DNA of 61,191 nucleotides from the IMG/VR virus record IMGVR_UViG_3300033150_001094, positions 1-61,191 of that record, one strand, 5' to 3'. Below, one piece after another: positions 1-61,191 of the stretch; within the stretch, counting starts at the first letter, position 1, and the number at the start of each line of letters is the position of its first letter. Under the pieces are notes generated by a model, which was not told the DNA's origin, did not search any database, and worked only from the letters and a program-made list of their open reading frames with translations. Made by a program: the position numbers and the translations under genes. The DNA is from a virus.

Positions 1-114
1 TGCACAGCAGATGTTCGGGGACCGCGATGCACTTTACTCCGACGAGCGCCAGCACGTGCGTGAGCACTTGAACGCCGCAATTGCGGTAGCCCAAAAGTTG
101 TTTTCCACTGAGGC
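1..114. repeat. terminal direct repeat, left copy (identical to 61078..61191)
   Basis: Bases 1-114 (tgcacagcagatgttcgggg...ttttccactgaggc) recur exactly as the last 114 bases of the window. This is the typical overlap of a circularly closed contig. Confidence 0.95.
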
Positions 115-166
115 TGACGGCTTGCGTGAAAGGGATTCCGACACCGAATCTCAATCGGAGCGCTGA
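2..166 (+). CDS. hypothetical protein, C-terminal part (ORF starts at 61022 and crosses the circular junction)
   Basis: Frame 2 reads AQQMFGDRDALYSDERQHVREHLNAAIAVAQKLFSTEADGLRERDSDTESQSER*. It is in phase with the ATG at 61022 once the 114-nt overlap is collapsed (72 aa in total). Confidence 0.5.
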   Translation, partial: AQQMFGDRDALYSDERQHVREHLNAAIAVAQKLFSTEADGLRERDSDTESQSER

Positions 167-175
167 AATCCTCCC

Positions 176-769
176 ATGGATGCCATGTGCAAACCCAAGA
201 CCTGCCTTAACTGCGCCGATTACGACAACGGCAGATGCCCTCGCTTGCGCGAGTTTTCCGGCACGACGATGTGGCTGGAAGTCGGCGCAAAGATCGGGCA
301 TTGCGGGAAATGGGGCCGAAAGATGGCAAAAGATCCAAAAACCGTCTGCGCTGATCTTGATGTTGCGGAAAAAGGAAAAGCAATGCATGTTGCAGTATTT
401 CAGAGAATAGCTCAATTAGTATATGAGACTGCGCGACTGGAAGCATGGCTGATGGACCGGCGTATTCCCGCGGAGCCATGGTGGGAACGTGACGAAGACT
501 TCCGCCAGCGATTTTGCGACAAGCTGACGGACATACTAACGGGGGCCGAGATTCCCGATCCAGAAAAAGCTCACGAGGAATGGGTAAAAGAGCACAAGGA
601 AAAGGGATGGACTTACGGCCCGAAACTAGACCTAGAGGCCAAGACGCATCCGAATATGGTGCCCTACGACCAGTTGCCGGCGGCCGAACGCGAAAGGGAT
701 GCGGTTTTCCTGGCCATTGTGCAGATGGCCCGCAACTTGCTTGTCATTTATGCGTCCAGCGATGAGTAA
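176..769 (+). CDS. RyR-domain protein with Cys-rich N-terminus
   Basis: 197-aa ORF. AHEEWVKEHKEKGWTYGPKLDLEAKTHPNMVPYDQLPAAERERD fits the RyR-domain signature (W...GW.YG....K.HP..VPY..L...E). The N-terminus has CKPKTCLNC..C and HCGKW. The true start may be an internal Met. Confidence 0.65.
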   Translation: MDAMCKPKTCLNCADYDNGRCPRLREFSGTTMWLEVGAKIGHCGKWGRKMAKDPKTVCADLDVAEKGKAMHVAVFQRIAQLVYETARLEAWLMDRRIPAEPWWERDEDFRQRFCDKLTDILTGAEIPDPEKAHEEWVKEHKEKGWTYGPKLDLEAKTHPNMVPYDQLPAAERERDAVFLAIVQMARNLLVIYASSDE

Positions 770-953
770 CTGCGAGCAGTACCGTTGGATCGGGCGGCGG
801 CGACTGCCTGAGCGACACGGCCGGCGGTGTTGGCTGCTTAAAGCACATCGAGGCAAGTTTCTGTTGCAGTTCGAGGACGGTTTTCGTGTTGTCACTGTGC
901 GTGGTACGTTTCGACGCGTGGTGGCGGCAAAACGTGGACAGTGTGACTGTTGA
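762..953 (+). CDS. hypothetical small protein (63 aa)
   Basis: The ATG at 762 overlaps the end of the preceding gene (GATGAGTAA). It fills the gap before the next gene. No recognisable motif. Confidence 0.3.
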   Translation: MSNCEQYRWIGRRRLPERHGRRCWLLKAHRGKFLLQFEDGFRVVTVRGTFRRVVAAKRGQCDC

Positions 954-974
954 TCCGAAAGCGGCACAGGAACG

Positions 975-1739
975 ATGAGCAGAACAAAATCGCTCACGGA
1001 ACAGACGATCTTTGAGTTGCTTAAGCGTCGTTGGCCATGGCCCGGCTATGTCGTGTTGCCACAGGTGGCGAACTGTACTGGGGATGCTTGCCGCCGATAC
1101 GCAGACGCGGTGGTTCTCAGCGTGTATCCGTCGCGCGGCATCTATGCGATAGGTGTTGAAATCAAAGTTTCACGGTCCGACTGGCAAAAAGAGTTGGCCG
1201 ATCCAGAAAAGGCGGAAGCTATCTTGAAGCATTGCCTTTACTGGTACGTTGCGGCACCGAAAAAACTGATTGATCCGGCAGAAGTGCCAGAGAAGTGGGG
1301 GCTGATTGAGTGCGATGGCCGCGGCACACGCATTGCCAAGCGAGCGCCGAGACTGATGACGGCACCGCTATCCTGGGAGTTTGTGGCGGCGATCACAAGG
1401 CGGCTGGCCGAGAACGTGGTCACCAGAGAGGAGCACGAGCGCCGACTGCAAGAGGAGCGCGACAGGTGCGCAGAGGACGCCCAAAAAGCGATGAAGTTAC
1501 GCGAGGTCCAGTATCGCCTGCGAATGTTGGAGTGTGCTGTGTCTGCTTTTGAGAAGGCATCTGGCGTGAAAATTACCGACCGATGGGAAGGGGAACCAAT
1601 CGGCGAAGCTGTCGCCGAAATACTCAAGGCACGGAAAGTCGACGGGTACAGTGACACGATTGGACATGTGATCCAAATCTTGCGAGACGTTATTGCTTCG
1701 CTGGAGCAAACAAAAACAGTGCTGGAACGAAGTGCATAA
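975..1739 (+). CDS. PD-(D/E)XK nuclease-fold protein (MmcB-like)
   Basis: 254 aa. ...YADAVVLS-x11-GVEIKVSRSDW... gives a D...ExK core near the N-terminus. The C-terminal half is coiled-coil-like. Confidence 0.5.
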   Translation: MSRTKSLTEQTIFELLKRRWPWPGYVVLPQVANCTGDACRRYADAVVLSVYPSRGIYAIGVEIKVSRSDWQKELADPEKAEAILKHCLYWYVAAPKKLIDPAEVPEKWGLIECDGRGTRIAKRAPRLMTAPLSWEFVAAITRRLAENVVTREEHERRLQEERDRCAEDAQKAMKLREVQYRLRMLECAVSAFEKASGVKITDRWEGEPIGEAVAEILKARKVDGYSDTIGHVIQILRDVIASLEQTKTVLERSA

Positions 1740-1751
1740 AAGGGTAGCTGT

Positions 1752-2429
1752 ATGATCGCGCTTGATACCATAAAGTGCCGTTGGAAGGTGCCGTGGCCGG
1801 AAGTCCAGGACAGGGAATGGCACACAACAGATTTGATTTGCCGCCAAGGGTTGTTTGAGCTGCGTGAGGATGGCACGCTATGGCACTACGTGCATGATAC
1901 CCAATACGAGGAAGACGACTCCTCGCCATCAGGCTGCAAGATGACGCAGGAGAATTTCCGGTGGCAACCCCACCTGCATGACGGCGTGCTGCGCATCTAT
2001 ACCACGCGTGTTAAGGAGACGGAATGGACGCGGTATTGGCTTCAACTGTGGATGCGCAATGGCAAGGTGCGTGATGTGATACCTACGAAGCAGACAGAAG
2101 AAATTCGTGCCGAATCAGAGAATGGTCAACGTGGCGGCAGCGAAGGAAAGCATCTAAAGCAAGTGGTGTTCAGGAGCAATGTGGCAGCCAATCAATGGCG
2201 GTGCATATGCCTTGATGGCGACGAATACGCTGTGTCCGTGACGTACACGGCGAACCCCAGGACAGCGGCTGACGTGATCCAAGAATGTGCCGAGGAAGGC
2301 AGAACAGTTGCGTTGCTGGAACCTGGGGGCGAAAGGTCCACGGTCGAAGAATACGAGTTTCGACTTACTGTGCCTCCAAGCGAGGAAAGCGAAGTGATTG
2401 ACGCGTGCCGAGAATGGGCGAATAGATGA
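1752..2429 (+). CDS. hypothetical protein
   Basis: 225-aa ORF. Its stop overlaps the start of the next gene (ATGA). No motif recognised. Confidence 0.55.
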   Translation: MIALDTIKCRWKVPWPEVQDREWHTTDLICRQGLFELREDGTLWHYVHDTQYEEDDSSPSGCKMTQENFRWQPHLHDGVLRIYTTRVKETEWTRYWLQLWMRNGKVRDVIPTKQTEEIRAESENGQRGGSEGKHLKQVVFRSNVAANQWRCICLDGDEYAVSVTYTANPRTAADVIQECAEEGRTVALLEPGGERSTVEEYEFRLTVPPSEESEVIDACREWANR

Positions 2430-3886
2430 CAGACTGGAGTTTGCTCGAAGGCGACGTGTTCGAGAGGCTAGCGGAAATCGAGACCGGCAGCGTGCATTGT
2501 TGTATCACAAGCCCGCCGTATTACCATTTGCGGAGCTACCTGCCGGAAAACCATCCCTCTAAAGCCAAAGAGCTTGGCAATGAGCCAACAGTGGAAGAAT
2601 ACATCGAGAACCAAGTGAGGGTATTCCGGGAGGTGCGACGCGCCATGCACCACACTGGACTGCTATTCATCAACATCGGCGATAGCCGCAATGCCAGCAG
2701 CCGGGCAGGACATGGAACCTTGACGCCCAAGCAAGCCACAAACGCTCACGCACCAGATGATAGGCCGTCGGACCGTGGCCGACGAGATGGTGAACCACTC
2801 AACGTGCCGTGGCGGTTACTGGATGCCTTGAGGGCTGACGGATGGCGATATGTGCAAGAAATCGTGTGGGTCAAACCCTCTGTCATGCCTGAAAGTGTTC
2901 AAGGGTGGCGGTGGGAACGATGCAGAGTGAAAATTGCACCCGGAAACATTCCATCTGGCCGGAAGGTTGGACGCAATCGCCAGAGGTTCCCTGATGTCGC
3001 GGCCGGCAAAAACCCAGAAGGACTTGCCAAGTGGGCAGAGTGTCCTGGGTGTCCAAAATGTGAAGCTACTGGCGGCTGGGTACTAAGACGCGGGCGAGGT
3101 AGATGCACAACATCACATGAGTACGTGTTGGTGTTCGCCGCAAGCGACCGCTACTTCTGGAACAGCGCGGAGTTTCGGGAGCCAGCCACGCCTGCCGTAA
3201 GGGTTGTCAAAGGCAAGAGTGGTTCGTTGGGGCAGGCTGTGGCGTCCGGCAGGAAGCCTAGTGGCAATGCTGTGCCGGGATCGGTGATGAAGACAGGAAG
3301 CACCAGAAATCCACGGACAACATGGCAGATTGGCCCCGAACCGTCCGCCGAGCATCACTTCGCAGCATTCCCATCCGAACTGGCCCGGCGCTGCATCCTG
3401 GCAGGCACAAGCTCCGGCGGCTGCTGTCCGGTATGCGGAACACCGTGGGCGCCGATGGTGGACAAGCAATCCCCAGCGTTGACTTACAACGAGTGGTTGG
3501 CACAAAAGGGAAGCAGATACAAAGACGATGGCTATGGCCGGGAACCCGGCTCGCATCGAGGCTATGGCGGTGCAGTGGTCCAGTATTACAAGGAGATGTT
3601 CGGCGATCCCGCCGGGCCGCCACCGGCGCATATTGTGGGATACCGGCCGTGTTGTGAATGCGGCGCGGAAGCAGCGATTCCCTGCCTGGTGCTTGATCCG
3701 TACGCAGGAACAGGCACCGTGTTGCAGGTGGCTCGTCACTTGGGCAGGCGCTCCATAGGTATCGAACTCAATCCTGACTACATCGAAATTGCCCGACGCA
3801 AGATTCCTCAAGTGCCACGTTGCTTCCAAAGGGCTGCGAGAAAGACTGCGACACAGTGCGCACCAAGCCAGAGAACATTGTTTTGA
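2426..3886 (+). CDS. DNA methyltransferase, beta-class N4-C/N6-A type (SPPY motif)
   Basis: 486 aa. Motif IV is CCITSPPYYHL near the N-terminus and AdoMet motif I is VLDPYAGTGTV near the C-terminus (order IV then I). Cys clusters (CPGCPKC, CCPVCG, CCECG) are inserted between them. Confidence 0.85.
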   Translation: MTDWSLLEGDVFERLAEIETGSVHCCITSPPYYHLRSYLPENHPSKAKELGNEPTVEEYIENQVRVFREVRRAMHHTGLLFINIGDSRNASSRAGHGTLTPKQATNAHAPDDRPSDRGRRDGEPLNVPWRLLDALRADGWRYVQEIVWVKPSVMPESVQGWRWERCRVKIAPGNIPSGRKVGRNRQRFPDVAAGKNPEGLAKWAECPGCPKCEATGGWVLRRGRGRCTTSHEYVLVFAASDRYFWNSAEFREPATPAVRVVKGKSGSLGQAVASGRKPSGNAVPGSVMKTGSTRNPRTTWQIGPEPSAEHHFAAFPSELARRCILAGTSSGGCCPVCGTPWAPMVDKQSPALTYNEWLAQKGSRYKDDGYGREPGSHRGYGGAVVQYYKEMFGDPAGPPPAHIVGYRPCCECGAEAAIPCLVLDPYAGTGTVLQVARHLGRRSIGIELNPDYIEIARRKIPQVPRCFQRAARKTATQCAPSQRTLF

Positions 3887-3894
3887 GGGTGACG

Positions 3895-4422
3895 ATGAGC
3901 TGGCACGCGTTTGTACAGTGGCGAACTGCAAACAGAGCCAAGGTGTGCAAATTGCTTGCCCGCCTAGAAGCGGCCCTTGAGTCCGAGGACGCCGAAGCAG
4001 TCGAGGCGGCGGTGCGGAAATTTGTGTACGAGCTGGAAACCGCGGGCGGGATGGACGAGTTTGCGTACGATTCATTGGAACGCCTATCAACCAGCACAGT
4101 CTGGGAGTACGTCTGGCAACCCTACAGCGAAGCCGTCAAGTCAATTCTCGCCAACTACAAAGTCCAGGACATGTTTTACAACAAGAACCTTGTGTATGGC
4201 ATCAACTGGGCGATTGTGTGGTGGGATACGGTCAAAAATGCAACGCCTGGCCATGAGGCCGAGGTATGGATGGAAGTGGGAAGACACGCACAAGAAACAC
4301 TGAACAGCGACGTGACGACAAACGAGCGGGTGATGATAGAGACGATCAAGGAAATGGCAGGCACATCGTTACGAGCAACCAGACAGGCCGAGTGTTCCAC
4401 GCGGCGCGTGTTTGAAGCATAA
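3895..4422 (+). CDS. hypothetical helical protein
   Basis: First ATG after the methyltransferase stop (MSWHAFVQWRTA...). The ORF-track start at 3820 would overlap the methyltransferase. Confidence 0.5.
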   Translation: MSWHAFVQWRTANRAKVCKLLARLEAALESEDAEAVEAAVRKFVYELETAGGMDEFAYDSLERLSTSTVWEYVWQPYSEAVKSILANYKVQDMFYNKNLVYGINWAIVWWDTVKNATPGHEAEVWMEVGRHAQETLNSDVTTNERVMIETIKEMAGTSLRATRQAECSTRRVFEA

Positions 4423-4440
4423 CCCAACAGGAGGCAAAGC

Positions 4441-4899
4441 ATGACCCCCGAAGAATTGCAAATTGTCACCAACGAAGTGATGGCCCAAATGCTTGAGATA
4501 TGTGAACGGGCTCAAGCATACGGCAACACTGAAGTCGTGGCGGTGGTGGTGGGCCAGCTGAGAGCCAGCGTGGCGGGCCACGCAATGCGAGCCATCTCTC
4601 GGCATCTGTTGCTGGAACTCACCCGTGCCGATGAATCCTGGAAAGACACGCTAGTAGAAAGGATAGCCAGCGTATGCGAGCGCGAGGGACTAGACCCAGA
4701 CGACATTGACATGGAGCAGAACGTGCCCTGGGAGCAAATCTGGCTGGGCATTGTGATTGACTTGCCCGCGGACAAACGGCGGCAGTTCTGGATGACAACC
4801 TGTGAATGTCTGATCGAGCAACTGCGTAGCGCGTTGGCTCAGCACAATGGGAAAACGTCTGGCCCTTTTACAAGAAAGGAGAGAAATAATGGCCGGTAA
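4441..4899 (+). CDS. hypothetical helical protein, member of an early paralogue set
   Basis: 152 aa. DPDDIDMEQNVPWEQIWLGIV... parallels DLDDADKEGRLPWEVVWMGTA... in 5159..5614. Confidence 0.55.
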   Translation: MTPEELQIVTNEVMAQMLEICERAQAYGNTEVVAVVVGQLRASVAGHAMRAISRHLLLELTRADESWKDTLVERIASVCEREGLDPDDIDMEQNVPWEQIWLGIVIDLPADKRRQFWMTTCECLIEQLRSALAQHNGKTSGPFTRKERNNGR

Positions 4900-5146
4900 G
4901 TACACAAGCACGCCACAAGGCGACAACGAAGCAAGGCCAGACTTTGGCAACGCGATGTTTTGGGGCATTGCGGTCCTCATCATCTTGGGCGCTGTTTTGC
5001 TGGTGAACTGCGGGTTGCAGCGCGAGCACGAGCGATACTTGCAACAGCAGATGTTCCGAAGGCAGCGCGAGATGGAACGGCAAGAACGAATCTGGGAACT
5101 CCAAAAGGCCGTGCTGGAAGAAGGCGGCGTGTACGACTTTGACTGA
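4889..5146 (+). CDS. small membrane protein
   Basis: The ATG at 4889 is preceded by AAAGGAGAG. One hydrophobic helix (FWGIAVLIILGAVLLV) is followed by a charged coiled tail. Confidence 0.5.
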   Translation: MAGKYTSTPQGDNEARPDFGNAMFWGIAVLIILGAVLLVNCGLQREHERYLQQQMFRRQREMERQERIWELQKAVLEEGGVYDFD

Positions 5147-5158
5147 AAGGAGGAGATT

Positions 5159-5614
5159 GTGACCATGACCGACGTGGCGCTTTTTGAGGACGCGCTCGAG
5201 CGCAAAGACACGCACGCCATTGCCTTGTACACAGGCATGTTGGTGGCGTGCGTGCGAGACGAAAAGGTATTGCGGCGACTGTGCCGGGAGATGGCAATTG
5301 GCGTGCGGGATCGCACTGGCAGCTGGTATTGTGATCTCGTTGGCAGGGCCATGTGCCGTGTGCTCGATTTCAATGCAACCGCCGGCGACCTCGACGATGC
5401 AGACAAGGAAGGCCGATTGCCATGGGAAGTCGTTTGGATGGGCACCGCGCAATTGGTCAGCAAAGAGCCTCAAGAACGCGTAACGGAGTACTGGGAAAAG
5501 CTCGCTGATACCATCATTGAGCTGTTCAAAATAAGGGACGCTGGACCAGAGCAAGGGAAATCCGAGCAGCAAGGGGAAGAGCCGTGCCCAGAGAAACCGG
5601 ATACTACATCCTGA
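5159..5614 (+). CDS. hypothetical helical protein, paralogue of 4441..4899
   Basis: 151 aa. Shares the D.DD.D.E...PWE..W.G motif and has an acidic C-terminus. Confidence 0.55.
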   Translation: MTMTDVALFEDALERKDTHAIALYTGMLVACVRDEKVLRRLCREMAIGVRDRTGSWYCDLVGRAMCRVLDFNATAGDLDDADKEGRLPWEVVWMGTAQLVSKEPQERVTEYWEKLADTIIELFKIRDAGPEQGKSEQQGEEPCPEKPDTTS

Positions 5615-6048
5615 AAAAGCTCCGGGTGTCCGACGTGTCCACCCTGTTGCGACTCCATCAGGGCCTTTTGTACGCCCGGCAAATCAAGAAAAGCATGACG
5701 GCTGCGTATCTGCTGGCAATGCTGCTTGACGAACTGAACAAGATTGACCCCAAAGCAGCCGTCGACATGATTGCTGGTATGCTGGAACGGATCGTCAATC
5801 GCGGCGGCCAGCACGGACGCATCTTGGTGAAGTCTGCCGTCCAGGAAGCCACGGCATACCGAGACCTTCGAGAGTTGAAGGCATCGGAGGACTGCGATTC
5901 CTGGCACTGGTGGGCTACGTTGTGGGAGTTGCTGATGCAATGCCCGTGGGACCGCGAGCAGAAAGTCTTCGACCACATCTTCAAGTACGCCGAGGAGTGG
6001 TTGGAGGCAAACCTGGGCTATCACGGAATAGAGTGCGATGAACCCTGA
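5584..6048 (+). CDS. hypothetical helical protein
   Basis: 154 aa with a GTG start. The Trp-rich segment DSWHWWATLWELLMQCPWDREQ is reminiscent of the two preceding genes. Confidence 0.45.
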   Translation: MPRETGYYILKKLRVSDVSTLLRLHQGLLYARQIKKSMTAAYLLAMLLDELNKIDPKAAVDMIAGMLERIVNRGGQHGRILVKSAVQEATAYRDLRELKASEDCDSWHWWATLWELLMQCPWDREQKVFDHIFKYAEEWLEANLGYHGIECDEP

Positions 6049-6499
6049 TGCTCCCAAAATCCTGGCGATTGACCCCGGCCGCACTTGCGGTTGGGCTCAT
6101 TCCGACGGCATGAGCGGCACCTGGGACTTGCGGCGCCGAAGGGATGAAAGCAGCGGCATGGCCCTAGTGCGGCTGACAGCCAAATTGTGCGAGCTCCACA
6201 AAGCACTTGGCGTCGATATCGTCGTCTTCGAGGCCGCCAGAGCCGCCCGGAACTTTACGGGGCTGGTTTCCGTAGCAGAAATCCAGGGCGCCATCAAACT
6301 TTGGTGTGAACACCGTGCCATCCCCTACAAGGGGTATTCGCCATCGGAAGTCAAACGGATGGCAACAGGCAAGGGGAACGCCAAGAAGGACGAGGTGTTC
6401 GACGCCGCCCGCCGGGAATGGCCTGAAATCAACATCGTGGATCACAACCACGCAGACGCATTATGGCTGCTACAGCTGGCGAAAAACGAGATCGGTTGA
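6038..6499 (+). CDS. ruvC: RuvC-like Holliday junction resolvase
   Basis: 153 aa. Has ILAIDPGRTCGWA (catalytic Asp), VVFEAAR and C-terminal DHNHADALWLL. Confidence 0.7.
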   Translation: MNPDAPKILAIDPGRTCGWAHSDGMSGTWDLRRRRDESSGMALVRLTAKLCELHKALGVDIVVFEAARAARNFTGLVSVAEIQGAIKLWCEHRAIPYKGYSPSEVKRMATGKGNAKKDEVFDAARREWPEINIVDHNHADALWLLQLAKNEIG

Positions 6500-6729
6500 G
6501 CGTGTGCCGGAACTGTGGATTGGTGCTTCAAGGCACCCCCACACCCTTGACGCTACCCATTTGCCCGGTCTGTGCCAAGGCCGTGCGAAACCTCAACGCC
6601 TATACGATCTTGAAGCCCTATGCCAAAAAGACCAGGAACATGGCGATGCCCGCATTGCGGCGCGGTGATATTGGACAAGCCGGAATACGTTACAATCCAC
6701 CTGCGGGGCAGCCCCCGATGTCTCAATAG
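6496..6729 (+). CDS. small zinc-ribbon protein
   Basis: CRNCG...CPVC pair. TTG/GTG start at the RuvC stop. The tail overlaps the next ORF. Confidence 0.35.
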   Translation: MSVCRNCGLVLQGTPTPLTLPICPVCAKAVRNLNAYTILKPYAKKTRNMAMPALRRGDIGQAGIRYNPPAGQPPMSQ

Positions 6730-6961
6730 CCCCGAAAATCAACGGTACTTCGTGCAGGTCGGCGTGGTCTATCTCCACGTCAAAACTCTTCAAGTCGCGT
6801 CCACCCGCGTGCCGGGCACCAACCCCGACCAATACTCCGCAGCCGTCCGCGGTATACAACCAGAAGGATGGATTACCCACGTCCTCCAGCCAACCAGAAC
6901 CGACGCCAAACATGCTATCGACGAAGCCAAGACAAAGTGTGCTGCCATACTACGGAGGTAA
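6620..6961 (+). CDS. hypothetical protein with CxxC...C motif
   Basis: 113 aa (WRCPHCG...SPRC). Overlaps its neighbours on both sides. Confidence 0.4.
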   Translation: MPKRPGTWRCPHCGAVILDKPEYVTIHLRGSPRCLNSPENQRYFVQVGVVYLHVKTLQVASTRVPGTNPDQYSAAVRGIQPEGWITHVLQPTRTDAKHAIDEAKTKCAAILRR

Positions 6962-7760
6962 GGTGTTCCTCCTCAACGAGATCGTGCCTTTGCTAGACGC
7001 CAACCCGCACACCACTTACGTCGAACCCTTCGGCGGCGGTGCCAGCATTCTGCTCCATAAGCGCCCCGCCACCAACGAAGTCTACAACGACCTAGACGAT
7101 AACCTCTACGCCCTCATCAAAACCCTCTCCGACCCCCTCAAAGGCCGCCAACTCCAACGCCGCCTCCACTTCACCCTCCACTGCCGCAAACTCTACGAAG
7201 AAGCACGACAACAACTCAAGAAACCTAACCTCCACACTTACCAACGCGCCTTCTACTTCTACATCGTCCTGCTCAACTCCTTCGCCCGAAAGCCCGGCCA
7301 CGGCTTCCGTATCTCTAAGTCCCATACCTCCGTCGCCCAAGGCTACAGAAACCAAATCAGCAAACTGCATACCATCATCAATAGACTCAAACACGTCACC
7401 GTCGAACACCTCGACTTCCAGCAAGTTATCACCCGCTACGACTCCCCCTCCACCATCTTCTACATCGACCCACCATACCACCCAGATACCAGACCCACCG
7501 CCCCCAAATGCTACCACCACGAAATGTCCCACCAAGATCACCTAAGACTCACCAACACCCTCCTCAATATCAAAGGCCGCGCTATCCTCTCCTGCTACTT
7601 CCACCACGCATACCAACCACTCATCGACCTCAAACACTACTCCCGTATCGACCTCAAACATACCCCCAAAACCCTCAACCCCAATAACCCACCACGCACC
7701 GAAACCCTCCTCATCCACCCAGATATCATCAAACCCCAACCGACACTCCCAAACTTCTAA
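6912..7760 (+). CDS. dam: Dam-type (D12 class) N6-adenine DNA methyltransferase
   Basis: LPYYGGK, EPFGGGAS (motif I) and FYIDPPY (motif IV). The sense strand is extremely G-poor from about 7000 onward. Confidence 0.85.
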   Translation: MLSTKPRQSVLPYYGGKVFLLNEIVPLLDANPHTTYVEPFGGGASILLHKRPATNEVYNDLDDNLYALIKTLSDPLKGRQLQRRLHFTLHCRKLYEEARQQLKKPNLHTYQRAFYFYIVLLNSFARKPGHGFRISKSHTSVAQGYRNQISKLHTIINRLKHVTVEHLDFQQVITRYDSPSTIFYIDPPYHPDTRPTAPKCYHHEMSHQDHLRLTNTLLNIKGRAILSCYFHHAYQPLIDLKHYSRIDLKHTPKTLNPNNPPRTETLLIHPDIIKPQPTLPNF

Positions 7761-7791
7761 CGCCCACACCCCCCCAGGCCCACACCCCCCG

Positions 7792-7880
7792 ATCCCGCAC
7801 ACCCCGATTCTTCACACCCGACTTTCACGCCCCCATTTTTGCACGCCCTGATTCTTCACACCCTGATTTTTTCACGCTGG
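7792..7880 (+). repeat. degenerate 14-16-nt direct repeats (iteron-like)
   Basis: GATTCTTCACACCC (7806 and 7850), GACTTTCACGCCC (7820), CATTTTTGCACGCCC (7834) and GATTTTTTCACGC (7865). They are preceded by ATCCCGCACACCCCGATTC, which resembles the promoter-like motif. Confidence 0.6.
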
Positions 7881-7971
7881 AAAGAGGGGAATCTCATCTA
7901 AGGCCCGGCAACTGGCTTGGGGGGCCTCCCCCCCCATCGGTTGTTGGTCTGAGTGCGATTGTGTGGGGTAT

Positions 7972-8005
7972 AAAAAACCCCCCAGGAGCCATAGCTCCCA
8001 GGGGG
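7972..8005 (-). terminator. intrinsic terminator of cassette A
   Basis: On the minus strand an imperfect GC-rich hairpin (CCCCCUGGGAGC-UAUG-GCUCCUGGGGGG, 5-bp core plus 3 G-C pairs across an internal loop) is followed by UUUUUU. Confidence 0.65.
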
Positions 8006-8027
8006 TGGTAGGGGGGAGAAATATGGG

Positions 8028-8246
8028 CTAGTTGGAAATCGATTCGTAGTAGTCAACAGCCTTGGCAATGTGTTTGAAAAGCCATTTGATTCGGGCGTCT
8101 TTCTTCAGCGCCCTGATGATAGCACCGCGGAGTTCATCCGGTCCCTCCATAGTGTGGGTGTCACCGTTGGCGTTAATAAAGCCCACCAATTCTCCTTGCA
8201 CATACACAGAAATCCCCAAAACATAGGTGATTTCAATGCGAGCCAT
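8028..8246 (-). CDS. cassette A protein (72 aa, hypothetical)
   Basis: MARIEITYVLG... with SD AAGGAGA upstream. It has its own promoter-like motif and terminator. Confidence 0.6.
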   Translation of the reverse strand: MARIEITYVLGISVYVQGELVGFINANGDTHTMEGPDELRGAIIRALKKDARIKWLFKHIAKAVDYYESISN

Positions 8247-8296
8247 TTTGTGTCTCCTTGTGCTAGTGTTTGCCCCCTACCACCATTTGTCTGCGG

Positions 8297-8313
8297 GTAA
8301 GATTGGTGCGGGA
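8297..8313 (-). promoter_or_regulatory. conserved promoter-like motif, copy A
   Basis: The minus strand reads TCCCGCACCAATCTTAC, 51 nt upstream of the cassette A ATG. Confidence 0.55.
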
Positions 8314-8347
8314 TTTTTCCCGTTGGTGGGGGCGTCCACCAACACAT

Positions 8348-8377
8348 AAAAAACCCCACCCGAACATATGTCCGGGT
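8348..8377 (-). terminator. intrinsic terminator of cassette B
   Basis: Minus strand has ACCCGGAC-AUAU-GUUCGGGU followed by a U6 run. Confidence 0.7.
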
Positions 8378-8406
8378 AGGGCTGGCAGGAGGATATGAAG
8401 AAAACA

Positions 8407-8667
8407 TTACAACAACCCAGCCAAAACAAGTGCCGACACCACAGAGTGCGTCATGCAGTTTTCGCACCAGCCAGCGCGCTGGTCCGGTTCGTAATAGTAA
8501 ACCGTCCGGCACAGCCTACAGATTGCCGGAACAACAGTGTCATCCTCATACAGATACAGTTCACACAGCTCGTCAAGGGATTCATACCCCTCGGTTTCCA
8601 GCAGTTCTTCCAGTAAACTCCTCCTTATTTCCTGTTTTGCTCTTTGAAGTTCTTTTTTGGTAACCAT
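8407..8667 (-). CDS. cassette B protein (86 aa, zinc-ribbon-like)
   Basis: MVTKKELQRAKQEI... with CRLC...CENC. SD is AAAGGAGAAAGCC-ATG. The longer ORF-track version (to 8928) would run through the promoter and terminator repeats. Confidence 0.6.
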   Translation of the reverse strand: MVTKKELQRAKQEIRRSLLEELLETEGYESLDELCELYLYEDDTVVPAICRLCRTVYYYEPDQRAGWCENCMTHSVVSALVLAGLL

Positions 8668-8719
8668 GGCTTTCTCCTTTGTCTTGAATCTTGCCCCTCC
8701 TGCCACTATTGCTGAGCGA

Positions 8720-8736
8720 GCAAGATTGGTGCGGGA
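8720..8736 (-). promoter_or_regulatory. conserved promoter-like motif, copy B
   Basis: TCCCGCACCAATCTTGC, 53 nt upstream of the ATG at 8667. Confidence 0.55.
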
Positions 8737-8866
8737 TTCTTGCCGTCGACAGGGGGCTTGCCGCCGCTTGCCTGCCTCCACCGCGTGTACGGCACTCGTC
8801 ACAATTCGAGCAACTGTTTCCCCATAAAGGGTTCGCCAACTGGCCGCCTGGTCTATCCGGGCGCGC

Positions 8867-8904
8867 AAAAAAACGCCCCGCCCAAGCAACCGCCTGGGCA
8901 GGGC
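8867..8904 (-). terminator. intrinsic terminator of cassette C
   Basis: A 10-bp stem (GCCCUGCCCA / UGGGCGGGGC) is followed by GUUUUUUUGCGCGC. Confidence 0.7.
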
Positions 8905-8924
8905 TGGCAGGGGGAAAGCTGTTG

Positions 8925-9155
8925 TCATTTGTCAAACTCTACAAATCCAGTATCTGTTGGCCAATAGGTGCCTGAACAGCACTCTTTGATTCGCCTGTAT
9001 TCCACCCGCCATTTTAGGTGTCTGTCGCCATAATCGGGTGCAAGCGTTAGAACTACTTTTGCCAAATCTCTTTTGGTCGGCTTTTTTTGCCACTCCCAAG
9101 CTCGGTCATCTAGGACCAAGCCAGTCTGTGCATCAGTAATGACCAAGTAATACAT
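8925..9155 (-). CDS. cassette C protein (76 aa, hypothetical)
   Basis: MYYLVITDAQTG... with SD AAAGGAGGGAAAA-ATG. Confidence 0.6.
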   Translation of the reverse strand: MYYLVITDAQTGLVLDDRAWEWQKKPTKRDLAKVVLTLAPDYGDRHLKWRVEYRRIKECCSGTYWPTDTGFVEFDK

Positions 9156-9204
9156 TTTTCCCTCCTTTGTCTTTTCTTTGCCCCCTGCCACCATTTCTGA
9201 GCAA

Positions 9205-9221
9205 GCAAGATTGGTGCGGGA
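9205..9221 (-). promoter_or_regulatory. conserved promoter-like motif, copy C
   Basis: TCCCGCACCAATCTTGC, 50 nt upstream of the ATG at 9155. Confidence 0.55.
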
Positions 9222-9350
9222 TGCTTGCCGTTGGTCGAGCAGCATCACCCAACACAGCATCGCTTGCCGCGCCTGCCGCCTCAAACCAACTGACGACTGA
9301 CCTTTCCACATCTAGGTTCCACAACTGGCCTGCCGCACGGATGCGCGCAC

Positions 9351-9386
9351 AAAAAAACCCTGGCCGGATTGTAGTGCCGACCAGGG
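9351..9386 (-). terminator. intrinsic terminator of cassette D
   Basis: A CCCUGG...CCAGGG hairpin is followed by UUUUUUUGUGCGCGC. Confidence 0.7.
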
Positions 9387-9406
9387 CGCGCGTGCGGCAA
9401 AGACAG

Positions 9407-9721
9407 CTAGTCCGCCTGCGACTCGGAGGTGAGGATCGAATGCAGGTTGGCGAAGATCGGCGTGGCGTGCCTGCCCACGCTGCAGGGAATCAGATCGCCA
9501 CCAACCTCCAGGTAGCTGCGCCCCCTCACCCTCACAAGCGTACCACCCAGCACGCTTGCGGCGAAACCCAGAGCCTCGGTGTAGATGCGCTCGGACAGGT
9601 GCTCTGGTTTCGCGCTGATGGTGATTGAGTCGGAATCAATGTTGACTATAAGACTTTCGCCAACATAGACTCCCAACCGACCAGGACGCCACTTCAGATG
9701 CGTGTTCTTTGGGATATACAT
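9407..9721 (-). CDS. cassette D protein (104 aa), possibly AbrB/SpoVT-like fold
   Basis: MYIPKNTHLKW...SLIVNIDSDSITISAKPE...VRVRGRSYLEVGGDLIP. It is a paralogue of cassette E. SD is GGAGGTCAAGGTC-ATG. Confidence 0.6.
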   Translation of the reverse strand: MYIPKNTHLKWRPGRLGVYVGESLIVNIDSDSITISAKPEHLSERIYTEALGFAASVLGGTLVRVRGRSYLEVGGDLIPCSVGRHATPIFANLHSILTSESQAD

Positions 9722-9807
9722 GACCTTGACCTCCAACACGAGTGTGTCGGCCACCCACAGCCCCCTATGGGCTGTTGAACAGCAGCCGAGACAACATGTT
9801 GACGCAG

Positions 9808-9824
9808 GCAAGATCAGTGCGGGA
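9808..9824 (-). promoter_or_regulatory. conserved promoter-like motif, copy D
   Basis: TCCCGCACTGATCTTGC, 87 nt upstream of the ATG at 9721. Confidence 0.5.
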
Positions 9825-9828
9825 AACA

Positions 9829-10272
9829 TCACGCTGCCACCAAACCGAGCAGCCACGCACCCGCCGACGGCAGCGGGCACCGCACATCGGCGGTGCACAA
9901 CTGGCCTGCCAGACCACATGCCTGGCCAGCCCATCGGCGCAAAAAAACATCCGAGCGTGCCGAAGCACGCCCGGATTTGTGCCCTGCGGCCAGATCACGC
10001 GTCGGCCAGCTGCACTCGTGGTCACCCGGCGTCGCGGGGATGAGCTGCCCGTCCAGCTCCATGTAGCTCCGCCCCCGGACACGAACCACTTGGCCACCCA
10101 ACACCACGGCCGCCAAATTCAACGTCTCGTTGTAAATCCGGTCCGAGACCTCAGGCGGTTTGGGCACGATCACAAGCCCATCCCGTGTCGCGGTCACAAT
10201 CGGCTGCCCAGATGCACGCACTTGCATTGCGGCAGCACCCCACTGAACACTCGAGCCCTTGGGAATGTACAT
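9829..10272 (-). CDS. cassette E protein (paralogue of D); the ORF has no stop before its own terminator
   Basis: MYIPKGSSVQW...VRVRGRSYMELDGQLIP aligns with cassette D for about 80 aa. The frame then stays open through the terminator hairpin to 9829. Confidence 0.5.
   Translation of the reverse strand: MYIPKGSSVQWGAAAMQVRASGQPIVTATRDGLVIVPKPPEVSDRIYNETLNLAAVVLGGQVVRVRGRSYMELDGQLIPATPGDHECSWPTRDLAAGHKSGRASARSDVFLRRWAGQACGLAGQLCTADVRCPLPSAGAWLLGLVAA
9941..9976 (-). terminator. intrinsic terminator of cassette E (lies inside the open frame)
   Basis: AUCCGGGCGUGC-UUCG-GCACGCUCGGAU is followed by GUUUUUUUGCGCC. Confidence 0.65.
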
Positions 10273-10345
10273 GACCGAATCCCCTACATGCGTTGCAACC
10301 CACCGCGGGCTGCCGACCAGCAGCCAACTCACTATGCCCACGCAA

Positions 10346-10362
10346 ACAGGATTGGTGCGGGA
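10346..10362 (-). promoter_or_regulatory. conserved promoter-like motif, copy E
   Basis: TCCCGCACCAATCCTGT, 74 nt upstream of the ATG at 10272. Confidence 0.5.
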
Positions 10363-10630
10363 ATCCCAAACAACATGCCACCACAGACGCCCATGCCTAA
10401 AAATTGAGCACGCCCATGTTCGCCACACATCTGTGTGGCCACAACTGGCAACCACCCCACCGTTGCACCTAAACCCTTGCAGGCAAAGCACTTAGCCGCG
10501 GCCACGACCACGCCCCCTATCGGAAAGGTTGGACATTTGCGTACCCGTTGGTGGGGTGTTTTACCGGGATTTCGGATACCAATCCGCCAAAACGTGTCCA
10601 ACCCTGGGCCACTCACGGGGTGCCCTCGGA

Positions 10631-10679
10631 TTGCGTAATTTTTACGCAAAATGCCCCAAAAGGGTGGGAAAATTGCGTA
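10631..10679. promoter_or_regulatory. TTGCGTAA / TTACGCAA palindrome plus a third half-site
   Basis: TTGCGTAA-TTT-TTACGCAA occupies 10631-10649 and TTGCGTA occupies 10673-10679. The middle arm can pair with either outer arm. Confidence 0.45.
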
Positions 10680-10689
10680 TTTTTTGGGC

Positions 10690-10940
10690 AGATCCCCTGC
10701 GTCACCGCGTAGGGGGTGTGGTATTTGGGCGTTGTTAGGGCCGTTTGGGTGGTTTGGGCGTGGTTAGTTACAACGGGGTGGCGTGGTGAGTTATGGGTGA
10801 GTGGGGGTATGGGGGTATCGAGAGATACTGGGCGCGGGGCGTAGTTGGTGTGATTTGAGGGGTAGGGGCGTAGCGTATCTCGAATCGGGGCGTTTTCTGG
10901 GGCGTGGCAGGTGGGGGAAGCGTGAATGTGGCGCAAAAGA
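10690..10940 (-). repeat. G-depleted (on the minus strand) tract with reiterated ACGCCC / CACACC units
   Basis: The plus strand has only 5-6 C per 60 nt (hand count of lines 10741 and 10801). The minus strand repeats CACGCCCC, ACGCCCCG, CTACGCCCC, ACCACGCC and AACGCCCAAA. Confidence 0.6.
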
Positions 10941-10995
10941 TAGGGGGTAGCCGACATGAAGCCGACCACCCCCACGGGCACGAGGGGAGAACGTG

Positions 10996-11244
10996 TTATC
11001 TGAGGTCACCTGGGTCCACAGCTACTATGAGGGCGTCGCCGTGTGCCCATGCTTTGCGTATCTCATATCCAGGTGCCCTGCGTGTGGTTTGGCACTTCGG
11101 GCCTAGATACTGGTCGCGGACGATCAGGCGTGACTCGGGCAGGGGCGGGCCGTGACCAGAGGGCACCGCGACGTATCCGATCCCCCCGTTCCACCACGCC
11201 AGTGGCCCACGTTCAATCCAGTATATGTCAAAAGTTCTTTTCAT
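10996..11244 (-). CDS. hypothetical protein (82 aa)
   Basis: MKRTFDIYWIERGPLAWWNGGIGYVAVPSGHG... The start overlaps the upstream stop (ATGA). Confidence 0.5.
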   Translation of the reverse strand: MKRTFDIYWIERGPLAWWNGGIGYVAVPSGHGPPLPESRLIVRDQYLGPKCQTTRRAPGYEIRKAWAHGDALIVAVDPGDLR

Positions 11245-11368
11245 GCGTCACCCTCCGTGCTGGTGGAGATGTCGCTGGGTTCGTGCCCGTTCGGGGTTCG
11301 CCCGTTTCTGCCGGGCACCGGAGCGTGCCGTCTTCAAGAATGACAATCTCAAACGTGTCGTTGGCCAT
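11228..11368 (-). CDS. hypothetical small protein (46 aa)
   Basis: MANDTFEIVILEDGTLRCP... is the internal Met of ORF 11228..11743. Tentative. Confidence 0.3.
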   Translation of the reverse strand: MANDTFEIVILEDGTLRCPAETGEPRTGTNPATSPPARRVTHEKNF

Positions 11369-11372
11369 TGCG

Positions 11373-11678
11373 TTACCTCCTTGTGACGAGGAGCTTTCTA
11401 CCTTGGCGGCGAACCCTCCACCCGCGGGCACGGGCAGTTCGCTCAACCAAGCGTTCCGAATACCGTTGCTGAACCTGGCGGACGCGTTCGACGCAGTCCC
11501 GCTCAACTTCCGCGTTGTCACCGCGAATGGTGGCGATGACACGCCCACCGTCGATAAACTGAATGACACCCGCGACCACGCGGGTGTCCAGCCCCACATC
11601 CTTGGCGGCCGCCACGATTTCTCTGGCGTTTTTCTGCCGCCACTCAACCCGCACTGTGTTGATTTCCCAACACGGCAT
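11373..11678 (-). CDS. hypothetical protein (101 aa)
   Basis: MPCWEINTVRVEWRQKNAREIVAAAKDVGLD... The Arg-rich C-terminal tail may be out of frame. Confidence 0.45.
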   Translation of the reverse strand: MPCWEINTVRVEWRQKNAREIVAAAKDVGLDTRVVAGVIQFIDGGRVIATIRGDNAEVERDCVERVRQVQQRYSERLVERTARARGWRVRRQGRKLLVTRR

Positions 11679-11681
11679 GCT

Positions 11682-11924
11682 TCACCCCTTTCTCTTTTGC
11701 AGTGCCACGATTCTCGCCACGTACTCCAGCCAGAGCAGAGCACGTTTCACCCTGCGGCGCGGGATGGCCGCACCGTCCAACCACGAAGACAACAACAACC
11801 GCGCTTGAAACGTGCGCGGCCCCCGATCCGCGCAGCCGTGGGTGTAATCAAGAACTCGCGCAGCGCGCTCTTTGAGTTTCATGCGGGGGCAGCCGATGCA
11901 GCGCCACTCCACGGCCATTGCCAT
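11682..11924 (-). CDS. hypothetical protein (80 aa)
   Basis: Has a CIGC...HGC cluster and a basic helical C-terminus. Confidence 0.4.
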   Translation of the reverse strand: MAMAVEWRCIGCPRMKLKERAARVLDYTHGCADRGPRTFQARLLLSSWLDGAAIPRRRVKRALLWLEYVARIVALQKRKG

Positions 11925-11995
11925 TCTCCTTGTTTGGCCGAGCCCCCGCGCGACTCGGCACCCCGTGATTCCCGGCGCGGGCGGGATACTAACCG

Positions 11996-12832
11996 TCAGA
12001 CCTCGAAAGTCCGCCGCTCGGCAGGCAGGATTTCCACGGCGTTGCCGAGCACGCGGCCGAGTTCGTCACTCAAGCTTGAGAGCTGCGCTGGGCTCGTGCG
12101 CAGCGTTTCGGGTGCCACACCAGAGATGAGATTTCGGGCGCGGCGCACCAAGTCCGCCAACTCTTCGTCGTCCGTTACGTTGCGGACATCGAAGAGCCGG
12201 AGCCATTCGCGTAGCACATTGAATGTGCCACTAGTGATCCGCTCCGTTTCGCCACGCTTCACCTTGTCCAGGCGCGTCTTCAGCTCCGCGACGGCCTGAG
12301 CGAAACCGGCACGCAGCCCCTCGCGGATTTCCTCAACCACGCTGTCGAATTGCCGGCGCGATTCAGGATCGGGTGCCGGCGCGAACTGGTAGATCGACGC
12401 CAACACTTCAAACTTGTTGGCGTACTCTTCGGGGTCGGCGTAGTCCGACCAGTCAAACAAGTCGCCCAATCTGCGTTGGGCGTCCTGGCGGATATCATCC
12501 CACTCTGCCAACAACATTGAGCGGGCACGCTGAAAGTCCATGCGCGCCTGCTCCAACTCAGTATCCACAATCTCCCTGGCGTCCTGCGGAAACACGTGGA
12601 CAGCCGGCCCCAAGTTGTACACAGCCAGCTGCCCGATTCTCTTGCGGGCACGTCTGGCGGCCCCCCTAGCATACGCCACCGCACTAGCCCGCATCACCTC
12701 TTTCGATGCGTGCAGGCTGGTGCGATCCGCAGCGTTAGCATCGGCGGCCTCCTCTGCCGCCTTGCGGGCGGTCCGCCATTCAGCAGGCACACGGAACCGC
12801 AGATGAAGAACATTCATCGGTCGGTACATCAT
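11996..12832 (-). CDS. hypothetical helical protein (278 aa) downstream of the AAA+ gene
   Basis: Long acidic and helical ORF. No family assigned with confidence. Confidence 0.6.
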   Translation of the reverse strand: MMYRPMNVLHLRFRVPAEWRTARKAAEEAADANAADRTSLHASKEVMRASAVAYARGAARRARKRIGQLAVYNLGPAVHVFPQDAREIVDTELEQARMDFQRARSMLLAEWDDIRQDAQRRLGDLFDWSDYADPEEYANKFEVLASIYQFAPAPDPESRRQFDSVVEEIREGLRAGFAQAVAELKTRLDKVKRGETERITSGTFNVLREWLRLFDVRNVTDDEELADLVRRARNLISGVAPETLRTSPAQLSSLSDELGRVLGNAVEILPAERRTFEV

Positions 12833-12840
12833 ACGTCCTC

Positions 12841-13176
12841 CTACACATCGAGGGCACGCCCCGTGTTCGGCCGGGGCTTGCGATACAAACCAGGCACGGA
12901 CGCCGACAGGTAACGCCCGTCAGCCTCCGTGCGCCTACGCTCAATTCCCTCCGGATCGGCCACAGCCACCGGCGTAACGAATTTGGCGGCTGCTTCCAGC
13001 GAGAGTTCCAGCTCCCACGCCGTTTGACAGCACGCCTTGATCTCGGCGGCCGTCCACGACGCGTGCTTTGGCTTGGGCTGTTCGCCCAAGCCGTACTGGC
13101 TTGCCGTCGGACAGTTCGGAAATGACTGCCAACGCCTGCGCCACCCGCCCCTCGGTTTGACCGACCAACGATCCAT
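12841..13176 (-). CDS. AAA+ lid-like C-terminal fragment (different frame from 12941..13534)
   Basis: ...SWTAAEIKACCQTAWELELSLEAAAKFV... looks like the SGAEI-type lid helix. The N-terminal third of this ORF is out-of-frame overlap. Confidence 0.4.
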   Translation of the reverse strand: MDRWSVKPRGGWRRRWQSFPNCPTASQYGLGEQPKPKHASWTAAEIKACCQTAWELELSLEAAAKFVTPVAVADPEGIERRRTEADGRYLSASVPGLYRKPRPNTGRALDV

Positions 13177-13534
13177 AGAGCGCCGCTAGGTCAAACTGAA
13201 TCGTCAAGACGCCGGCACTCGCGCCAGCCGCCTTGCACACTAGCGACTTGCCCGTTCCGGGGTGCCCAAGAAAAAGCACCCCGGAACTTTCGGTATCCTG
13301 CATATAGCTAAGCAACCTGCCAAGCACCCGCTGAGAGGTGCCAGACGTGTCGGAAGTCCCGGACGTGGCGCCAGCCATGGCTTTTTCGATTTCGTCGATG
13401 AACACGACGGCCTTGTAACCCCCGCGGCCGGTCAGTTTTCGTTCCAGATACTCTTTGACGTTGGCAAGCCCCACCACGTCAGAGAGTGTCTCGCGGGGCT
13501 CGTAGATGGAAAGACCCGCGGTATCCTTCACCAT
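12941..13534 (-). CDS. AAA+ ATPase core with Walker B placed upstream of Walker A; C-terminus runs out of frame
   Basis: DVVGLANVKEYL, then KAVVFIDEIEKAMAG..SGTSQRVLGRLLSYMQD, then GVLFLGHPGTGKSLVCKAAG...LVGQTEGRVAQAL. The last ~55 aa are low-complexity. Confidence 0.6.
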   Translation of the reverse strand: MVKDTAGLSIYEPRETLSDVVGLANVKEYLERKLTGRGGYKAVVFIDEIEKAMAGATSGTSDTSGTSQRVLGRLLSYMQDTESSGVLFLGHPGTGKSLVCKAAGASAGVLTIQFDLAALYGSLVGQTEGRVAQALAVISELSDGKPVRLGRTAQAKARVVDGRRDQGVLSNGVGAGTLAGSSRQIRYAGGCGRSGGN

Positions 13535-14175
13535 CCGGGGTCAATCCCGTTCGTGGCCTGCCTCAGAGCAATTGCCGCGTGTTGCTCCGCGGCAAACGCA
13601 GGCAGGCCGCGCAGCAGCTCTACCGCCTGCGCGATCTGGTCGTCAGACGGAGACTGCCGCTGCACCTCCGCGCCGTTTTTGCGCGCCTCTTCGTAGGCGC
13701 GCCGCAAGGATTCGTCCAGTTCCCTGATCATCTGCCGGAGCTGTTGCCGCGTTGGTAACGGCAAAGGCGCCGTGACGACATCCGTGCTTTCCAGGCATGG
13801 GAGCGGCGCCCAGTAGGGCGTCGCAAAGATAATCATTACACCCGCGCGCTTTAGAGTGTCGCGCGCGGCCCAGAATGCTGTACAACCCGCCGCCCCAAGC
13901 TCTTCAAGTAGAGCCCGCGCGTGCGGAATCACAATGATCGTCCGGCGCGGCATCCTGGCCGCCAACGCCGGAAGAGCCGTCAGGTCACCGCCGAGTGCAT
14001 CGAACTCAGCGACAATCGACGCCCCCTCGTCCGTCACCGGCCTGGCGCCGGTGATTGGATCGTACATGACCACTGGCGCGTCGTCATAAATCGACGCGTC
14101 AGCAAGCGCGCCGGGATCGGGCGTCTCCACCGCCAACAGTGGCACGCCCGATTTCCTGTAGCTAACAACGTCCAT
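13528..14175 (-). CDS. degenerate AAA-like N-terminal domain protein
   Basis: GVPLLAVETPDPG (degenerate P-loop position), RRTIIVIPH, GVMIIFATP...LPLPTRQQLRQMI, and a lid-like LRGLPAFAAEQHAAIALRQA. Confidence 0.5.
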   Translation of the reverse strand: MDVVSYRKSGVPLLAVETPDPGALADASIYDDAPVVMYDPITGARPVTDEGASIVAEFDALGGDLTALPALAARMPRRTIIVIPHARALLEELGAAGCTAFWAARDTLKRAGVMIIFATPYWAPLPCLESTDVVTAPLPLPTRQQLRQMIRELDESLRRAYEEARKNGAEVQRQSPSDDQIAQAVELLRGLPAFAAEQHAAIALRQATNGIDPGW

Positions 14176-14250
14176 CCCCTATAAATAAAGCTGTCTGGCC
14201 GAAGTGGGGGGTGGCACTAGGCCAGACTATCCCCTACCCCTCAGCAGCAA

Positions 14251-14267
14251 GCAACTATGGTGTGGGA
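14251..14267 (-). promoter_or_regulatory. promoter-like motif facing the AAA+ operon
   Basis: The minus strand reads TCCCACACCATAGTTGC, 76 nt upstream of the ATG at 14175. It abuts the plus-oriented copy back to back. Confidence 0.45.
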
Positions 14268-14286
14268 TTCCACGCACAATCTCGCG
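14268..14286 (+). promoter_or_regulatory. promoter-like motif, plus-oriented
   Basis: TTCCACGCACAATCTCGCG. Confidence 0.4.
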
Positions 14287-14371
14287 TGGGGCGCCGGGCG
14301 GACCGAAGCACCCGATAGCTGCCGGCGGCCATCCACTCAACTGGCCGTAGAACACAACTGGCCCACACTAT

Positions 14372-14391
14372 TCCACCACACCAACCTTGCC
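14372..14391 (+). promoter_or_regulatory. promoter-like motif, plus-oriented, upstream of the beta-solenoid operon
   Basis: TCCACCACACCAACCTTGCC, 42-58 nt upstream of the candidate starts. Confidence 0.45.
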
Positions 14392-14448
14392 TCCTGCTGA
14401 TTGTTGCTGGCCCTAGAAGAAAGGAGTGAAACATGCTGGCCTATTGTT

Positions 14449-15321
14449 ATGTGCCGAGTGACGCCTAATCTTCCCGCTAAGGCTGAGCTGGTAGTTACCG
14501 CTGAGCCTGTCTGCGGCAAGAGCGTTATGCAAGACTTCATTGAGCGCATGTTGGCCCGTCCGGGCCACAACGTTGTGGCCGCTGGAAGCGTCGCTCGCCC
14601 GATTCTGGCCAACAGCACGGGCCAAGTGGCTTTCTCGTCTGAGATTTGTCCAGCTGTCGCGTACGGTGAAGATACTGTGGCAATCGCCACATATGACACA
14701 GCCGTGGCTCACGGTATCGGTGCGGTTGCTGTCTGCACAGCCGACAGGGAGGCGGCCATCGCCGTTGGCGTGCAATCCCGTGCCCACTACCACGGCAATG
14801 ACGGTTGCGCTATTGCCGACGGCACATTGTCTGTCGCAAGTGCGTGCGGCGAAGGCTGCTACGTTGGCACCACTGTGGGGATAGCCGTCTTGCACGGCTC
14901 ATGCGGTGTCGTCACTGGCAATGAGACAGTCGTTGTGGGCAATGACAACGTTGTGAATGTCGGCCGCAAAGGATTCATCAGAGGCGAAAGAAACAGTATT
15001 GCATTGATACCGGAATCTTCCGTGGAGGGAGTTGTTGCTGTTTACGGCTCACGCAACACAGTGATTTGTATGCGGCAAATCCGATTGCTTGTCGGGCCTA
15101 AAAGCACCGTATACTTGCAGAATCCTAGCATTGTGAAGGCCGGCAAGGAAAGCCTGGTCTATTTCACGCCCACGGATGGCATCTATTCGACGTTTCACGT
15201 CGGCGAAGACATTCCTGCTGACACATGGCTGGCGTTCAGCGTGGAGGATAATGTCGTGGAGGTCACGGAGACCGACCAGTTGGCAGAAATCCCATCAACA
15301 AGCAGCCAGGAGGAGTCGTGA
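14449..15321 (+). CDS. beta-solenoid repeat protein
   Basis: Reiterated short A/G/V repeats (AVAHGIGAVAVCTADREAAIAVGV..., GNETVVVGNDNVVNVG). The C-terminus is HVGEDIPADTWLAFSVEDNVVEVTE. The start is uncertain (TTG 14401 or ATG 14449/14527), and the strong SD at 14421 serves an out-of-frame ATG at 14433. Confidence 0.6.
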   Translation: MCRVTPNLPAKAELVVTAEPVCGKSVMQDFIERMLARPGHNVVAAGSVARPILANSTGQVAFSSEICPAVAYGEDTVAIATYDTAVAHGIGAVAVCTADREAAIAVGVQSRAHYHGNDGCAIADGTLSVASACGEGCYVGTTVGIAVLHGSCGVVTGNETVVVGNDNVVNVGRKGFIRGERNSIALIPESSVEGVVAVYGSRNTVICMRQIRLLVGPKSTVYLQNPSIVKAGKESLVYFTPTDGIYSTFHVGEDIPADTWLAFSVEDNVVEVTETDQLAEIPSTSSQEES

Positions 15322-15800
15322 TGAAACCACGCAAGGTTTACAAAGTGGTGTATTGCTTCGACGGCAAACGATGGTCGGCGGCCGTGCGGGCGCCGGGATG
15401 GATGCTTGAATATCACGTCAACAGACCAACAGTGCCGACAGTTCAGCAGTCCTGTCTGTACGCGTTCAAAGACTATCATTCGGCGCTGCTGTTTATGAGG
15501 GACTACGGCAGCTGTCGGCACGAACTGTGGGAGTGTGACGGGATTGTGGTGCCCGTGCCTCGCGTTGTGGTGGTTTCGCCGTACGCAGAAACCATGATGT
15601 GGCTGTGGCAGCGATACACGAAAACATGTGAACTGGGTGGCGGCTGCCGGCCGCCGCACGGCACGATCATGTGTAGCAGCATCACGCTGCGGCAACGGCG
15701 AGCAATCTATGGATTCAAGGATGGCAGGATAGACGTTTTTCGAGTCCAGCCCAACGGAACGCCATACGGCCAATCTCCCGAGGGCGTTAAGCCATGCTAA
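15321..15800 (+). CDS. VYKVV-family paralogue 1
   Basis: MKPRKVYKVV...LYAFKDYHSALLFM...ELWECDG...CRPPHGTIMCSSITL. SD is CAGGAGGAG, and the ATG overlaps the upstream TGA. Confidence 0.7.
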   Translation: MKPRKVYKVVYCFDGKRWSAAVRAPGWMLEYHVNRPTVPTVQQSCLYAFKDYHSALLFMRDYGSCRHELWECDGIVVPVPRVVVVSPYAETMMWLWQRYTKTCELGGGCRPPHGTIMCSSITLRQRRAIYGFKDGRIDVFRVQPNGTPYGQSPEGVKPC

Positions 15801-15838
15801 CGGAGCAGTCACGATGAAATCCCGCAAGGTTTACAAGG

Positions 15839-16294
15839 TTGGACGGGAAGCGTTGGTCGCTCTTCGCACGATCACCGAAGTGGATTGTTAAGTATCACGT
15901 CAACCGACCAACAGTACCGACAATTCAGTGGTCCTACCTCTACGCATTCAAGGACTACCATTCGGCACTGATGTTTATGCAAGAGTGCGGAACTTGCGAC
16001 TACGAATTATGGGAGTGCGACGGCGTAATAGCACCCGTGCCTCGCGTTCTCGTGATTACGCCGCATCCAGATGCTATGACCTGGTTGTGGCGACAATACA
16101 CGCATGTGTGTGAGTCGGGTGGCGGCTGCCGTCCGCCTCACGGCACAATCGTGTGTAGCAGCATCACGCTAAGGCGACGGCGGGCAGTCTATGGCCTGAA
16201 AGACAACATGCCGAACATTTTCCGTGTCCACCCTGACGGCACACCTTACGGACGGGTGCCGGAAGGCGTCGCGGTTGGTGAAATACCGTTCTAA
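15839..16294 (+). CDS. VYKVV-family paralogue 2, N-terminus detached by an 11-nt deletion
   Basis: The ATG at 15814 encodes MKSRKVYKV and then stops at 15891 in the wrong frame. The rest (DGKRWS...LYAFKDYHSALMFM...PHGTIVCSSITL) is in the +1 frame and only has a TTG start. Confidence 0.5.
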   Translation: MDGKRWSLFARSPKWIVKYHVNRPTVPTIQWSYLYAFKDYHSALMFMQECGTCDYELWECDGVIAPVPRVLVITPHPDAMTWLWRQYTHVCESGGGCRPPHGTIVCSSITLRRRRAVYGLKDNMPNIFRVHPDGTPYGRVPEGVAVGEIPF

Positions 16295-16320
16295 TACTCT
16301 AGCACGAGAAGGACACACAG

Positions 16321-16779
16321 GTGCGCACTATCGAAGTCTACAAAGTCGTAAGGAGGTCAGGCGACAAATTGCAGTCTGCCCTCATTTACGATCAAAGGTT
16401 CATTGTGGACTATGTGCCCGGCAAACCCACCAAACCGAAACATCCGGGGTCGCTCCTGTACGCTTTCAAAGACCTAAAATCTGCCGTGCGGTTCATGGGA
16501 AGTAACTGCTTGCCCGGCCACGAAGTCTGGGTGTGCCAAGCGATACCATCAAGGCGCAAGCCAAAAGCGGCGAACTGCACGGCTTTGTTCACGCGATTCT
16601 GGAATCTCTTCACGAGGCGCAAAGACATTCCTCGCCTCGTTCTTGGGCTCGTACCACCTGGGTGTATCCTTTGTTCCGAGATCACGCTCGTGAGGCGTGT
16701 CGCCAGATTTCAGTGCTTTGATGGCACAGACGACGAACCTATAGTCTTCGTCGACGAACACGGAAGGAACCCGAAATGA
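16321..16779 (+). CDS. VYKVV-family paralogue 3
   Basis: MRTIEVYKVV...LLYAFKDLKSAVRFM...EVWVCQA...PPGCILCSEITL, with a GTG start. Confidence 0.65.
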   Translation: MRTIEVYKVVRRSGDKLQSALIYDQRFIVDYVPGKPTKPKHPGSLLYAFKDLKSAVRFMGSNCLPGHEVWVCQAIPSRRKPKAANCTALFTRFWNLFTRRKDIPRLVLGLVPPGCILCSEITLVRRVARFQCFDGTDDEPIVFVDEHGRNPK

Positions 16780-17015
16780 GCGCACTTTCAATCAAAAACA
16801 TTGTCGAGCACGCAATGGCGCTCAAGCCAAAAGGCGTCAGTGCCTCTGATGTGCGGCGAGCAGCAGAAAGGGCTATCACCCAGCATCGCCGTCTTTATCT
16901 TGAAACCAGTTATGCCGGCGGTCCCGGACGATGTTACATTCCGTCTACGCCGGGCGAAGAAGCAGAATGCGAAAAACTTGTCCGCACCAGCACACGGTGG
17001 TATCGCTTGCTCTAG
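16776..17015 (+). CDS. hypothetical protein (79 aa)
   Basis: ATGA overlap with paralogue 3. Not related to the family. Confidence 0.5.
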   Translation: MSALSIKNIVEHAMALKPKGVSASDVRRAAERAITQHRRLYLETSYAGGPGRCYIPSTPGEEAECEKLVRTSTRWYRLL

Positions 17016-17032
17016 TGACGAGGGGGATTGCT

Positions 17033-17426
17033 ATGCAAAAGACTGTTTACAAAGTCGTTAGGCGCGCAGACGGTGGGCGACGTTTTTCGGTCGCTACGCA
17101 CGAACCAGAATGGAGGGTTGAATACTCGCCCCATTTTCCGGCTCGGCAAGGACGCCGTCTCGTTCGCCCTGTTCATGGGAGGCGTTGGGCTTGAGATATG
17201 GTTGGCGGAAGCCGACGTGGTAGAGCAGAAAGCGCGTGCCGGGTTTTTTCAGGGGTGGGATTACCTTTATCGCGTGTTCTGGGAGCACTATGACGAAAAG
17301 ATAGGCGAGCCCGCACCGCGAGGCACGGTGCTGTGCTCTACCATCACGATAAAAGAGCGCCTAGCAGAAACCGTGGAATCTTCCGATGGTCTGATCACTC
17401 TCCAGGAAATGGAGCCATCCCGTTAA
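17033..17426 (+). pseudogene. VYKVV-family paralogue 4, frame-broken (+1 needed near 17135-17140)
   Basis: MQKTVYKVVRRADGG...WRVEYSPHF is in one frame (stop at 17194). RLGKDAVSFALFMGG...EIWLAEAD...PRGTVLCSTITI is in the +1 frame. The junction is at CATTTTCCGG. Confidence 0.6.
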
Positions 17427-17443
17427 CCGCAAAGGTGAAGCCA

Positions 17444-17872
17444 ATGGCCACTGTTTACAAGGTAGTTTCACGAGATGAGAACGGGCAGTTGTGGTCTGCT
17501 GCCACGGTTGATGAGCGGTGGAAGGTGCGTTACCCAGTGGGGGCGCTCATCGTAGCTCGCCAACCCGATTCGATGCTTTACGCATTCCGTGACTACGACT
17601 CGGCCGCCCGCTTCATGCGGGCATGGTGTGGCAGAACCCACGAAATGTGGGAAGCGGAAGCCGACATTGACCAGTCTGTAGAGATGCCGTGGTGTGCCAC
17701 GGTAGGGTTCATGTTTGATCTGTTCTGGCAGAACATGTCCAAAGTCCCGAGTCGCTACGTCGCTCACGCGCCAGATGGGACGGTCCTCTGCAAAAGCATC
17801 ACCCTACGCAAGAAAGTTGGTGTGCTCGGTCTTGGGACGGTAATCCGCGTCAATGAGCAAGAGGAAAAATGA
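17444..17872 (+). CDS. VYKVV-family paralogue 5
   Basis: MATVYKVVSRDENG...MLYAFRDYDSAARFM...EMWEAEAD...PDGTVLCKSITL. Confidence 0.7.
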   Translation: MATVYKVVSRDENGQLWSAATVDERWKVRYPVGALIVARQPDSMLYAFRDYDSAARFMRAWCGRTHEMWEAEADIDQSVEMPWCATVGFMFDLFWQNMSKVPSRYVAHAPDGTVLCKSITLRKKVGVLGLGTVIRVNEQEEK

Positions 17873-18267
17873 GTACGCTGCATCCCGTTTTCAAGATTGT
17901 CAAAAAGCTCCCAGACGGGCGTCTTGTGTCGCCATGCGTAGGCGATCCAGAATGGCGAGTAGTTTACGTGCGAGACACGTTTGTGACCCCCCAAAAACCG
18001 AATAGCCATCTTTACGCGTTCGGGCGGTTTACGCTTGCAAGCGTGTACTTGCTTGGGCCACTACAGGCGCCTGACCTGGAATTGTGGGCTGGCGTGTCCG
18101 ACGCAGTTGGTATTCCGAGCAAGGAGGCTTGGCCGTGCGACCCACGTTTCTTTGAGACATTTTGGTACGGTGATCGTCGCCGCGTGGTGACTGTTGAACC
18201 GTGGCCCGGCACGCTCGTTTGCAAGAGGATAAAATTGCAATTCAAGATTCCCTTGGAGAGAAAGTAA
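17869..18267 (+). CDS. VYKVV-family paralogue 6 (divergent)
   Basis: MSTLHPVFKIVKKLPDG...HLYAFGRFTLASVYL...ELWAGVSD...PGTLVCKRIKL, with an ATGA overlap. Confidence 0.6.
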   Translation: MSTLHPVFKIVKKLPDGRLVSPCVGDPEWRVVYVRDTFVTPQKPNSHLYAFGRFTLASVYLLGPLQAPDLELWAGVSDAVGIPSKEAWPCDPRFFETFWYGDRRRVVTVEPWPGTLVCKRIKLQFKIPLERK

Positions 18268-18602
18268 TGAAACTCCCGCAAGAAAACGAAAAAGTGCCGT
18301 CTTACCCCGTGCCCGGCTACCTTGCCACGCTCTCGCCGGCCACCGCGAATGACGTGAAGGGCATCAATTTCCCACCGCTGGTGCCAGAGTGCGAGTTTTG
18401 TGGCGATCCCACCGACGGAATGGTGATTGCGATAGGCAAGATCACGGGGACGCCCAGTCCTGTATTCATGCGAATCAGGATATGCCCGGCGTGCTTGGCA
18501 AAGAAACACGGCACAAACGCCATAATCAAGGCAATGGCGTCAATAGACGAAACCGCCGCCGTGCTCAAGGCAGTGGTGGCCACGGTTGCACCTACCAATT
18601 AA
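18267..18602 (+). CDS. hypothetical zinc-ribbon protein (111 aa)
   Basis: MKLPQENEK... with CEFCG...CPAC. TAATG overlap with paralogue 6. Confidence 0.55.
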   Translation: MKLPQENEKVPSYPVPGYLATLSPATANDVKGINFPPLVPECEFCGDPTDGMVIAIGKITGTPSPVFMRIRICPACLAKKHGTNAIIKAMASIDETAAVLKAVVATVAPTN

Positions 18603-18633
18603 ACGAGCCGAGGCAGCCAGCGTTTGTGCCAGT

Positions 18634-18822
18634 TCACTTTCGCCTTTTGGCAAGCTTCCGTAGTGTGCGCCACAGATTGCATTGCCGTTGAGTGCGAGCG
18701 TCCAGGTTGTCCTGGCTGCAATACTCGGCAATCGACTTGCCAGCAGCCTTTGCCTTTTTGGTAAGCGCCCCAGGACGCTTGATTGCACCCTGAATCCACT
18801 GGCTGTTATTCTTCTTTGCCAT
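18634..18822 (-). CDS. small basic protein (62 aa)
   Basis: MAKKNNSQWIQGAIKRPGALTKKAKAAGKS... with SD GGGAGG 7 nt upstream. Confidence 0.55.
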   Translation of the reverse strand: MAKKNNSQWIQGAIKRPGALTKKAKAAGKSIAEYCSQDNLDARTQRQCNLWRTLRKLAKRRK

Positions 18823-18838
18823 CGTGCATCCTCCCAAA

Positions 18839-21800
18839 CTAATAGGCCCCCGATTGCAGTTCTTGAATCATACGAGAAATTTGCTGTGTCGGGCTGAGCC
18901 GTTCCGGCGGCGTGTTGAACATCTCTCGAAGCTGCGCCTCTATCAGCTGGTCCACCATTTTGCTCTTGCCGCGAGGCTGGGCGTACCCACGCCGCACTCT
19001 CTCCTTCTGGATTGCGTCCATCAGGGCGTCCAATGCCCGGATATCCTGTTGGGCGGCCTGCCCTGCCGCCGTGGCCTTCCACGTCTCTGGCACGTAATAG
19101 TACATGCCGCTGCGGGCCGCTCTCGCGTTTTCCAGGATGCGTTGTAAGGCGTCTCGTGCGTCGTACAGCTTTTGCATCTCCAGATCATAGTACCCCGTCT
19201 TGATACCTGTCACCAGGTCCACGACCGGCCCTACGCGAAGTTTCAAGTCACCTATATCCTGGACCATCCGCGAAATCCCCTGTCCAGGATCAATGCCGGC
19301 GATTTCCAGCATGGTTCGCAAAGTGCTGGCCAGCCGGGCGAGCGGTGTCATCGAAATCATGGCGTCCACCGTGGGCTGCCCGTAAAGACCGCTGGTGTAC
19401 TCAAGCGGCCTGCCAGTGTACGGTTCGATCCCAAACAACAACCTCGTGGTGCCTGGAATGAGGGGGTGCATACGTGAGATCATTTTCAGGCTGGTCCGCA
19501 TTGCTGCCATCGGAACGCCACCCGCTGGCGTGGGCAAGAAGAACATGCCCACGTCTTCCATCGGCAGCCCCCACTGCCGGATCACCATTTGCCGCCCTGG
19601 TTCGCCCCCCAAGTGCTCGGCAATTCCCTCTGGCACTGGCACAGCAAACATTTCCCTCATCCACTCGGGCAGTTCTGGCTGTTGAGCCTGTAGTCTGTGC
19701 ATCGCCCGTGTAACCTGAGCTGGGCCACTACGCCAGTCCAGCAGCAACCTGGGCAGCATATACCCCAGGTTCTGCCTCAGCCACGAGTAGAACATGAAGA
19801 TGTTGCCGTACCGGCGTTCCAGTGGACTTAGGCGACCGTAGTTGTATTGCACCTGCCAAACCAATTCGACTGCCTGGGCGGGCGTAAATCCTTTGCGACG
19901 TGCAGCAATATACATTGCCCCCCGCATGGTCGATTCGACAACTCGGTACGCATGTTCGCCTGCGGCTGCCCACGCCTTAGCGATAGTGGCCGCACCACTC
20001 AGCGCCGGCACCTTGCTGACCACGCTTTTCTGTACGTCCTGTCGCGCGCGAGTAAGCAATCCCCTCGGAAGCAATCTCTGCGGGATCGTGTAATACTGTG
20101 AAGCCGCTTGTGTGGCACGGCTGGCCCCCTGGATCGCACGGTAAAACTCCATCTCGTTGGCATAGGGTGGCCTCGTGCCTTTGCTCAAATGGCTTGTGAA
20201 CTCGCCCAGCGCCTTGAAGAACTCTCTGGGGGTGTACGGTGCATCGGCCATCAGGGCCATAACCGTAGCTGACGTGGTGTTCCTCACATGGAAGGAAGGA
20301 AACGGCTGCGTCCACATGAACCTTGTGACTTCCATCACCTTCCCTATCGCCTTCTCCAACCCGTACTGTACCGAACGGTCCTCGGAGAAGTCCAATACCT
20401 TTTGCATCCGCGTAATCATCTCCTTCGGTACGTACAGGCGCTTCTCCAGCCCCCTTGGCACCGAAGTGACGGGTTCTACGGTACGCCACCAGTCGGTCGT
20501 TAGCTCCCTCAGAAAGCTGCCTCCCATTGAGGAACCGCCGAACCGTAGCCGACGCATCCCTTCATCGAGCCGTACCCACTCGTCACGCCCGATCCCCCAC
20601 GTTTGCATGATGCGGCGTTTCAAACCCACAGCCTTGCGCACCCGACGCTTTATCCGCCCACTGGCCGCAGGGTGTGCCGAGAAGAAACGTTCCACGTCAA
20701 CCTCGCTGGCTTCCTGCGGATTGAATGGCAAAATGGTCTTGGCCAAAGCACGCCTAACGCCGAAAACCAGCCCCAACTTCGCCGCGCCCAAGTGGAACAT
20801 TTCTCGGTACGATTCCATCACCTCGGGACGAAAGAGCACGCCGGGTGAGTGGTGTTCCTTCAAGTAGTCAATGGCGACGCCAACCGCGCCGCCGCGGCTG
20901 AGGTATTCAGCAAGTGACGAGACGCCATACAACCGATTTGGTGTCAGCCTGCGAAATGACGCCCAGTCTTCTGGCGTGATACCCCACGCCTTGCCTTCCG
21001 CGGGCACTTCGGCACTTCTGCTTTGCAAAAGACGCCAGAAGTTCTTTCTCTCTTGTTCATGGTTGAACGCCGCAAGATGCCGCACCAACTCGTCACGTCC
21101 AGCCAATCGTTTGGTCAAAAACCTCTTGATGTACCAGTCAGGCAGCGGCGCCGACAACAACCACACATTCCGTTGCCATGCTGGCGCGGGCGATCTGAGC
21201 CATTCAACCAGATATCTGTCGAACGCGTAGAGTGATCTCTTGCCTTCCTGCGTCAGACGGCGACGGCGAATGTCAATGGCCAGATTGTCGTAGGCTTCTT
21301 CGCCAACGCGATACAAGAAATACTTGTCAACGGCGTCCTTCTGGAGCCGTTCTGGCAATCGGGGAATCGGCCCTGCCTCCTCTAACGGTGACGCAGGAAA
21401 CCGGACCTCTGTTGGGTTGACGGCGGGCAGCCGGATAAGTTCCGTGTTCTCGCCAACTGTCCGGCCAAGGTAGTATGTGCCCTCATCATCCATCCCCATC
21501 ACGTAACCAGAGATGCCTTTTTCGCCCACATCCAAGGTTACGGCGGTGCCTGGCGTCCACCACGTTCTCTCGCCGTTCGCCTCAAAGAGCCAGCCGGCTC
21601 GCGTGATCTCTGGGTAGGCGTCTTTTACAGCCGGGCGAGTAAGCACGGGGTCACGAGCAATCTGATTCACCGCCACGGTCGGCAACCGGATTTTCTGGCC
21701 GCGCATCACCGGCCAGAGGGTTGGCGCGTAGCGTTCCTCAAGCACCTTGAATCGTGGCATGTATCGGCTCAGGAACGCATCCAAAAGCTCAGGCACCTTG

Positions 21801-23554
21801 ATGCCTGAATTGCTCATAGCTTGGCGCAGGGCGGCCGTGGGCTCACGCAAGGTGTTGTTCAGGTAATTCTCTACCCTCCACAACAAGTCAGCCACGTCGC
21901 CAGCATGTTCCGTCGTTTCCGGCACCCCCATGAGAAATTCGCCCATCTTGCGGGCAAACTTCATGGTGTCTTCACTTCCTCGCTTGTACGTTTCGCCAAC
22001 CGTGCGTACTAGCTCGTCGTATGTCTTGACCAGCTCAGGATGGTTGGCTGCCTGGGCACGTGCTCGGAGCCCTTCGTAGGTGCCCCTTAGACTACCGAGC
22101 AATTCCGACGCGACGTATTGAGTGTCCAGCAGCAAATAGTTGAGCCGCATCATTGCGTCGGCAGCGTACTGCCGGGCAGCCGACTCCATTGGGTTGGCCG
22201 CCGAGCCAGTGGTCCAGTGGAAGAAGCTCAACAGCCCGGACGTGACACGGTTATTTACCAGCCATTCGGCCAACTGTTGTGCTCGCTCACCAGTTCCCAA
22301 CTCAACCAACGCCTCGTGTTGCGGCACAATGGTCGTCCAGGGCCACGCAGTCCTGAAAGCCAACAGGGCACGGCCTCTTTCACCAGTCCACTCTTCAACT
22401 TTGCCCATCGGGGAAACAGGTGCCAGTTCCGCCGCCTCTCTTGTAGCAAGTCCTGGTTGACGCCCAATGTTTCGCAACAGCGATTCAACCTGCGTCCGCA
22501 CCCCGCCACCGATTGATTCCAGCAGAAACTGGTGCGGTTTGGACGCAAACTCTGATTGAGCGACCTGAGTCGCCACCTGGCTCAAGTCACCATTGACGTG
22601 GGGCTTTTCGAGCGTTCTCAAGTACCTGTTCACGTGGGCCGCCAGCTCAGCTACGTCGCTGCCGCCAAAGTCGCTCATGCCGGTCACATCGGCGATCCCG
22701 ACCTTCTTGAGTGCTTCCCGGCCCAGCCTCGCTGCATCATCCCACTGCTCGGCCGCAATCTTGCCAAGCATCTCCTTGCCAACAGACTCGAACGCCCTAG
22801 CGTCTGCCAGTGCTACTGTCAGCGCACCTGCGGCACGGGCCGTCCGTCCGCTGATCCCCCCCAACTTTTCCGCGCCTTGCAAGATTCTCAGTGCCCGGTT
22901 AGACGGCCCAGCAATCACCGGCAACCCCGGCGGAACGGCGAATATCTCGACGCCCAGCCCCAAGATGTCGTATATCGCATCGTAGGGGTCCGCCAGCACG
23001 TGGAATCCGGGCTTGTTTTTTGGTGCGCCCCACTTTTCCAACACTTCACGGCCCGTGATGTGACGCTCGGGCACCTTCCACGGGAAAGTTGCCTCCCAGA
23101 ATCCCTTCAAATAGCTCTCCGAGAACGGCAGCAACACCATCAAGTGCTCTGGCTCGCGGGCCAAGATTCCACGGAAGGCCGCAAACGGTTTGTCGATCAC
23201 GTTGCCGATCACATACAACGCGCTCACCGCAGAACGGCCGACCGCCGCCAAAGCTCTTGACAGGTGTTCGTCTTCCCTGGCGGCACCCGCCAACGGCGAG
23301 TTTTGCTTCCGCAACAGCTCAGTCAGTTCCGCGTGAGGCTGAACCAGCGGCTCATAGCCCCCCAGTTGCATGGCCTGTTCGTAAATGGTGGGGGCTTTGT
23401 TGCTCGCCAGGTATGGCGTGAAGTCAGCGTATGGCGCCATGTCGGGGACTCGCGGCGCAATGGCGCGAAAGATTTGCTCTTTCTGCTCACGCGGCAAGAG
23501 CGCAAGCACCTGGTCATTGCCCAGCAAGTCTTGCAAGTCAAAAGGTAGTGTCAT
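18839..23554 (-). CDS. 1571-aa virion protein candidate (internal/ejection-type by position)
   Basis: This is the longest ORF and the last gene of the virion block. It is preceded by small membrane proteins and A/G/Q/M-rich proteins. I saw no polymerase, transglycosylase or peptidase motif. Confidence 0.7.
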   Translation of the reverse strand: MTLPFDLQDLLGNDQVLALLPREQKEQIFRAIAPRVPDMAPYADFTPYLASNKAPTIYEQAMQLGGYEPLVQPHAELTELLRKQNSPLAGAAREDEHLSRALAAVGRSAVSALYVIGNVIDKPFAAFRGILAREPEHLMVLLPFSESYLKGFWEATFPWKVPERHITGREVLEKWGAPKNKPGFHVLADPYDAIYDILGLGVEIFAVPPGLPVIAGPSNRALRILQGAEKLGGISGRTARAAGALTVALADARAFESVGKEMLGKIAAEQWDDAARLGREALKKVGIADVTGMSDFGGSDVAELAAHVNRYLRTLEKPHVNGDLSQVATQVAQSEFASKPHQFLLESIGGGVRTQVESLLRNIGRQPGLATREAAELAPVSPMGKVEEWTGERGRALLAFRTAWPWTTIVPQHEALVELGTGERAQQLAEWLVNNRVTSGLLSFFHWTTGSAANPMESAARQYAADAMMRLNYLLLDTQYVASELLGSLRGTYEGLRARAQAANHPELVKTYDELVRTVGETYKRGSEDTMKFARKMGEFLMGVPETTEHAGDVADLLWRVENYLNNTLREPTAALRQAMSNSGIKVPELLDAFLSRYMPRFKVLEERYAPTLWPVMRGQKIRLPTVAVNQIARDPVLTRPAVKDAYPEITRAGWLFEANGERTWWTPGTAVTLDVGEKGISGYVMGMDDEGTYYLGRTVGENTELIRLPAVNPTEVRFPASPLEEAGPIPRLPERLQKDAVDKYFLYRVGEEAYDNLAIDIRRRRLTQEGKRSLYAFDRYLVEWLRSPAPAWQRNVWLLSAPLPDWYIKRFLTKRLAGRDELVRHLAAFNHEQERKNFWRLLQSRSAEVPAEGKAWGITPEDWASFRRLTPNRLYGVSSLAEYLSRGGAVGVAIDYLKEHHSPGVLFRPEVMESYREMFHLGAAKLGLVFGVRRALAKTILPFNPQEASEVDVERFFSAHPAASGRIKRRVRKAVGLKRRIMQTWGIGRDEWVRLDEGMRRLRFGGSSMGGSFLRELTTDWWRTVEPVTSVPRGLEKRLYVPKEMITRMQKVLDFSEDRSVQYGLEKAIGKVMEVTRFMWTQPFPSFHVRNTTSATVMALMADAPYTPREFFKALGEFTSHLSKGTRPPYANEMEFYRAIQGASRATQAASQYYTIPQRLLPRGLLTRARQDVQKSVVSKVPALSGAATIAKAWAAAGEHAYRVVESTMRGAMYIAARRKGFTPAQAVELVWQVQYNYGRLSPLERRYGNIFMFYSWLRQNLGYMLPRLLLDWRSGPAQVTRAMHRLQAQQPELPEWMREMFAVPVPEGIAEHLGGEPGRQMVIRQWGLPMEDVGMFFLPTPAGGVPMAAMRTSLKMISRMHPLIPGTTRLLFGIEPYTGRPLEYTSGLYGQPTVDAMISMTPLARLASTLRTMLEIAGIDPGQGISRMVQDIGDLKLRVGPVVDLVTGIKTGYYDLEMQKLYDARDALQRILENARAARSGMYYYVPETWKATAAGQAAQQDIRALDALMDAIQKERVRRGYAQPRGKSKMVDQLIEAQLREMFNTPPERLSPTQQISRMIQELQSGAY

Positions 23555-23970
23555 TGCATTGTCTCGTAACCCGGCGGCGATACTACCGGAACCTGCGGTG
23601 CATACCAGTCTTCGATGTAATCCAACGCCCGCTCGAGTTCAGCCCTTTGCTGGTCAGTCAGCTCATTTGCAAATTGGGTCAGCAGTAGATAAACCGGGCG
23701 CGGGTCCATGCGGTTTACCGCTGTCTGCGTCGCCTCTGCCACTGCTTGATCCAGTTGATGTTGCCGCGGTTGACGAGGCGTCAGCAAGTTCATGGCGCCG
23801 TACATGCCTAGAGCGCCAAGTCCAGCGCCGCCAAGGGCACTCACCCAAGGGCGTTTCTTGGCAAACTCAGACATTCGTTGCCCGAGCTCTCGTGAAAGAA
23901 CTCGTGCCGTGCCTGCCGCGCCCGGTGGGGGCACGACTGGTGAAGAAATAGGTGTGAGCCGAATCGCCAT
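23551..23970 (-). CDS. membrane protein (139 aa)
   Basis: One TM segment (WVSALGGAGLGALGMYGAMNLL). ATGA overlap with the 1571-aa gene. Confidence 0.55.
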   Translation of the reverse strand: MAIRLTPISSPVVPPPGAAGTARVLSRELGQRMSEFAKKRPWVSALGGAGLGALGMYGAMNLLTPRQPRQHQLDQAVAEATQTAVNRMDPRPVYLLLTQFANELTDQQRAELERALDYIEDWYAPQVPVVSPPGYETMQ

Positions 23971-23973
23971 AGT

Positions 23974-24303
23974 TTACCTCCCAATCGCTCGGTTGTACGT
24001 CATGCTGGGGGGCAGTGCGCCCAACATGCCAGCCGTTCTGGACGGGTTGCGGAGCAGGAATTGCGCTGCAAGCGGCGAAATTCCGCCCCAAACGGACGGA
24101 GCCGCACGCATCAGCATGGCAATAGACGAACCCCGGGGGCGGTTGGCCATGTCTATAAGCGTACGGTACAACGCCAAACGGCGTTGCTTTTCCGCCTGGG
24201 CCGCTGCTTGCTGGGCCGCCTGGCGGCCCTGCCACCATGCCATACCGCCCTGCAACAGCGTTGGCAGCAGCAGCGACAAGGCAAGATACGCCGCAGTGCT
24301 CAT
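23974..24303 (-). CDS. membrane protein (109 aa)
   Basis: N-terminal TM segment (AAYLALSLLLPTLL) followed by a Q/A-rich helix. Confidence 0.5.
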   Translation of the reverse strand: MSTAAYLALSLLLPTLLQGGMAWWQGRQAAQQAAAQAEKQRRLALYRTLIDMANRPRGSSIAMLMRAAPSVWGGISPLAAQFLLRNPSRTAGMLGALPPSMTYNRAIGR

Positions 24304-24319
24304 ACTACACCTCCTTTCT

Positions 24320-24712
24320 TTAGTCTAACCCCATTAGCTGGCGTTGTATCTGCAAAAGCCTGTCGAACCTTTCTAGCTTTGCTTCTTCTTCTGCTATGCG
24401 CCCTCTGGTGGCAGATTCGGCCAGTCCTTGCGCAACCGCACCAAGAGTGCCACCAATGATCCACGGCAGCAAATCAGCACCCGCTGAACGTCGCTGTGCC
24501 GCAGACCTGGCCTGGGCCATCTCCTTCTTGATAGCATCATAGATAGGGCGAGTGCGTCTCCGCCGTCCAAGATCGCTCAGCCTTACCGTGTCCCTTTTCC
24601 CAAGGAAGCGATCAAAGGTTTTCCAGTCGTCTTCGTCCATCTCCATGTGCCACCCCTCGCCGCTCGCGATGTTCGTTACAACCGAGCTCTTCTTGTCCCG
24701 GTACGCCCGCAC
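24320..24712 (-). CDS. membrane protein (130 aa)
   Basis: TM segment LLPWIIGGTLGAVAQGL near the C-terminus. Confidence 0.5.
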   Translation of the reverse strand: MRAYRDKKSSVVTNIASGEGWHMEMDEDDWKTFDRFLGKRDTVRLSDLGRRRRTRPIYDAIKKEMAQARSAAQRRSAGADLLPWIIGGTLGAVAQGLAESATRGRIAEEEAKLERFDRLLQIQRQLMGLD

Positions 24713-24752
24713 GAAGATATTCTCGTCGCCAGGTTCGATTGCGAGTTCTTCT

Positions 24753-25418
24753 TCAATCAGCTTCCGGCCAGCCTCCGCCGTTCGGTACGAACCTGGGCCT
24801 CGCCTGGACTCGTACGGACGGAATCCAAGAACCTCCGCCGCCCTGCGGGGATTCCGGCCTTACGCCAATCCCGCGCTCGCCCCTTACTGCTGGTGGGCGT
24901 TCCATGCCACCACCCTTCGACTCGTCGCTTGGCGGCGGCAGTTGTGGCGGCACCCGTCCACCGGAGATCGCCTTTTTCGCCCGCGGCGTTTTTTTGCCTG
25001 GTGGCGGTGGTGCTGGCGGCACCCGCCCGGCGAGGGCCGCTTTTTTCTCCCGCGGCGTTTTTTTGCCCGGCGGCGGTGGTGCTGGCGGTACCCGCCCACT
25101 AAAAGCCGCATCCGGTCCAACGGTGGGCCTGGCAGCTGATTCGGTTCTCGCAAATTTGGTCTTTGGTTGCCTTTTGTACCTCCGCTTCAGCTCTCGCACG
25201 ATCACTTCCAGTACCGTTTTTGTGTCCAACGCCGTCCGTGGCACAAGAAGCTCCGCCTTCGGGTAATTCGCCGACCTGACCGCATCCGCCGAGATGTTGA
25301 GCTTTTTTACCTGCGGATTATCGGCGGTCCCGGTGATGGCATATACTTGCTCGTCTGGGGTGACGACGTACATTTCCTTGCCGACCTTATAAACGTCCAG
25401 TTTCACCTCATCGGCCAT
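24753..25418 (-). CDS. protein with Pro/Lys-rich 23-aa tandem repeats
   Basis: GRVPPAPPPPGKKTPREKKAALA, GRVPPAPPPPGKKTPRAKKAISG and a partial third unit. Confidence 0.6.
   Translation of the reverse strand: MADEVKLDVYKVGKEMYVVTPDEQVYAITGTADNPQVKKLNISADAVRSANYPKAELLVPRTALDTKTVLEVIVRELKRRYKRQPKTKFARTESAARPTVGPDAAFSGRVPPAPPPPGKKTPREKKAALAGRVPPAPPPPGKKTPRAKKAISGGRVPPQLPPPSDESKGGGMERPPAVRGERGIGVRPESPQGGGGSWIPSVRVQARPRFVPNGGGWPEAD
24946..25110. repeat. 69-bp tandem repeat, about 2.4 copies
   Basis: Units start at 24946, 25015 and 25084 (ggcggcacccg...ggtggtgct). Confidence 0.85.
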
Positions 25419-25421
25419 TGT

Positions 25422-26363
25422 TTACCTCCCACGAAAACGGGTAGCTGCCGCTCTCATTAGTCTCACCGCAACCGGCAACATCAAGGGCGACCGAGCCGTC
25501 ACGGCCTTCTCGAAAATTGCCGGTTGGGTTAACGCTTGTGTCGCCGCCAGTGTGCTGGCGGCTTTCGCTTCTTGTTGCGTAATTGCTTCCTCGGCCACGT
25601 ACCACGCAGGCCACCGTTTTGTCTTGTACGCAATTTCCAACTGCTTCGGCAACATCGTGGTTGCTCGTTGGAATATGGTGCTGGCCGGAATGTCTGTCTT
25701 GGCTATGTCACGCGTGGCCCTGCCCACAAGTTCCGTTACCTTCTCTTGTGCCCCAGGAGAACGTCCTATCTCGGCACCGTGCCGCAGCATCGCAATCCAC
25801 GCCAACGGTTCCAACCTACCAGTGCTGTAGTCCGCCAGAAGCGCCGTGGCGGCCTCACGTGACAATCGGCCAAGGGCCGCGCTAGCTTTGATCGCCGTTT
25901 CATAGTCTTTGCTCCAGATCGCCTCTACTTCCTTCCTGGCACTATCCACTTGCAACAGGTAGGTCTTTAGCCTCGCAAGTACATGCGCCGCCTGTATTAA
26001 ATCCGGCTGCTGGCCCTCACCCTTCGGCAGAATACGAGCAAGCTGCCGTACAACCTTCTCCTCGACCTCATCTGGCATCAACCCCTTCAAGTAAATCTGC
26101 TCCATTCGTCGCCGTGCCACGGCGGTCGGTTCGGCCACATAACCCGGCTTCGATGGTATCATATACGGTCCAAATCCCTCGATCCCGCCGCTCGCAAGGT
26201 ATTGTTCCAGGTACCCCGTCTTTTTCTCGAAGGCTTCTACGGCCCTCAAGAACGCCCGTTTGTCCTGAGCAGTGACGTACACCTTGCCCGCCATGCGAGG
26301 GTCTTTTTCGAGCATGTGGTGCCATCCGCAATAGCTTGTCCTGCGTTCTGCGCAGAGCACCAA
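25422..26363 (-). CDS. virion-block protein; true start uncertain (Met at 26315 or 26294) or fused to the upstream ORF
   Basis: ...MLEKDPRMAGKVYVTAQDKRAFL... The first ~20 codons look out of frame. Confidence 0.5.
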   Translation of the reverse strand: MVLCAERRTSYCGWHHMLEKDPRMAGKVYVTAQDKRAFLRAVEAFEKKTGYLEQYLASGGIEGFGPYMIPSKPGYVAEPTAVARRRMEQIYLKGLMPDEVEEKVVRQLARILPKGEGQQPDLIQAAHVLARLKTYLLQVDSARKEVEAIWSKDYETAIKASAALGRLSREAATALLADYSTGRLEPLAWIAMLRHGAEIGRSPGAQEKVTELVGRATRDIAKTDIPASTIFQRATTMLPKQLEIAYKTKRWPAWYVAEEAITQQEAKAASTLAATQALTQPAIFEKAVTARSPLMLPVAVRLMRAAATRFRGR

Positions 26364-27291
26364 CTGCGTCGAATGGTGTGCGATCTAGTTCCTTCGCCAA
26401 TATCCTCTGGATCGCCTTCATAGCAGGCAGCCGTTGTCGCGCTGTTTCGCCTCTGCGCTCCTTCCAGTAGCTGCCGCTGATTGTTTGCAGGAATCCCGCA
26501 ACCTCCCTGAGTGTCCGTGGATGACCGTACCTGGCACTGGAGATAATCTGGCTCAGCTCACGTTCCGCGGTGCGAGCAGTCTCGCCTCGCAGCGGCCTCT
26601 TGATTTCTCTGGTGACAGCGACCTGGGACGCACGAAATGGCTTGCCGACTTTTACGGGCTCTTTCCCGCCGCCTAGTCCTTCCCCGGCACCTTCTTCACC
26701 AGCTCGTTCAAGCTCTATGTCCCGGATGGCACCAGCCCCGCCAGCCAGCAGCCGCTCAAAACCCGATTGCTCTTGTCCAGCCTCTACGCCAGCGCCAATC
26801 CGTTTGCTCGACCGCCGAAACTTTATGGTGCCTCTGTCAACACCCTCGCGCACCAATCGCGTGATCTCGTTGATCTCGTCCCTGTATTCATCGCCACCAT
26901 GTTCAATCTGCCCCGACTGAAGCTTCTTGGCGAGACTAGTAATCCTTTGGCTGAGTTCTCGACTCAACGACACCGGGCGCCGCGTCAGCGTGCGGCCCGC
27001 GCTGGCGGATACTTCAACCTCTTGGCCATACAGCAAGTCGTTAACGTCTTCCTGGACACGCAGTCGCCACGCATCAATCTCTTCCTTTCGCCTCTGTTGT
27101 TCCGTCAGCTGGCGAGCCTGTTTGCTCGACTCACGGGCAATCTCACTAATCGACGGCTGGGCGCCCTCAATCCTTGCGCCGCGAACTGCCACGGACATTG
27201 CCCTTAACAGTTCGGCGGCAGAAGACGGCGGTTCGCCACCCTCACCACCCAACACTTCCAACCACAGGCGTTGCGACAGATAGCCCGCCAT
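26068..27291 (-). CDS. virion-block protein; last ~100 codons overlap the next ORF in another frame
   Basis: Good coding character up to ...AMKAIQRILAKELDRTPFDAVGAL. An Arg/Gly-rich tail follows down to 26068. Confidence 0.5.
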   Translation of the reverse strand: MAGYLSQRLWLEVLGGEGGEPPSSAAELLRAMSVAVRGARIEGAQPSISEIARESSKQARQLTEQQRRKEEIDAWRLRVQEDVNDLLYGQEVEVSASAGRTLTRRPVSLSRELSQRITSLAKKLQSGQIEHGGDEYRDEINEITRLVREGVDRGTIKFRRSSKRIGAGVEAGQEQSGFERLLAGGAGAIRDIELERAGEEGAGEGLGGGKEPVKVGKPFRASQVAVTREIKRPLRGETARTAERELSQIISSARYGHPRTLREVAGFLQTISGSYWKERRGETARQRLPAMKAIQRILAKELDRTPFDAVGALRRTQDKLLRMAPHARKRPSHGGQGVRHCSGQTGVLEGRRSLREKDGVPGTIPCERRDRGIWTVYDTIEAGLCGRTDRRGTATNGADLLEGVDAR

Positions 27292-27297
27292 CTCTCA

Positions 27298-28500
27298 TCA
27301 CTGCTTGCGCGATTGTGCCTCTGCCATCTTTTCCAAGGCGCGAATGTTCATCTGTTGGCCAGCAAAACCGCCTTTTTGCGACATGTACGCAAGAGCTGGC
27401 AGCATGGCCGCCGTGACATACTGCCCCAGCGCGGTAGGCAGCCCCATGAGCGCTTGCAGCACGCCCGGATATGCCATCAAGCCGGCACGTTCGATTTCGC
27501 CGGGTTGCAGCATCGCAGGCAGTGCCGCCGTCATTGCCGCTTGCCGCGTCGTTGCCATTGCTGGCGCTGTAGCCCGTTGTACCTCTGGATACGTGCTGGC
27601 AACCTGCCCAATCGTTCGCTGTCCTTCCTGCGCAATCTGTCCTAGAGCTTGCAGGTAATTGGCCTGCGCCATAGCCGACTCCGGCCCCGCCAGCATGGCA
27701 ATATCGCCAGGCGTGGCCTGTCCAGTTGCGACACGCATATAGATTGGCGCCAAGGCCGGGGAAATGTTGTTGGCTTTGAGGAAAACAGCCATCCGACGCT
27801 CATCTGGCGTGAGCGCGCCACCACCAGTCCCGGATGGCGCCTCTGTTATTCTCGCCGGCACCATCGGCCCCATTGCCCTCTGTTGGGCCGCCCCGGCCCT
27901 TTCGATTGCACCACTCATTGCGCCACGTGTTGCGGCAGCCTCGCCAGCCAACTCGCCCGCAAGAGCGCCCGCCTGTCCTTCCGCGAAAGACGCCATCTCT
28001 GCTGGTTCGAGATGGCGCGGTATGCGCGACCTGTACAGGTCAGCCATCTCCTGAACGCCGACAAGCCCCGATGGCGTGAGCTTCTCGGCGGGTTCAGCAT
28101 ACCACTTTGGTAGCCCAAACAGATTTCTTACGAAATCCAGGTAATCCTGGGGGCGCTGTTTAGGCGGAGCGATCTGGGGGCCTGCCGAGGGTTCTTGCTT
28201 CTGCGCTGGCCCCTGATGCTTTTGCAGCCATTTCTCGTATGCTTCTTTAGAAACTCCCCGTCTAGCAAGAGCACCACGAACGCCAAATTCTTCTACGGCT
28301 GATACTGGAACCTCCACCTGTCTCGTGCCGCTCACCGTAGGAATGTCGTGAAATGTTAGCGTCTCCTTATCAAGAAGGCCGGGGTCCGTCAATGCAACAG
28401 TAGGGTCAATTTCTTTGACCGCCTGCAATCTTTTGCTAAGCAGTGCCGACGGCATTTCGCCCAATGGCACTGACTCACCTGCTGGAAGATATCCGGGCAT
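27298..28500 (-). CDS. A/G/Q/M-rich internal-protein-like protein (400 aa)
   Basis: The composition (AGALAGELAGEAAATRGAMSGAIERAGAAQQRAMG...) is typical of podovirus ejection proteins. This is inference only. Confidence 0.5.
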   Translation of the reverse strand: MPGYLPAGESVPLGEMPSALLSKRLQAVKEIDPTVALTDPGLLDKETLTFHDIPTVSGTRQVEVPVSAVEEFGVRGALARRGVSKEAYEKWLQKHQGPAQKQEPSAGPQIAPPKQRPQDYLDFVRNLFGLPKWYAEPAEKLTPSGLVGVQEMADLYRSRIPRHLEPAEMASFAEGQAGALAGELAGEAAATRGAMSGAIERAGAAQQRAMGPMVPARITEAPSGTGGGALTPDERRMAVFLKANNISPALAPIYMRVATGQATPGDIAMLAGPESAMAQANYLQALGQIAQEGQRTIGQVASTYPEVQRATAPAMATTRQAAMTAALPAMLQPGEIERAGLMAYPGVLQALMGLPTALGQYVTAAMLPALAYMSQKGGFAGQQMNIRALEKMAEAQSRKQ

Positions 28501-28502
28501 CT

Positions 28503-28775
28503 TTATTCACCTCGACAATAGAGTAACACCATCACCACCGGCCACGCAGCCAGTCGCCAAAGCTGCGGCGGACCACCCCACCGTTCAGCGGCAGACCAGG
28601 CAAGCCAGTCAACTATCACACGCTTGTGCTTCCGGCACCCAGCAACCCCCCAGCGATCCATTCGCCGAGCACGCCTCTTGCATTTGCATGTTGGCGCCGT
28701 TCGGACGCCAAAACGTTCCAGCGCCTCAGAAAGCGCCGTGCCTGGTCCGGTTCGAGAATGACGCCCTACGTCCAC
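28503..28775 (-). CDS. small Cys-containing protein with C-terminal TM (90 aa)
   Basis: LERFGVRTAPTCKCKRRARRMDRWGVAGC...AAWPVVMVLLY. Confidence 0.45.
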   Translation of the reverse strand: MDVGRHSRTGPGTALSEALERFGVRTAPTCKCKRRARRMDRWGVAGCRKHKRVIVDWLAWSAAERWGGPPQLWRLAAWPVVMVLLYCRGE

Positions 28776-29155
28776 TGTGAGACAGAAGGTTTCGCTACTT
28801 CTATTGTAAACTCCGCGATGTGCGTTTGCACTGGACTCCCCGTGTCATTTCCCTTCACGGCTACCTTTCGGGTATTCCCCTCGCCAGTGTCGATGCTCGT
28901 GAGAGTCAAAGTAAACAGGATCGCCCGCCCCGGCCCTGTTTCAACGCCCGCGATCGTCATGGTGCTGCTGTTGGTCTGGACGTCACCCACGGTAAAGTTG
29001 TCGTTCCCCAGCGACTCGACGCCGGCCTGCACAGTGGCATCGTCAAGTGTTACGCCTTCCTCAAGCCGATTCTCGAATGTTACGGCGATCAGGCGTTTTT
29101 CGCCTTCGTAAAGCAGAGGCAGGGTGTCTTGGTACTTTGTTACGTCCAGGCTCAT
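28766..29155 (-). CDS. hypothetical beta-rich protein (129 aa)
   Basis: Composition looks Ig-like. Located in the virion block. Confidence 0.5.
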   Translation of the reverse strand: MSLDVTKYQDTLPLLYEGEKRLIAVTFENRLEEGVTLDDATVQAGVESLGNDNFTVGDVQTNSSTMTIAGVETGPGRAILFTLTLTSIDTGEGNTRKVAVKGNDTGSPVQTHIAEFTIEVAKPSVSQWT

Positions 29156-29337
29156 GCCTCAAACTCCGCGGGTTCGGTGTCAAACTCAACCGACTCCTCG
29201 GCCTCACATTGTATCACAGAGTTGGTGCCGGTGGAGCGTGCCACCAGGTCCACTCTCTCCCCCGTCGGCGGGGCGTCGGCGCCAGTCGTGAAAGGCAGCC
29301 ACAGGCATGTCTCGGTCGCCACTTGTCCCAGCATCAT
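29152..29337 (-). CDS. hypothetical small acidic protein (61 aa)
   Basis: Bridges two genes with overlapping stop and start codons. Confidence 0.35.
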   Translation of the reverse strand: MMLGQVATETCLWLPFTTGADAPPTGERVDLVARSTGTNSVIQCEAEESVEFDTEPAEFEA

Positions 29338-30077
29338 GTCGCTTTCCCCAGCACTTCGGTTCCGTCGCTCGTGACATAAACATCCTGACTGGTAAGGACG
29401 GTTTCCTCGTCGTCATCATACACGATCAGCAAGTCGCCTTTCTTGGCAGGCCCAAAGAATCGCTGGTAAAGTTGGGCAATGGCCTCTTTGTAAGTAGTGG
29501 CCCGTCCCTGCGGCTTAGTCATCGTGTCCGACAGGATGGCACTGATGGCCGCGTCAAGGTTGCTCAAGTTGTCCAGCAATGCGGCCCTTGCTTCAGTGTA
29601 ATGGGCCGCCTGCGCGCAACCGCTCACGTAGGCATTCAGCTTAGGAATGTTCGCCTCTACGTTATCGGCTGCGGCCTCGCTCTCGGAAATTGCTCCGACA
29701 TTGACTTGCTGAACGTTGATCTGTTCCACGGCTATGTCCACCGCCGTGTCATTGGCGTTGTCGCTGGTCAACAGCAGCTCCAAACTGTCCCCCGAAATGT
29801 ATAGCACGTCCCGCAAGTCAACCACCAAAGTGGTGTCGCCAGGCTGATAGGTCACGCTTTCCGACGGCCCGTAGTAAGCAACCGAGTTCCGCGTCACTTT
29901 CCACCTCGCCGTAATTGTGCCGCCGCCGGAATCAAGGCCGCTTAACACCAACTGGTGGTGCAATAGGGCGTGTGTGCCGTTTGGCGCGTAATCGCCAAGG
30001 CCGCTCGGCGTAACACCGAAGCTGTACTCGCTGGTAAGATTCGCGGCCGATTGTGTAAAAGAGGATCGCTTATACAT
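29334..30077 (-). CDS. hypothetical virion protein (247 aa)
   Basis: Lies immediately downstream of the beta-helix genes on the minus strand. Confidence 0.5.
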   Translation of the reverse strand: MYKRSSFTQSAANLTSEYSFGVTPSGLGDYAPNGTHALLHHQLVLSGLDSGGGTITARWKVTRNSVAYYGPSESVTYQPGDTTLVVDLRDVLYISGDSLELLLTSDNANDTAVDIAVEQINVQQVNVGAISESEAAADNVEANIPKLNAYVSGCAQAAHYTEARAALLDNLSNLDAAISAILSDTMTKPQGRATTYKEAIAQLYQRFFGPAKKGDLLIVYDDDEETVLTSQDVYVTSDGTEVLGKAT

Positions 30078-31168
30078 CAGGCAAACACCCCTTGAAACAA
30101 CCGCCCTGTTGTGGGCAGATTCGGCAACCCAGGCAGTAGGCGAACGATTGTTGCTCCATCAGGCATGACAAACTGGCCACCATACCCCGCCGCTCGTACC
30201 AATGTCTCAAACAGTCCGTTGTCTCTGTCTCGGTATCCGTCGCCACCACCTGAACCACTAGTATCCATGCCGTTCACGCTGCGGATAAAGTCCCCAGAAT
30301 AGTCATCGCCCCCATTGTTCGCAGCATAGCACCCAATGGCTGTACTCACGTATGTTCCAGTGCCAGAACTCACGAACCCATGCTGGTCATTGTTCGTTGC
30401 ACGACAACCAAGAAGCAGCATGTTGAATCCGATGAAGCCGTACACATTTCCGTCTGCGACACAAAAAGCACGTACGGCAAAGTCCCCCGCGCCAGTACCA
30501 TAGAATCCGTACTGGTTGGCGTAAGCTAGGCAGCAAGCCACGCCAGCGAACCAAGCGAAACCGTTGGCTGCGTTGTGATCCGCGACGCTGCACATAGCCG
30601 TGGCTTGCCCATAGGAACGCAAACCGCTTGCGCCGTTGTGATCGCCGCGACAGTAAGCAAGCGCATTGTAGTAGCCCTTGTATCCTGTTGAAGTGTCCCG
30701 ATTGTAGTAGCCCTCCGCGCCATTGTAACAGAATCGGCAGTTGAACCAGTGGTTGGCATAGCCGTGGGCACCTGTTCCAGGAAGCACACCACAATCGGTC
30801 GCGTTGCGAAACTCCAGGTTGCGAAAGTGCCAATGCCATCCCTGATAGTACAAACAAGTCTTCGCTGTGTTATCGGCGTCGAGTCGCGCACGGGTCCCGT
30901 CTTCGACGCCTTGCCCCAAGCTGCTGTCCCAGCGATAGCCTCTAAGCGTTCGGCGAACGTCGCTGCCATAGGGCAACTGAATAGGAGCCGAAAGTGTGAT
31001 GCCAGGTGCAGAATCGGGGTCCACAGCGATGTTCACGTAAGAGTCAGCGTCGTTTTGGACTGCGTTGACCGCATCTTGCAGCCGGGTCTCGGACAGCGGC
31101 CAGGCACCCCCCCAGCTCAAACCATCGTTCGCGTCATTGCCGTCAGGTGTCAGATAATAGTCAGCCAT
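30077..31168 (-). CDS. right-handed beta-helix protein (tailspike/depolymerase candidate)
   Basis: MADYYLTPDGNDANDGLSWGGAW... followed by reiterated NG.(Y/F)G turns (HNGASG, HNAANGF, ANQYGFYG, DGNVYGF, NNDQHGF). Confidence 0.6.
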   Translation of the reverse strand: MADYYLTPDGNDANDGLSWGGAWPLSETRLQDAVNAVQNDADSYVNIAVDPDSAPGITLSAPIQLPYGSDVRRTLRGYRWDSSLGQGVEDGTRARLDADNTAKTCLYYQGWHWHFRNLEFRNATDCGVLPGTGAHGYANHWFNCRFCYNGAEGYYNRDTSTGYKGYYNALAYCRGDHNGASGLRSYGQATAMCSVADHNAANGFAWFAGVACCLAYANQYGFYGTGAGDFAVRAFCVADGNVYGFIGFNMLLLGCRATNNDQHGFVSSGTGTYVSTAIGCYAANNGGDDYSGDFIRSVNGMDTSGSGGGDGYRDRDNGLFETLVRAAGYGGQFVMPDGATIVRLLPGLPNLPTTGRLFQGVFA

Positions 31169-31172
31169 CGCT

Positions 31173-32339
31173 TCATCCCGACGCTTTCACGAAACCATTG
31201 GAATCCCTCCATAGTGCGCCCACTGATCCAGGATCACTGGCTGGAAGGTTTGGCAAAATTACCCTTTGGTTTGAGTCGTGGCCAATGACAGCGACGAAGC
31301 CGTCGTAGTTGTCGGTTAAGTCACATGCCACCCGGCTTCCGTACACCGCAACACCTTGAACCGAGGAGCCTGCGTCATGTACAAACAGACGGTTCAATCC
31401 GCTCGTTGCATATCCACCAACAACGCACAATCCGTAGCATTTCCTCAGCAGGATACCGTAGTGCCCACCGGCCACGCTGCCGCCGCCATTCTGGAAATAC
31501 ACGCCGGCAAGTGTAACACCCACCACATCGCCCTGCGTGCCAATCTTGAACAGATAAGTCGGCCCAGGATCGTTTGCGTAGATCGTCTCCATGTAAGTGC
31601 CATGGCAACTGAAGTTGTACGCCTGAGCCAATTCAACGGCAACCAAGTTGGCCTCAATGTCGCCTCCCAGTAGCCGAACACCTGTACTTGGCGCCGACGG
31701 ACCAACCACCATACCTCTTTCGCAACGGTACAGGATTCCTCCGTAAATTGCAGTGCCGTGTGCCTTGTTCAAAACCAGGCCGTCTTGGCAAAACTGGCAC
31801 ACGACATGTTCCAGGTGCCACCCGTGGCTTGGCTTGGCCCCGTCGCCAAAACGTATCCCCTCGGCCGCGTAACCTCCATATCCGCCGCCGTTATACGCAC
31901 TTACCATTGTGTGACGCAACACACCCCACGTTGAATTGTTGACCAAGATTACGGGGTGAGATGTCGCCACCTTCTGTTCAATCCTGATGCCATCAATTCC
32001 GCATCCACGTGACACATTACCATTAGGATCGCCAATCGTTACCACAGGAGCACTGTCAACATAGCTCTCCAAAAACACTGCTGTTGGCTCTATGGGGGCC
32101 GCATCCACGTGCGACAACGATGGCAGTCCGCGGAGAGTTACGCGCGACCTCGTGCCGTAATCAATAGGCGTGTAAATCGGAGATGATCCAGACGGCACAT
32201 ACACGACTCCACCAGTAACTGGCAGATCGGCGATCGCGGCGTTGATCTGTGCGCCCAAGTCGTTGCCCGGAAAGTCGGTTGCGAATCGCCATTCGCTAAC
32301 CGGATTGGGCATCGCTCTCAAGAGCGCATTCCTGGCCAT
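31173..32339 (-). CDS. pectate-lyase-fold tailspike candidate, paralogue of 33457..34608
   Basis: WRFATDFPGNDLGAQINAAIADLPVTGGVVYVPSG matches WRYADEFAGSDMGAKINAAIADLPSSGGVVWLPAG. Confidence 0.6.
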   Translation of the reverse strand: MARNALLRAMPNPVSEWRFATDFPGNDLGAQINAAIADLPVTGGVVYVPSGSSPIYTPIDYGTRSRVTLRGLPSLSHVDAAPIEPTAVFLESYVDSAPVVTIGDPNGNVSRGCGIDGIRIEQKVATSHPVILVNNSTWGVLRHTMVSAYNGGGYGGYAAEGIRFGDGAKPSHGWHLEHVVCQFCQDGLVLNKAHGTAIYGGILYRCERGMVVGPSAPSTGVRLLGGDIEANLVAVELAQAYNFSCHGTYMETIYANDPGPTYLFKIGTQGDVVGVTLAGVYFQNGGGSVAGGHYGILLRKCYGLCVVGGYATSGLNRLFVHDAGSSVQGVAVYGSRVACDLTDNYDGFVAVIGHDSNQRVILPNLPASDPGSVGALWRDSNGFVKASG

Positions 32340-32342
32340 GAC

Positions 32343-32906
32343 TCAAGCCTCCTGCATCCACTTGTTCAGAAGATGGCAAGGCGTCGTGCGGCCGCCTGCC
32401 CTCACCCCGAGCCCTATTACCGTGGCGACGGCGTCCACGAACTCAGAGCAGTGCATCCATCCCGTCAGGCGGAACAGGTAATTGAGGAACAGGCCGTATC
32501 TCAAACCGCTGTAATCAACCAACCAATCTGCCAGTCCTCTGGCCATGCCCTTAATTTCGCCCGGTATTTCACACGGCGGCACAATCCATTTGTGATCAAT
32601 CCCGCCCCAGTACTTGGCCCACGGTAACGATTCCCAGTGCGGCACCACAACAGAGCAGTATTCTCTCCATGAATGTCGTTGCGGGCCACTCTTGAGAAAC
32701 GGCTTGCCGATCTTCGGGTGGCTGTGATAGACATAGGGTCGCCCACCGTAGTTGACCCTCAGCACTACATGCGTGTACGGACAACCACCCCACCACGCTA
32801 TGAACTTGTCAACCACGACCGGAACCATATGGCGCATGACGCCAAGGCTAAACTCTGGCGGTGGTTCGACCTCAAACGTATTGTGTGGCACCAATTGTCT
32901 CCGCAT
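32343..32906 (-). CDS. possible NlpC/P60-superfamily (YiiX-like) cysteine peptidase
   Basis: ...LTGWMHCSEFVDAVATVIG... is a candidate nucleophile context. Weak evidence. Confidence 0.35.
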   Translation of the reverse strand: MRRQLVPHNTFEVEPPPEFSLGVMRHMVPVVVDKFIAWWGGCPYTHVVLRVNYGGRPYVYHSHPKIGKPFLKSGPQRHSWREYCSVVVPHWESLPWAKYWGGIDHKWIVPPCEIPGEIKGMARGLADWLVDYSGLRYGLFLNYLFRLTGWMHCSEFVDAVATVIGLGVRAGGRTTPCHLLNKWMQEA

Positions 32907-32915
32907 ACTGAACCC

Positions 32916-33203
32916 TCAGCCTGCGCGCAGGATTTGACGCAACAAGCACCGCCTTGCTTCTTTCTTCAACCGGCGGTGCCACCGGCGGCTAAGCCACACT
33001 TCGGTTCCGCGGTACATTAGCCGCACTTGCTTGCCGACCATGACAACTCGGAACTCTTTGTCTCGGTGCTTCAACCCACCATACACCGGATGCCAGTCCA
33101 TATAAGCATCGCGCAGAGAACCAACCACTGCCTTCGCCACGGCATCAGACAACTTCGACGGGCACGGCAGCCGCCGGCCGACAGCCAGCCAAATCGCCAA
33201 CAT
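32916..33203 (-). CDS. hypothetical protein (95 aa)
   Basis: MLAIWLAVGRRLPCP... The ATG directly follows the stop of the small ORF 33205..33348. The ORF-track version to 33281 overlaps that small ORF. Confidence 0.4.
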   Translation of the reverse strand: MLAIWLAVGRRLPCPSKLSDAVAKAVVGSLRDAYMDWHPVYGGLKHRDKEFRVVMVGKQVRLMYRGTEVWLSRRWHRRLKKEARRCLLRQILRAG

Positions 33204-33204
33204 G

Positions 33205-33348
33205 TCACCGTCCTTTCTGCTTGATGGGTTCCCCCGTCTTATACACCTGTTTGGTCTGCTTCTGGCATATGCGAATGGCACTCACCTTCCCCATGCCACG
33301 ACTAACAAGATGCATAACACAGCGATGAACTCGCGTCCCTTTAGGCAT
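33205..33348 (-). CDS. small basic protein (47 aa), not in the ORF track
   Basis: MPKGTRVHRCVMHLVSRGMGKVSAIRICQKQTKQVYKTGEPIKQKGR. The start overlaps the upstream stop. Confidence 0.4.
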   Translation of the reverse strand: MPKGTRVHRCVMHLVSRGMGKVSAIRICQKQTKQVYKTGEPIKQKGR

Positions 33349-33457
33349 CGGTTGGCCTCCAAACACCGATTTTCCAGAGAATCCACAACATGACCCACAA
33401 GAAAAACTCGCGCCACTGCCGTGGCGTACGCCGCAATCGCCTGGGCACTCGTTTCAT
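33341..33457 (-). CDS. small membrane protein (38 aa), not in the ORF track
   Basis: MKRVPRRLRRTPRQWREFFLWVMLWILWKIGVWRPTDA, with a TGATG overlap with the tailspike stop. Confidence 0.35.
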   Translation of the reverse strand: MKRVPRRLRRTPRQWREFFLWVMLWILWKIGVWRPTDA

Positions 33458-34608
33458 CACACCACCTTCAAGGTTCCACCGTCATTCCATATCGCACCAG
33501 ATACGGCCGGTGCCGATGTCGGCAAATTCTTGAACCGGATGTACGTTGACGCAGTAGGGGGTGCCAGCAACCAATGATTGCTGCCACATCCGGCAATCAT
33601 TTCTACGCCGCCCTCGTTGTCACAAAAAGTCGTGCCGTCATGCAATACCCCCATTGCCTTGACGCCACCCACGCCGCTTCCGGCCAAACTTAGAAACGTA
33701 GGCCAATTGCTATCCGCTTCGCCGCCGACTACCATCATGCCGTCCAGATTGTCCGCCCTGATAGCCGCCACATTCAGAACTGCGGGGTCCGACGCCCAGC
33801 AGCACCCCATCAAAGTGATGTTGCGACACTGGGCAGACTGGCCAACACGAATTCCGTAGCCATCGCCAACGGATTCGTGCCGCCCTTCGATTCGCAAACC
33901 AACGACGGTTACGTTGTCAGAACCATCTACATCTAGCCCGGCGTCCCTGTTGTCATGGCACGTACCCCCCAATACTACCACGTCGTCACAATAATCGCCA
34001 ACAGCAATACCACTATGACACCTGGCAGTGCGGCAGTAAGCTACCTCGCAACGCCTAGAGTTCACGACTTTGATGCCGTCGCCAGCCGCCACTACTTCGC
34101 ATCGTTCCAACGTCCACTCATCACAAGCGTTTGAGATGTCCCCAACCTGAATGCCGGTCCCCAAGTAAGCCGGGTATCCGCTAGCATCGCGTCCTTGGAC
34201 TGCCACATCTCGTATGCTGCCACGTACCGACTTGGCGATTTTCACCGCCGGATATGCCGTGGTCGATATCTGGTCGATGACCACCCCCCACAACCCACAA
34301 CCAATAGTGGCAGTGCCTCCAGAAGAACCTATCGTTACCACTGGTGCCGTCGTGATTGTCGAGCGAAGGATCGTCGGTGCTGCCGACCCATCTGAACCCA
34401 ACATAGCACGAGCCGAAAACCCGGAGGCAGCCACGAGAACATTATCCCTGGTGCCGTACTCAATTGGCGTGCTGATGCTATAATCACCGGCAGGCAACCA
34501 TACGACACCGCCACTGCTCGGCAAGTCCGCAATGGCGGCGTTGATCTTGGCGCCCATGTCAGAGCCCGCGAACTCGTCAGCATACCGCCAATCGGTCAAT
34601 ACCGTCAT
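33457..34608 (-). CDS. pectate-lyase-fold tailspike candidate
   Basis: 383 aa. The N-terminus is paralogous to 31173..32339, and the body is beta-helix-like. Confidence 0.6.
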   Translation of the reverse strand: MTVLTDWRYADEFAGSDMGAKINAAIADLPSSGGVVWLPAGDYSISTPIEYGTRDNVLVAASGFSARAMLGSDGSAAPTILRSTITTAPVVTIGSSGGTATIGCGLWGVVIDQISTTAYPAVKIAKSVRGSIRDVAVQGRDASGYPAYLGTGIQVGDISNACDEWTLERCEVVAAGDGIKVVNSRRCEVAYCRTARCHSGIAVGDYCDDVVVLGGTCHDNRDAGLDVDGSDNVTVVGLRIEGRHESVGDGYGIRVGQSAQCRNITLMGCCWASDPAVLNVAAIRADNLDGMMVVGGEADSNWPTFLSLAGSGVGGVKAMGVLHDGTTFCDNEGGVEMIAGCGSNHWLLAPPTASTYIRFKNLPTSAPAVSGAIWNDGGTLKVV

Positions 34609-34611
34609 GGC

Positions 34612-34995
34612 TCAGGGCCTCTCTCTTTCGATTGCCGCGATTGCTTCGGTCAGCTTTTGCGTATGGTCTCGGCAGTGTTGGGTAATTTCGGCCAGCCTGG
34701 TAAGAGTCTCCACTAACTCTTTGCTGTCGGCGTGACGCGATTCCTCCCACCTGCCCATCTGTGCCCGCATCGCGTCCAGGGCCAGCTTCACAGATTCACC
34801 AAGCTCAGAAATCGCCCTGTTCTGGGCGGGCAACACCTTGATTAAAAGCACCAAGCACACCAATCCAAGTAGAGCCATTCCGCTAGCCTGCAAGATGGTG
34901 TCGTACAACGGAATACCTGTCCCTTGGGCTAGCACCAACATCCCGGTTGCCGCTCCTACGCCTATTGACAATGCCATTGTGACCGTACCATTCAT
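34612..34995 (-). CDS. holin candidate
   Basis: 127 aa with two hydrophobic helices (ALSIGVGAATGMLVLA and GMALLGLVCLVLLIKVL) and a charged coiled tail. It lies next to the peptidase. Confidence 0.45.
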   Translation of the reverse strand: MNGTVTMALSIGVGAATGMLVLAQGTGIPLYDTILQASGMALLGLVCLVLLIKVLPAQNRAISELGESVKLALDAMRAQMGRWEESRHADSKELVETLTRLAEITQHCRDHTQKLTEAIAAIERERP

Positions 34996-34998
34996 GCG

Positions 34999-35829
34999 TT
35001 ACTCCAGCGCTAGCGTCCACACACGGATAGCATAAGCACCGTAAGCAAACTGAATCCGTGAGCTATGAAGCACTCCGAATCCGTCACGGCCCCATTCTTT
35101 GCCCCACGAATTCTTGAACTCCAGCGTGGTTTGGCTGAGCAACTGGGTCGCAAATACGGCGTGTGAGTCGTAGCCGAAATAGACGGGCCACCCATACAGC
35201 AAAGCCGATCCAAACTCCGCCCAGTCTCGCACTTCGTAGAACTCTTGCAGGCGATACTTGGCGGCCTCGCGTATCGCCTCAGCCGACGGCTCTTGGCGAT
35301 AGCCTCTTTCCCTGGGCCACATGCTTTCTGGTGTAATGCCGATTGCTCTGGCGTACCGCAAATTGGATTGCAGGGTACTGCCATGATCCACGCCACCACC
35401 AGAGTAATGATAGAGCCCCCACGGGTTCAGCATTACATCCGGTTGACCCTGAAACCGCCGAACCGTCAGGCATGTTCCCGTCAGAGATTCGGCCGCACAA
35501 GAGCCGACGCCGTCTTGGTCCAAGGTGAACCACACAAACTTCTCTACGTCAACCTTGTTGCTTTCGAGATACCGGCCCCATTGGTCAACGGGAATCACTG
35601 GGACTACTTCTTTTAGCCGGCACAGCTTGAGATTGGTGCGCAGTTCCGCAGGATCACCCGGCAACAGCCCCTTGCTCTTGCCAACAGGCGGATTGTCGAG
35701 CATGTCCCGCCCCAAGAAGTCCAGCTCGTCTTCAAGAGAATCGTCAAGATGCCGCTCATCGAACGGCCGAGCTAAATACTGCTCGCGCAGCTCAATGAGC
35801 CTCCTTGACCTTGAGTCCAGGCTATTCAT
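34999..35829 (-). CDS. papain-family (C1) cysteine peptidase
   Basis: QDGVGSCAAESLTG (Gln/Cys), HAVFATQ (His) and NSWGKEWGRDGF (the NSWG..WG..G signature). No signal peptide. Confidence 0.8.
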   Translation of the reverse strand: MNSLDSRSRRLIELREQYLARPFDERHLDDSLEDELDFLGRDMLDNPPVGKSKGLLPGDPAELRTNLKLCRLKEVVPVIPVDQWGRYLESNKVDVEKFVWFTLDQDGVGSCAAESLTGTCLTVRRFQGQPDVMLNPWGLYHYSGGGVDHGSTLQSNLRYARAIGITPESMWPRERGYRQEPSAEAIREAAKYRLQEFYEVRDWAEFGSALLYGWPVYFGYDSHAVFATQLLSQTTLEFKNSWGKEWGRDGFGVLHSSRIQFAYGAYAIRVWTLALE

Positions 35830-36235
35830 CGTAAACCTCCCTCACTTTCGTGGCAAACTTCACGGCGTCCGGCGGTACCACAAAGTGCCCTTTCAGTCGT
35901 TTGGCCTTCACCACAAACGCGTGCGGCATACCCTCAGCTACCGCAATATCAACCAGCCGAGCAAGCCACTCTGGCTGCTCGTCTGTTGCGTCCACGATGT
36001 CCTTGTCAAACACGTACAAGTTGCCGCCAAGGACACCGCGTGCCTCGTCTGAATAGAGCACCAGTACATGCTCGTAGCTGACGCTGCTCGATTCGTAGAT
36101 GATGAGCGCGCTGTCTGGCAGAGGAATCTCGGCGGGCGTCGGTTCGGGTTCCGGCGGCGGACAGCCGACAAATAGCCCGCAGGTCGCCAGCACCCAAAGT
36201 GCGAGCGCGATTCTAAAAGGTTTGGGTCGCATCAT
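35822..36235 (-). CDS. lipoprotein (spanin-like position)
   Basis: MMRPKPFRIALALWVLATCGLFVGC followed by a PPPEPEPTP linker. This is a signal peptide plus lipobox Cys. Confidence 0.55.
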   Translation of the reverse strand: MMRPKPFRIALALWVLATCGLFVGCPPPEPEPTPAEIPLPDSALIIYESSSVSYEHVLVLYSDEARGVLGGNLYVFDKDIVDATDEQPEWLARLVDIAVAEGMPHAFVVKAKRLKGHFVVPPDAVKFATKVREVYDE

Positions 36236-36429
36236 TCGCCTCCTTCACCACTCAGCAGAAGTTCCAGGATACGACGGAAAGCTTCACTTTCCACGAGGGC
36301 AGCAAGAGCCTTCGCCACGGCGTCGTCGATCTTGTTGCCGGTCAACTCAGCAACAGCCTCGACCAGTGCCACTACGGCCTTGGCGAGTTTGGCCGCTTGC
36401 TCAGGCGTCAAGTTCAGATTGTCGGTCAT
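36232..36429 (-). CDS. small helical protein (65 aa)
   Basis: TPEQAAKLAKAVVALVEAVAELTGNKIDDAVAKAL. Confidence 0.5.
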   Translation of the reverse strand: MTDNLNLTPEQAAKLAKAVVALVEAVAELTGNKIDDAVAKALAALVESEAFRRILELLLSGEGGE

Positions 36430-36440
36430 TGTGCTTCTCC

Positions 36441-37733
36441 TTACAAACCAAGGTACACGAAAGTTGCCGATCCCCCCAGAAGCGTAGCAAAGTTCTGGGA
36501 ATCACAGTACACGTTCCCATCAGCAACGAATTGTACGCCAGTGTCGGCTACCAGTTCCACCACCGCTGCTGCCGACCCCGAAACAATGGGGTGCCCGTGC
36601 TGGATGACCTGACTTCTCGGCACGCAGGCCATAAACTGCAACCCCTCAAGCTCCACGCCCCCATGAAGCACCGTAGCCTCCACGGGATGCACCCAATCCC
36701 GAAGCCACTTGTCTTCGTAATCGTCACCCCCGGAATCTTTCTTCTCCTCTGTAATATATCCGTCGTTGGCCATTTGCCCCAAGCCAAATCTCGCCTCCCA
36801 AGCCACCAGATAGCTGCCCCCCTTTCGGACTACCACAGTCCCGGTGTCCACATTCTCGGCAATTGCTGGCTGCCATTCCACGGCGTCGCCACGCCCCTGC
36901 CAATAACTGAACATGACCCGTGCATTCGTGCCACTAGTCAAACCGCTGACAACCCCACCACCACTGCCAAATAGCACTGGAGAGGTAAGCCTCACGTAAT
37001 CCAGCATGAAAGGTTCGACAAGCTTCCAACTCGCCGTGGCACTGTTCCACCTGTAAATGTGCCCCGTTCCGCCGAATACTGGGGCGTCGTCGACGGGTAC
37101 AGCAGTTGAATACTGCCCAGTGCGTTGCAGCACATCATCGTAGGGCCTCAAGGCGTACCACCCTTCGGTGGGTTCAGCAAGCATCATGCGATACACCCAC
37201 GTGGCAGTAGGTGGCGCCAAGATAACCGGGTCAATCAGAAGCCTTTCACCGTCATGTTCCTCGACGTGTCCGTAGATGAGTGAGGCGCAAACTTCGTAGA
37301 TCGGGCCAACCAACAGCCATCTGCCACCGAGATTTGCCAGTTGCACGATGGTTCCAGGCGGAACCCATCGTGCCGGGAATCTGCCTTTCGGGATGGCTGC
37401 GTCGGGGGCCACTTTGGCCGCAAAAGCCCCATCAATATCAGTCCTGTTCGGCAATTCAGGTGCCCAGACAGTTACCCCCCCACTGATGATCCCGGGGTCC
37501 AAGTAGCTCACCATCTCGACGGGATACACAAGACCCGTATCCCTTGTGGTGTCCATCGCCTGTTCTAGCGTGGGATAGTTGAACGTGTTGACCGTCCGGC
37601 CAATAGCACTAGAAAGCGCCGGTGAAGTTGGAACCTCAAGGTACGCAGAGGTGACTTCCCGCGACCGATGATCGGCCAGTGCTGCCTCATGGGCAAGCAG
37701 AGTTTCCCGAATTGTCTCGTTGATCCCTTGCAT
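36441..37733 (-). CDS. tail/virion structural protein (430 aa)
   Basis: Met (MQGINETIRE) lies right after the upstream stop. The ORF-track start at 37805 would overlap by 70 nt. Confidence 0.55.
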   Translation of the reverse strand: MQGINETIRETLLAHEAALADHRSREVTSAYLEVPTSPALSSAIGRTVNTFNYPTLEQAMDTTRDTGLVYPVEMVSYLDPGIISGGVTVWAPELPNRTDIDGAFAAKVAPDAAIPKGRFPARWVPPGTIVQLANLGGRWLLVGPIYEVCASLIYGHVEEHDGERLLIDPVILAPPTATWVYRMMLAEPTEGWYALRPYDDVLQRTGQYSTAVPVDDAPVFGGTGHIYRWNSATASWKLVEPFMLDYVRLTSPVLFGSGGGVVSGLTSGTNARVMFSYWQGRGDAVEWQPAIAENVDTGTVVVRKGGSYLVAWEARFGLGQMANDGYITEEKKDSGGDDYEDKWLRDWVHPVEATVLHGGVELEGLQFMACVPRSQVIQHGHPIVSGSAAAVVELVADTGVQFVADGNVYCDSQNFATLLGGSATFVYLGL

Positions 37734-37735
37734 GG

Positions 37736-38572
37736 CTATCCCGCAGGCAAGAGAATCCTCAAATCGGCCGTCGGCACCAAGCTCACCTTGCGAAACCTTG
37801 ACCACGCGTGTGCACTGTCGCCAGCGTACAAGTCGTCATATTGCCCCAAAAACGGATTCCAGACCGTACCGAACGGTTGGCTGCTTAGCAGGAATGACAG
37901 GGACACTTCGTACCGCGACACCGTGCCAAGTTGCCACCGCCGCTCAACCCTCGGCCCCAAATATAGCAACCTCCTTTGGGCTACCACCAAACCACCCAAA
38001 ATGGTAACAGGCGTGGCGTTGCACGCTCCAGTCAGAGAAAAGATCGCGCCGCCAATCGTCGTCAGCTTGGCGATTCTGACGGTATAGCTGGCGTTGCTTA
38101 CGACCAGTTTGGGGATGGTATCGGTCCCCAACCCCACCATCTTGTCTATCTTCGTTCGGAATAAGGCACCGTCCATCTCCTCGGCCGCCGTCCGCATGAA
38201 CAGCCCCCCGCCCGGAACTGGTGCCACAGAAGGCCTGGGAACAAGCAACTCCTGATAATACGCGCCCAATGCCTGTGACCACACAAACTCCTCGTACGTG
38301 ATTTCCAGCAGCCAGCGGCGATAGGTCCCGTCTGGGCAATGTGTGCCAATTGGGTTCAAGGACACTCGCACCGGCAACATCCCCTCCCACTCTGTATTAA
38401 CCAGAGTGTTCAGTTCGCTGCTCGGCGTGTAGCCGGTACTGAATAGCTCATCCTGGGGGACTTCAAATGTGCGTACCGCGCTCTTGGACGGATGCCAAGG
38501 CGTGCTGATGCCTTGGTTCGCTAGGTAAACGAATCTTGGAGACCCGGCTACTTCGTGGTCCGTTATCGCCAT
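37736..38572 (-). CDS. virion structural protein (278 aa)
   Basis: Sits in the structural block. No motif recognised. Confidence 0.55.
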   Translation of the reverse strand: MAITDHEVAGSPRFVYLANQGISTPWHPSKSAVRTFEVPQDELFSTGYTPSSELNTLVNTEWEGMLPVRVSLNPIGTHCPDGTYRRWLLEITYEEFVWSQALGAYYQELLVPRPSVAPVPGGGLFMRTAAEEMDGALFRTKIDKMVGLGTDTIPKLVVSNASYTVRIAKLTTIGGAIFSLTGACNATPVTILGGLVVAQRRLLYLGPRVERRWQLGTVSRYEVSLSFLLSSQPFGTVWNPFLGQYDDLYAGDSAHAWSRFRKVSLVPTADLRILLPAG

Positions 38573-38763
38573 TTCACGTTCCCTGCGTTGACTTCCTCGG
38601 CCAATTCGAGCACATCTGGGTCTGTCCCACGAACCTCCAACCTGCCGTCCATGCGGTTAGACACCACAACACTCTTTGCTGCCGCCAACCGTCGCTCTAA
38701 CTCATCGACCCGGCGTCTCAATAAATCCAGCTCGGCAGCAAGGGCGGCAAGATCGTCAGCCAT
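38563..38763 (-). CDS. small coiled-coil protein (66 aa)
   Basis: LAALAAELDLLRRRVDELERRLAAAK. Confidence 0.45.
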   Translation of the reverse strand: MADDLAALAAELDLLRRRVDELERRLAAAKSVVVSNRMDGRLEVRGTDPDVLELAEEVNAGNVKWR

Positions 38764-39589
38764 AGACCCGTACCCCGTTGACCGTTACTTGTCCGGTGTA
38801 ATTGCCAGCAGAATCCGTCTCATCGAATATCAACCTGGCAGCATATCGGCACCTGCGGCCACGAGTGGCAGTGTAACTCATCGTCTGTGGCACCCAGTTC
38901 GCCACCTCAACCAACTTGGTGGCACCACGCGTCAGCCCGATCTTGCACCTGCCGAGCAGGGAATCTGCGTCGTTGATGCTATCAGCTTCCAGCACCACGT
39001 TGGCTGCGCCACCCAGGGGCGAGCACACCCACGTAACCTCATCTCTGGCAACGATCCACATCGGGCGCCTGCCCATCTGAATGTTTACCTTCACCACGCT
39101 GCCCAACTGGGCACCGTTCACCTGGCAGGCCGCCCCTTCCACTGATTCCAACCTTGGTGTGTCAACCTCGTTGATCCCGGTCGGCTCATTTGTTCTTGCC
39201 AACGAAGGCACACTGCACACCCACCGCCACACCGCGGCTTGGTTCTCCCAGTCGTACCCCTGTTCCCACTCAGACAGCACTCCAGTGCCAAACCACCACG
39301 GACTGGCATCACTCGTATGCTTGTCTTCGCAAAGCCACAAGGCCACAGCCTGCCCCGGAGCGCAACTCAGAGGCAATAAGCCCACACCTTGCAAAAGCAC
39401 GGTGATGTATGACTTTGCACACCCCATAACAATAGCCGCCCCCTTACCGATGGCCGAAAACGACGCGGATGGCGTAAGTTGCCATACGCGCATGATCCCA
39501 ACCGATACGGCATTCGACAGCCGGTATTTTGTCGTGCCGCCGTCCAGGGAAACGATTGCGTCTCGAAAATCGCCATACAGTCCCGCCAT
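38756..39589 (-). CDS. virion structural protein (277 aa)
   Basis: Met (MAGLYGDFRD) lies after the upstream stop. The ORF-track start at 39673 overlaps by 76 nt. Confidence 0.5.
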   Translation of the reverse strand: MAGLYGDFRDAIVSLDGGTTKYRLSNAVSVGIMRVWQLTPSASFSAIGKGAAIVMGCAKSYITVLLQGVGLLPLSCAPGQAVALWLCEDKHTSDASPWWFGTGVLSEWEQGYDWENQAAVWRWVCSVPSLARTNEPTGINEVDTPRLESVEGAACQVNGAQLGSVVKVNIQMGRRPMWIVARDEVTWVCSPLGGAANVVLEADSINDADSLLGRCKIGLTRGATKLVEVANWVPQTMSYTATRGRRCRYAARLIFDETDSAGNYTGQVTVNGVRVYG

Positions 39590-39597
39590 TGTTGTGC

Positions 39598-40098
39598 CTA
39601 GATGCTGGCCTCGCTGTACAAGGCGTCCCTCCGAAAACGAAACCTCACGCCTATGTCGAGGGCCACCGCCCATCCAGCCGGTAAACCATCACGCCGCAGT
39701 TGGCCGCCAATCACTTCACTGCCAGACACAACAGGATTGCCGTTCCAGGTGTAATTCCGCAGCTTTTCACCAAGGGTACTGCCGACGGCCAAGATGGCCC
39801 ACAACACGTCTAAGGCACTCAACTGCTTGTCGTGCCCGCCGAACACCACCACGGAATACTTGACACGCATATCAGAATCGGCTACCGTCCCGTACGGCTC
39901 AAAGGTCACTTCGTTCACCAGAACAGCAACCGCGGGTGCGATTGCCTCAGTACGCAGTTCTTCGGCGTATGCCTTGGACGCCGTCGGGTCCAGCCAATGT
40001 TTCAGTCGGCCGCGTGTACTGACAAGTGCGCTGAACGCACTGGAATCTTCCAGTTCGGCCCAAATCAGATTCCATACTCCTTTGATGGCATTGGTCAT
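39598..40098 (-). CDS. virion structural protein (166 aa)
   Basis: ATGA-type overlap with the adaptor gene. Confidence 0.5.
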   Translation of the reverse strand: MTNAIKGVWNLIWAELEDSSAFSALVSTRGRLKHWLDPTASKAYAEELRTEAIAPAVAVLVNEVTFEPYGTVADSDMRVKYSVVVFGGHDKQLSALDVLWAILAVGSTLGEKLRNYTWNGNPVVSGSEVIGGQLRRDGLPAGWAVALDIGVRFRFRRDALYSEASI

Positions 40099-40478
40099 TT
40101 CTTCACCAATCCCACGTCAAGAGTGCCGTTGCGAATCCCCTGAATAACCTCCCATGCCCACTTCTTTTTGAACAGCATTCGATGTACGGGCTCGCCTGTC
40201 TTGGGATCAATGTCGCTACTGCCCCTTGCCTCGTACAACCATACAGCCGCTAGCGTGGCCGAAACCTCGGTAATGAGCGTCGGCGTCGAACTGCTTTCAT
40301 CTTGCAGCGGAACCTTGTACCATGTGTTCCGCATGGCTGCGTCGATCTGTGCATCAGCTATCGTGATAGCGTATTCAATACGTTGCTCGACAGTCAGCCC
40401 GCCGCCCACATCCGCCCACTTGTCGGCGTTGTCGCCGACAATCTTGCGCACATCGCTGACGGTGCTATACGCCATCAT
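40095..40478 (-). CDS. head-tail connector/adaptor (gp6- / DUF1320-like)
   Basis: MMAYSTVSDVRKIVG...EQRIEYAITIADAQIDAAMR...LITEVSATLAAVWLYEARG is the typical pattern of this adaptor family. Confidence 0.5.
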   Translation of the reverse strand: MMAYSTVSDVRKIVGDNADKWADVGGGLTVEQRIEYAITIADAQIDAAMRNTWYKVPLQDESSSTPTLITEVSATLAAVWLYEARGSSDIDPKTGEPVHRMLFKKKWAWEVIQGIRNGTLDVGLVKK

Positions 40479-41623
40479 TGACTCTCCGAATAGAGAACCA
40501 CAGTAGATTGCCCCCCAGGCAATACCTGCAACTTCTGACCTTCCGCCAACAGTCGGTCCTGCCGCCGGGCCTCAGCCAGCGCTGTTCTGAGCCGCACATC
40601 AAGCTGCCGGCGGATAGTGTCTTTCACAGCGACCGACATTCCCACGTTCTGAGCAACCGCGGCGGCGTAGACAGGCCACAAAAAGTCCAGGTCCATCCAG
40701 CTCGACAACAGCAACTTCCGGGCGTCCGCCCAAGACGGTGGTGATGGCGTGACAATCGCCACGGTAGAGTCGCCACTGTCAATGGCCTCAATCATGCACT
40801 CATGATACGGCTGCTCTACGGCATACAAGCCGCCAGGAGCCTGTGTGGCTGTCCCGATACGCAACACGCACCCCACGGCATCGGACGGCCAGTCCACCGC
40901 CTGCGAACCATCCCACAGCTGAACCTTCGACTGGCTGTCATATTTCACATATTTGTCAGCCAAATCTGATTCAAATCCCGTTCTTACGGGGGGGCGATAG
41001 CTGCGGGTGTAGATTACCTCCAGCGTGCCACTAGTCTGTGGATAAGGATACACCCCCAACCGTCGCCATTCGGGAAAGGCGCGATGTGACCCCACCATAA
41101 AGTAAAGCGGTGTGCCGATGGGCGTGTATTGCAAAGTCTGCTCGATTGTCTTTGCGTCATGCACACCAACAAGCACGTTGCCGTTCCAGGTGACAGAATG
41201 CACATTGCTGATGGGGTGCGCGGTAGCGTACCATCCTTTCGCTACCGTCACTTGGGCGTTAGACTGATCCGAACCGAATAGGTCGGACTCCAGCTTTATC
41301 GTGTCACCGGTATTCCATGTGATGCGCGCATCGTTTGTGCCAGCCACAGCCACCTGTCCAGCCGCCCACGTGGGCCACGTGCCAGTTCCTAGCGTGGCCA
41401 ATCTGTCGGCTGCCGTATATGTGACGCCGGTTTTCGTAACAGCGTCCGGTGTCACAATCTTTTCTCGCATCTTGAGGGAACGCCAGGTAAGGCTGAACAC
41501 AAAGTTCAATGCGTTCATCGTGGCTTGCCTAAGCTGTTCGTTGTGCAAAGACAAGCCTAGCCTTTGCGCAGCCAGTGATGCCTCAAGCAGCGCGTCGTGC
41601 CACGTTGTCAGTCTTCGTTCCAT
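40475..41623 (-). CDS. virion structural protein (382 aa)
   Basis: Lies between the portal region and the adaptor. Confidence 0.55.
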   Translation of the reverse strand: MERRLTTWHDALLEASLAAQRLGLSLHNEQLRQATMNALNFVFSLTWRSLKMREKIVTPDAVTKTGVTYTAADRLATLGTGTWPTWAAGQVAVAGTNDARITWNTGDTIKLESDLFGSDQSNAQVTVAKGWYATAHPISNVHSVTWNGNVLVGVHDAKTIEQTLQYTPIGTPLYFMVGSHRAFPEWRRLGVYPYPQTSGTLEVIYTRSYRPPVRTGFESDLADKYVKYDSQSKVQLWDGSQAVDWPSDAVGCVLRIGTATQAPGGLYAVEQPYHECMIEAIDSGDSTVAIVTPSPPSWADARKLLLSSWMDLDFLWPVYAAAVAQNVGMSVAVKDTIRRQLDVRLRTALAEARRQDRLLAEGQKLQVLPGGQSTVVLYSESQ

Positions 41624-42042
41624 ATCTCGTCTCCACTGGTTTCTGGCACATCGTCACCGCTCAGCTGCTGGCGGATTTTCTCGCGGGCTTCGGCCCTTTC
41701 GTCATCGGACATCGGGCCAACTTCATGTTCCAGTCGTTCCAAGTGACGATCCACAATGTCATCAGCCACTTGATACTTCCTCGACGGTTCTCGGTCGGCG
41801 AATTGCGGTGGCGTGAAGTCCACGATTCCCCTCGCTTCTGCTTGATCTTCTTCGAGTATCCGGCGAATCTCGCTGCGGCTACTCACCACAGCGCGCTTGT
41901 CGCCGGGAAACCTTGCCAAACCGGGAATGTATGTGCCGCCCTGAAACAGCTGTTTGTCCGTTGGGGCGATGTTCACCAAAAACTTCTTGGAACGAAGATC
42001 GCGCCGTCGTCTTGCAATAAACGCTCGATCTCTCATCGTCAC
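41608..42042 (-). CDS. hypothetical acidic protein (144 aa)
   Basis: ATGA overlap with the portal stop. Confidence 0.5.
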   Translation of the reverse strand: MTMRDRAFIARRRRDLRSKKFLVNIAPTDKQLFQGGTYIPGLARFPGDKRAVVSSRSEIRRILEEDQAEARGIVDFTPPQFADREPSRKYQVADDIVDRHLERLEHEVGPMSDDERAEAREKIRQQLSGDDVPETSGDEIWNED

Positions 42043-43946
42043 ATGCTCTCCGTACGAGTACGTGCGCCTCTCTGCTGCGTTTGTTGCCGAGCAGCAGATT
42101 GGGCTTGCTGCTGAGCCAGTCTGGCCTGTACTTCGTCAGGCGTCAGCATGAACTCACTAAGATCGACATCCAGGATTCGTCCGAGCATTTCCACGATTTT
42201 GTTAAAGGGCCGGACGTTGCCAGTCTGGTACGCCTCCTGCAAGGCTAGGGTTCCGTACATCTGGGCAACAGCCTGGGCAACCTGCGACATATAGGCCGGG
42301 TCATGCCGCCTGCCGCTGCCCGTTGCTACGCTGTATTCGTACTCCGACACCGCCAGCAAAGGGTCGTCTGTGTTGATCTGCTCGATCCAAATCCTAGTCA
42401 ACGGGCCAGCAGGAATCTCGCCAACTTCGCCGACGGGCAAAGGTTCGCCAACCAAAGGCGCGATGGTATCCGCGCCAACATACAATCGCGTCAGAATGCC
42501 TTCCTTGCGAGATACCCTCGACATCCATTTCTCCACTGTGTCCGCCATATCCTTTGGGCGGGTAGAAAGGTGTGCCTCCCGTCTCCTGGACTCGAAAGCA
42601 CTGCGTGGCTCAGTCTCACCGGGCAGTCCGTACATCATCGGGTCCAGCATGACCGCCTGTTCAAAAGCCCGATTGATGATTTGCAGGACGGTCAGGATTT
42701 CTGGCTTCATCGGCGGAATCTCAATCGGAACAATGGCCTTTGCCATGTCCACGATCTGATCCTCGTCAACATACACAACCTCTACATCCCGGATACTCTC
42801 CTGCATCGTGTCAAGATCAATCTGCAATCCTCGCGGCGCAGCCACGATTACCTTGGCGTCCCACCGCACCCTCGACATGATATACCCATAGAGATGGTCC
42901 AGGAACGCCAAAAACGGAATGCCTGGTTCCAGCGGCGATCGCGCCCAAGGATTGTCCGCACAAGGGTAGAAGTCCAGGAAAGTCACAGGCCACGGATCGG
43001 TCACGTCGCCGTAAAGAGGCAAAGGCCACTCCAAAGCTTGGCGAAACTCCCCCTCGGTCTTCAAGTTCATGTCTGGCCGCAAGTTCAGTGGATACTCGAC
43101 GCCATCGGCTATCGCGAGCCAGCAAAACTGCCCCATTGACTCTAGGGCTGTCCACAGTTCGCCAAGGTCTTCGTCTTCCGGCCCCGCCAGCACATGACCA
43201 ATTCCAATGCGTGAGTAAATCTCGTAGTATTCGACGATCTCGGTCTCGTGTGCCCGCCTGTCCTCTGGGTCCAAGGAATCCGCTAAACTCTCAAGCACGG
43301 CGTCCGGTAGTCCCAAACGCGCTTGTGCCTGCCACTTCGGCATCCGGCGGCGGCGGATAATGTACCCTGCATCCCTTAACAGCTGAGCGTCGGGATCAAT
43401 CAACAGATTGCGCCACGAATCAAAGCTGCTGGTGACGAGCGTACGATTGCCGGCGTCAATGACCTCCGACCACAACATCCCGCGCCCATAAAGCAAGGCT
43501 TCCTGAACGGCCATCCGGGCTTCATACGTAAGGTCCGTCTCCTGTACGGTGTAATTCAGGTAAACCTCAAGCATCCACGCCGCTATGTCACGAACGGTCC
43601 GAAGTCCGCTAGGGTCCGACGCTCCCGCCTCTACCAATCTGGCAGGAATATGCTGCAAGCGAGGCATGACCACGCGCCGCGGAATCTTGGTAAGAACCGT
43701 CGGCACCATAAGGGCAAGAAACTCGTGAATCTTGTTCAGCTTGGGTTTGTAGAACGTATCAATTTCGGGCCAGGACGCCTCGCCCTCCACCAAGTCGTTC
43801 TCGCTGACAAGGTACACATCTTTGTACGAACGATTGTAGAGGATGTCGATTGTCCGCGCGACCTCGCCAAAGTAATAGTCGCGGGCCTTTTTGGCATTCT
43901 CAATTCTCTCCAGCCACTTCTTCACTATCTGATTGTACCACGGCAT
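42039..43946 (-). CDS. portal protein candidate
   Basis: 635 aa, close downstream of TerL. The call is based on size and position. Confidence 0.6.
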   Translation of the reverse strand: MPWYNQIVKKWLERIENAKKARDYYFGEVARTIDILYNRSYKDVYLVSENDLVEGEASWPEIDTFYKPKLNKIHEFLALMVPTVLTKIPRRVVMPRLQHIPARLVEAGASDPSGLRTVRDIAAWMLEVYLNYTVQETDLTYEARMAVQEALLYGRGMLWSEVIDAGNRTLVTSSFDSWRNLLIDPDAQLLRDAGYIIRRRRMPKWQAQARLGLPDAVLESLADSLDPEDRRAHETEIVEYYEIYSRIGIGHVLAGPEDEDLGELWTALESMGQFCWLAIADGVEYPLNLRPDMNLKTEGEFRQALEWPLPLYGDVTDPWPVTFLDFYPCADNPWARSPLEPGIPFLAFLDHLYGYIMSRVRWDAKVIVAAPRGLQIDLDTMQESIRDVEVVYVDEDQIVDMAKAIVPIEIPPMKPEILTVLQIINRAFEQAVMLDPMMYGLPGETEPRSAFESRRREAHLSTRPKDMADTVEKWMSRVSRKEGILTRLYVGADTIAPLVGEPLPVGEVGEIPAGPLTRIWIEQINTDDPLLAVSEYEYSVATGSGRRHDPAYMSQVAQAVAQMYGTLALQEAYQTGNVRPFNKIVEMLGRILDVDLSEFMLTPDEVQARLAQQQAQSAARQQTQQRGARTRTESM

Positions 43947-44574
43947 CGTTTGCTCCTTCGGTGGCAGGCACTAGCCCTTCTTGCGGCAAACCGGATCGCT
44001 CCCTGAGAACGTCCGCCAGCGTGTCCTTCCCAAGTTCAACGCAGAGACGAAACACCGTGTCAAGCAATACACCAACCCGATCATCATTGGCCGCCAGATA
44101 CCTCAACAGCATTACATAGATACGCCGCTGGAAATAGCCGCGCTCCCATGACCGAGTTAGCCGAAACACGCCGCGTTCTTGCATGTCTCGCCGCCGCAGA
44201 AGGCGCTGGTGCTCCTTGATTCGCGGATCATCCTCGTGCCACAGACCGTGCATCTCGGCCAGCCTTGGCCCAGGCAAAGCCACAAGGGCGTCAATCGAAT
44301 CGGTGCCAACCCTCGTCACCCATCCCAGCATCCATTCCGGCGCACCCGCATACCGTGCCACTGCTACGGTGTCGCCAATATCCAACAGCCCACAAATGTA
44401 CCGTGGTTTGGGTCGATACAATCGCAGGTCAACCAACTGTGAGACCTGGGATTTCAATGTGTCCATGATGGCGTTTACTACGTCTGCGTCGCTGATAGTC
44501 TTCCCAGACTGCATAGCTCTCCCTTTCCTTCTTCGCGCTAATGCGGTCCACGTAACGTGGGTTGACGGCCGCAA
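43900..44574 (-). CDS. hypothetical protein (start probably at internal Met 44514 or 44466)
   Basis: The ORF overlaps the TerL 3' end by 146 nt if the first Met is used. Confidence 0.45.
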   Translation of the reverse strand: MRPSTHVTWTALARRRKGRAMQSGKTISDADVVNAIMDTLKSQVSQLVDLRLYRPKPRYICGLLDIGDTVAVARYAGAPEWMLGWVTRVGTDSIDALVALPGPRLAEMHGLWHEDDPRIKEHQRLLRRRDMQERGVFRLTRSWERGYFQRRIYVMLLRYLAANDDRVGVLLDTVFRLCVELGKDTLADVLRERSGLPQEGLVPATEGANDAVVQSDSEEVAGEN

Positions 44575-46045
44575 GGTATTCCAGGCAATCCAGCAAGTCA
44601 GTCCGTTCCGACTTGCGCTTGTTCGGGTGCTTTGGGTCAGTCCGCACTGTTGATAACTGTCTTTCCAGGTCAGGCAACGTGCCTTTGAAAATCTTGAGCT
44701 TCGGCGTGCCAGCGAACGGCCCCGTTTCCCGAATCGACATCATTTGCCGCAACAGGTTTTGCCTCGCCGCAACATCGTTCGTGCCAGGCAAAAAACCATG
44801 TAGTGGACCTCGTGTGGCAACCTCTACATTGTATTCTTCCAGTGCTCGCCAATACTCGCTGGCAATCGTGCGACCATAGCCCATCGGCGTTTGCCTGCCG
44901 GCCGCGCAGTCAATCACAATTGCCTCGATGGTCCGGCCGTTGGTCATTCGCTTGACGGCAGCCGCCCACTCGCGGGCGTCGCTCTGCCTTAACACACACC
45001 CATCATAAACCCAAAGGTGCTTGTCGTCAGGGTCCACCGCCGCCAGCAGAGTGCCGCAATATTGCGTGCCGGGGTCCACAGCACAATAAACCGTCCAGTG
45101 CTCTGGAATCTCGAATGGTTCTACACCATGGACCGTCTGAGGGTCAAACCGCGGGTATATCCGCCACCCCTCAATTGAATGTTCGCCCAGGATACGAACG
45201 CGATATTCTTCTTCCGTTAGCATTGAAGCAAAGAGGCGCTTTTCTTCGTCTGTCACAAACGGGTTCCCCTCTAGCTTCATCTCTGTGATGGCAATGGCCT
45301 CGTCACCCAACCGGCCACGCTGCATCATCTCCCACAGCTGAATGTTGAAGCTTTGGGGGGTAGCCGTCCATACAGCCACAGACTTGTATCGCGGGCGCCC
45401 GAAGTCCAGAATGCCGCGCACCAACTCGTAATAGAATTGATCGTTGTAGATCGCCTCGTCAATCCAGCCGAAGTTATAGTGCCCGCCCTGCGGGGGGCGC
45501 CCAAGGCTACTATGGAACGAAATCCGCCAGCCGTCAGTCTCGACTACCTTGGGCACCCCCCTTTGACGGTCCTCGTATTTGATAGATTTGATGGCCCGCT
45601 TGGGAAGCAATGGTTCCGCCGCCACCCACTTATCCCTCTGCTCTGCGTCTTCTGGGTCCAAAGTCATAGTTACGGGGTCCCACCGCACAGCCCTCATTCG
45701 ACCCAGCTTCTTGTCGTAGACGCACCAGAAGGCCCCAGGCTCACTGAGCTTCCGCCATAGCTCGGCAATGTGTTCGGTATCCAGCCCGATCACGATAGCA
45801 CGACCTTCGCGCGGATACTTGCCGTAGGGGTCCATGCCGCGGATGGCCCGGCAGAACTCGACCGCCCCAACTAACGTCTTACCTGAGCGGTTCGGTCCCA
45901 CCACCAAACGCCACTTCGCCCTCTGCTTGTGAAATTCCACCGCCCAAGGAAACGGGCGGTACAGCTTCAGGGCGTCCCTGCGGCGCTTCAACACCTCTTT
46001 CAGGATCGCCAGTCTCGTCTTGTCTGTCGCCATCGCTCTCCACAA
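44429..46045 (-). CDS. terL: terminase large subunit
   Basis: Walker A VVGPNRSGKT, Walker B FGWIDEAIY, and nuclease-domain Asp contexts YCAVDPG and IVIDCAAG. Confidence 0.85.
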   Translation of the reverse strand: MWRAMATDKTRLAILKEVLKRRRDALKLYRPFPWAVEFHKQRAKWRLVVGPNRSGKTLVGAVEFCRAIRGMDPYGKYPREGRAIVIGLDTEHIAELWRKLSEPGAFWCVYDKKLGRMRAVRWDPVTMTLDPEDAEQRDKWVAAEPLLPKRAIKSIKYEDRQRGVPKVVETDGWRISFHSSLGRPPQGGHYNFGWIDEAIYNDQFYYELVRGILDFGRPRYKSVAVWTATPQSFNIQLWEMMQRGRLGDEAIAITEMKLEGNPFVTDEEKRLFASMLTEEEYRVRILGEHSIEGWRIYPRFDPQTVHGVEPFEIPEHWTVYCAVDPGTQYCGTLLAAVDPDDKHLWVYDGCVLRQSDAREWAAAVKRMTNGRTIEAIVIDCAAGRQTPMGYGRTIASEYWRALEEYNVEVATRGPLHGFLPGTNDVAARQNLLRQMMSIRETGPFAGTPKLKIFKGTLPDLERQLSTVRTDPKHPNKRKSERTDLLDCLEYLAAVNPRYVDRISAKKERESYAVWEDYQRRRRSKRHHGHIEIPGLTVG

Positions 46046-46394
46046 TCCCCGCCTCTTTCGCCAGCATTTGCAGTTCCTCGTCAGACAGACTACTCAGATC
46101 GTCGATTTCGTCAATCCTAGAAAGTGCTGTGAGGATCGCGCTCTCCAGGCGAATCCGCGGATTCGATCCGGGCTTGCACGCTTGCATGTCTTCGAGCATC
46201 ATGCGGGCAAATGCTGCTGGCCCGCCGCATTGCTCAATGAATGCCTTGCATACCGTTCCAAGGCTGATGGTGCCAACACCGGCCTTCACTTCCGTAGCCA
46301 GTGCGGCAAAGAGTTCACTCTTTGATTGCTTTCCAGCTTTTCGGCGTGTACCACCAGCCGTTTTTCGTTTCTTGGCTTGTTGTTTGTCTGCCAT
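45879..46394 (-). CDS. terminase small subunit candidate
   Basis: Lys-rich N-terminus (MADKQQAKKRKTAGGTRRKAGKQ) immediately upstream of terL. The last ~55 codons overlap terL and look out of frame. Confidence 0.4.
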   Translation of the reverse strand: MADKQQAKKRKTAGGTRRKAGKQSKSELFAALATEVKAGVGTISLGTVCKAFIEQCGGPAAFARMMLEDMQACKPGSNPRIRLESAILTALSRIDEIDDLSSLSDEELQMLAKEAGIVESDGDRQDETGDPERGVEAPQGRPEAVPPVSLGGGISQAEGEVAFGGGTEPLR

Positions 46395-46681
46395 TCTAGC
46401 GTTCGTAACCTCCCGCGTCCCGTGACCACATCACCAATTTTCAGCCTGCTCATCAGGGCAACTAGCTCGCCAGTGGCATATACATATAGCACTTCTGGCT
46501 GAGTGGGGCCGACTTGCAACACTACATGCCCCGCTGGCACCTTCTGCCGAAACGGCCTCGCAAACTCCGGCGGTGCCACCACTACGCCAGTAAACTCCAC
46601 GGTGACACCAAGCCCCTTGACCTCTTGTATATCATCAGGCCGAAAGACGGCCCTAGACAAGCCCAAAGTCATCACCTGCAA
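46286..46681 (-). CDS. hypothetical protein, possibly OB-fold
   Basis: ...GDVVTGRGRLRTLEWQTNNKPRNEKRLVVHAEKLE is an SSB-like strand pattern. Weak evidence. Confidence 0.35.
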   Translation of the reverse strand: MQVMTLGLSRAVFRPDDIQEVKGLGVTVEFTGVVVAPPEFARPFRQKVPAGHVVLQVGPTQPEVLYVYATGELVALMSRLKIGDVVTGRGRLRTLEWQTNNKPRNEKRLVVHAEKLESNQRVNSLPHWLRK

Positions 46682-48221
46682 TCCTCACGTACATACCCGT
46701 TGCGTCATCGTCGGGCAAAGCCTCTGCTACTGCGCACACACGGTCACCACTGCTGGCCACTTTGGACACTCCACCCACTGACGTATCAGTCCCGTCGCCG
46801 AACGTCAACTCATTGTCAGACGACAAGAAATTGTACGCAGCAAACTTCGTCCATGCCGCTGAGCGTTGCACCTTGCTCAGCCGGAACTCACCCACTTCAC
46901 CCATTGCAGTGTTCGACTCGCCTGAGTCACCGATGTATAGCTGGTCCAATGAGTCTTGAGCGCCCGTCGTGGTGCCTGAAACGTCTTTTGCTACACCGTC
47001 CAATTCCAGCCTACTGTTGTTAATGTCCGAATCATTGCCACCTGGAATCGAAACGACCAGATAGTGATAATCGGTGTCCTCAATCTCGTTCAGCACGTCT
47101 ACGTTCCATGACCGCTGCGAGAGCCCCAAGATCAAATCCACTGTCTCAACGCCATACGAGAGGTACGCCGTCCCACCAGTATTCAAGCTGAATGCAATCG
47201 GGCCGCTGTCGCCGACGCCCGGCGTGGCAAACAACCACTCGACAGTCCATGCCGTCACGTTGGTAAGAGGATCGCACGCGATGCAGCCATCAAATGCCCC
47301 TAATGCGTTAAAGAATTGCCCTTTGCCCACCAATGAATCGATCTCTTGACTCTGCTTCCCAGACTTGGCGCCATCCATCCCCACTGTAGCCGCTACCTTC
47401 GAGCTGTCGCCAGGCTTATCGGCCATATGGGACACCCACAGATAGTCAGAGTCCCACACGCTGGCCGCATTTTCCAGTCCTTGCAACGCGGGTGGTCCAT
47501 ACTTCATCAAAAGTAGAGTGCCACTCGTGGATATGCTCGGTACTTGAACGAAAAAGGCACCGCTGGCGGCGCCATCACTGATACTGAATGAGACTTTTTC
47601 GTGAGGCAGCGGTGTATCAGTATCCGTGATGGCATAAAAGCAAATGTCTGAGCCATCCGGCAGGGCGTATGCACCAATCTCCGTGTCGTTCGTAAACGCC
47701 ACCAAAAGGGGGAACTTGGTAAGGGTGCTATCAACGTTATCACCCTTGACTGTAATCACCCGATTTCGCCGCCGGTAAGCGCCTGCAAGCCGCAACTTCG
47801 ATCCGGCCGTTACGCTGGGCGCCCTGGGTAGTCGAATCAGCCCCCGTTCAACCACAAAGGCAATGTCGTTCTGTCTCCATGGGTGTGGTTCTCGGCCGGG
47901 AATTAACAACCTGGGCCGCTGAGCGTACCTGTCCGCGATGCCCACAACATTCTTGCCGCTGCTGTCAAGCTCTACCCACGTTGCCTGATGGTAGGGAATG
48001 TCAAACCCCGCGGCATTTCGGACGGCACGAAGCACCATATTGCGCTGTGGATAGAAACTGTCAGCGGGCGCTCGCCACTCAAACAGTTTCCCCGCAAATC
48101 CCGACCCAAAATCCGAAGATACCAATCTCTCTTTTCTTGCATACGTCGTGTGCGGATGAAAGGGTAAGACTGCCTCTTGCCACATGATCGCACTCCACAA
48201 AAAAGGGGGAACCTGCCACAA
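46653..48221 (-). CDS. DUF2341-like plus LamG/concanavalin-like domain protein
   Basis: DICFYAITDTDTPLPHEKVSFSISDGAASGAFFVQVPSISTSGTLLLMKYG, then a lectin-fold-like C-terminal half (YHYLVVSIPGG...SRLELDGV). Confidence 0.5.
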   Translation of the reverse strand: MWQVPPFLWSAIMWQEAVLPFHPHTTYARKERLVSSDFGSGFAGKLFEWRAPADSFYPQRNMVLRAVRNAAGFDIPYHQATWVELDSSGKNVVGIADRYAQRPRLLIPGREPHPWRQNDIAFVVERGLIRLPRAPSVTAGSKLRLAGAYRRRNRVITVKGDNVDSTLTKFPLLVAFTNDTEIGAYALPDGSDICFYAITDTDTPLPHEKVSFSISDGAASGAFFVQVPSISTSGTLLLMKYGPPALQGLENAASVWDSDYLWVSHMADKPGDSSKVAATVGMDGAKSGKQSQEIDSLVGKGQFFNALGAFDGCIACDPLTNVTAWTVEWLFATPGVGDSGPIAFSLNTGGTAYLSYGVETVDLILGLSQRSWNVDVLNEIEDTDYHYLVVSIPGGNDSDINNSRLELDGVAKDVSGTTTGAQDSLDQLYIGDSGESNTAMGEVGEFRLSKVQRSAAWTKFAAYNFLSSDNELTFGDGTDTSVGGVSKVASSGDRVCAVAEALPDDDATGMYVRIAGDDFGLV

Positions 48222-48288
48222 CCATTGTAGCAGATTCCCCCTCCGGCCATAATACCTCCACGTCCACGCACGAGGAGAAGGAGGGCTC

Positions 48289-48873
48289 TCACTGCATCAA
48301 GTAAGGTTCGTCGAGCACGAGCACCTTCTTGCCTGCGGCATTGGCCCCACTTTGGACAGCTTCGAGGGCCAGTGCCACAACCATCTTGCTTGACGCTGCC
48401 TTTCGCAGCTCTGGCACACCGCCGTTTCCAAAGCAACACAGCGGGTCGCCAACAGCAATAGCGCTGTCATTGCCAGCGGCATCTGTGCCAGCCACAGCCG
48501 CAATTGCTACGCCTTTGTCCACGACGTAGCACACGTCGTACTGGCTGACTGTCGCGCCGTTCATGGCACGATCGACAGGTTTGACGATCTGCGTGCCGTC
48601 GATACCGGCACCGCCGGCGTCCGAAATCTTTTCGCCAGCGCTATCCAACACGGCGAGAGTGTCGGTGGAAAAGTCCAAGCCACCACTCTGATTACACTGG
48701 ACCGCTCTCAAACGAATCACGTGGGCCTTCGGGCTATTGGAGAAAGCATACCTGTCAAAATCCTCGTAGGTCTGCCCCCAGTACTCCTGCCCGAAGGTGC
48801 TGCTCAAATCGCAAACCCCATCCCCCAGGGTCTTGCCCCGAGGAAAGGGAAGGATGTTCGGAACCAATCCCAT
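48289..48873 (-). CDS. head-associated protein (decoration candidate)
   Basis: 194 aa directly after the capsid gene. A/G/V-rich C-terminal half. Confidence 0.4.
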   Translation of the reverse strand: MGLVPNILPFPRGKTLGDGVCDLSSTFGQEYWGQTYEDFDRYAFSNSPKAHVIRLRAVQCNQSGGLDFSTDTLAVLDSAGEKISDAGGAGIDGTQIVKPVDRAMNGATVSQYDVCYVVDKGVAIAAVAGTDAAGNDSAIAVGDPLCCFGNGGVPELRKAASSKMVVALALEAVQSGANAAGKKVLVLDEPYLMQ

Positions 48874-48885
48874 AGCGTACCTCCG

Positions 48886-49971
48886 TTAGCTGAAGTTGGT
48901 TACGGTGTCGATGATTCCGACGCAAGCCGGAGAGTAATAGACCATCTGGCCGTCGAAATCAAGCCGAATGAGCTGCGTGCTCGTGGTGATGTCGTCGTCT
49001 TCACTCCTGTAAAAGAGCTGCGGTGACAGACACATCAGCTCAATGTGCTGAGCATTCAGCATGAACGCCAGACCGTTCGGACAGGCGTAGTCGGCCACCA
49101 GGTCCAACCCCTCAAACGCCAAAGCTCGAATCCCGAGGTCGAGAAGTTGTGGCGTCTTGCTGACCTCAAGTCGCTGCGCATCCTTGAGGGAATCCATCGC
49201 CTGACGAAGCAGTTCTGCGTTCATCACGCAGATATTGGGGTCGATCCCGGTACGCATACCAAGATACGTCCGCGTGAACCGGAGAACCGACTGCCAGTCA
49301 CCCGCCCAGGTGCCATTGGCAAAGAAGTTGCTGTCGGTCCCGTCAACGATTAGAGATGTCCAAGCAGCATACTCGGAGTCGCCATACCCAATCGGAAAGT
49401 GGCCGGTCCAGCTGCCACCCAACGCCCCCAACTGCATCGCAATTCCGGCGTATGACTTGTTGCTGCTCGGGTTCTTGGCTGGCGTGTCGCCGGCACTGCC
49501 GATTGCCGTTGCACTGGTGTCGTGCACGGTCTGGAGCCCGTCAATGTCCTCCGGATTCGAGCCGGAGTTGATGTACAACTTCATCTTGAACGCCACTTCC
49601 ATGTCTTCCAGCAACTCATTCACGGTCGTTTGCACGATCCGAATGAGCGCCTCCTTGCCTTTGTTCACCAACTTCTCAAAGCGCGAAATGCGCTCAGTCA
49701 TGTGGTAATGCCGCCAACTCGACTCCGCCTCAAGTCGGGTGTTGGTGGCCACAAAAGTGGCACTCACGGCCTCACCCAACCCTGTTTCGAGTTCGCGGCG
49801 GCGATAGCGAGGATACCACACGATCTTCCGGCCGCTGTTGTTGAACGACAGGCGGCCAAACCCACGCAAAACGCCCAACAGCGGCAACTTCGGATAGATC
49901 GTCTCGACCTTCTTGCGCACGTATTTGTTGAGCGTGGTGGTTCGGATTCTGGGCGTAATAGGATCAGGCAT
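48886..49971 (-). CDS. major capsid protein candidate
   Basis: 361 aa with strong SD (AAGGAGG). It follows the scaffold gene and has its own consensus promoter and long leader. Confidence 0.65.
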   Translation of the reverse strand: MPDPITPRIRTTTLNKYVRKKVETIYPKLPLLGVLRGFGRLSFNNSGRKIVWYPRYRRRELETGLGEAVSATFVATNTRLEAESSWRHYHMTERISRFEKLVNKGKEALIRIVQTTVNELLEDMEVAFKMKLYINSGSNPEDIDGLQTVHDTSATAIGSAGDTPAKNPSSNKSYAGIAMQLGALGGSWTGHFPIGYGDSEYAAWTSLIVDGTDSNFFANGTWAGDWQSVLRFTRTYLGMRTGIDPNICVMNAELLRQAMDSLKDAQRLEVSKTPQLLDLGIRALAFEGLDLVADYACPNGLAFMLNAQHIELMCLSPQLFYRSEDDDITTSTQLIRLDFDGQMVYYSPACVGIIDTVTNFS

Positions 49972-50281
49972 ACGAGCCTCCTTGTTCTAACGCAGGTAGA
50001 GAACTCAGCGTACCCAAGCGCGATTCCCGACAAGCAACAGCGCAAGGCTTATCGGGCAAGCGAACCGCCGAGAACGCCCGTGGGATACGGGGCCGGAAGT
50101 GCATCTGAACGAGGATTATCGCCAGGCCACGACAGCCACAGCTTCCGGGTATCCCTATCCCACCGACGCGAACCGGACCAGTGTTCGCTTAGGAAAGCAA
50201 TGCACCCGAGCGCGATTGCCGCCAAGCCGCAATCGCTATCACTTCACAGAAATTGTCTTGGTCCGGTTCGTGTAGGATTCT
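49972..50281 (-). promoter_or_regulatory. ~310-nt structured 5' leader of the capsid gene
   Basis: Perfect 12-bp long-range helix (50169-50180 with 50259-50270), 8-bp hairpin (50212-50236), and a 7+7-bp helix (50082-50099 with 50142-50155). Confidence 0.5.
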
Positions 50282-50287
50282 GTCTCT

Positions 50288-50314
50288 ATTATACCGCGCC
50301 ACCTAGCGTGTCAA
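50288..50314 (-). promoter_or_regulatory. sigma70-consensus promoter (TTGACA-N15-TATAAT)
   Basis: The minus strand reads cTTGACAcgctaggtggcgcggTATAATagag, starting 1 nt after the scaffold stop. Confidence 0.6.
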
Positions 50315-50315
50315 G

Positions 50316-51434
50316 CTACAGTTCGCCGGCTCGACGAAATGCCTCGACCAAATCCATGCCCTGATCCACGAGGTCATCGACGCTCGGCTTCTTCCTCTGC
50401 CCCCCCGCAGAGGTGGCACGGGTAGCAGTTTTCTTGAGAGGCCGCTTGGCACCACCTTTGGGGGCCAGGTCTGCGCGAGCCAGCTTCAAGGCGAGTTCTA
50501 CGCGGAGCTTTTCGTCGGTCACCTTGCCCGCCAGATTGTTCAGGTGCTCCACAAACTTCTCGCCAAACTCCGTTGGCCCCTTCTGGGGGTCGCCATCTAC
50601 GAACAGCACCTCCTTGTTCGCTTGGACGGTGGCTGCGAGGTAGTTGAGGTTCTTGGCTTGGTCGGCGTATTCTTGGGCGCGTTTGTTGAAGTCGTCGATG
50701 AAGGCTTGCCACTGTTCGCGCCAATCCCCCACCAGTGTGGTGATGAATCGTTTGGGGTCTTTTGCGAACGCATCAATCAGCGCCTCCCTGTATTTGATCC
50801 AACGGTCAAGCTTCGCCGGTATCGTGTCGTCTTCACCAGGCAGCGCCTCCCACTTTCCGGTGGTGGGGTTCAGCTTGACCTTGTAGTACCAAGACGGGTC
50901 AAACTCCGGTGGCTGTAGATCGTCTTTGTCGTCTTCCGATTTCTTCGGCTCTGTCGGTTCCTGTTTGACGGTATCAGGAATCTTGCCAGACGCCACCATC
51001 TCGGCAACAGCTTCCTCACCGAACCTTTCCACGAGCTTGTCGAACATGCGCGAGCGGTGTTCCCTACGCCCGACAAGCTTCTGGGCCTCCAGCAGTCCCT
51101 TTACCAGTTCTTCGTCCGTGGCATACTTCTGCCCAAGAGCATTGGCAATTTCTTCGCCGTAATTCTGGGCAATGTACTCCAGGAAAGGCCGTTCTGGCGC
51201 GCCACAAGGCTCGCCACCCTCGCCGCACGGCTCACCCTCATCGGGCTCTTCCACGTCCGTATCCCCGGATTCGCCGCCGGGCTCCCCTTCCGGCTCTTCG
51301 GGTTCCTGGGGTTCAGTGGGTGTATCTTGCGCGTCCGGTTCATCGCCCTCGCCCGTGCCGTCAGGCACCCCTTCTTTGCCCTCATCGCTCGCGACCAAAT
51401 CCACAAGGTCCAGGTCGTCTTCGCCCGTGCTCAT
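50316..51434 (-). CDS. scaffolding protein candidate
   Basis: Very acidic, low-complexity N-terminus and a helical body. It precedes the capsid gene. The ATG at 51434 has SD AAGGGAGA. Confidence 0.5.
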   Translation of the reverse strand: MSTGEDDLDLVDLVASDEGKEGVPDGTGEGDEPDAQDTPTEPQEPEEPEGEPGGESGDTDVEEPDEGEPCGEGGEPCGAPERPFLEYIAQNYGEEIANALGQKYATDEELVKGLLEAQKLVGRREHRSRMFDKLVERFGEEAVAEMVASGKIPDTVKQEPTEPKKSEDDKDDLQPPEFDPSWYYKVKLNPTTGKWEALPGEDDTIPAKLDRWIKYREALIDAFAKDPKRFITTLVGDWREQWQAFIDDFNKRAQEYADQAKNLNYLAATVQANKEVLFVDGDPQKGPTEFGEKFVEHLNNLAGKVTDEKLRVELALKLARADLAPKGGAKRPLKKTATRATSAGGQRKKPSVDDLVDQGMDLVEAFRRAGEL

Positions 51435-51454
51435 GCCTGTTCTCCCTTTCTTTG

Positions 51455-51470
51455 TCCACACCAATCTTAC
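51455..51470 (+). promoter_or_regulatory. promoter-like motif upstream of the replication block
   Basis: TCCACACCAATCTTAC, 86 nt upstream of the ERF ATG. Confidence 0.5.
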
Positions 51471-51555
51471 TTGGCAACACCTGTTAGGGCGGTGCTATTT
51501 TATACTTGTTGGACCAAAGGCACAAGCCCATTCCACACTTTTAGGGGGACTTGCA

Positions 51556-52296
51556 ATGCAGCACTCCGAAAACATTGACGCTTTGCTTGCCATGCTCCAC
51601 GAAGTGCAACGACATGTGGAGCCACCCAATTGCACAGGCTTCAACGCCGAACAAAAGTACGACTACGCCACAGAGGTTGACTGGTGGCAGACACTTCACG
51701 CACTGCTCACAGAATACAAGCTCGTCGTGGTCTTCTCGTTGGCCGACTGCTCCTGCCTTGGCCCAACGCCCAGGGGCACCCAGATGATAACACAGGTCAA
51801 ACTCAAGATGCGTATAATCCACGCCCCGACGGACCAGTGGTTGGAAATCGAAACAGGCGGCTACGGTGCCGACCCCACCGACAAAGGGATTTACAAGGCC
51901 ATTACTGGCGCGAAGAAATACGGATATGCCATGCTGCTGGCTCTGCCGACCCTCCATGATCCCGAACGAGACAGCCAGGGTTCTGCGGCCAAACAATCGC
52001 CGTCTGATCCTCCTGCCGTTCGTGCCATCAATGCCATTCACAACGCCCAAAGTCTCCAAGAGCTGGACCGCATCATGGAGCACGCCCAAAAGGTGATTCG
52101 CAAGGCCAGCGAACTTGACCAAATCAGCCGTGCTGCCAATGTGCGAATTTGCGACATCGCAGACGCCGCCTCTAGCAGCGGCGACACCAAAACCCTCCAA
52201 TACCTCAAGGCTCGTGTGGAAGTGACAGGCTGGATTACGGAGGCGACACGTGACATTCTTCGCAAGTTCCTTGCTGACGGACCTTCCGCTTCGTGA
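51556..52296 (+). CDS. erf: ERF-family single-strand annealing protein
   Basis: MQHSENIDALLAMLHEVQ...FNAEQKYDYATEVD...DKGIYKAITGAKKYGYAMLLALPT follows the ERF pattern. The ORF-track start at 51172 lies antisense to the scaffold gene. Confidence 0.6.
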   Translation: MQHSENIDALLAMLHEVQRHVEPPNCTGFNAEQKYDYATEVDWWQTLHALLTEYKLVVVFSLADCSCLGPTPRGTQMITQVKLKMRIIHAPTDQWLEIETGGYGADPTDKGIYKAITGAKKYGYAMLLALPTLHDPERDSQGSAAKQSPSDPPAVRAINAIHNAQSLQELDRIMEHAQKVIRKASELDQISRAANVRICDIADAASSSGDTKTLQYLKARVEVTGWITEATRDILRKFLADGPSAS

Positions 52297-53941
52297 TTAC
52301 CAAGCAGACGCAGTCTCGGCAATCCTTGAAGCGTTCGACAATGACCGCAACAGAGTGTTGCTCGTCATGCCAACCGGCACCGGCAAAACGCATGTTTTCC
52401 TTCAAGTCGCCGTCAACATGGCACGGTTGGAAAAGAGGACGCTCATTGTCTCACACCGGCGCGAAATCCTGTTGCAAACGCTCGAACGAGCGCAGGCAAC
52501 AGGGCTTCGTGCAATCATGGACTCAGGGCCGCGCAAGGCTCCTGAGTGGACGCTAGATGATGTGGTCGTTACGACCGTCCAAACCATGAGTCGCGGGGCC
52601 AGGCACGCCCGCTACGATGAAGGCCACTTTGACCTCATCATCTTCGATGAAGCACACCACTCCGTGGCGCCAAGCTATCAGCGGATAACAGAGTACTTCA
52701 ACGCCCCACACTTGCTTGGCGCCACCGCTACTCCACACCGCCACGACAAGGTGGCTCTCGGCAACATTTTCGACACCGTGGCTTACGAAATGTCCGCCAT
52801 GCGGGCAATCAATCAGGGATGGCTCGTGCCAGTGCTGGCAAAGTCCATCCTGGTCGAGTCGGTTGACCTGACAAACGTCCCGTTGGTGGCAGGCGACTTC
52901 GCACCAACCATTCTCGCCAATGTGATGGAGCGAGAAAAGGCAGTGCATGGCGTGGTGCATCCACTCCTTGCGCTCGCAGGAGACCGCCCGACTTTGGTCT
53001 TCGCGTCATCGGTCAACCATGCCAAGTTGTTGGCCCAGACAATCAACAACAAGCGACCTGGGGCGGCCAGAATCGTTACGGGCGAAACACCGCTCGAAGA
53101 ACGCGATGCCATGATGAAGCAATTCCGTAACTCTGAGTTCCAATTCCTCGTCAACTGCCAAGTTGCCACAGAAGGATTTGACGCGCCGAATATCCGCTGC
53201 GTCGCTGTCGCTCGCCCGACCCGCAGTGTTGCTCTGCTCACACAGATGATCGGGCGTGGGCTGCGGCCATTGCCGGGTGTGGTTGACGCCGTGGAAACAG
53301 AGGAAGCCCGCCGGCAAGCTATTGCCGCCAGCAATAAGCCGAACTGTCTGATTCTGGACTTCTACGGCACATTGGGTAAACGCACCATCGCCACCGTGGC
53401 GGATGCTCTGGCTGGAACCCCCAAGAGCCTGCGCCCGGCCATCATCGCGGCGGCCACCAACACCGACGAGCCTAAAAACCTTGACGAAATCGTCCGCGAC
53501 GCGCACAGCAAATACTACGAGTTGGACGCAGAGCTGCGCAAGAGAATCAAGGCCAAGGTGAAATGGAAAACGGCACGAACCAGCCCGTTCAAGCTGTTCG
53601 ATCTGCCAGCAGAAACCAGCATCAAAGCCATCGCCGTTTCCCAGATTCACCCCTACCACGCTGCTATCCTGTCCCGTAACGGCATCCCAACCAACGGGCT
53701 ATCAGCCAACGAGGCAGCCCTGATCTGTGACTACTTGCGATGGCGTCGCCAAAACGGCCTATGCACCTACAAGCAAGCAAAAGTTCTCGTGCCACGTGGT
53801 TTTCACCCGAACATCTCCTTCGAGATGGCCTCGCAGATAATGGACGACCTGATACGAAATGGATTCCGCTGGACACGTTATCGACCACATCGCGTCAAGC
53901 CTAAAGCTGAAACGCCTGCCAGATTCAAGCACCTGGATTAG
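52250..53941 (+). CDS. SF2 DEAD/DEAH-box helicase
   Basis: Motif I VMPTGTGKT, motif II IIFDEAHH, motif III GATATP, motif VI QMIGRGLR. Confidence 0.85.
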   Translation: MTFFASSLLTDLPLRDYQADAVSAILEAFDNDRNRVLLVMPTGTGKTHVFLQVAVNMARLEKRTLIVSHRREILLQTLERAQATGLRAIMDSGPRKAPEWTLDDVVVTTVQTMSRGARHARYDEGHFDLIIFDEAHHSVAPSYQRITEYFNAPHLLGATATPHRHDKVALGNIFDTVAYEMSAMRAINQGWLVPVLAKSILVESVDLTNVPLVAGDFAPTILANVMEREKAVHGVVHPLLALAGDRPTLVFASSVNHAKLLAQTINNKRPGAARIVTGETPLEERDAMMKQFRNSEFQFLVNCQVATEGFDAPNIRCVAVARPTRSVALLTQMIGRGLRPLPGVVDAVETEEARRQAIAASNKPNCLILDFYGTLGKRTIATVADALAGTPKSLRPAIIAAATNTDEPKNLDEIVRDAHSKYYELDAELRKRIKAKVKWKTARTSPFKLFDLPAETSIKAIAVSQIHPYHAAILSRNGIPTNGLSANEAALICDYLRWRRQNGLCTYKQAKVLVPRGFHPNISFEMASQIMDDLIRNGFRWTRYRPHRVKPKAETPARFKHLD

Positions 53942-54683
53942 TGCGCGATGCCCGGCGCACGAAGACCATCGCAACTCACTGGGCGTGAAACTGGCAAAGG
54001 ATGGTCAAAGCATCGTGCTGAAATGTTTTGCCGGGTGCAAAATCGACGACATCTGCGCGGCGTTGGGCATAGAAAAGCGTGATCTGTTCTTCAACTCCCA
54101 CACACGCGACACCAGCCGCCGCTCGCCACGCAAGCGTTACCGCATTGTGGCGTCCTACATCTACACAGATGAGCAAGGCAACAAGCTCTATAAGATCGTG
54201 CGATACAGGCCAAAGACCTTTAAAAGCTTTGCTTATGATAGCAAGTCGAAGCGCTGGCGGAAGGGCCTCGAAGGCGTCCGGCGGGTGCCCTACCGCCTGG
54301 ACATGATGGCGGCCAACAAAAGCAAAACCGTCGTGTTCACGGAAGGTGAGAAAGACGCCGACCTCGTTACCGCCAGCGGGCTATACATCGGAAGCTGCAT
54401 TGCCGGCGGGGCAAACGGTCCTCTGCCAGAAAACTTCGGGGCATACTTTCGGGGGAGGGTGGTGATCCTAGTCCCCGACTGCGACCCCCCAGGCCGGGCC
54501 TTTATGGCACGTGTCCTGTTTGAGCTAATCCCAAATGCCCTCTCGGTTTATGTTTTTGACCTTGACAGAACCAGAGCAGATGGGTATGACTTGAGCGACT
54601 GGGTGAAGGATGGGAACAGCCTTGAGGCCCTTGACTCTTGCTTGAGTTACCTCAATAGCTGCAACGTTCGCACCAATTGGTAA
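53859..54683 (+). CDS. zinc-finger / Toprim primase-like protein
   Basis: CPAHEDHRNSLGV...KCFAGC (CHC2-type finger), VVFTEGEKDADL (Toprim Glu) and LVPDCDPPG (DxD). Confidence 0.7.
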   Translation: MDSAGHVIDHIASSLKLKRLPDSSTWISARCPAHEDHRNSLGVKLAKDGQSIVLKCFAGCKIDDICAALGIEKRDLFFNSHTRDTSRRSPRKRYRIVASYIYTDEQGNKLYKIVRYRPKTFKSFAYDSKSKRWRKGLEGVRRVPYRLDMMAANKSKTVVFTEGEKDADLVTASGLYIGSCIAGGANGPLPENFGAYFRGRVVILVPDCDPPGRAFMARVLFELIPNALSVYVFDLDRTRADGYDLSDWVKDGNSLEALDSCLSYLNSCNVRTNW

Positions 54684-54689
54684 CACACC

Positions 54690-55013
54690 ATGGGACGCCC
54701 AAGAACCAGACTGACGAACTGGGAAAAGTTGATTGCCTTCACGATGCGCATCATGGCGCCTGCACGCCTGAACTCACAGGCAACCATCACCACTCTTTTC
54801 CACCCCCCAAATCGTAAGGCAGTCACCGAGGCGTTCCTTACTCTGCTGCGCACCCGCAACCTTCACCACGACGACAGGTGGCCCAACGAATATCTCAACC
54901 GCAAGACGGATGTTGTGAAGGTGTTGGCAGTTCATGCCAACATCCAAACGTTGGGCTATCGTGGCGTGACCAACAGGCATCTCACATTCTTCGGCCGCAA
55001 ACTTAGGCCATGA
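54690..55013 (+). CDS. hypothetical protein (107 aa)
   Basis: ATG start shortly after the primase stop. Confidence 0.5.
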   Translation: MGRPRTRLTNWEKLIAFTMRIMAPARLNSQATITTLFHPPNRKAVTEAFLTLLRTRNLHHDDRWPNEYLNRKTDVVKVLAVHANIQTLGYRGVTNRHLTFFGRKLRP

Positions 55014-55080
55014 TCGGTTTGTGTTTCACAATCCGTTCACTCAAACAGGAAAGGAGCACACATAGTCTGCGCGCAATCAA

Positions 55081-55113
55081 AGAGACCACCGAGGGGCTAA
55101 CCCGGTGGTCTCT
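55081..55113 (+). terminator. perfect 11-bp hairpin (no U tract)
   Basis: AGAGACCACCG-aggggctaacc-CGGTGGTCTCT, about 70 nt after the stop at 55013. Confidence 0.35.
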
Positions 55114-55750
55114 TCGTGAGTGGCGCGACGGATCGCGCTGCTCGAACGGCATGGAAGCTTTTTTCAAAGCCTCCCGCCTAAGTGCTGGCCTGCTGGACTG
55201 TGAAGGTCTAAAAAGGCCGCCGCAGGCACCAGCCGGTTTTTTCGAGGGTTTTTACCCCGGCCGTCCAGGGCAAGCCATAAAGCCCACCGAGGCGGCTAAA
55301 AAACCCCGAATAAAGCACCCTGATCGCGGGCAGGGCGGTCCAAAGGAACCGAAACAGGGTCCAACCCCTACAGGTTGGTTTCCGGGCAACGGGCTGGTAG
55401 TCGATCCAGCATTGGGGGCTACGTCCCGGTCCACCGGCATAGCCGGGGGTTCACCCCCGTTTCAAAACCCTGGTATAAGGTTCCTCGCCGACCGGGCAAC
55501 TGCGACGGCCAGCACTGACACTACTATCCTACAATCGGCCATCACAATAGACAACCCCAAATTGAGAAGAACCCCTTCCACCCAAACGAAGGGAAGACAT
55601 GTGGGGGAATGAGGAATAGGCCGGTTGGGGGGAACTCCAAGGCATCCTGGCATCCGCCACTATTACTCTATGCCAGGGGAAGCCCCCCTGTACGCCAAAC
55701 ACCCCCACACAACGGGGGTAGCGAATACCACCCCCAGGAGTCTGGGGTCA

Positions 55751-56341
55751 ATGACCTTGGTTGAGAAAATTGCCGCAGAATACAAGGGCTCCCTCCGAGA
55801 CGGTTTCGGCGTGCCATTTGCCAATGTGGTTTTCGCCCGTGCGGAGCGGGCGAGCATTGAGTTGCAGGCTCAAGGATGCCCCTGTCACAACGTGCCCCTT
55901 TGGGGGGAGCCCTTTGATTTTGCCCCTCTGGTGCCAGAGATAGACGAGTATGGCTTGATTGTGGCCCCAGAGAGGCCCATGCCTGCCATGTTGCCCCCCA
56001 GGGTGTCTGAATGGCCTACTGTCAAGCGATTGCGTTCTGGGCTAATTCTGGCCGGTCTCAAGGCCCTCTGGCGAAAGTCGGCACTGAGTGGCAAGTCTCC
56101 AGTTGAGTTGCATCATCTGTTTGCAGGAACGGTCGGGCGAGACGATGCGCCGACGGCCATCATTCCCCTGACGCCAGAAGAGCACCGCCAGGCGCACGGT
56201 GGCCAGATTGACATTGCCCTGTTGCTTGGCGCCCGATGGGCATTGCACCAGGCCAGCGTGGATTGGGTGAGATTGCACCTGTTGGCTCGCAGGCGGCTCC
56301 CGAAGCCAAGGCTGCCTTCCTGGGCGGACATCGGGGCGTAA
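55751..56341 (+). CDS. HNH-like endonuclease candidate
   Basis: MTLVEKIAAEY... ELHHLFAGTVGRDD...IIPLTPEEHRQAH resembles the HNH core. Confidence 0.45.
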   Translation: MTLVEKIAAEYKGSLRDGFGVPFANVVFARAERASIELQAQGCPCHNVPLWGEPFDFAPLVPEIDEYGLIVAPERPMPAMLPPRVSEWPTVKRLRSGLILAGLKALWRKSALSGKSPVELHHLFAGTVGRDDAPTAIIPLTPEEHRQAHGGQIDIALLLGARWALHQASVDWVRLHLLARRRLPKPRLPSWADIGA

Positions 56342-56364
56342 ACCTTGATTGCACGACAAAAGAA

Positions 56365-56382
56365 TCCCCACACCAATCTTTG
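56365..56382 (+). promoter_or_regulatory. promoter-like motif upstream of the exonuclease gene
   Basis: TCCCCACACCAATCTTTG, 42 nt upstream of the ATG at 56424. Confidence 0.5.
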
Positions 56383-56423
56383 GTGCTGCCAACCTGTGGG
56401 GGCAGCTGAAAGGAGACTTGCCG

Positions 56424-57350
56424 ATGAAGGTTCTGATGGACAATTGCCGGGAACATGAAGACTTGTGGCTGTTGGGTCGCAAGAAGCACGTAACGGCGTC
56501 TGAGGTGCCGATTATCATGGGGCTGACGAAGTGGCTGAGCCCCAAAGAGCTATGGCTGGAGAAAACCGGCAAGCGGCCCCTTGCTCGGCGTATGACAGAG
56601 GCGCAGAGCCTGGGGGTGATGCTCGAAGATGCCATTCTCAATCACGTTGAGGAAACCGAGGGGTTGAAGTTTGATCGCCAGCTTTTTGCCGTCGAGGATA
56701 GCGGTGGACTGCTGGCCGCCACGTTCGACGGAATTGACCAAGAGAATGGCGTGGTCTGCGAGGTCAAGACGACTGGTTTGGTAGGGAGGGCAGACAGGGC
56801 CTTCTACAGCAGCGACGTGCCGCCACACGTCATGGCTCAGGTTCAAACCCAGCTAATCGTTTCTGGTGCAAAGTATGCCCTAGTGTACGCATTGGTTGCC
56901 GGAAAGGGATTGGTTCGCTGGCGCGTCACGCCGGAGGAAAAATGGGCCTTGGACATAAGACACGCAGCCGAGAAGTTCTGGGAATGTGTCAAGAGCAACA
57001 CGCCTCCCGACGGCGTCGAGTTCCCGACGATCGAAGTCGATTCCGAGGAAGCACCGGCGGTTATCCCAGAAGAAATGTTTACGCGGTACGCTTTACGGAA
57101 GCAAGAGCGTGACATAGCCGAAGAAGAGTTCCAGAGGGCGAAGCGTGAACTGATTAAGGCACTTGGGAACAAGGGTTACGGCATGTCGCCGAGCGGAGAT
57201 TCGATTCGCCGAACGGTTGTTGTGTCACACCGTGTTGACACGAAAACCTTGCGGAAAGAGTTTCCAGACATTGCCGAAAAGATGCTCAAGGAGAGCCAAT
57301 ACGAGCGAGTTACCATCAGCCTCAAACCATCTGCGGAGGAAACATTGTGA
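56424..57350 (+). CDS. YqaJ / lambda-Exo-like recombination exonuclease
   Basis: HVTASEVPIIMGLTKWLSPKELWLEKTGK and FDGID...CEVKTT (D...ExK), with SD AAAGGAG. Confidence 0.75.
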   Translation: MKVLMDNCREHEDLWLLGRKKHVTASEVPIIMGLTKWLSPKELWLEKTGKRPLARRMTEAQSLGVMLEDAILNHVEETEGLKFDRQLFAVEDSGGLLAATFDGIDQENGVVCEVKTTGLVGRADRAFYSSDVPPHVMAQVQTQLIVSGAKYALVYALVAGKGLVRWRVTPEEKWALDIRHAAEKFWECVKSNTPPDGVEFPTIEVDSEEAPAVIPEEMFTRYALRKQERDIAEEEFQRAKRELIKALGNKGYGMSPSGDSIRRTVVVSHRVDTKTLRKEFPDIAEKMLKESQYERVTISLKPSAEETL

Positions 57351-57553
57351 AAGACAGGTACATCACATTACGTGTAAGGATTTACGTTGGCGGTGCGGAA
57401 GCAGTACGAATGAGGCGGGTCAAGCTCTTGTCGCCTGAGTATGTGGACAGCGAATTGATGAGTCTCGTGGAGGATGCTAAGGACGCCACAATGACGTTGG
57501 TGTTCAAGAGAAAACCATGTGGCCCAGAACGTGGCGAAAAAAACGACAGTTGA
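57347..57553 (+). CDS. hypothetical protein (68 aa)
   Basis: GTGA overlap with the exonuclease stop. Confidence 0.4.
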   Translation: MKDRYITLRVRIYVGGAEAVRMRRVKLLSPEYVDSELMSLVEDAKDATMTLVFKRKPCGPERGEKNDS

Positions 57554-58332
57554 ACGATTGGCGGTCATGTGTTTGGGTCAATGGCAGAGCCGCCTTTGCG
57601 TGGGAGCCGGTAATCGGTTGTTGGCCAGTGAGCGTTGCTTGTGAGTATTGCATAGCGGCCGAACAGGTTGCTCGAATGCAAAAGCAACGCTCGAAACGAG
57701 CCGATGCCTTGGTTGACGAACATGGCAATTGGACAGGCAGCGTGCGGTGTACCCCAGAGATGAACGTGCCGGTGTTTTTGCGAACCCCCCATGTTTTTGA
57801 GGTATGCCCTCGCAGTGACCTGTTTTACGAAGGCGTGCCAGACGAAGTGCGAAGCAAGGTATTCGATATCATGGCCGACAATCCGCAACATCGCTACCTT
57901 GTGTTTACTCGCAGGCCGGCATTGCTAAAGGAGTGGGTTGAATCAGAACGCCCCAGGTTGCCTGGGTGTGTGTGGGTAGGGGTGTCGGCGTCCACGCAAG
58001 GCGAGGCTAATGTGGGGGCCAGCATATTGTCCGAATTGCACGTTGCCGGACGGATGTTGCGGCTACAGCCAATCTTGGAGCCAATCAGACCAGTCGTGAA
58101 GCCGGATCAGAACTGGTGGATCATTGCTGGGTTGCGGACTCGGTATGCTGGGCATCGTAGGTGCCCGGAATCACACAACCGATTTTTGCAGGCCGTGTGT
58201 GACACGGCGCCTAGCGGGGTGCCGGTGATGGTGCTGAGCTATTCCGAAAATGGGGTAGTCAAGCACACAGAAGGAAGGTCGAACGTGTGGCGGTGCGAGG
58301 CGCCCGCCGAAATCGTCTCCACTTTTCAATAA
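57517..58332 (+). CDS. DUF5131 (phage Gp37/Gp68-like) protein
   Basis: WEPVIGCWPVSVACEYC..., VFEVCPRSDLFYEGVPDEV, HRYLVFTRRP, VWVGVSAS and LQPILEPI follow the family layout. Confidence 0.6.
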   Translation: MWPRTWRKKRQLNDWRSCVWVNGRAAFAWEPVIGCWPVSVACEYCIAAEQVARMQKQRSKRADALVDEHGNWTGSVRCTPEMNVPVFLRTPHVFEVCPRSDLFYEGVPDEVRSKVFDIMADNPQHRYLVFTRRPALLKEWVESERPRLPGCVWVGVSASTQGEANVGASILSELHVAGRMLRLQPILEPIRPVVKPDQNWWIIAGLRTRYAGHRRCPESHNRFLQAVCDTAPSGVPVMVLSYSENGVVKHTEGRSNVWRCEAPAEIVSTFQ

Positions 58333-58342
58333 GGAGAGGAAG

Positions 58343-58552
58343 ATGCGACTTGTCATTGACAGTGATCGGCGTGAGGTCAAGCTGTACCGAAAGGAGCTGA
58401 CCAGAATCAATGAAGTGTGCGGGTTGATGCGTATGTTGGCACACTACGCCCCCGAGGATCATGTGGCTGCTGCCGCCCAAAAGGCGGCTGAATCGCTGGA
58501 AGCAATCGTCAATTGCTTCTCCGCACCCGACGAGAAAAACGAAGCCGTTTAG
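58343..58552 (+). CDS. hypothetical protein (69 aa)
   Basis: Strong SD AAGGAGAGG. Confidence 0.55.
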   Translation: MRLVIDSDRREVKLYRKELTRINEVCGLMRMLAHYAPEDHVAAAAQKAAESLEAIVNCFSAPDEKNEAV

Positions 58553-58679
58553 GAGTCGCCCTGCACACGCAGGCGCGGATTGACGCAGAATGCCCCCGCC
58601 CCCTCCGTCAAGGCGGCTGGTCGTGGTCGCTGTGGGCTGCGGCCAGCCGTCTGACGGGGTGATCCAAAGGATACTGGCA

Positions 58680-58883
58680 ATGTGTGATATCTGTAAGGAC
58701 GGAAAATGTGGCGAGTGCTGGCGTTGCAAGTACGAAGAGTTGCGGAAAGCCGTAGCTGAGATGCGTGAAGCGCAGAAGAGTTTCTTTTCTGGCAAAAGCC
58801 GGTACACGCTGATACAGGCGAAGAAACTTGAACAGAGGGTAGATCGTCTGGTAGGCGAACATTCCCAAGGGCGTTTGTTTTAA
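58680..58883 (+). CDS. small Cys-rich protein (67 aa)
   Basis: MCDICKDGKCGECWRCKYEEL... This is the internal Met of ORF 58590..58883. Confidence 0.45.
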   Translation: MCDICKDGKCGECWRCKYEELRKAVAEMREAQKSFFSGKSRYTLIQAKKLEQRVDRLVGEHSQGRLF

Positions 58884-59242
58884 TGAACATGCACATGCTT
58901 GAAGTAGCGATTGCCGTTGAATGCGCAGAATGCGGTCGCCGACTGAACAAGCAGATCACGAGCATAGACTTCAACCACAGCACGAGCGAGTGGAGAATTA
59001 CGGTTGCGCCTTGTCCATACTGCCTCAAGGGAAAGCAGTCGAAACCTTTGTTTCATCGCAAAGATGAATGTCTAGAGAAGTTTTGCGATGAGTGCGAAGC
59101 TCTGCTGGAAAAATGTATCATCCGCCAACAAGGCAATGCCTCAGACGAATGGTGTATTTCAGAATCAGCCGCAATCGAAATTGCGGAAGCACTGGAAGAT
59201 GCCGTGGCCCGGCTTCGCTGTCGTGATCGTATTCAAGACTGA
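58883..59242 (+). CDS. zinc-ribbon protein (119 aa)
   Basis: CAECG...CPYC. TAATG overlap. Confidence 0.5.
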   Translation: MNMHMLEVAIAVECAECGRRLNKQITSIDFNHSTSEWRITVAPCPYCLKGKQSKPLFHRKDECLEKFCDECEALLEKCIIRQQGNASDEWCISESAAIEIAEALEDAVARLRCRDRIQD

Positions 59243-59244
59243 CC

Positions 59245-59290
59245 GGACATAAAGCACCCAGGCCCCGGCGGCGTGGTGGGGACACGCAGG
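59245..59290 (+). repeat. orphan copy of the tRNA-like 5' module
   Basis: GGACATAA-N9-GCCCCGGCGGCGTGGTGGGGACACGCAGG aligns with 60814-60859, but no T-arm follows. Confidence 0.7.
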
Positions 59291-59340
59291 TTTTGCGTTG
59301 GAAAGCTCGTTGAAACGACTACAGCAGAAAGGTGCTTATC

Positions 59341-59763
59341 GTGAAACGCCGTGAATTTCTTGGAAGCATTGTCACATTGCCTTGCCTAGCAGCAACCACC
59401 AAGCACGAGGAGCAGCCGCTTGTCGTGTCGCCGCCGGAGCCCCCAAAGCAACGGTGTCGCGTACACAAAGAACTTTACGTGGAGGTGAAAGTCGATACTG
59501 ATGATCGGAAAATAGTGATTTGTCATGCCTGCCCTGAATGCTATGTATATCACGAGGCAACATTGCCCTGCGAAGCGTTTGATGTTTTCACTATGAACTT
59601 GTATTGCATACATGCACACTACCGGCGCCTCCTGACGCTTCCCGCAGACAGGAAAGAGGTACAAATATACGCACCCATTCCGCACGGCTGGAAAACGGAG
59701 AAACGCCGACTGAAAAGTGTGGCCATTTGGAACGCCCGTGAGCTGTGGATTTGGTCTGGCTGA
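59341..59763 (+). CDS. secreted protein candidate with twin-arginine signal
   Basis: V-KRREFLGSIVTLPCLAA at the N-terminus (GTG start after AGAAAGGTG). The mature part is Cys/His-rich. Confidence 0.5.
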   Translation: MKRREFLGSIVTLPCLAATTKHEEQPLVVSPPEPPKQRCRVHKELYVEVKVDTDDRKIVICHACPECYVYHEATLPCEAFDVFTMNLYCIHAHYRRLLTLPADRKEVQIYAPIPHGWKTEKRRLKSVAIWNARELWIWSG

Positions 59764-59782
59764 GGGCCAAGGACACGACGGT

Positions 59783-60241
59783 ATGAAACGCGAGATCGTT
59801 TACAAGGTGGTGCGCGTAGAGGGCGACAAACGCTTGTCAGCCGTCACAAATGGTGTCTGGCAAGTCGAATACAAGCCAGGCAAAGTCACGCGGCCGCGGA
59901 AGCGCACGAAACTACTGGCCTTCAAGTCACGCGAAGCTGCCCTGGATTTCACTCGCTTCATCGCCAAGATCGAGAGAGATGATGTGTTTGAAATCTGGAA
60001 ATGCGAGGCGCGCGATTGCGAAGCCGTGTACAATCTGCCGGGCTGCGGACGCGCAAACGACTTCATAGATTTCTGGCGAAAACTCAGTCGCTGCGAGTTC
60101 TTTTCAGTACGCCCAAGAACGAAAGTGTGCCTTTTTATGGCACCGCCTGGGACTGTTGCCTGTTCTGCACTCAAACTACGGGTGAGGGTCGCTAGATACA
60201 CCAATCGAAAAAAGTCGCAAACGGAAACGGCCAATGATTAG
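59783..60241 (+). CDS. VYKVV-family paralogue 7 (dispersed copy)
   Basis: MKREIVYKVVRVEGDKRLSAV...LLAFKSREAALDF...EIWKCEA...PPGTVACSALKL. Confidence 0.65.
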   Translation: MKREIVYKVVRVEGDKRLSAVTNGVWQVEYKPGKVTRPRKRTKLLAFKSREAALDFTRFIAKIERDDVFEIWKCEARDCEAVYNLPGCGRANDFIDFWRKLSRCEFFSVRPRTKVCLFMAPPGTVACSALKLRVRVARYTNRKKSQTETAND

Positions 60242-60242
60242 T

Positions 60243-60380
60243 GCCTCGGCGGCGTGGTGGGAACACGCAGTTAGACGGAGGGCGTGTTAAGTCCGCGCGG
60301 TAGCGTCCAGACGGAGCCGTCCGGCCGTAGGCGGAGGCGCCAGCGAGCCGGACTACCGGGTTCGAATCCCGGCCGGGGCT
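60243..60380 (+). ncRNA. tRNA-like element 1 (acceptor, D- and T-arms present; 83-nt insert replaces the anticodon region)
   Basis: 7-bp acceptor GCCTCGG/CCGGGGC, D-arm GCGT-ggtgggaac-ACGC, T-arm CCGGG-TTCGAAT-CCCGG. No canonical anticodon hairpin and no CCA. Confidence 0.55.
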
Positions 60381-60472
60381 CTGTAGGCTTGGATAACAGC
60401 AGTGGAACACAGGCGCCGTTTCACGTGGAACATTGACGGAGTACGAAAGGTGAATGCACATGCGCAGGGCGT

Positions 60473-60763
60473 GTGAAATATCGGCACAAGTCGCCACATG
60501 AGGATGATTGGTCGCCGATGTGGCGGGTGTGGCCCGTAACGGCCAGTGACGACTGGTGCAAAATGTGGGAGCCGAAGGAGGAGGAAGACACATACACGCT
60601 TGATGCCACGAAGATCAGCCTGGAAAACTGGGAGGGGTTCAAGCGCGTTCGCAAACGCCCTGTAGTCGTGCATGCTGTCCAATTGCACGAGCCATTCTAT
60701 GTTGACACCAAAGAGGGCCGCATGACGGGCAAGGCCGGAGATTGGTTAAAAGTATCCCATTGA
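60473..60763 (+). CDS. small beta-rich phage protein, C-terminus displaced to the +1 frame
   Basis: ...RKRPVVVHAVQLHEPFYVDTKEGRMTGKAGDWLK then stop. The +1 frame continues YPIDNRIFRDTYEILE* to 60803, which is the ending expected for this common family. Confidence 0.5.
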   Translation: MKYRHKSPHEDDWSPMWRVWPVTASDDWCKMWEPKEEEDTYTLDATKISLENWEGFKRVRKRPVVVHAVQLHEPFYVDTKEGRMTGKAGDWLKVSH

Positions 60764-60830
60764 CAACCGCATTTTCAGAGACACGTACGAAATCTTGGAG
60801 TGAGACGCCGACTGGACATAATGAGTCGTT

Positions 60831-60970
60831 GCCTCGGCGGCGTGGTGGGAACACGCAACCTTGCGCGTCCGCAAAGTAGCTTGGTGAGGCAGGCGAACTG
60901 CGGAAGAAGGTGGCCGAGACCGCTTGGCGTAATAAGGCCGGCCTACCGGGTTCGAATCCCGGCCGGGGCA
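60831..60970 (+). ncRNA. tRNA-like element 2 (same 27-nt ends as element 1, different 85-nt insert)
   Basis: The 5' 27 nt and 3' 27 nt are identical to element 1. A CATAAT box lies 9 nt upstream. The insert forms ACCTT/AAGGT and GGCCG/CGGCC helices. Confidence 0.55.
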
Positions 60971-61021
60971 CTTCGTTCGGATCAGGCAAACGGGGCGAAC
61001 ATTGGTCATAGGGGAAAAGAC

Positions 61022-61191
61022 ATGACTGAACAGCGAATGTGGATGCTGGTAGCTCAAATTTACGCACACCTGCTGACTGCACAGCAGATGTTCGGGGACC
61101 GCGATGCACTTTACTCCGACGAGCGCCAGCACGTGCGTGAGCACTTGAACGCCGCAATTGCGGTAGCCCAAAAGTTGTTTTCCACTGAGGC
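61022..61191 (+). CDS. hypothetical protein, N-terminal part (continues at 2..166 across the junction)
   Basis: ATG at 61022: MTEQRMWMLVAQIYAHLLTAQQMFGDRDAL... Confidence 0.5.
   Translation, partial: MTEQRMWMLVAQIYAHLLTAQQMFGDRDALYSDERQHVREHLNAAIAVAQKLFSTE
61078..61191. repeat. terminal direct repeat, right copy
   Basis: Identical to bases 1-114. Confidence 0.95.

Follow-up and report, generated by a model that had tools for sequence, protein, structure and literature searches.

Two phage elements with tRNA-like ends and unrelated inserts belong to a family of candidate tRNA-scaffolded RNAs

Introduction

Near one end of a 61,191-nt viral sequence (IMG/VR record IMGVR_UViG_3300033150_001094, positions 1 to 61,191; this whole stretch is called the window below), two stretches begin and finish like a tRNA and carry long inserts, unlike each other, in place of the anticodon arm. 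They raise the question of what such genes encode: tRNAs with an unconventional intervening sequence, tRNA mimics that engage host factors by shape, or scaffolds that present variable RNA modules. We compared the two stretches, referred to as element 1 and element 2, with each other, with relatives in other genomes and with known RNAs.

Results

Anatomy of the two elements

Sequence reading, pairwise alignment and folding, together with a pattern search for element 1, gave the following parts, where cargo denotes the insert between the D-arm and the T-arm.

60243-60380, plus strand: element 1
60243-60249, plus strand: element 1, acceptor 5' strand
60250-60251, plus strand: element 1, C8-G9
60252-60268, plus strand: element 1, D-arm
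60269-60355, plus strand: element 1, cargo of 87 nt, its last base the family-conserved A
60356-60372, plus strand: element 1, T-arm
60373-60379, plus strand: element 1, acceptor 3' strand
60380, plus strand: element 1, discriminator U
60831-60970, plus strand: element 2
60831-60837, plus strand: element 2, acceptor 5' strand
60838-60839, plus strand: element 2, C8-G9
60840-60856, plus strand: element 2, D-arm
60857-60945, plus strand: element 2, cargo of 89 nt
60946-60962, plus strand: element 2, T-arm
60963-60969, plus strand: element 2, acceptor 3' strand
60970, plus strand: element 2, discriminator A

As the initial annotation had reported, both elements open with the same 27 nt (GCCTCGGCGGCGTGGTGGGAACACGCA), located at 60243 and 60831 by sequence reading, pairwise alignment and pattern search, and share an identical 27-nt 3' end (CTACCGGGTTCGAATCCCGGCCGGGGC), whose last base is 60379 in element 1 and 60969 in element 2; judged by 100 shuffles, zero matches to these shared ends are expected by chance. 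The 83 nt (element 1) and 85 nt (element 2) between these ends are mutually unrelated in pairwise alignment and cargo comparison. The three arms described earlier were recovered in both elements, namely a 7-bp acceptor (GCCUCGG/CCGGGGC, including U4-G69), a D-arm with a 5-bp stem and both G18 and G19 (GCGUG-GUGGGAA-CACGC), and a T-arm (CCGGG-UUCGAAU-CCCGG). Set against a canonical tRNA, the elements have the 7-bp acceptor closed by the RNA ends and the T-arm with its 5-bp stem, UUCRANY loop and G53-C61 pair, but lack the U8-A14-A21 core and an anticodon arm (U33, R37) at positions 27-43. Positions 8 and 14 are C and G, as previously noted, and position 21 is C; neither element encodes CCA, and the discriminators are unlike (U versus A). 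The overall anatomy is thus the one first proposed, a tRNA top half without a canonical anticodon arm.

Two spacings differ from those first given. Element 1 starts 1 nt past a TAG stop codon (60239-60241) rather than 2 nt, and the CATAAT box reported before element 2 is present, with a spacing of 8 nt instead of 9.

60817-60822, plus strand: -10-like box CATAAT, read from the sequence, 8 nt 5' of element 2

A weak -35-like TTGGAG lies 16 nt 5' of this box, which was not called by a promoter consensus scan; together the two could possibly form element 2's own promoter, with a start at or near the mature 5' end.

Folding and cargo domains

The initial annotation had placed no anticodon arm in either insert. 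This holds for positions 27-43 of both elements, but element 1 does contain a displaced hairpin of 5 bp with a 7-nt loop.

60282-60298, plus strand: element 1, cargo hairpin GCGUG-UUAAGUC-CGCGC, from arm-geometry search and folding
60858-60911, plus strand: element 2, cargo domain 1, from folding and comparison with locus L010
60912-60943, plus strand: element 2, cargo domain 2, hairpin GGCCG...CGGCC, from folding and comparison with L010

The element 1 hairpin has the size of an anticodon arm and U as its second loop base; it lies displaced, 13 nt past the D-arm, and its position 37 is U instead of the purine of a tRNA. Its 5' strand repeats the 5' strand of the D-stem, so alternative pairing with the D-arm 3' strand is possible, and in the unconstrained minimum-energy fold of element 1 (-78.0 kcal/mol) the D-arm is lost to cargo pairing, versus -70.4 kcal/mol for the tRNA-like fold. 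The folding z-score of element 1 is -4.17; its cargo has no relative, and its structure is therefore without covariation support.

In the predicted fold of element 2 all three arms form. Domain 1 is closed by a helix that begins immediately past position 26 (ACCUU, 60858-60862, with AAGGU, 60907-60911) and encloses two more helices and a cap loop GUGAGG, giving an extended arm at the anticodon-arm site; it is uninformative for covariation because it is identical in L010. Domain 2 occupies the position of a long variable arm and differs from L010 by two compensatory pairs (G-C to A-U and C-G to U-A). Sense and antisense targets of both cargoes were sought in the window and none rose above chance, the best being a 13-nt match (E = 0.06).

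The elements belong to a large family

The two elements had been presented as a local oddity of one phage. A search seeded with the D-arm sequence alone revised this view. It returned more than 180 loci, spread over viral contigs, metagenomes and prophage-like regions of several bacterial phyla, and these supplied 122 distinct complete elements. One member (L042, 7828-7934) lies in a prophage of the cultured bacterium Bellilinea caldifistulae GOMI-1. The common plan is a 7-bp acceptor, C8-G9, the D-arm GCGUG-GUGGGAA-CACGC and a canonical, tRNA-like T-arm (loop UUCRAAU), with G53-C61 in 114 of 118 elements and an encoded CCA in a single one of the 118. The near-invariance of the D-arm is partly ascertainment by the seed pattern. 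D-arm variants exist, and D-stem variants also came from a scan for D-loop plus T-loop that is free of this ascertainment, the matches listed there being mostly due to chance. C8, G14 and the equivalent of A48 are unlike the tRNA core, and the L-shape is therefore assumed. No family member emerged when the region and its 5' end were compared by BLAST with 50,697 deposited phage genomes. Apparent members in Aurantimonas phage AmM-1, in haloviruses and in a faecal phage contig proved to be chance matches, and the upstream protein led to no related phages.

The window itself contains a truncated third copy.

59262-59297, plus strand: truncated third copy, from pattern search and alignment

This copy has two mismatches in the 27-mer and retains the acceptor 5' strand (GCCCCGG), CG, a D-arm whose variant loop reads GUGGGGA and 10 nt from the start of a cargo (AGGTTTTGCG), without a T-arm or acceptor 3' strand. 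A 39-nt match between it and the full-length element of locus L016 breaks off at 59297. Most likely it is a deletion remnant that is now the leader of the following gene.

Covariation of the chassis points to RNA

Among the 122 elements the acceptor 5' strand occurs in 68 different sequences, and compensatory changes were found at all seven acceptor pairs and all five T-stem pairs. The covariation score of the chassis was 0.626, compared with 0.125 in shuffles (0 of 500 as high) and 0.055-0.117 in slid controls; acceptor covariation was computed on 71 core sequences. As a chance test we used 64 metagenome matches picked by the 19-nt D-arm sequence only. A perfect T-arm lay downstream in 53 of the 64 and upstream in 8, and 49 of these 53 had at least six of seven complementary acceptor positions, compared with 12% for shuffled partners. 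The association of D-arm, T-arm and acceptor is far beyond chance. G-U and U-G pairs outnumber A-C and C-A pairs in the chassis by 47 to 9, an excess that points to RNA with the sequence of this strand.

These data bear on whether the conserved ends might be a recombination, integration or replication site in DNA, with the RNA structure incidental. Genes for RecT, exonuclease, AAA_24 and helicase proteins near the elements, the movement of elements as discrete units and the homogenised chassis within one genome (element 1 equals element 2) would fit such a site. The strong covariation of two helices 27-200 nt apart, the strand-specific excess of G-U over A-C that is typical of RNA, and the tRNA-type T-loop with G18/G19 all speak against it, and neither an integrase nor any other protein is consistently linked. 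We consider a DNA-level element extremely improbable.

Cargoes are diverse, covary within some clusters and recur on different acceptor stems

The cargo replaces the anticodon and variable region and ranges from 27 to about 200 nt across the family, short members measuring 77-83 nt in total. Cargoes of the 122 elements fall into 99 sequence clusters, about half consist of two or more hairpins, and no motif common to all was found; UGACG occurs in 31 of 116 cargoes, with about 10 expected from a rough composition estimate. Purine-rich GNRA-type 5-mers show a strong strand asymmetry. Folding z-scores are modest (mean -1.1, 16% below -2). Compensatory changes were seen at 15 of 50 predicted pairs in the L193/L160/L174 cargo and at 7 of 52 pairs in the L036 group, three of them in the cargo and four in the acceptor and T stems.

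Cargo and chassis also appear in different combinations. The same cargo sits on unrelated acceptor stems in L001, L023 and L140, and elements 1 and 2 combine an identical chassis with unrelated cargoes in one genome. Element 2 is 91% identical to L010/L013, and this identity is confined to the element, the flanks being unrelated; the similarity between the window and L010 is likewise restricted to the element. From these comparisons, the elements have moved horizontally as discrete units.

With 99 clusters among 122 elements, the cargo could matter little and only the top half be functional. The RNA would then be a decoy or sponge whose acceptor/T-arm/D-arm body, with an added CCA, soaks up host factors that recognise the shape of a tRNA. 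Both processing or modification enzymes and immune effectors acting on tRNA tails or acceptor stems (Cas12a3, toxSAS, MenT-type toxins) are candidates, and the cargo would be tolerated filler, selected to keep the RNA out of translation. A chassis conserved across phyla with hypervariable cargo, the absence of an anticodon loop from nearly all members, the location of elements in early or accessory parts of phage genomes, and the precedent of the tRNA mimic YrlA, whose D and T stems are likewise invariant and thought to bind some factor, are consistent with a decoy. Compensatory changes and conserved unpaired stretches within cargo families nevertheless argue for selection on the cargo, a sponge would not need cargoes of 80-200 nt, and ordinary tRNAs could serve a phage equally well. 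We regard a top-half decoy as unlikely.

tRNA finders, Rfam and the anticodon

ARAGORN reported no gene, tRNA or tmRNA, in the window. Over the full set of loci its calls on the family were limited to two short members, which it forced into Trp and Ala tRNAs. Rfam 15, applied to the window at gathering and E-value thresholds and to 20 loci plus 20 short loci, had no family for chassis or cargo, and its tRNA model RF00005 did not match either element at E <= 10. The sole Rfam similarity was to mascRNA-menRNA (RF01684), at 29.0 and 15.2 bits against a gathering score of 42.5; the better match (E = 0.0015) spans the T-arm and acceptor, and this sub-threshold similarity reflects the generic T-arm and acceptor only. 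In the literature searched we found no account of a natural RNA family with open acceptor, D-arm and T-arm in which diverse structured inserts replace the anticodon arm. The family is apparently uncatalogued.

Could the elements still be decoding tRNAs? Each insert would then be an intron or an expansion, either removed or tolerated, and the mature RNA would be aminoacylated and read codons, with suppressor and frameshift tRNAs as examples. One cargo family (L005_298, L102_1938) does have a canonical arm with anticodon UGG at positions 27-43 together with a 66-nt variable region, and a neighbouring 136-nt tRNA-Val(GAC) with a 66-nt variable arm scores above the Rfam tRNA threshold. Hairpins resembling an anticodon arm are weakly enriched (8 observed, 2.6 expected), and the L093/L123 element combines the acceptor stem of tRNA-Tyr with a cargo hairpin loop UUCUAGG (CUA anticodon). 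Yet 108 of 116 cargoes lack such a hairpin, which is usually displaced where found; U8 and A14 are replaced, and the window yields neither an ARAGORN tRNA nor an Rfam tRNA-model match at E < 10. Acceptor stems and discriminators vary without a single identity set, G3-U70 occurring in 2 of 118 elements and the discriminators differing even between elements 1 and 2. A decoding role is accordingly very unlikely.

The initial suggestion of an unconventional intervening sequence fared no better, the canonical anticodon stem-loop at 27-43 being confined to that one cargo family. Such a reading is unsupported because the shortest members (cargo of 27-33 nt) are too small for an arm plus an intron and the cargoes are far below group I size. 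An intron-containing tRNA found no support, there being no Rfam intron match and no canonical anticodon arm adjoining position 26, with cargoes of 27-130 nt lying under the size of group I introns. To our knowledge, bacteria lack the archaeal splicing endonuclease.

Genomic setting and processing-like signals

Family members lie in tRNA clusters or in early operons of replication/recombination type, and at several loci the element directly adjoins a canonical tRNA, 2-16 nt apart. Leaders are rich in A and U, and U predominates at the two bases past the discriminator. With the adjacent tRNAs and the missing CCA, these features are indirect signs of RNase P and RNase Z processing, CCA addition and stable accumulation, which we consider plausible for these RNAs. 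TANNNT boxes are enriched 3-9 nt 5' of elements family-wide, well-placed -10 boxes occur in about 17%, and five full sigma-70-type promoters lie 6-10 nt 5' of elements.

We searched for protein partners by all-against-all clustering of ORFs around 128 loci and Pfam scans of representatives of a few clusters from preceding, smaller clusterings. No conserved partner emerged, every protein family being near at most 6 of the 128 loci. The largest neighbour clusters were RecT (6 loci), AAA_24 (5 loci) and one further 5-locus cluster, whose sole scanned member, a window protein, matches YqaJ; no TROVE/Ro60 protein was present among the cluster representatives scanned against Pfam. As no neighbour is conserved, the partners are probably universal host factors.

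Elements 1 and 2 both lie between small same-strand ORFs, and a terminator or strong promoter is absent nearby; for many members, a start codon preceded by a ribosome-binding site comes within about 20-60 nt downstream. This arrangement, the position of element 1 just past a stop codon and the mascRNA match would suit RNA punctuation, in which the tRNA-like fold is an RNase P/RNase Z signal that splits an early polycistronic transcript into stable or translatable mRNAs, much like mitochondrial tRNA punctuation, plant t-elements or the MALAT1-mascRNA arrangement. It leaves the conserved, covarying cargo and the cargo size unexplained, a promoter of their own that starts at +1 is present in some members, and others lie within tRNA clusters. 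Punctuation as the main function seems to us decidedly unlikely; as a role it is compatible with a scaffold and not exclusive of it.

Discussion

A proposed tRNA scaffold with variable cargo

Of the roles initially suggested, the one in best agreement with the comparative data is a tRNA scaffold for variable RNA modules, given the conserved chassis, the 99 cargo clusters among 122 elements, the covarying cargo helices and the cargoes shared between chassis. We favour, with a probability of about 0.55, the reading that elements 1 and 2 encode tRNA-derived non-coding RNAs that belong to a large phage and prophage family, each consisting of a tRNA chassis and an effector cargo. It builds on what was observed, namely the family and its architecture, covariation in the chassis and in some of the cargoes, the places of the elements in their genomes and their horizontal movement as discrete units.

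In the proposed scheme, the coaxial helix of acceptor and T-arm would be kept and the D-arm could form the tRNA elbow through G18 and G19 with the T-loop, while a lineage-specific folded cargo domain would stand in place of the anticodon and variable region. The elements would be transcribed with the early small-gene operon or, for element 2, possibly from its own promoter. Host RNase P would cleave at position +1, RNase Z or exonucleases would trim 3' of the discriminator, and the CCA-adding enzyme would supply the non-encoded CCA. The chassis would give the RNA exactly defined ends, the L shape and a stability like that of a tRNA, and the cargo would be the effector on a phage or host target. 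The conserved D-arm and T-arm may serve as homology anchors for the reshuffling of cargo and chassis between phages.

More broadly, phages of many phyla may share a plug-in platform in which host tRNA enzymes mature and stabilise hypervariable effector RNAs (aptamer-like, decoy or regulatory, possibly anti-defence) whose cassettes are exchanged by D-arm/T-arm recombination, a tentative proposal to which we give somewhat less than even odds. If true, accessory protein genes would have a natural counterpart made of RNA, and the laboratory tRNA scaffold would have a precedent in nature. Should the scaffold reading hold, the new structured RNAs of uncultivated phages would number in the hundreds, all of them candidate effectors with a built-in expression and purification handle, and a natural host-independent chassis for RNA expression would be at hand; a whole class of tRNA-derived genes would escape tRNA gene finders, and the 50-year-old question of the role of the stable RNAs in the T4 tRNA cluster may be illuminated.

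Comparison with known RNAs

Several tRNA mimics are already known, including tmRNA, YrlA, mascRNA, viral 3' tRNA-like structures and T4 species 1 RNA. Like the present family, tmRNA has an open acceptor and T-arm made from the RNA ends, a large structured insert and tRNA-like processing; it differs by its lack of a D-stem, its G3-U70 alanine identity pair, its pseudoknots, its tag reading frame with a resume codon and its length of 260-400 nt. A tmRNA or alanine-identity assignment was rejected, as G3-U70 is present in only 2 of 118 elements, the D-stem is present, cargoes are as short as 27 nt and the ARAGORN tmRNA search was negative. mascRNA and menRNA (from MALAT1 and NEAT1) are tRNA-like folds that serve as RNase P/RNase Z processing signals, but they are eukaryotic, 56-60 nt long and without cargo.

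YrlA resembles the family in being a tRNA mimic without an anticodon loop, in occurring in phages and in its nearly invariant D and T stems, which suggest a binding factor; some YrlA members are cleaved by RNase P and receive CCA. In contrast, YrlA is circularly permuted, its acceptor is closed by a loop, its 5' and 3' ends form the Ro60-binding stem at the anticodon position, and its gene lies beside rsr (Ro60), whereas this family is closed at the bottom and has no conserved partner gene and no Rfam match. Identity with YrlA or bacterial Y RNA was rejected on the open acceptor, in which the ends form the acceptor stem, and on the absence of TROVE/Ro60 among the scanned neighbours.

The T4 species 1 RNA (rnaC), a phage-encoded stable RNA of 139 nt at the end of a tRNA cluster, is similar in size to elements 1 and 2. 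Its T-arm (CCGGGUUCGAAUCCCGG) is identical, and it has a closing stem made from the two ends with long hairpins between, as here. It differs in lacking a D-arm of this type and in its weak, interrupted closing stem; as there is no sequence similarity outside the T-arm, it is at most a possible homologue. Class II and oversized-arm phage tRNAs resemble this family in having an extra hairpin, placed in them between anticodon arm and T-arm, and the same contigs contain two genes, one for tRNA-Val(GAC) and one like tRNA-Pro(UGG), whose variable regions are about 66 nt long. These oversized variable regions suggest that tRNAs and this family may form a continuum, although such tRNAs keep the canonical anticodon arm that elements 1 and 2 and more than 90% of the family lack.

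The engineered tRNA scaffold has the same design as this family. In it the acceptor, T and D arms are retained and the anticodon stem-loop is exchanged for a folded insert, and the chimeras are recognised by cellular factors in E. coli, precisely processed and stable (Ponchon and Dardel; PMC3753655). The engineered version is artificial, has the normal U8/A14 core of its parent (human tRNA-Lys3 or E. coli tRNA-Met) and presents one closed arm, whereas the present family is natural, has C8-G9 and its own D-arm, and carries at least two hairpins in about half of its cargoes. As expected of a natural tRNA-scaffolded RNA, the elements retain the acceptor, T and D arms, and a heterologous folded insert replaces the anticodon arm.

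Complete and Truncated Elements in the Window

The initial annotation had described two tRNA-like RNAs with the same 27 nt at the 5′ end and the same 27 nt at the 3′ end, on either side of non-aligning stretches of 83 and 85 nt. The sequence itself, pairwise alignment, and a mismatch-tolerant search bore out both elements and their common ends, and added a third, truncated copy:

59262-59297, truncated copy: acceptor 5′ strand, D-arm, and 10 nt of cargo, without T-arm
60243-60380 (+), element 1: complete, discriminator U, CCA not encoded
60831-60970 (+), element 2: complete, discriminator A, CCA not encoded

Here the cargo is the RNA insert that replaces the anticodon/variable region, and the chassis comprises acceptor stem, C8-G9, D-arm, and T-arm. 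The acceptor, D-arm, textbook T-arm, and C8 could all be read again in the ends of both elements, with a 7-bp acceptor stem (GCCUCGG/CCGGGGC on the + strand, including U4-G69), C8-G9, and a 5-bp D-stem with the loop GUGGGAA. ARAGORN, which had been proposed as a check, called no tRNA and no tmRNA across the whole window, and no Rfam 15 family matched there at gathering thresholds; at E ≤ 10 the only match was a sub-threshold one to mascRNA, covering T-arm and acceptor (29 bits versus a cut-off of 42.5). An anticodon-type hairpin (5 bp, 7-nt loop, U33) could not be placed in either insert by the initial annotation; element 1 does contain a 5-bp/7-nt hairpin (60282-60298, loop UUAAGUC), 13 nt out of register and with U at position 37. 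The unconstrained minimum-energy fold of element 1 (-78.0 kcal/mol) lies 7.6 kcal/mol below its tRNA-like fold (-70.4 kcal/mol). Within 60261-60298, its cargo segment GCGUGUU is a copy of the D-stem 5′ strand predicted to pair with the D-arm 3′ strand; this alternative pairing may reflect either a conformational switch or an artefact of the prediction.

The window is a tailed-phage genome distant from every cultured phage, with Pfam matches to portal, large terminase, DNA methylase, helicase, YqaJ-type exonuclease, and DUF5131; the best match of its terminase among deposited phages is 22% identical. Small + strand ORFs flank each of the three copies, which are located where the replication/recombination region ends; element 1 starts 1 nt past a stop codon, and no terminator or strong sigma-70 promoter was called near them. 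Such an intergenic, same-strand position fits RNAs that punctuate operons, but this role, which may be a side effect, leaves the cargo unexplained, and we consider it very unlikely.

A motif, GGACATAA, is common to the upstream regions of the truncated copy and element 2 (CCGGACATAAAG versus CTGGACATAATG, 59245-59261 and 60813-60830), ending 11 and 12 nt before them, respectively; it could represent a promoter common to both or a piece of a duplicated unit. Just after the truncated copy, an ORF (59342-59763, +) begins MKRREFLGSIVTLPCLAATT, resembling a signal peptide of the twin-arginine or lipoprotein type, a feature uncommon in the small early genes around it.

A Widespread Family with a Conserved Chassis

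The D-arm sequence by itself served as the query against public collections, an exact seed that defines the family sample. Viral contigs yielded 25 loci, metagenome contigs at least 120, and genome contigs 48 matches, 20 of which are complete elements. As about 17 chance matches are expected for an 18-mer in the 596 Gb of genome contigs, and as the remaining 28 matches have neither a T-arm nor a complementary acceptor strand, we attribute these to chance. The 20 genomic elements sit in prophage-like regions of hosts that include Chloroflexota (one of them the isolate Bellilinea caldifistulae), Planctomycetota, Geobacteraceae and other Deltaproteobacteria, Veillonellaceae, Sporomusaceae, Bacteroidales, and Gammaproteobacteria. 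At least 136 complete elements, 122 of them distinct, were extracted by script from the matches listed. Among 50,697 deposited phage genomes there were no members, every candidate match being due to chance, and nothing in Rfam 15 matches the family. A full-text literature search, whose coverage mostly excludes subscription journals so that absence is unproven, returned no description of it.

Features of the extracted elements
Element length: 64 to ~480 nt, most 93-190 nt
Acceptor 5′ strands: 68 different sequences
Positions 8-9: CG in 117/118
Last cargo base ahead of the T-stem: A in 107/116
T-loop: UUCAAAU or UUCGAAU
Discriminator: A 57, C 37, U 22, G 6
Encoded CCA: 1/118

The chassis is a selected RNA structure. 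In 64 metagenome matches picked solely by a 19-mer and taken with 400 nt of flank, a perfect-stem T-arm was found downstream in 53 and upstream in 8. In 49 of the 53, the 7 nt that precede C8-G9 and the 7 nt that follow the T-arm can pair with each other at 6-7 positions, compared with 12% for shuffled partners. Across 71 core sequences, two-sided changes occur at all seven acceptor and all five T-stem pairs, and standard pairs fill 98.6% of cells versus 31-41% in slid registers; the covariation score is 0.626, against 0.125 for shuffles (0/500 reach 0.626) and 0.055-0.117 for slid registers. G-U/U-G pairs exceed A-C/C-A pairs by 47 to 9, which identifies the + strand as the RNA strand and, with the acceptor/T-stem covariation, leaves a DNA-level site poorly supported. 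The D-stem is constant throughout the core set, partly because of the seed pattern. A second scan with only D-loop and T-loop fixed gave, among the matches listed, the D-stem variants GCUAG/CUAGC (two compensatory pairs), a 4-bp form, and a G-U form, and neighbouring elements carry the D-loops GACGGUGA, AUGGGAA, and GUGGGGA. Of 115 members folded without constraints, 110 formed the acceptor, 103 the T-arm, and 88 the D-arm. The family of structured RNAs is real, abundant, and strongly supported.

Diverse, Structured, and Exchangeable Cargoes

The cargoes, measured from D-arm to T-arm, form 99 BLAST clusters among the 122 elements; no motif common to all of them was found. Typically, one or two top-level helices are followed by a 2-3-nt tail. 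Cargoes are purine-rich, and GNRA-type 5-mers, for example GAAAG, GCAAA, GUAAA, and GCGAA, are distributed very unequally between the two strands. The pentamer UGACG is present in 31/116 distinct cargoes versus roughly 10 expected from a composition estimate made by hand, and occurs 33 times versus 5 for its reverse complement.

Where relatives exist, cargo structure is conserved through compensatory change. In a 140-nt cargo found at three loci (L193, L160, and L174), 15/50 predicted pairs are compensatory, and invariant unpaired stretches are present as well; the L036 group has 7/52 (three in the cargo, four in acceptor/T stems), and element 2 differs from its relative in L010 by two compensatory pairs in its last hairpin. 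The cargo of element 1 has no relative in the data, leaving its structure without comparative support, and a search inside the window for complementarity to the cargo of element 1 or element 2 gave nothing convincing; neither of these cargoes matched a known RNA family. The covariation of cargoes argues against cargo as mere filler, as it would be if the RNAs were decoys imitating the top half of tRNA. For a decoy speak the conservation of the chassis, the existence of nucleases that read the shape of tRNA tails, e.g., Cas12a3 (PMC12851939), and the example of YrlA, whose D and T stems are just as puzzlingly invariant; on balance we regard it as unlikely.

One cargo occurs on wholly different acceptor and T stems (L001, L023, and L140), elements 1 and 2 carry unrelated cargoes on the same chassis, and the window matches L010/L013, from otherwise unrelated phages, at 91% identity that begins and ends at the element borders. 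The elements therefore behave as discrete, horizontally exchanged units, with recombination probably anchored in D-arm and T-arm. In L003 (337-471, +) and L007 (13192-13370, -), the cargo holds a second T-arm-like hairpin, GCCGGUUCGAAUCCGGA and GUAGGUGCAAAUCCUAC, respectively; these are tRNA-like modules nested within a tRNA-like chassis.

Relation to Decoding tRNAs

Intron-containing or unusual decoding tRNAs are poorly supported, as a canonical anticodon arm at positions 27-43 is confined to one cargo family. This exception, L005 161-298 (-), identical to the L102 element (L005_298/L102_1938), combines the D-loop GACGGUGA with a perfect anticodon arm, GGCGG-CUUGGGG-CCGCU, at the canonical position (anticodon UGG), followed by a 66-nt variable region; it has the look of a transitional form linking tRNA to the cargo-bearing family. 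Anticodon-arm-type hairpins are weakly enriched (8 observed versus 2.6 expected), most of them out of register, and the shortest members have cargoes of 27-33 nt with loops of 8-10 nt. G3-U70 occurs in 2/118 elements, and the discriminator differs even between elements 1 and 2.

There is a visible link between the family and real tRNAs. Canonical tRNAs adjoin elements at 2-16 nt at several loci. A 136-nt tRNA-Val(GAC)-like gene (L011 1407-1543, -; L019 1522-1657, -) with canonical D-arm and anticodon arm and a variable arm of ~66 nt follows a family element at a distance of ~140 nt; it scores above the Rfam tRNA threshold (45 bits) and is missed by ARAGORN. At L093 205-458 (-), L123 2424-2676 (+), and L191, a tRNA-Tyr(GUA) has C8-G9, the same acceptor GGAUCGG as the family element 75 nt downstream, and a nearly identical T-arm. 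The cargo of that element contains a 5-bp/7-nt hairpin whose loop, UUCUAGG, includes the amber anticodon CUA; this may be a coincidence or a suppressor-like module.

Proposed Processing and Mechanism

No protein family lies near more than 6/128 loci, and the partners of these RNAs are therefore probably universal host factors. The commonest identified neighbours are RecT and AAA_24 ATPases, another 5-locus cluster includes the YqaJ-type exonuclease of the window, and in the largest neighbour clusters most genes share the strand of the element. A -10-like box lies 3-9 nt upstream of ~17% of elements; the CATAAT box of element 2, placed 9 nt upstream in the initial annotation and actually 8 nt away, is consistent with this pattern. 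Full sigma-70-type promoters precede five elements by 6-10 nt, which would place the start of some transcripts at the mature 5′ end.

A conserved hairpin, GUGACA-GCCG-GAGAGA-CGGC, precedes many elements by ~5-15 nt (L018, L024, L061, L093, L124, and L125); in L005 it lies ~30 nt ahead of the element at 298. It also precedes the tRNA-Val-like gene in L011 and is absent from the window. Its stem covaries (GUCGG/CCGGC, CCCG/CGGG, GCG/CGC) around the invariant loop GAGAGA; candidate roles for the hairpin are boxB-like antitermination, RNA processing, and phage-specific promotion of transcription.

In tRNA precursors, RNase P cuts the 5′ end, RNase Z or exonucleases trim the 3′ side, and the CCA-adding enzyme completes the molecule. 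The family resembles such precursors in four features: an A/U-rich leader, a U-rich trailer in the two bases past the discriminator, a CCA that is not encoded, and a position in tRNA clusters. The same enzymes would process its RNAs. An engineered tRNA scaffold is processed precisely and escapes degradation in E. coli (PMC3753655), and from its design together with the precursor-like features we interpret the family as a naturally occurring tRNA scaffold, in which the chassis would supply maturation, fold, and stability, and the cargo would be the effector. This scaffold-plus-cargo model is the best current explanation of the family.

Comparison with Known Systems

Among tRNA mimics, this family constitutes a new architectural variant. 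The engineered scaffold has the same design, with acceptor, T, and D arms retained and the anticodon arm replaced (PMC3753655), and the family would also function like it. T4 species 1 RNA (rnaC) is the nearest natural RNA in size, setting, and T-arm, but lacks the D-arm of the family. YrlA, which is tied to Ro60, is a circular permutation of the family plan. Like the family, tmRNA combines an open acceptor with a T-arm and a large insert, but it has no D-stem and possesses an alanine identity and a tag frame.
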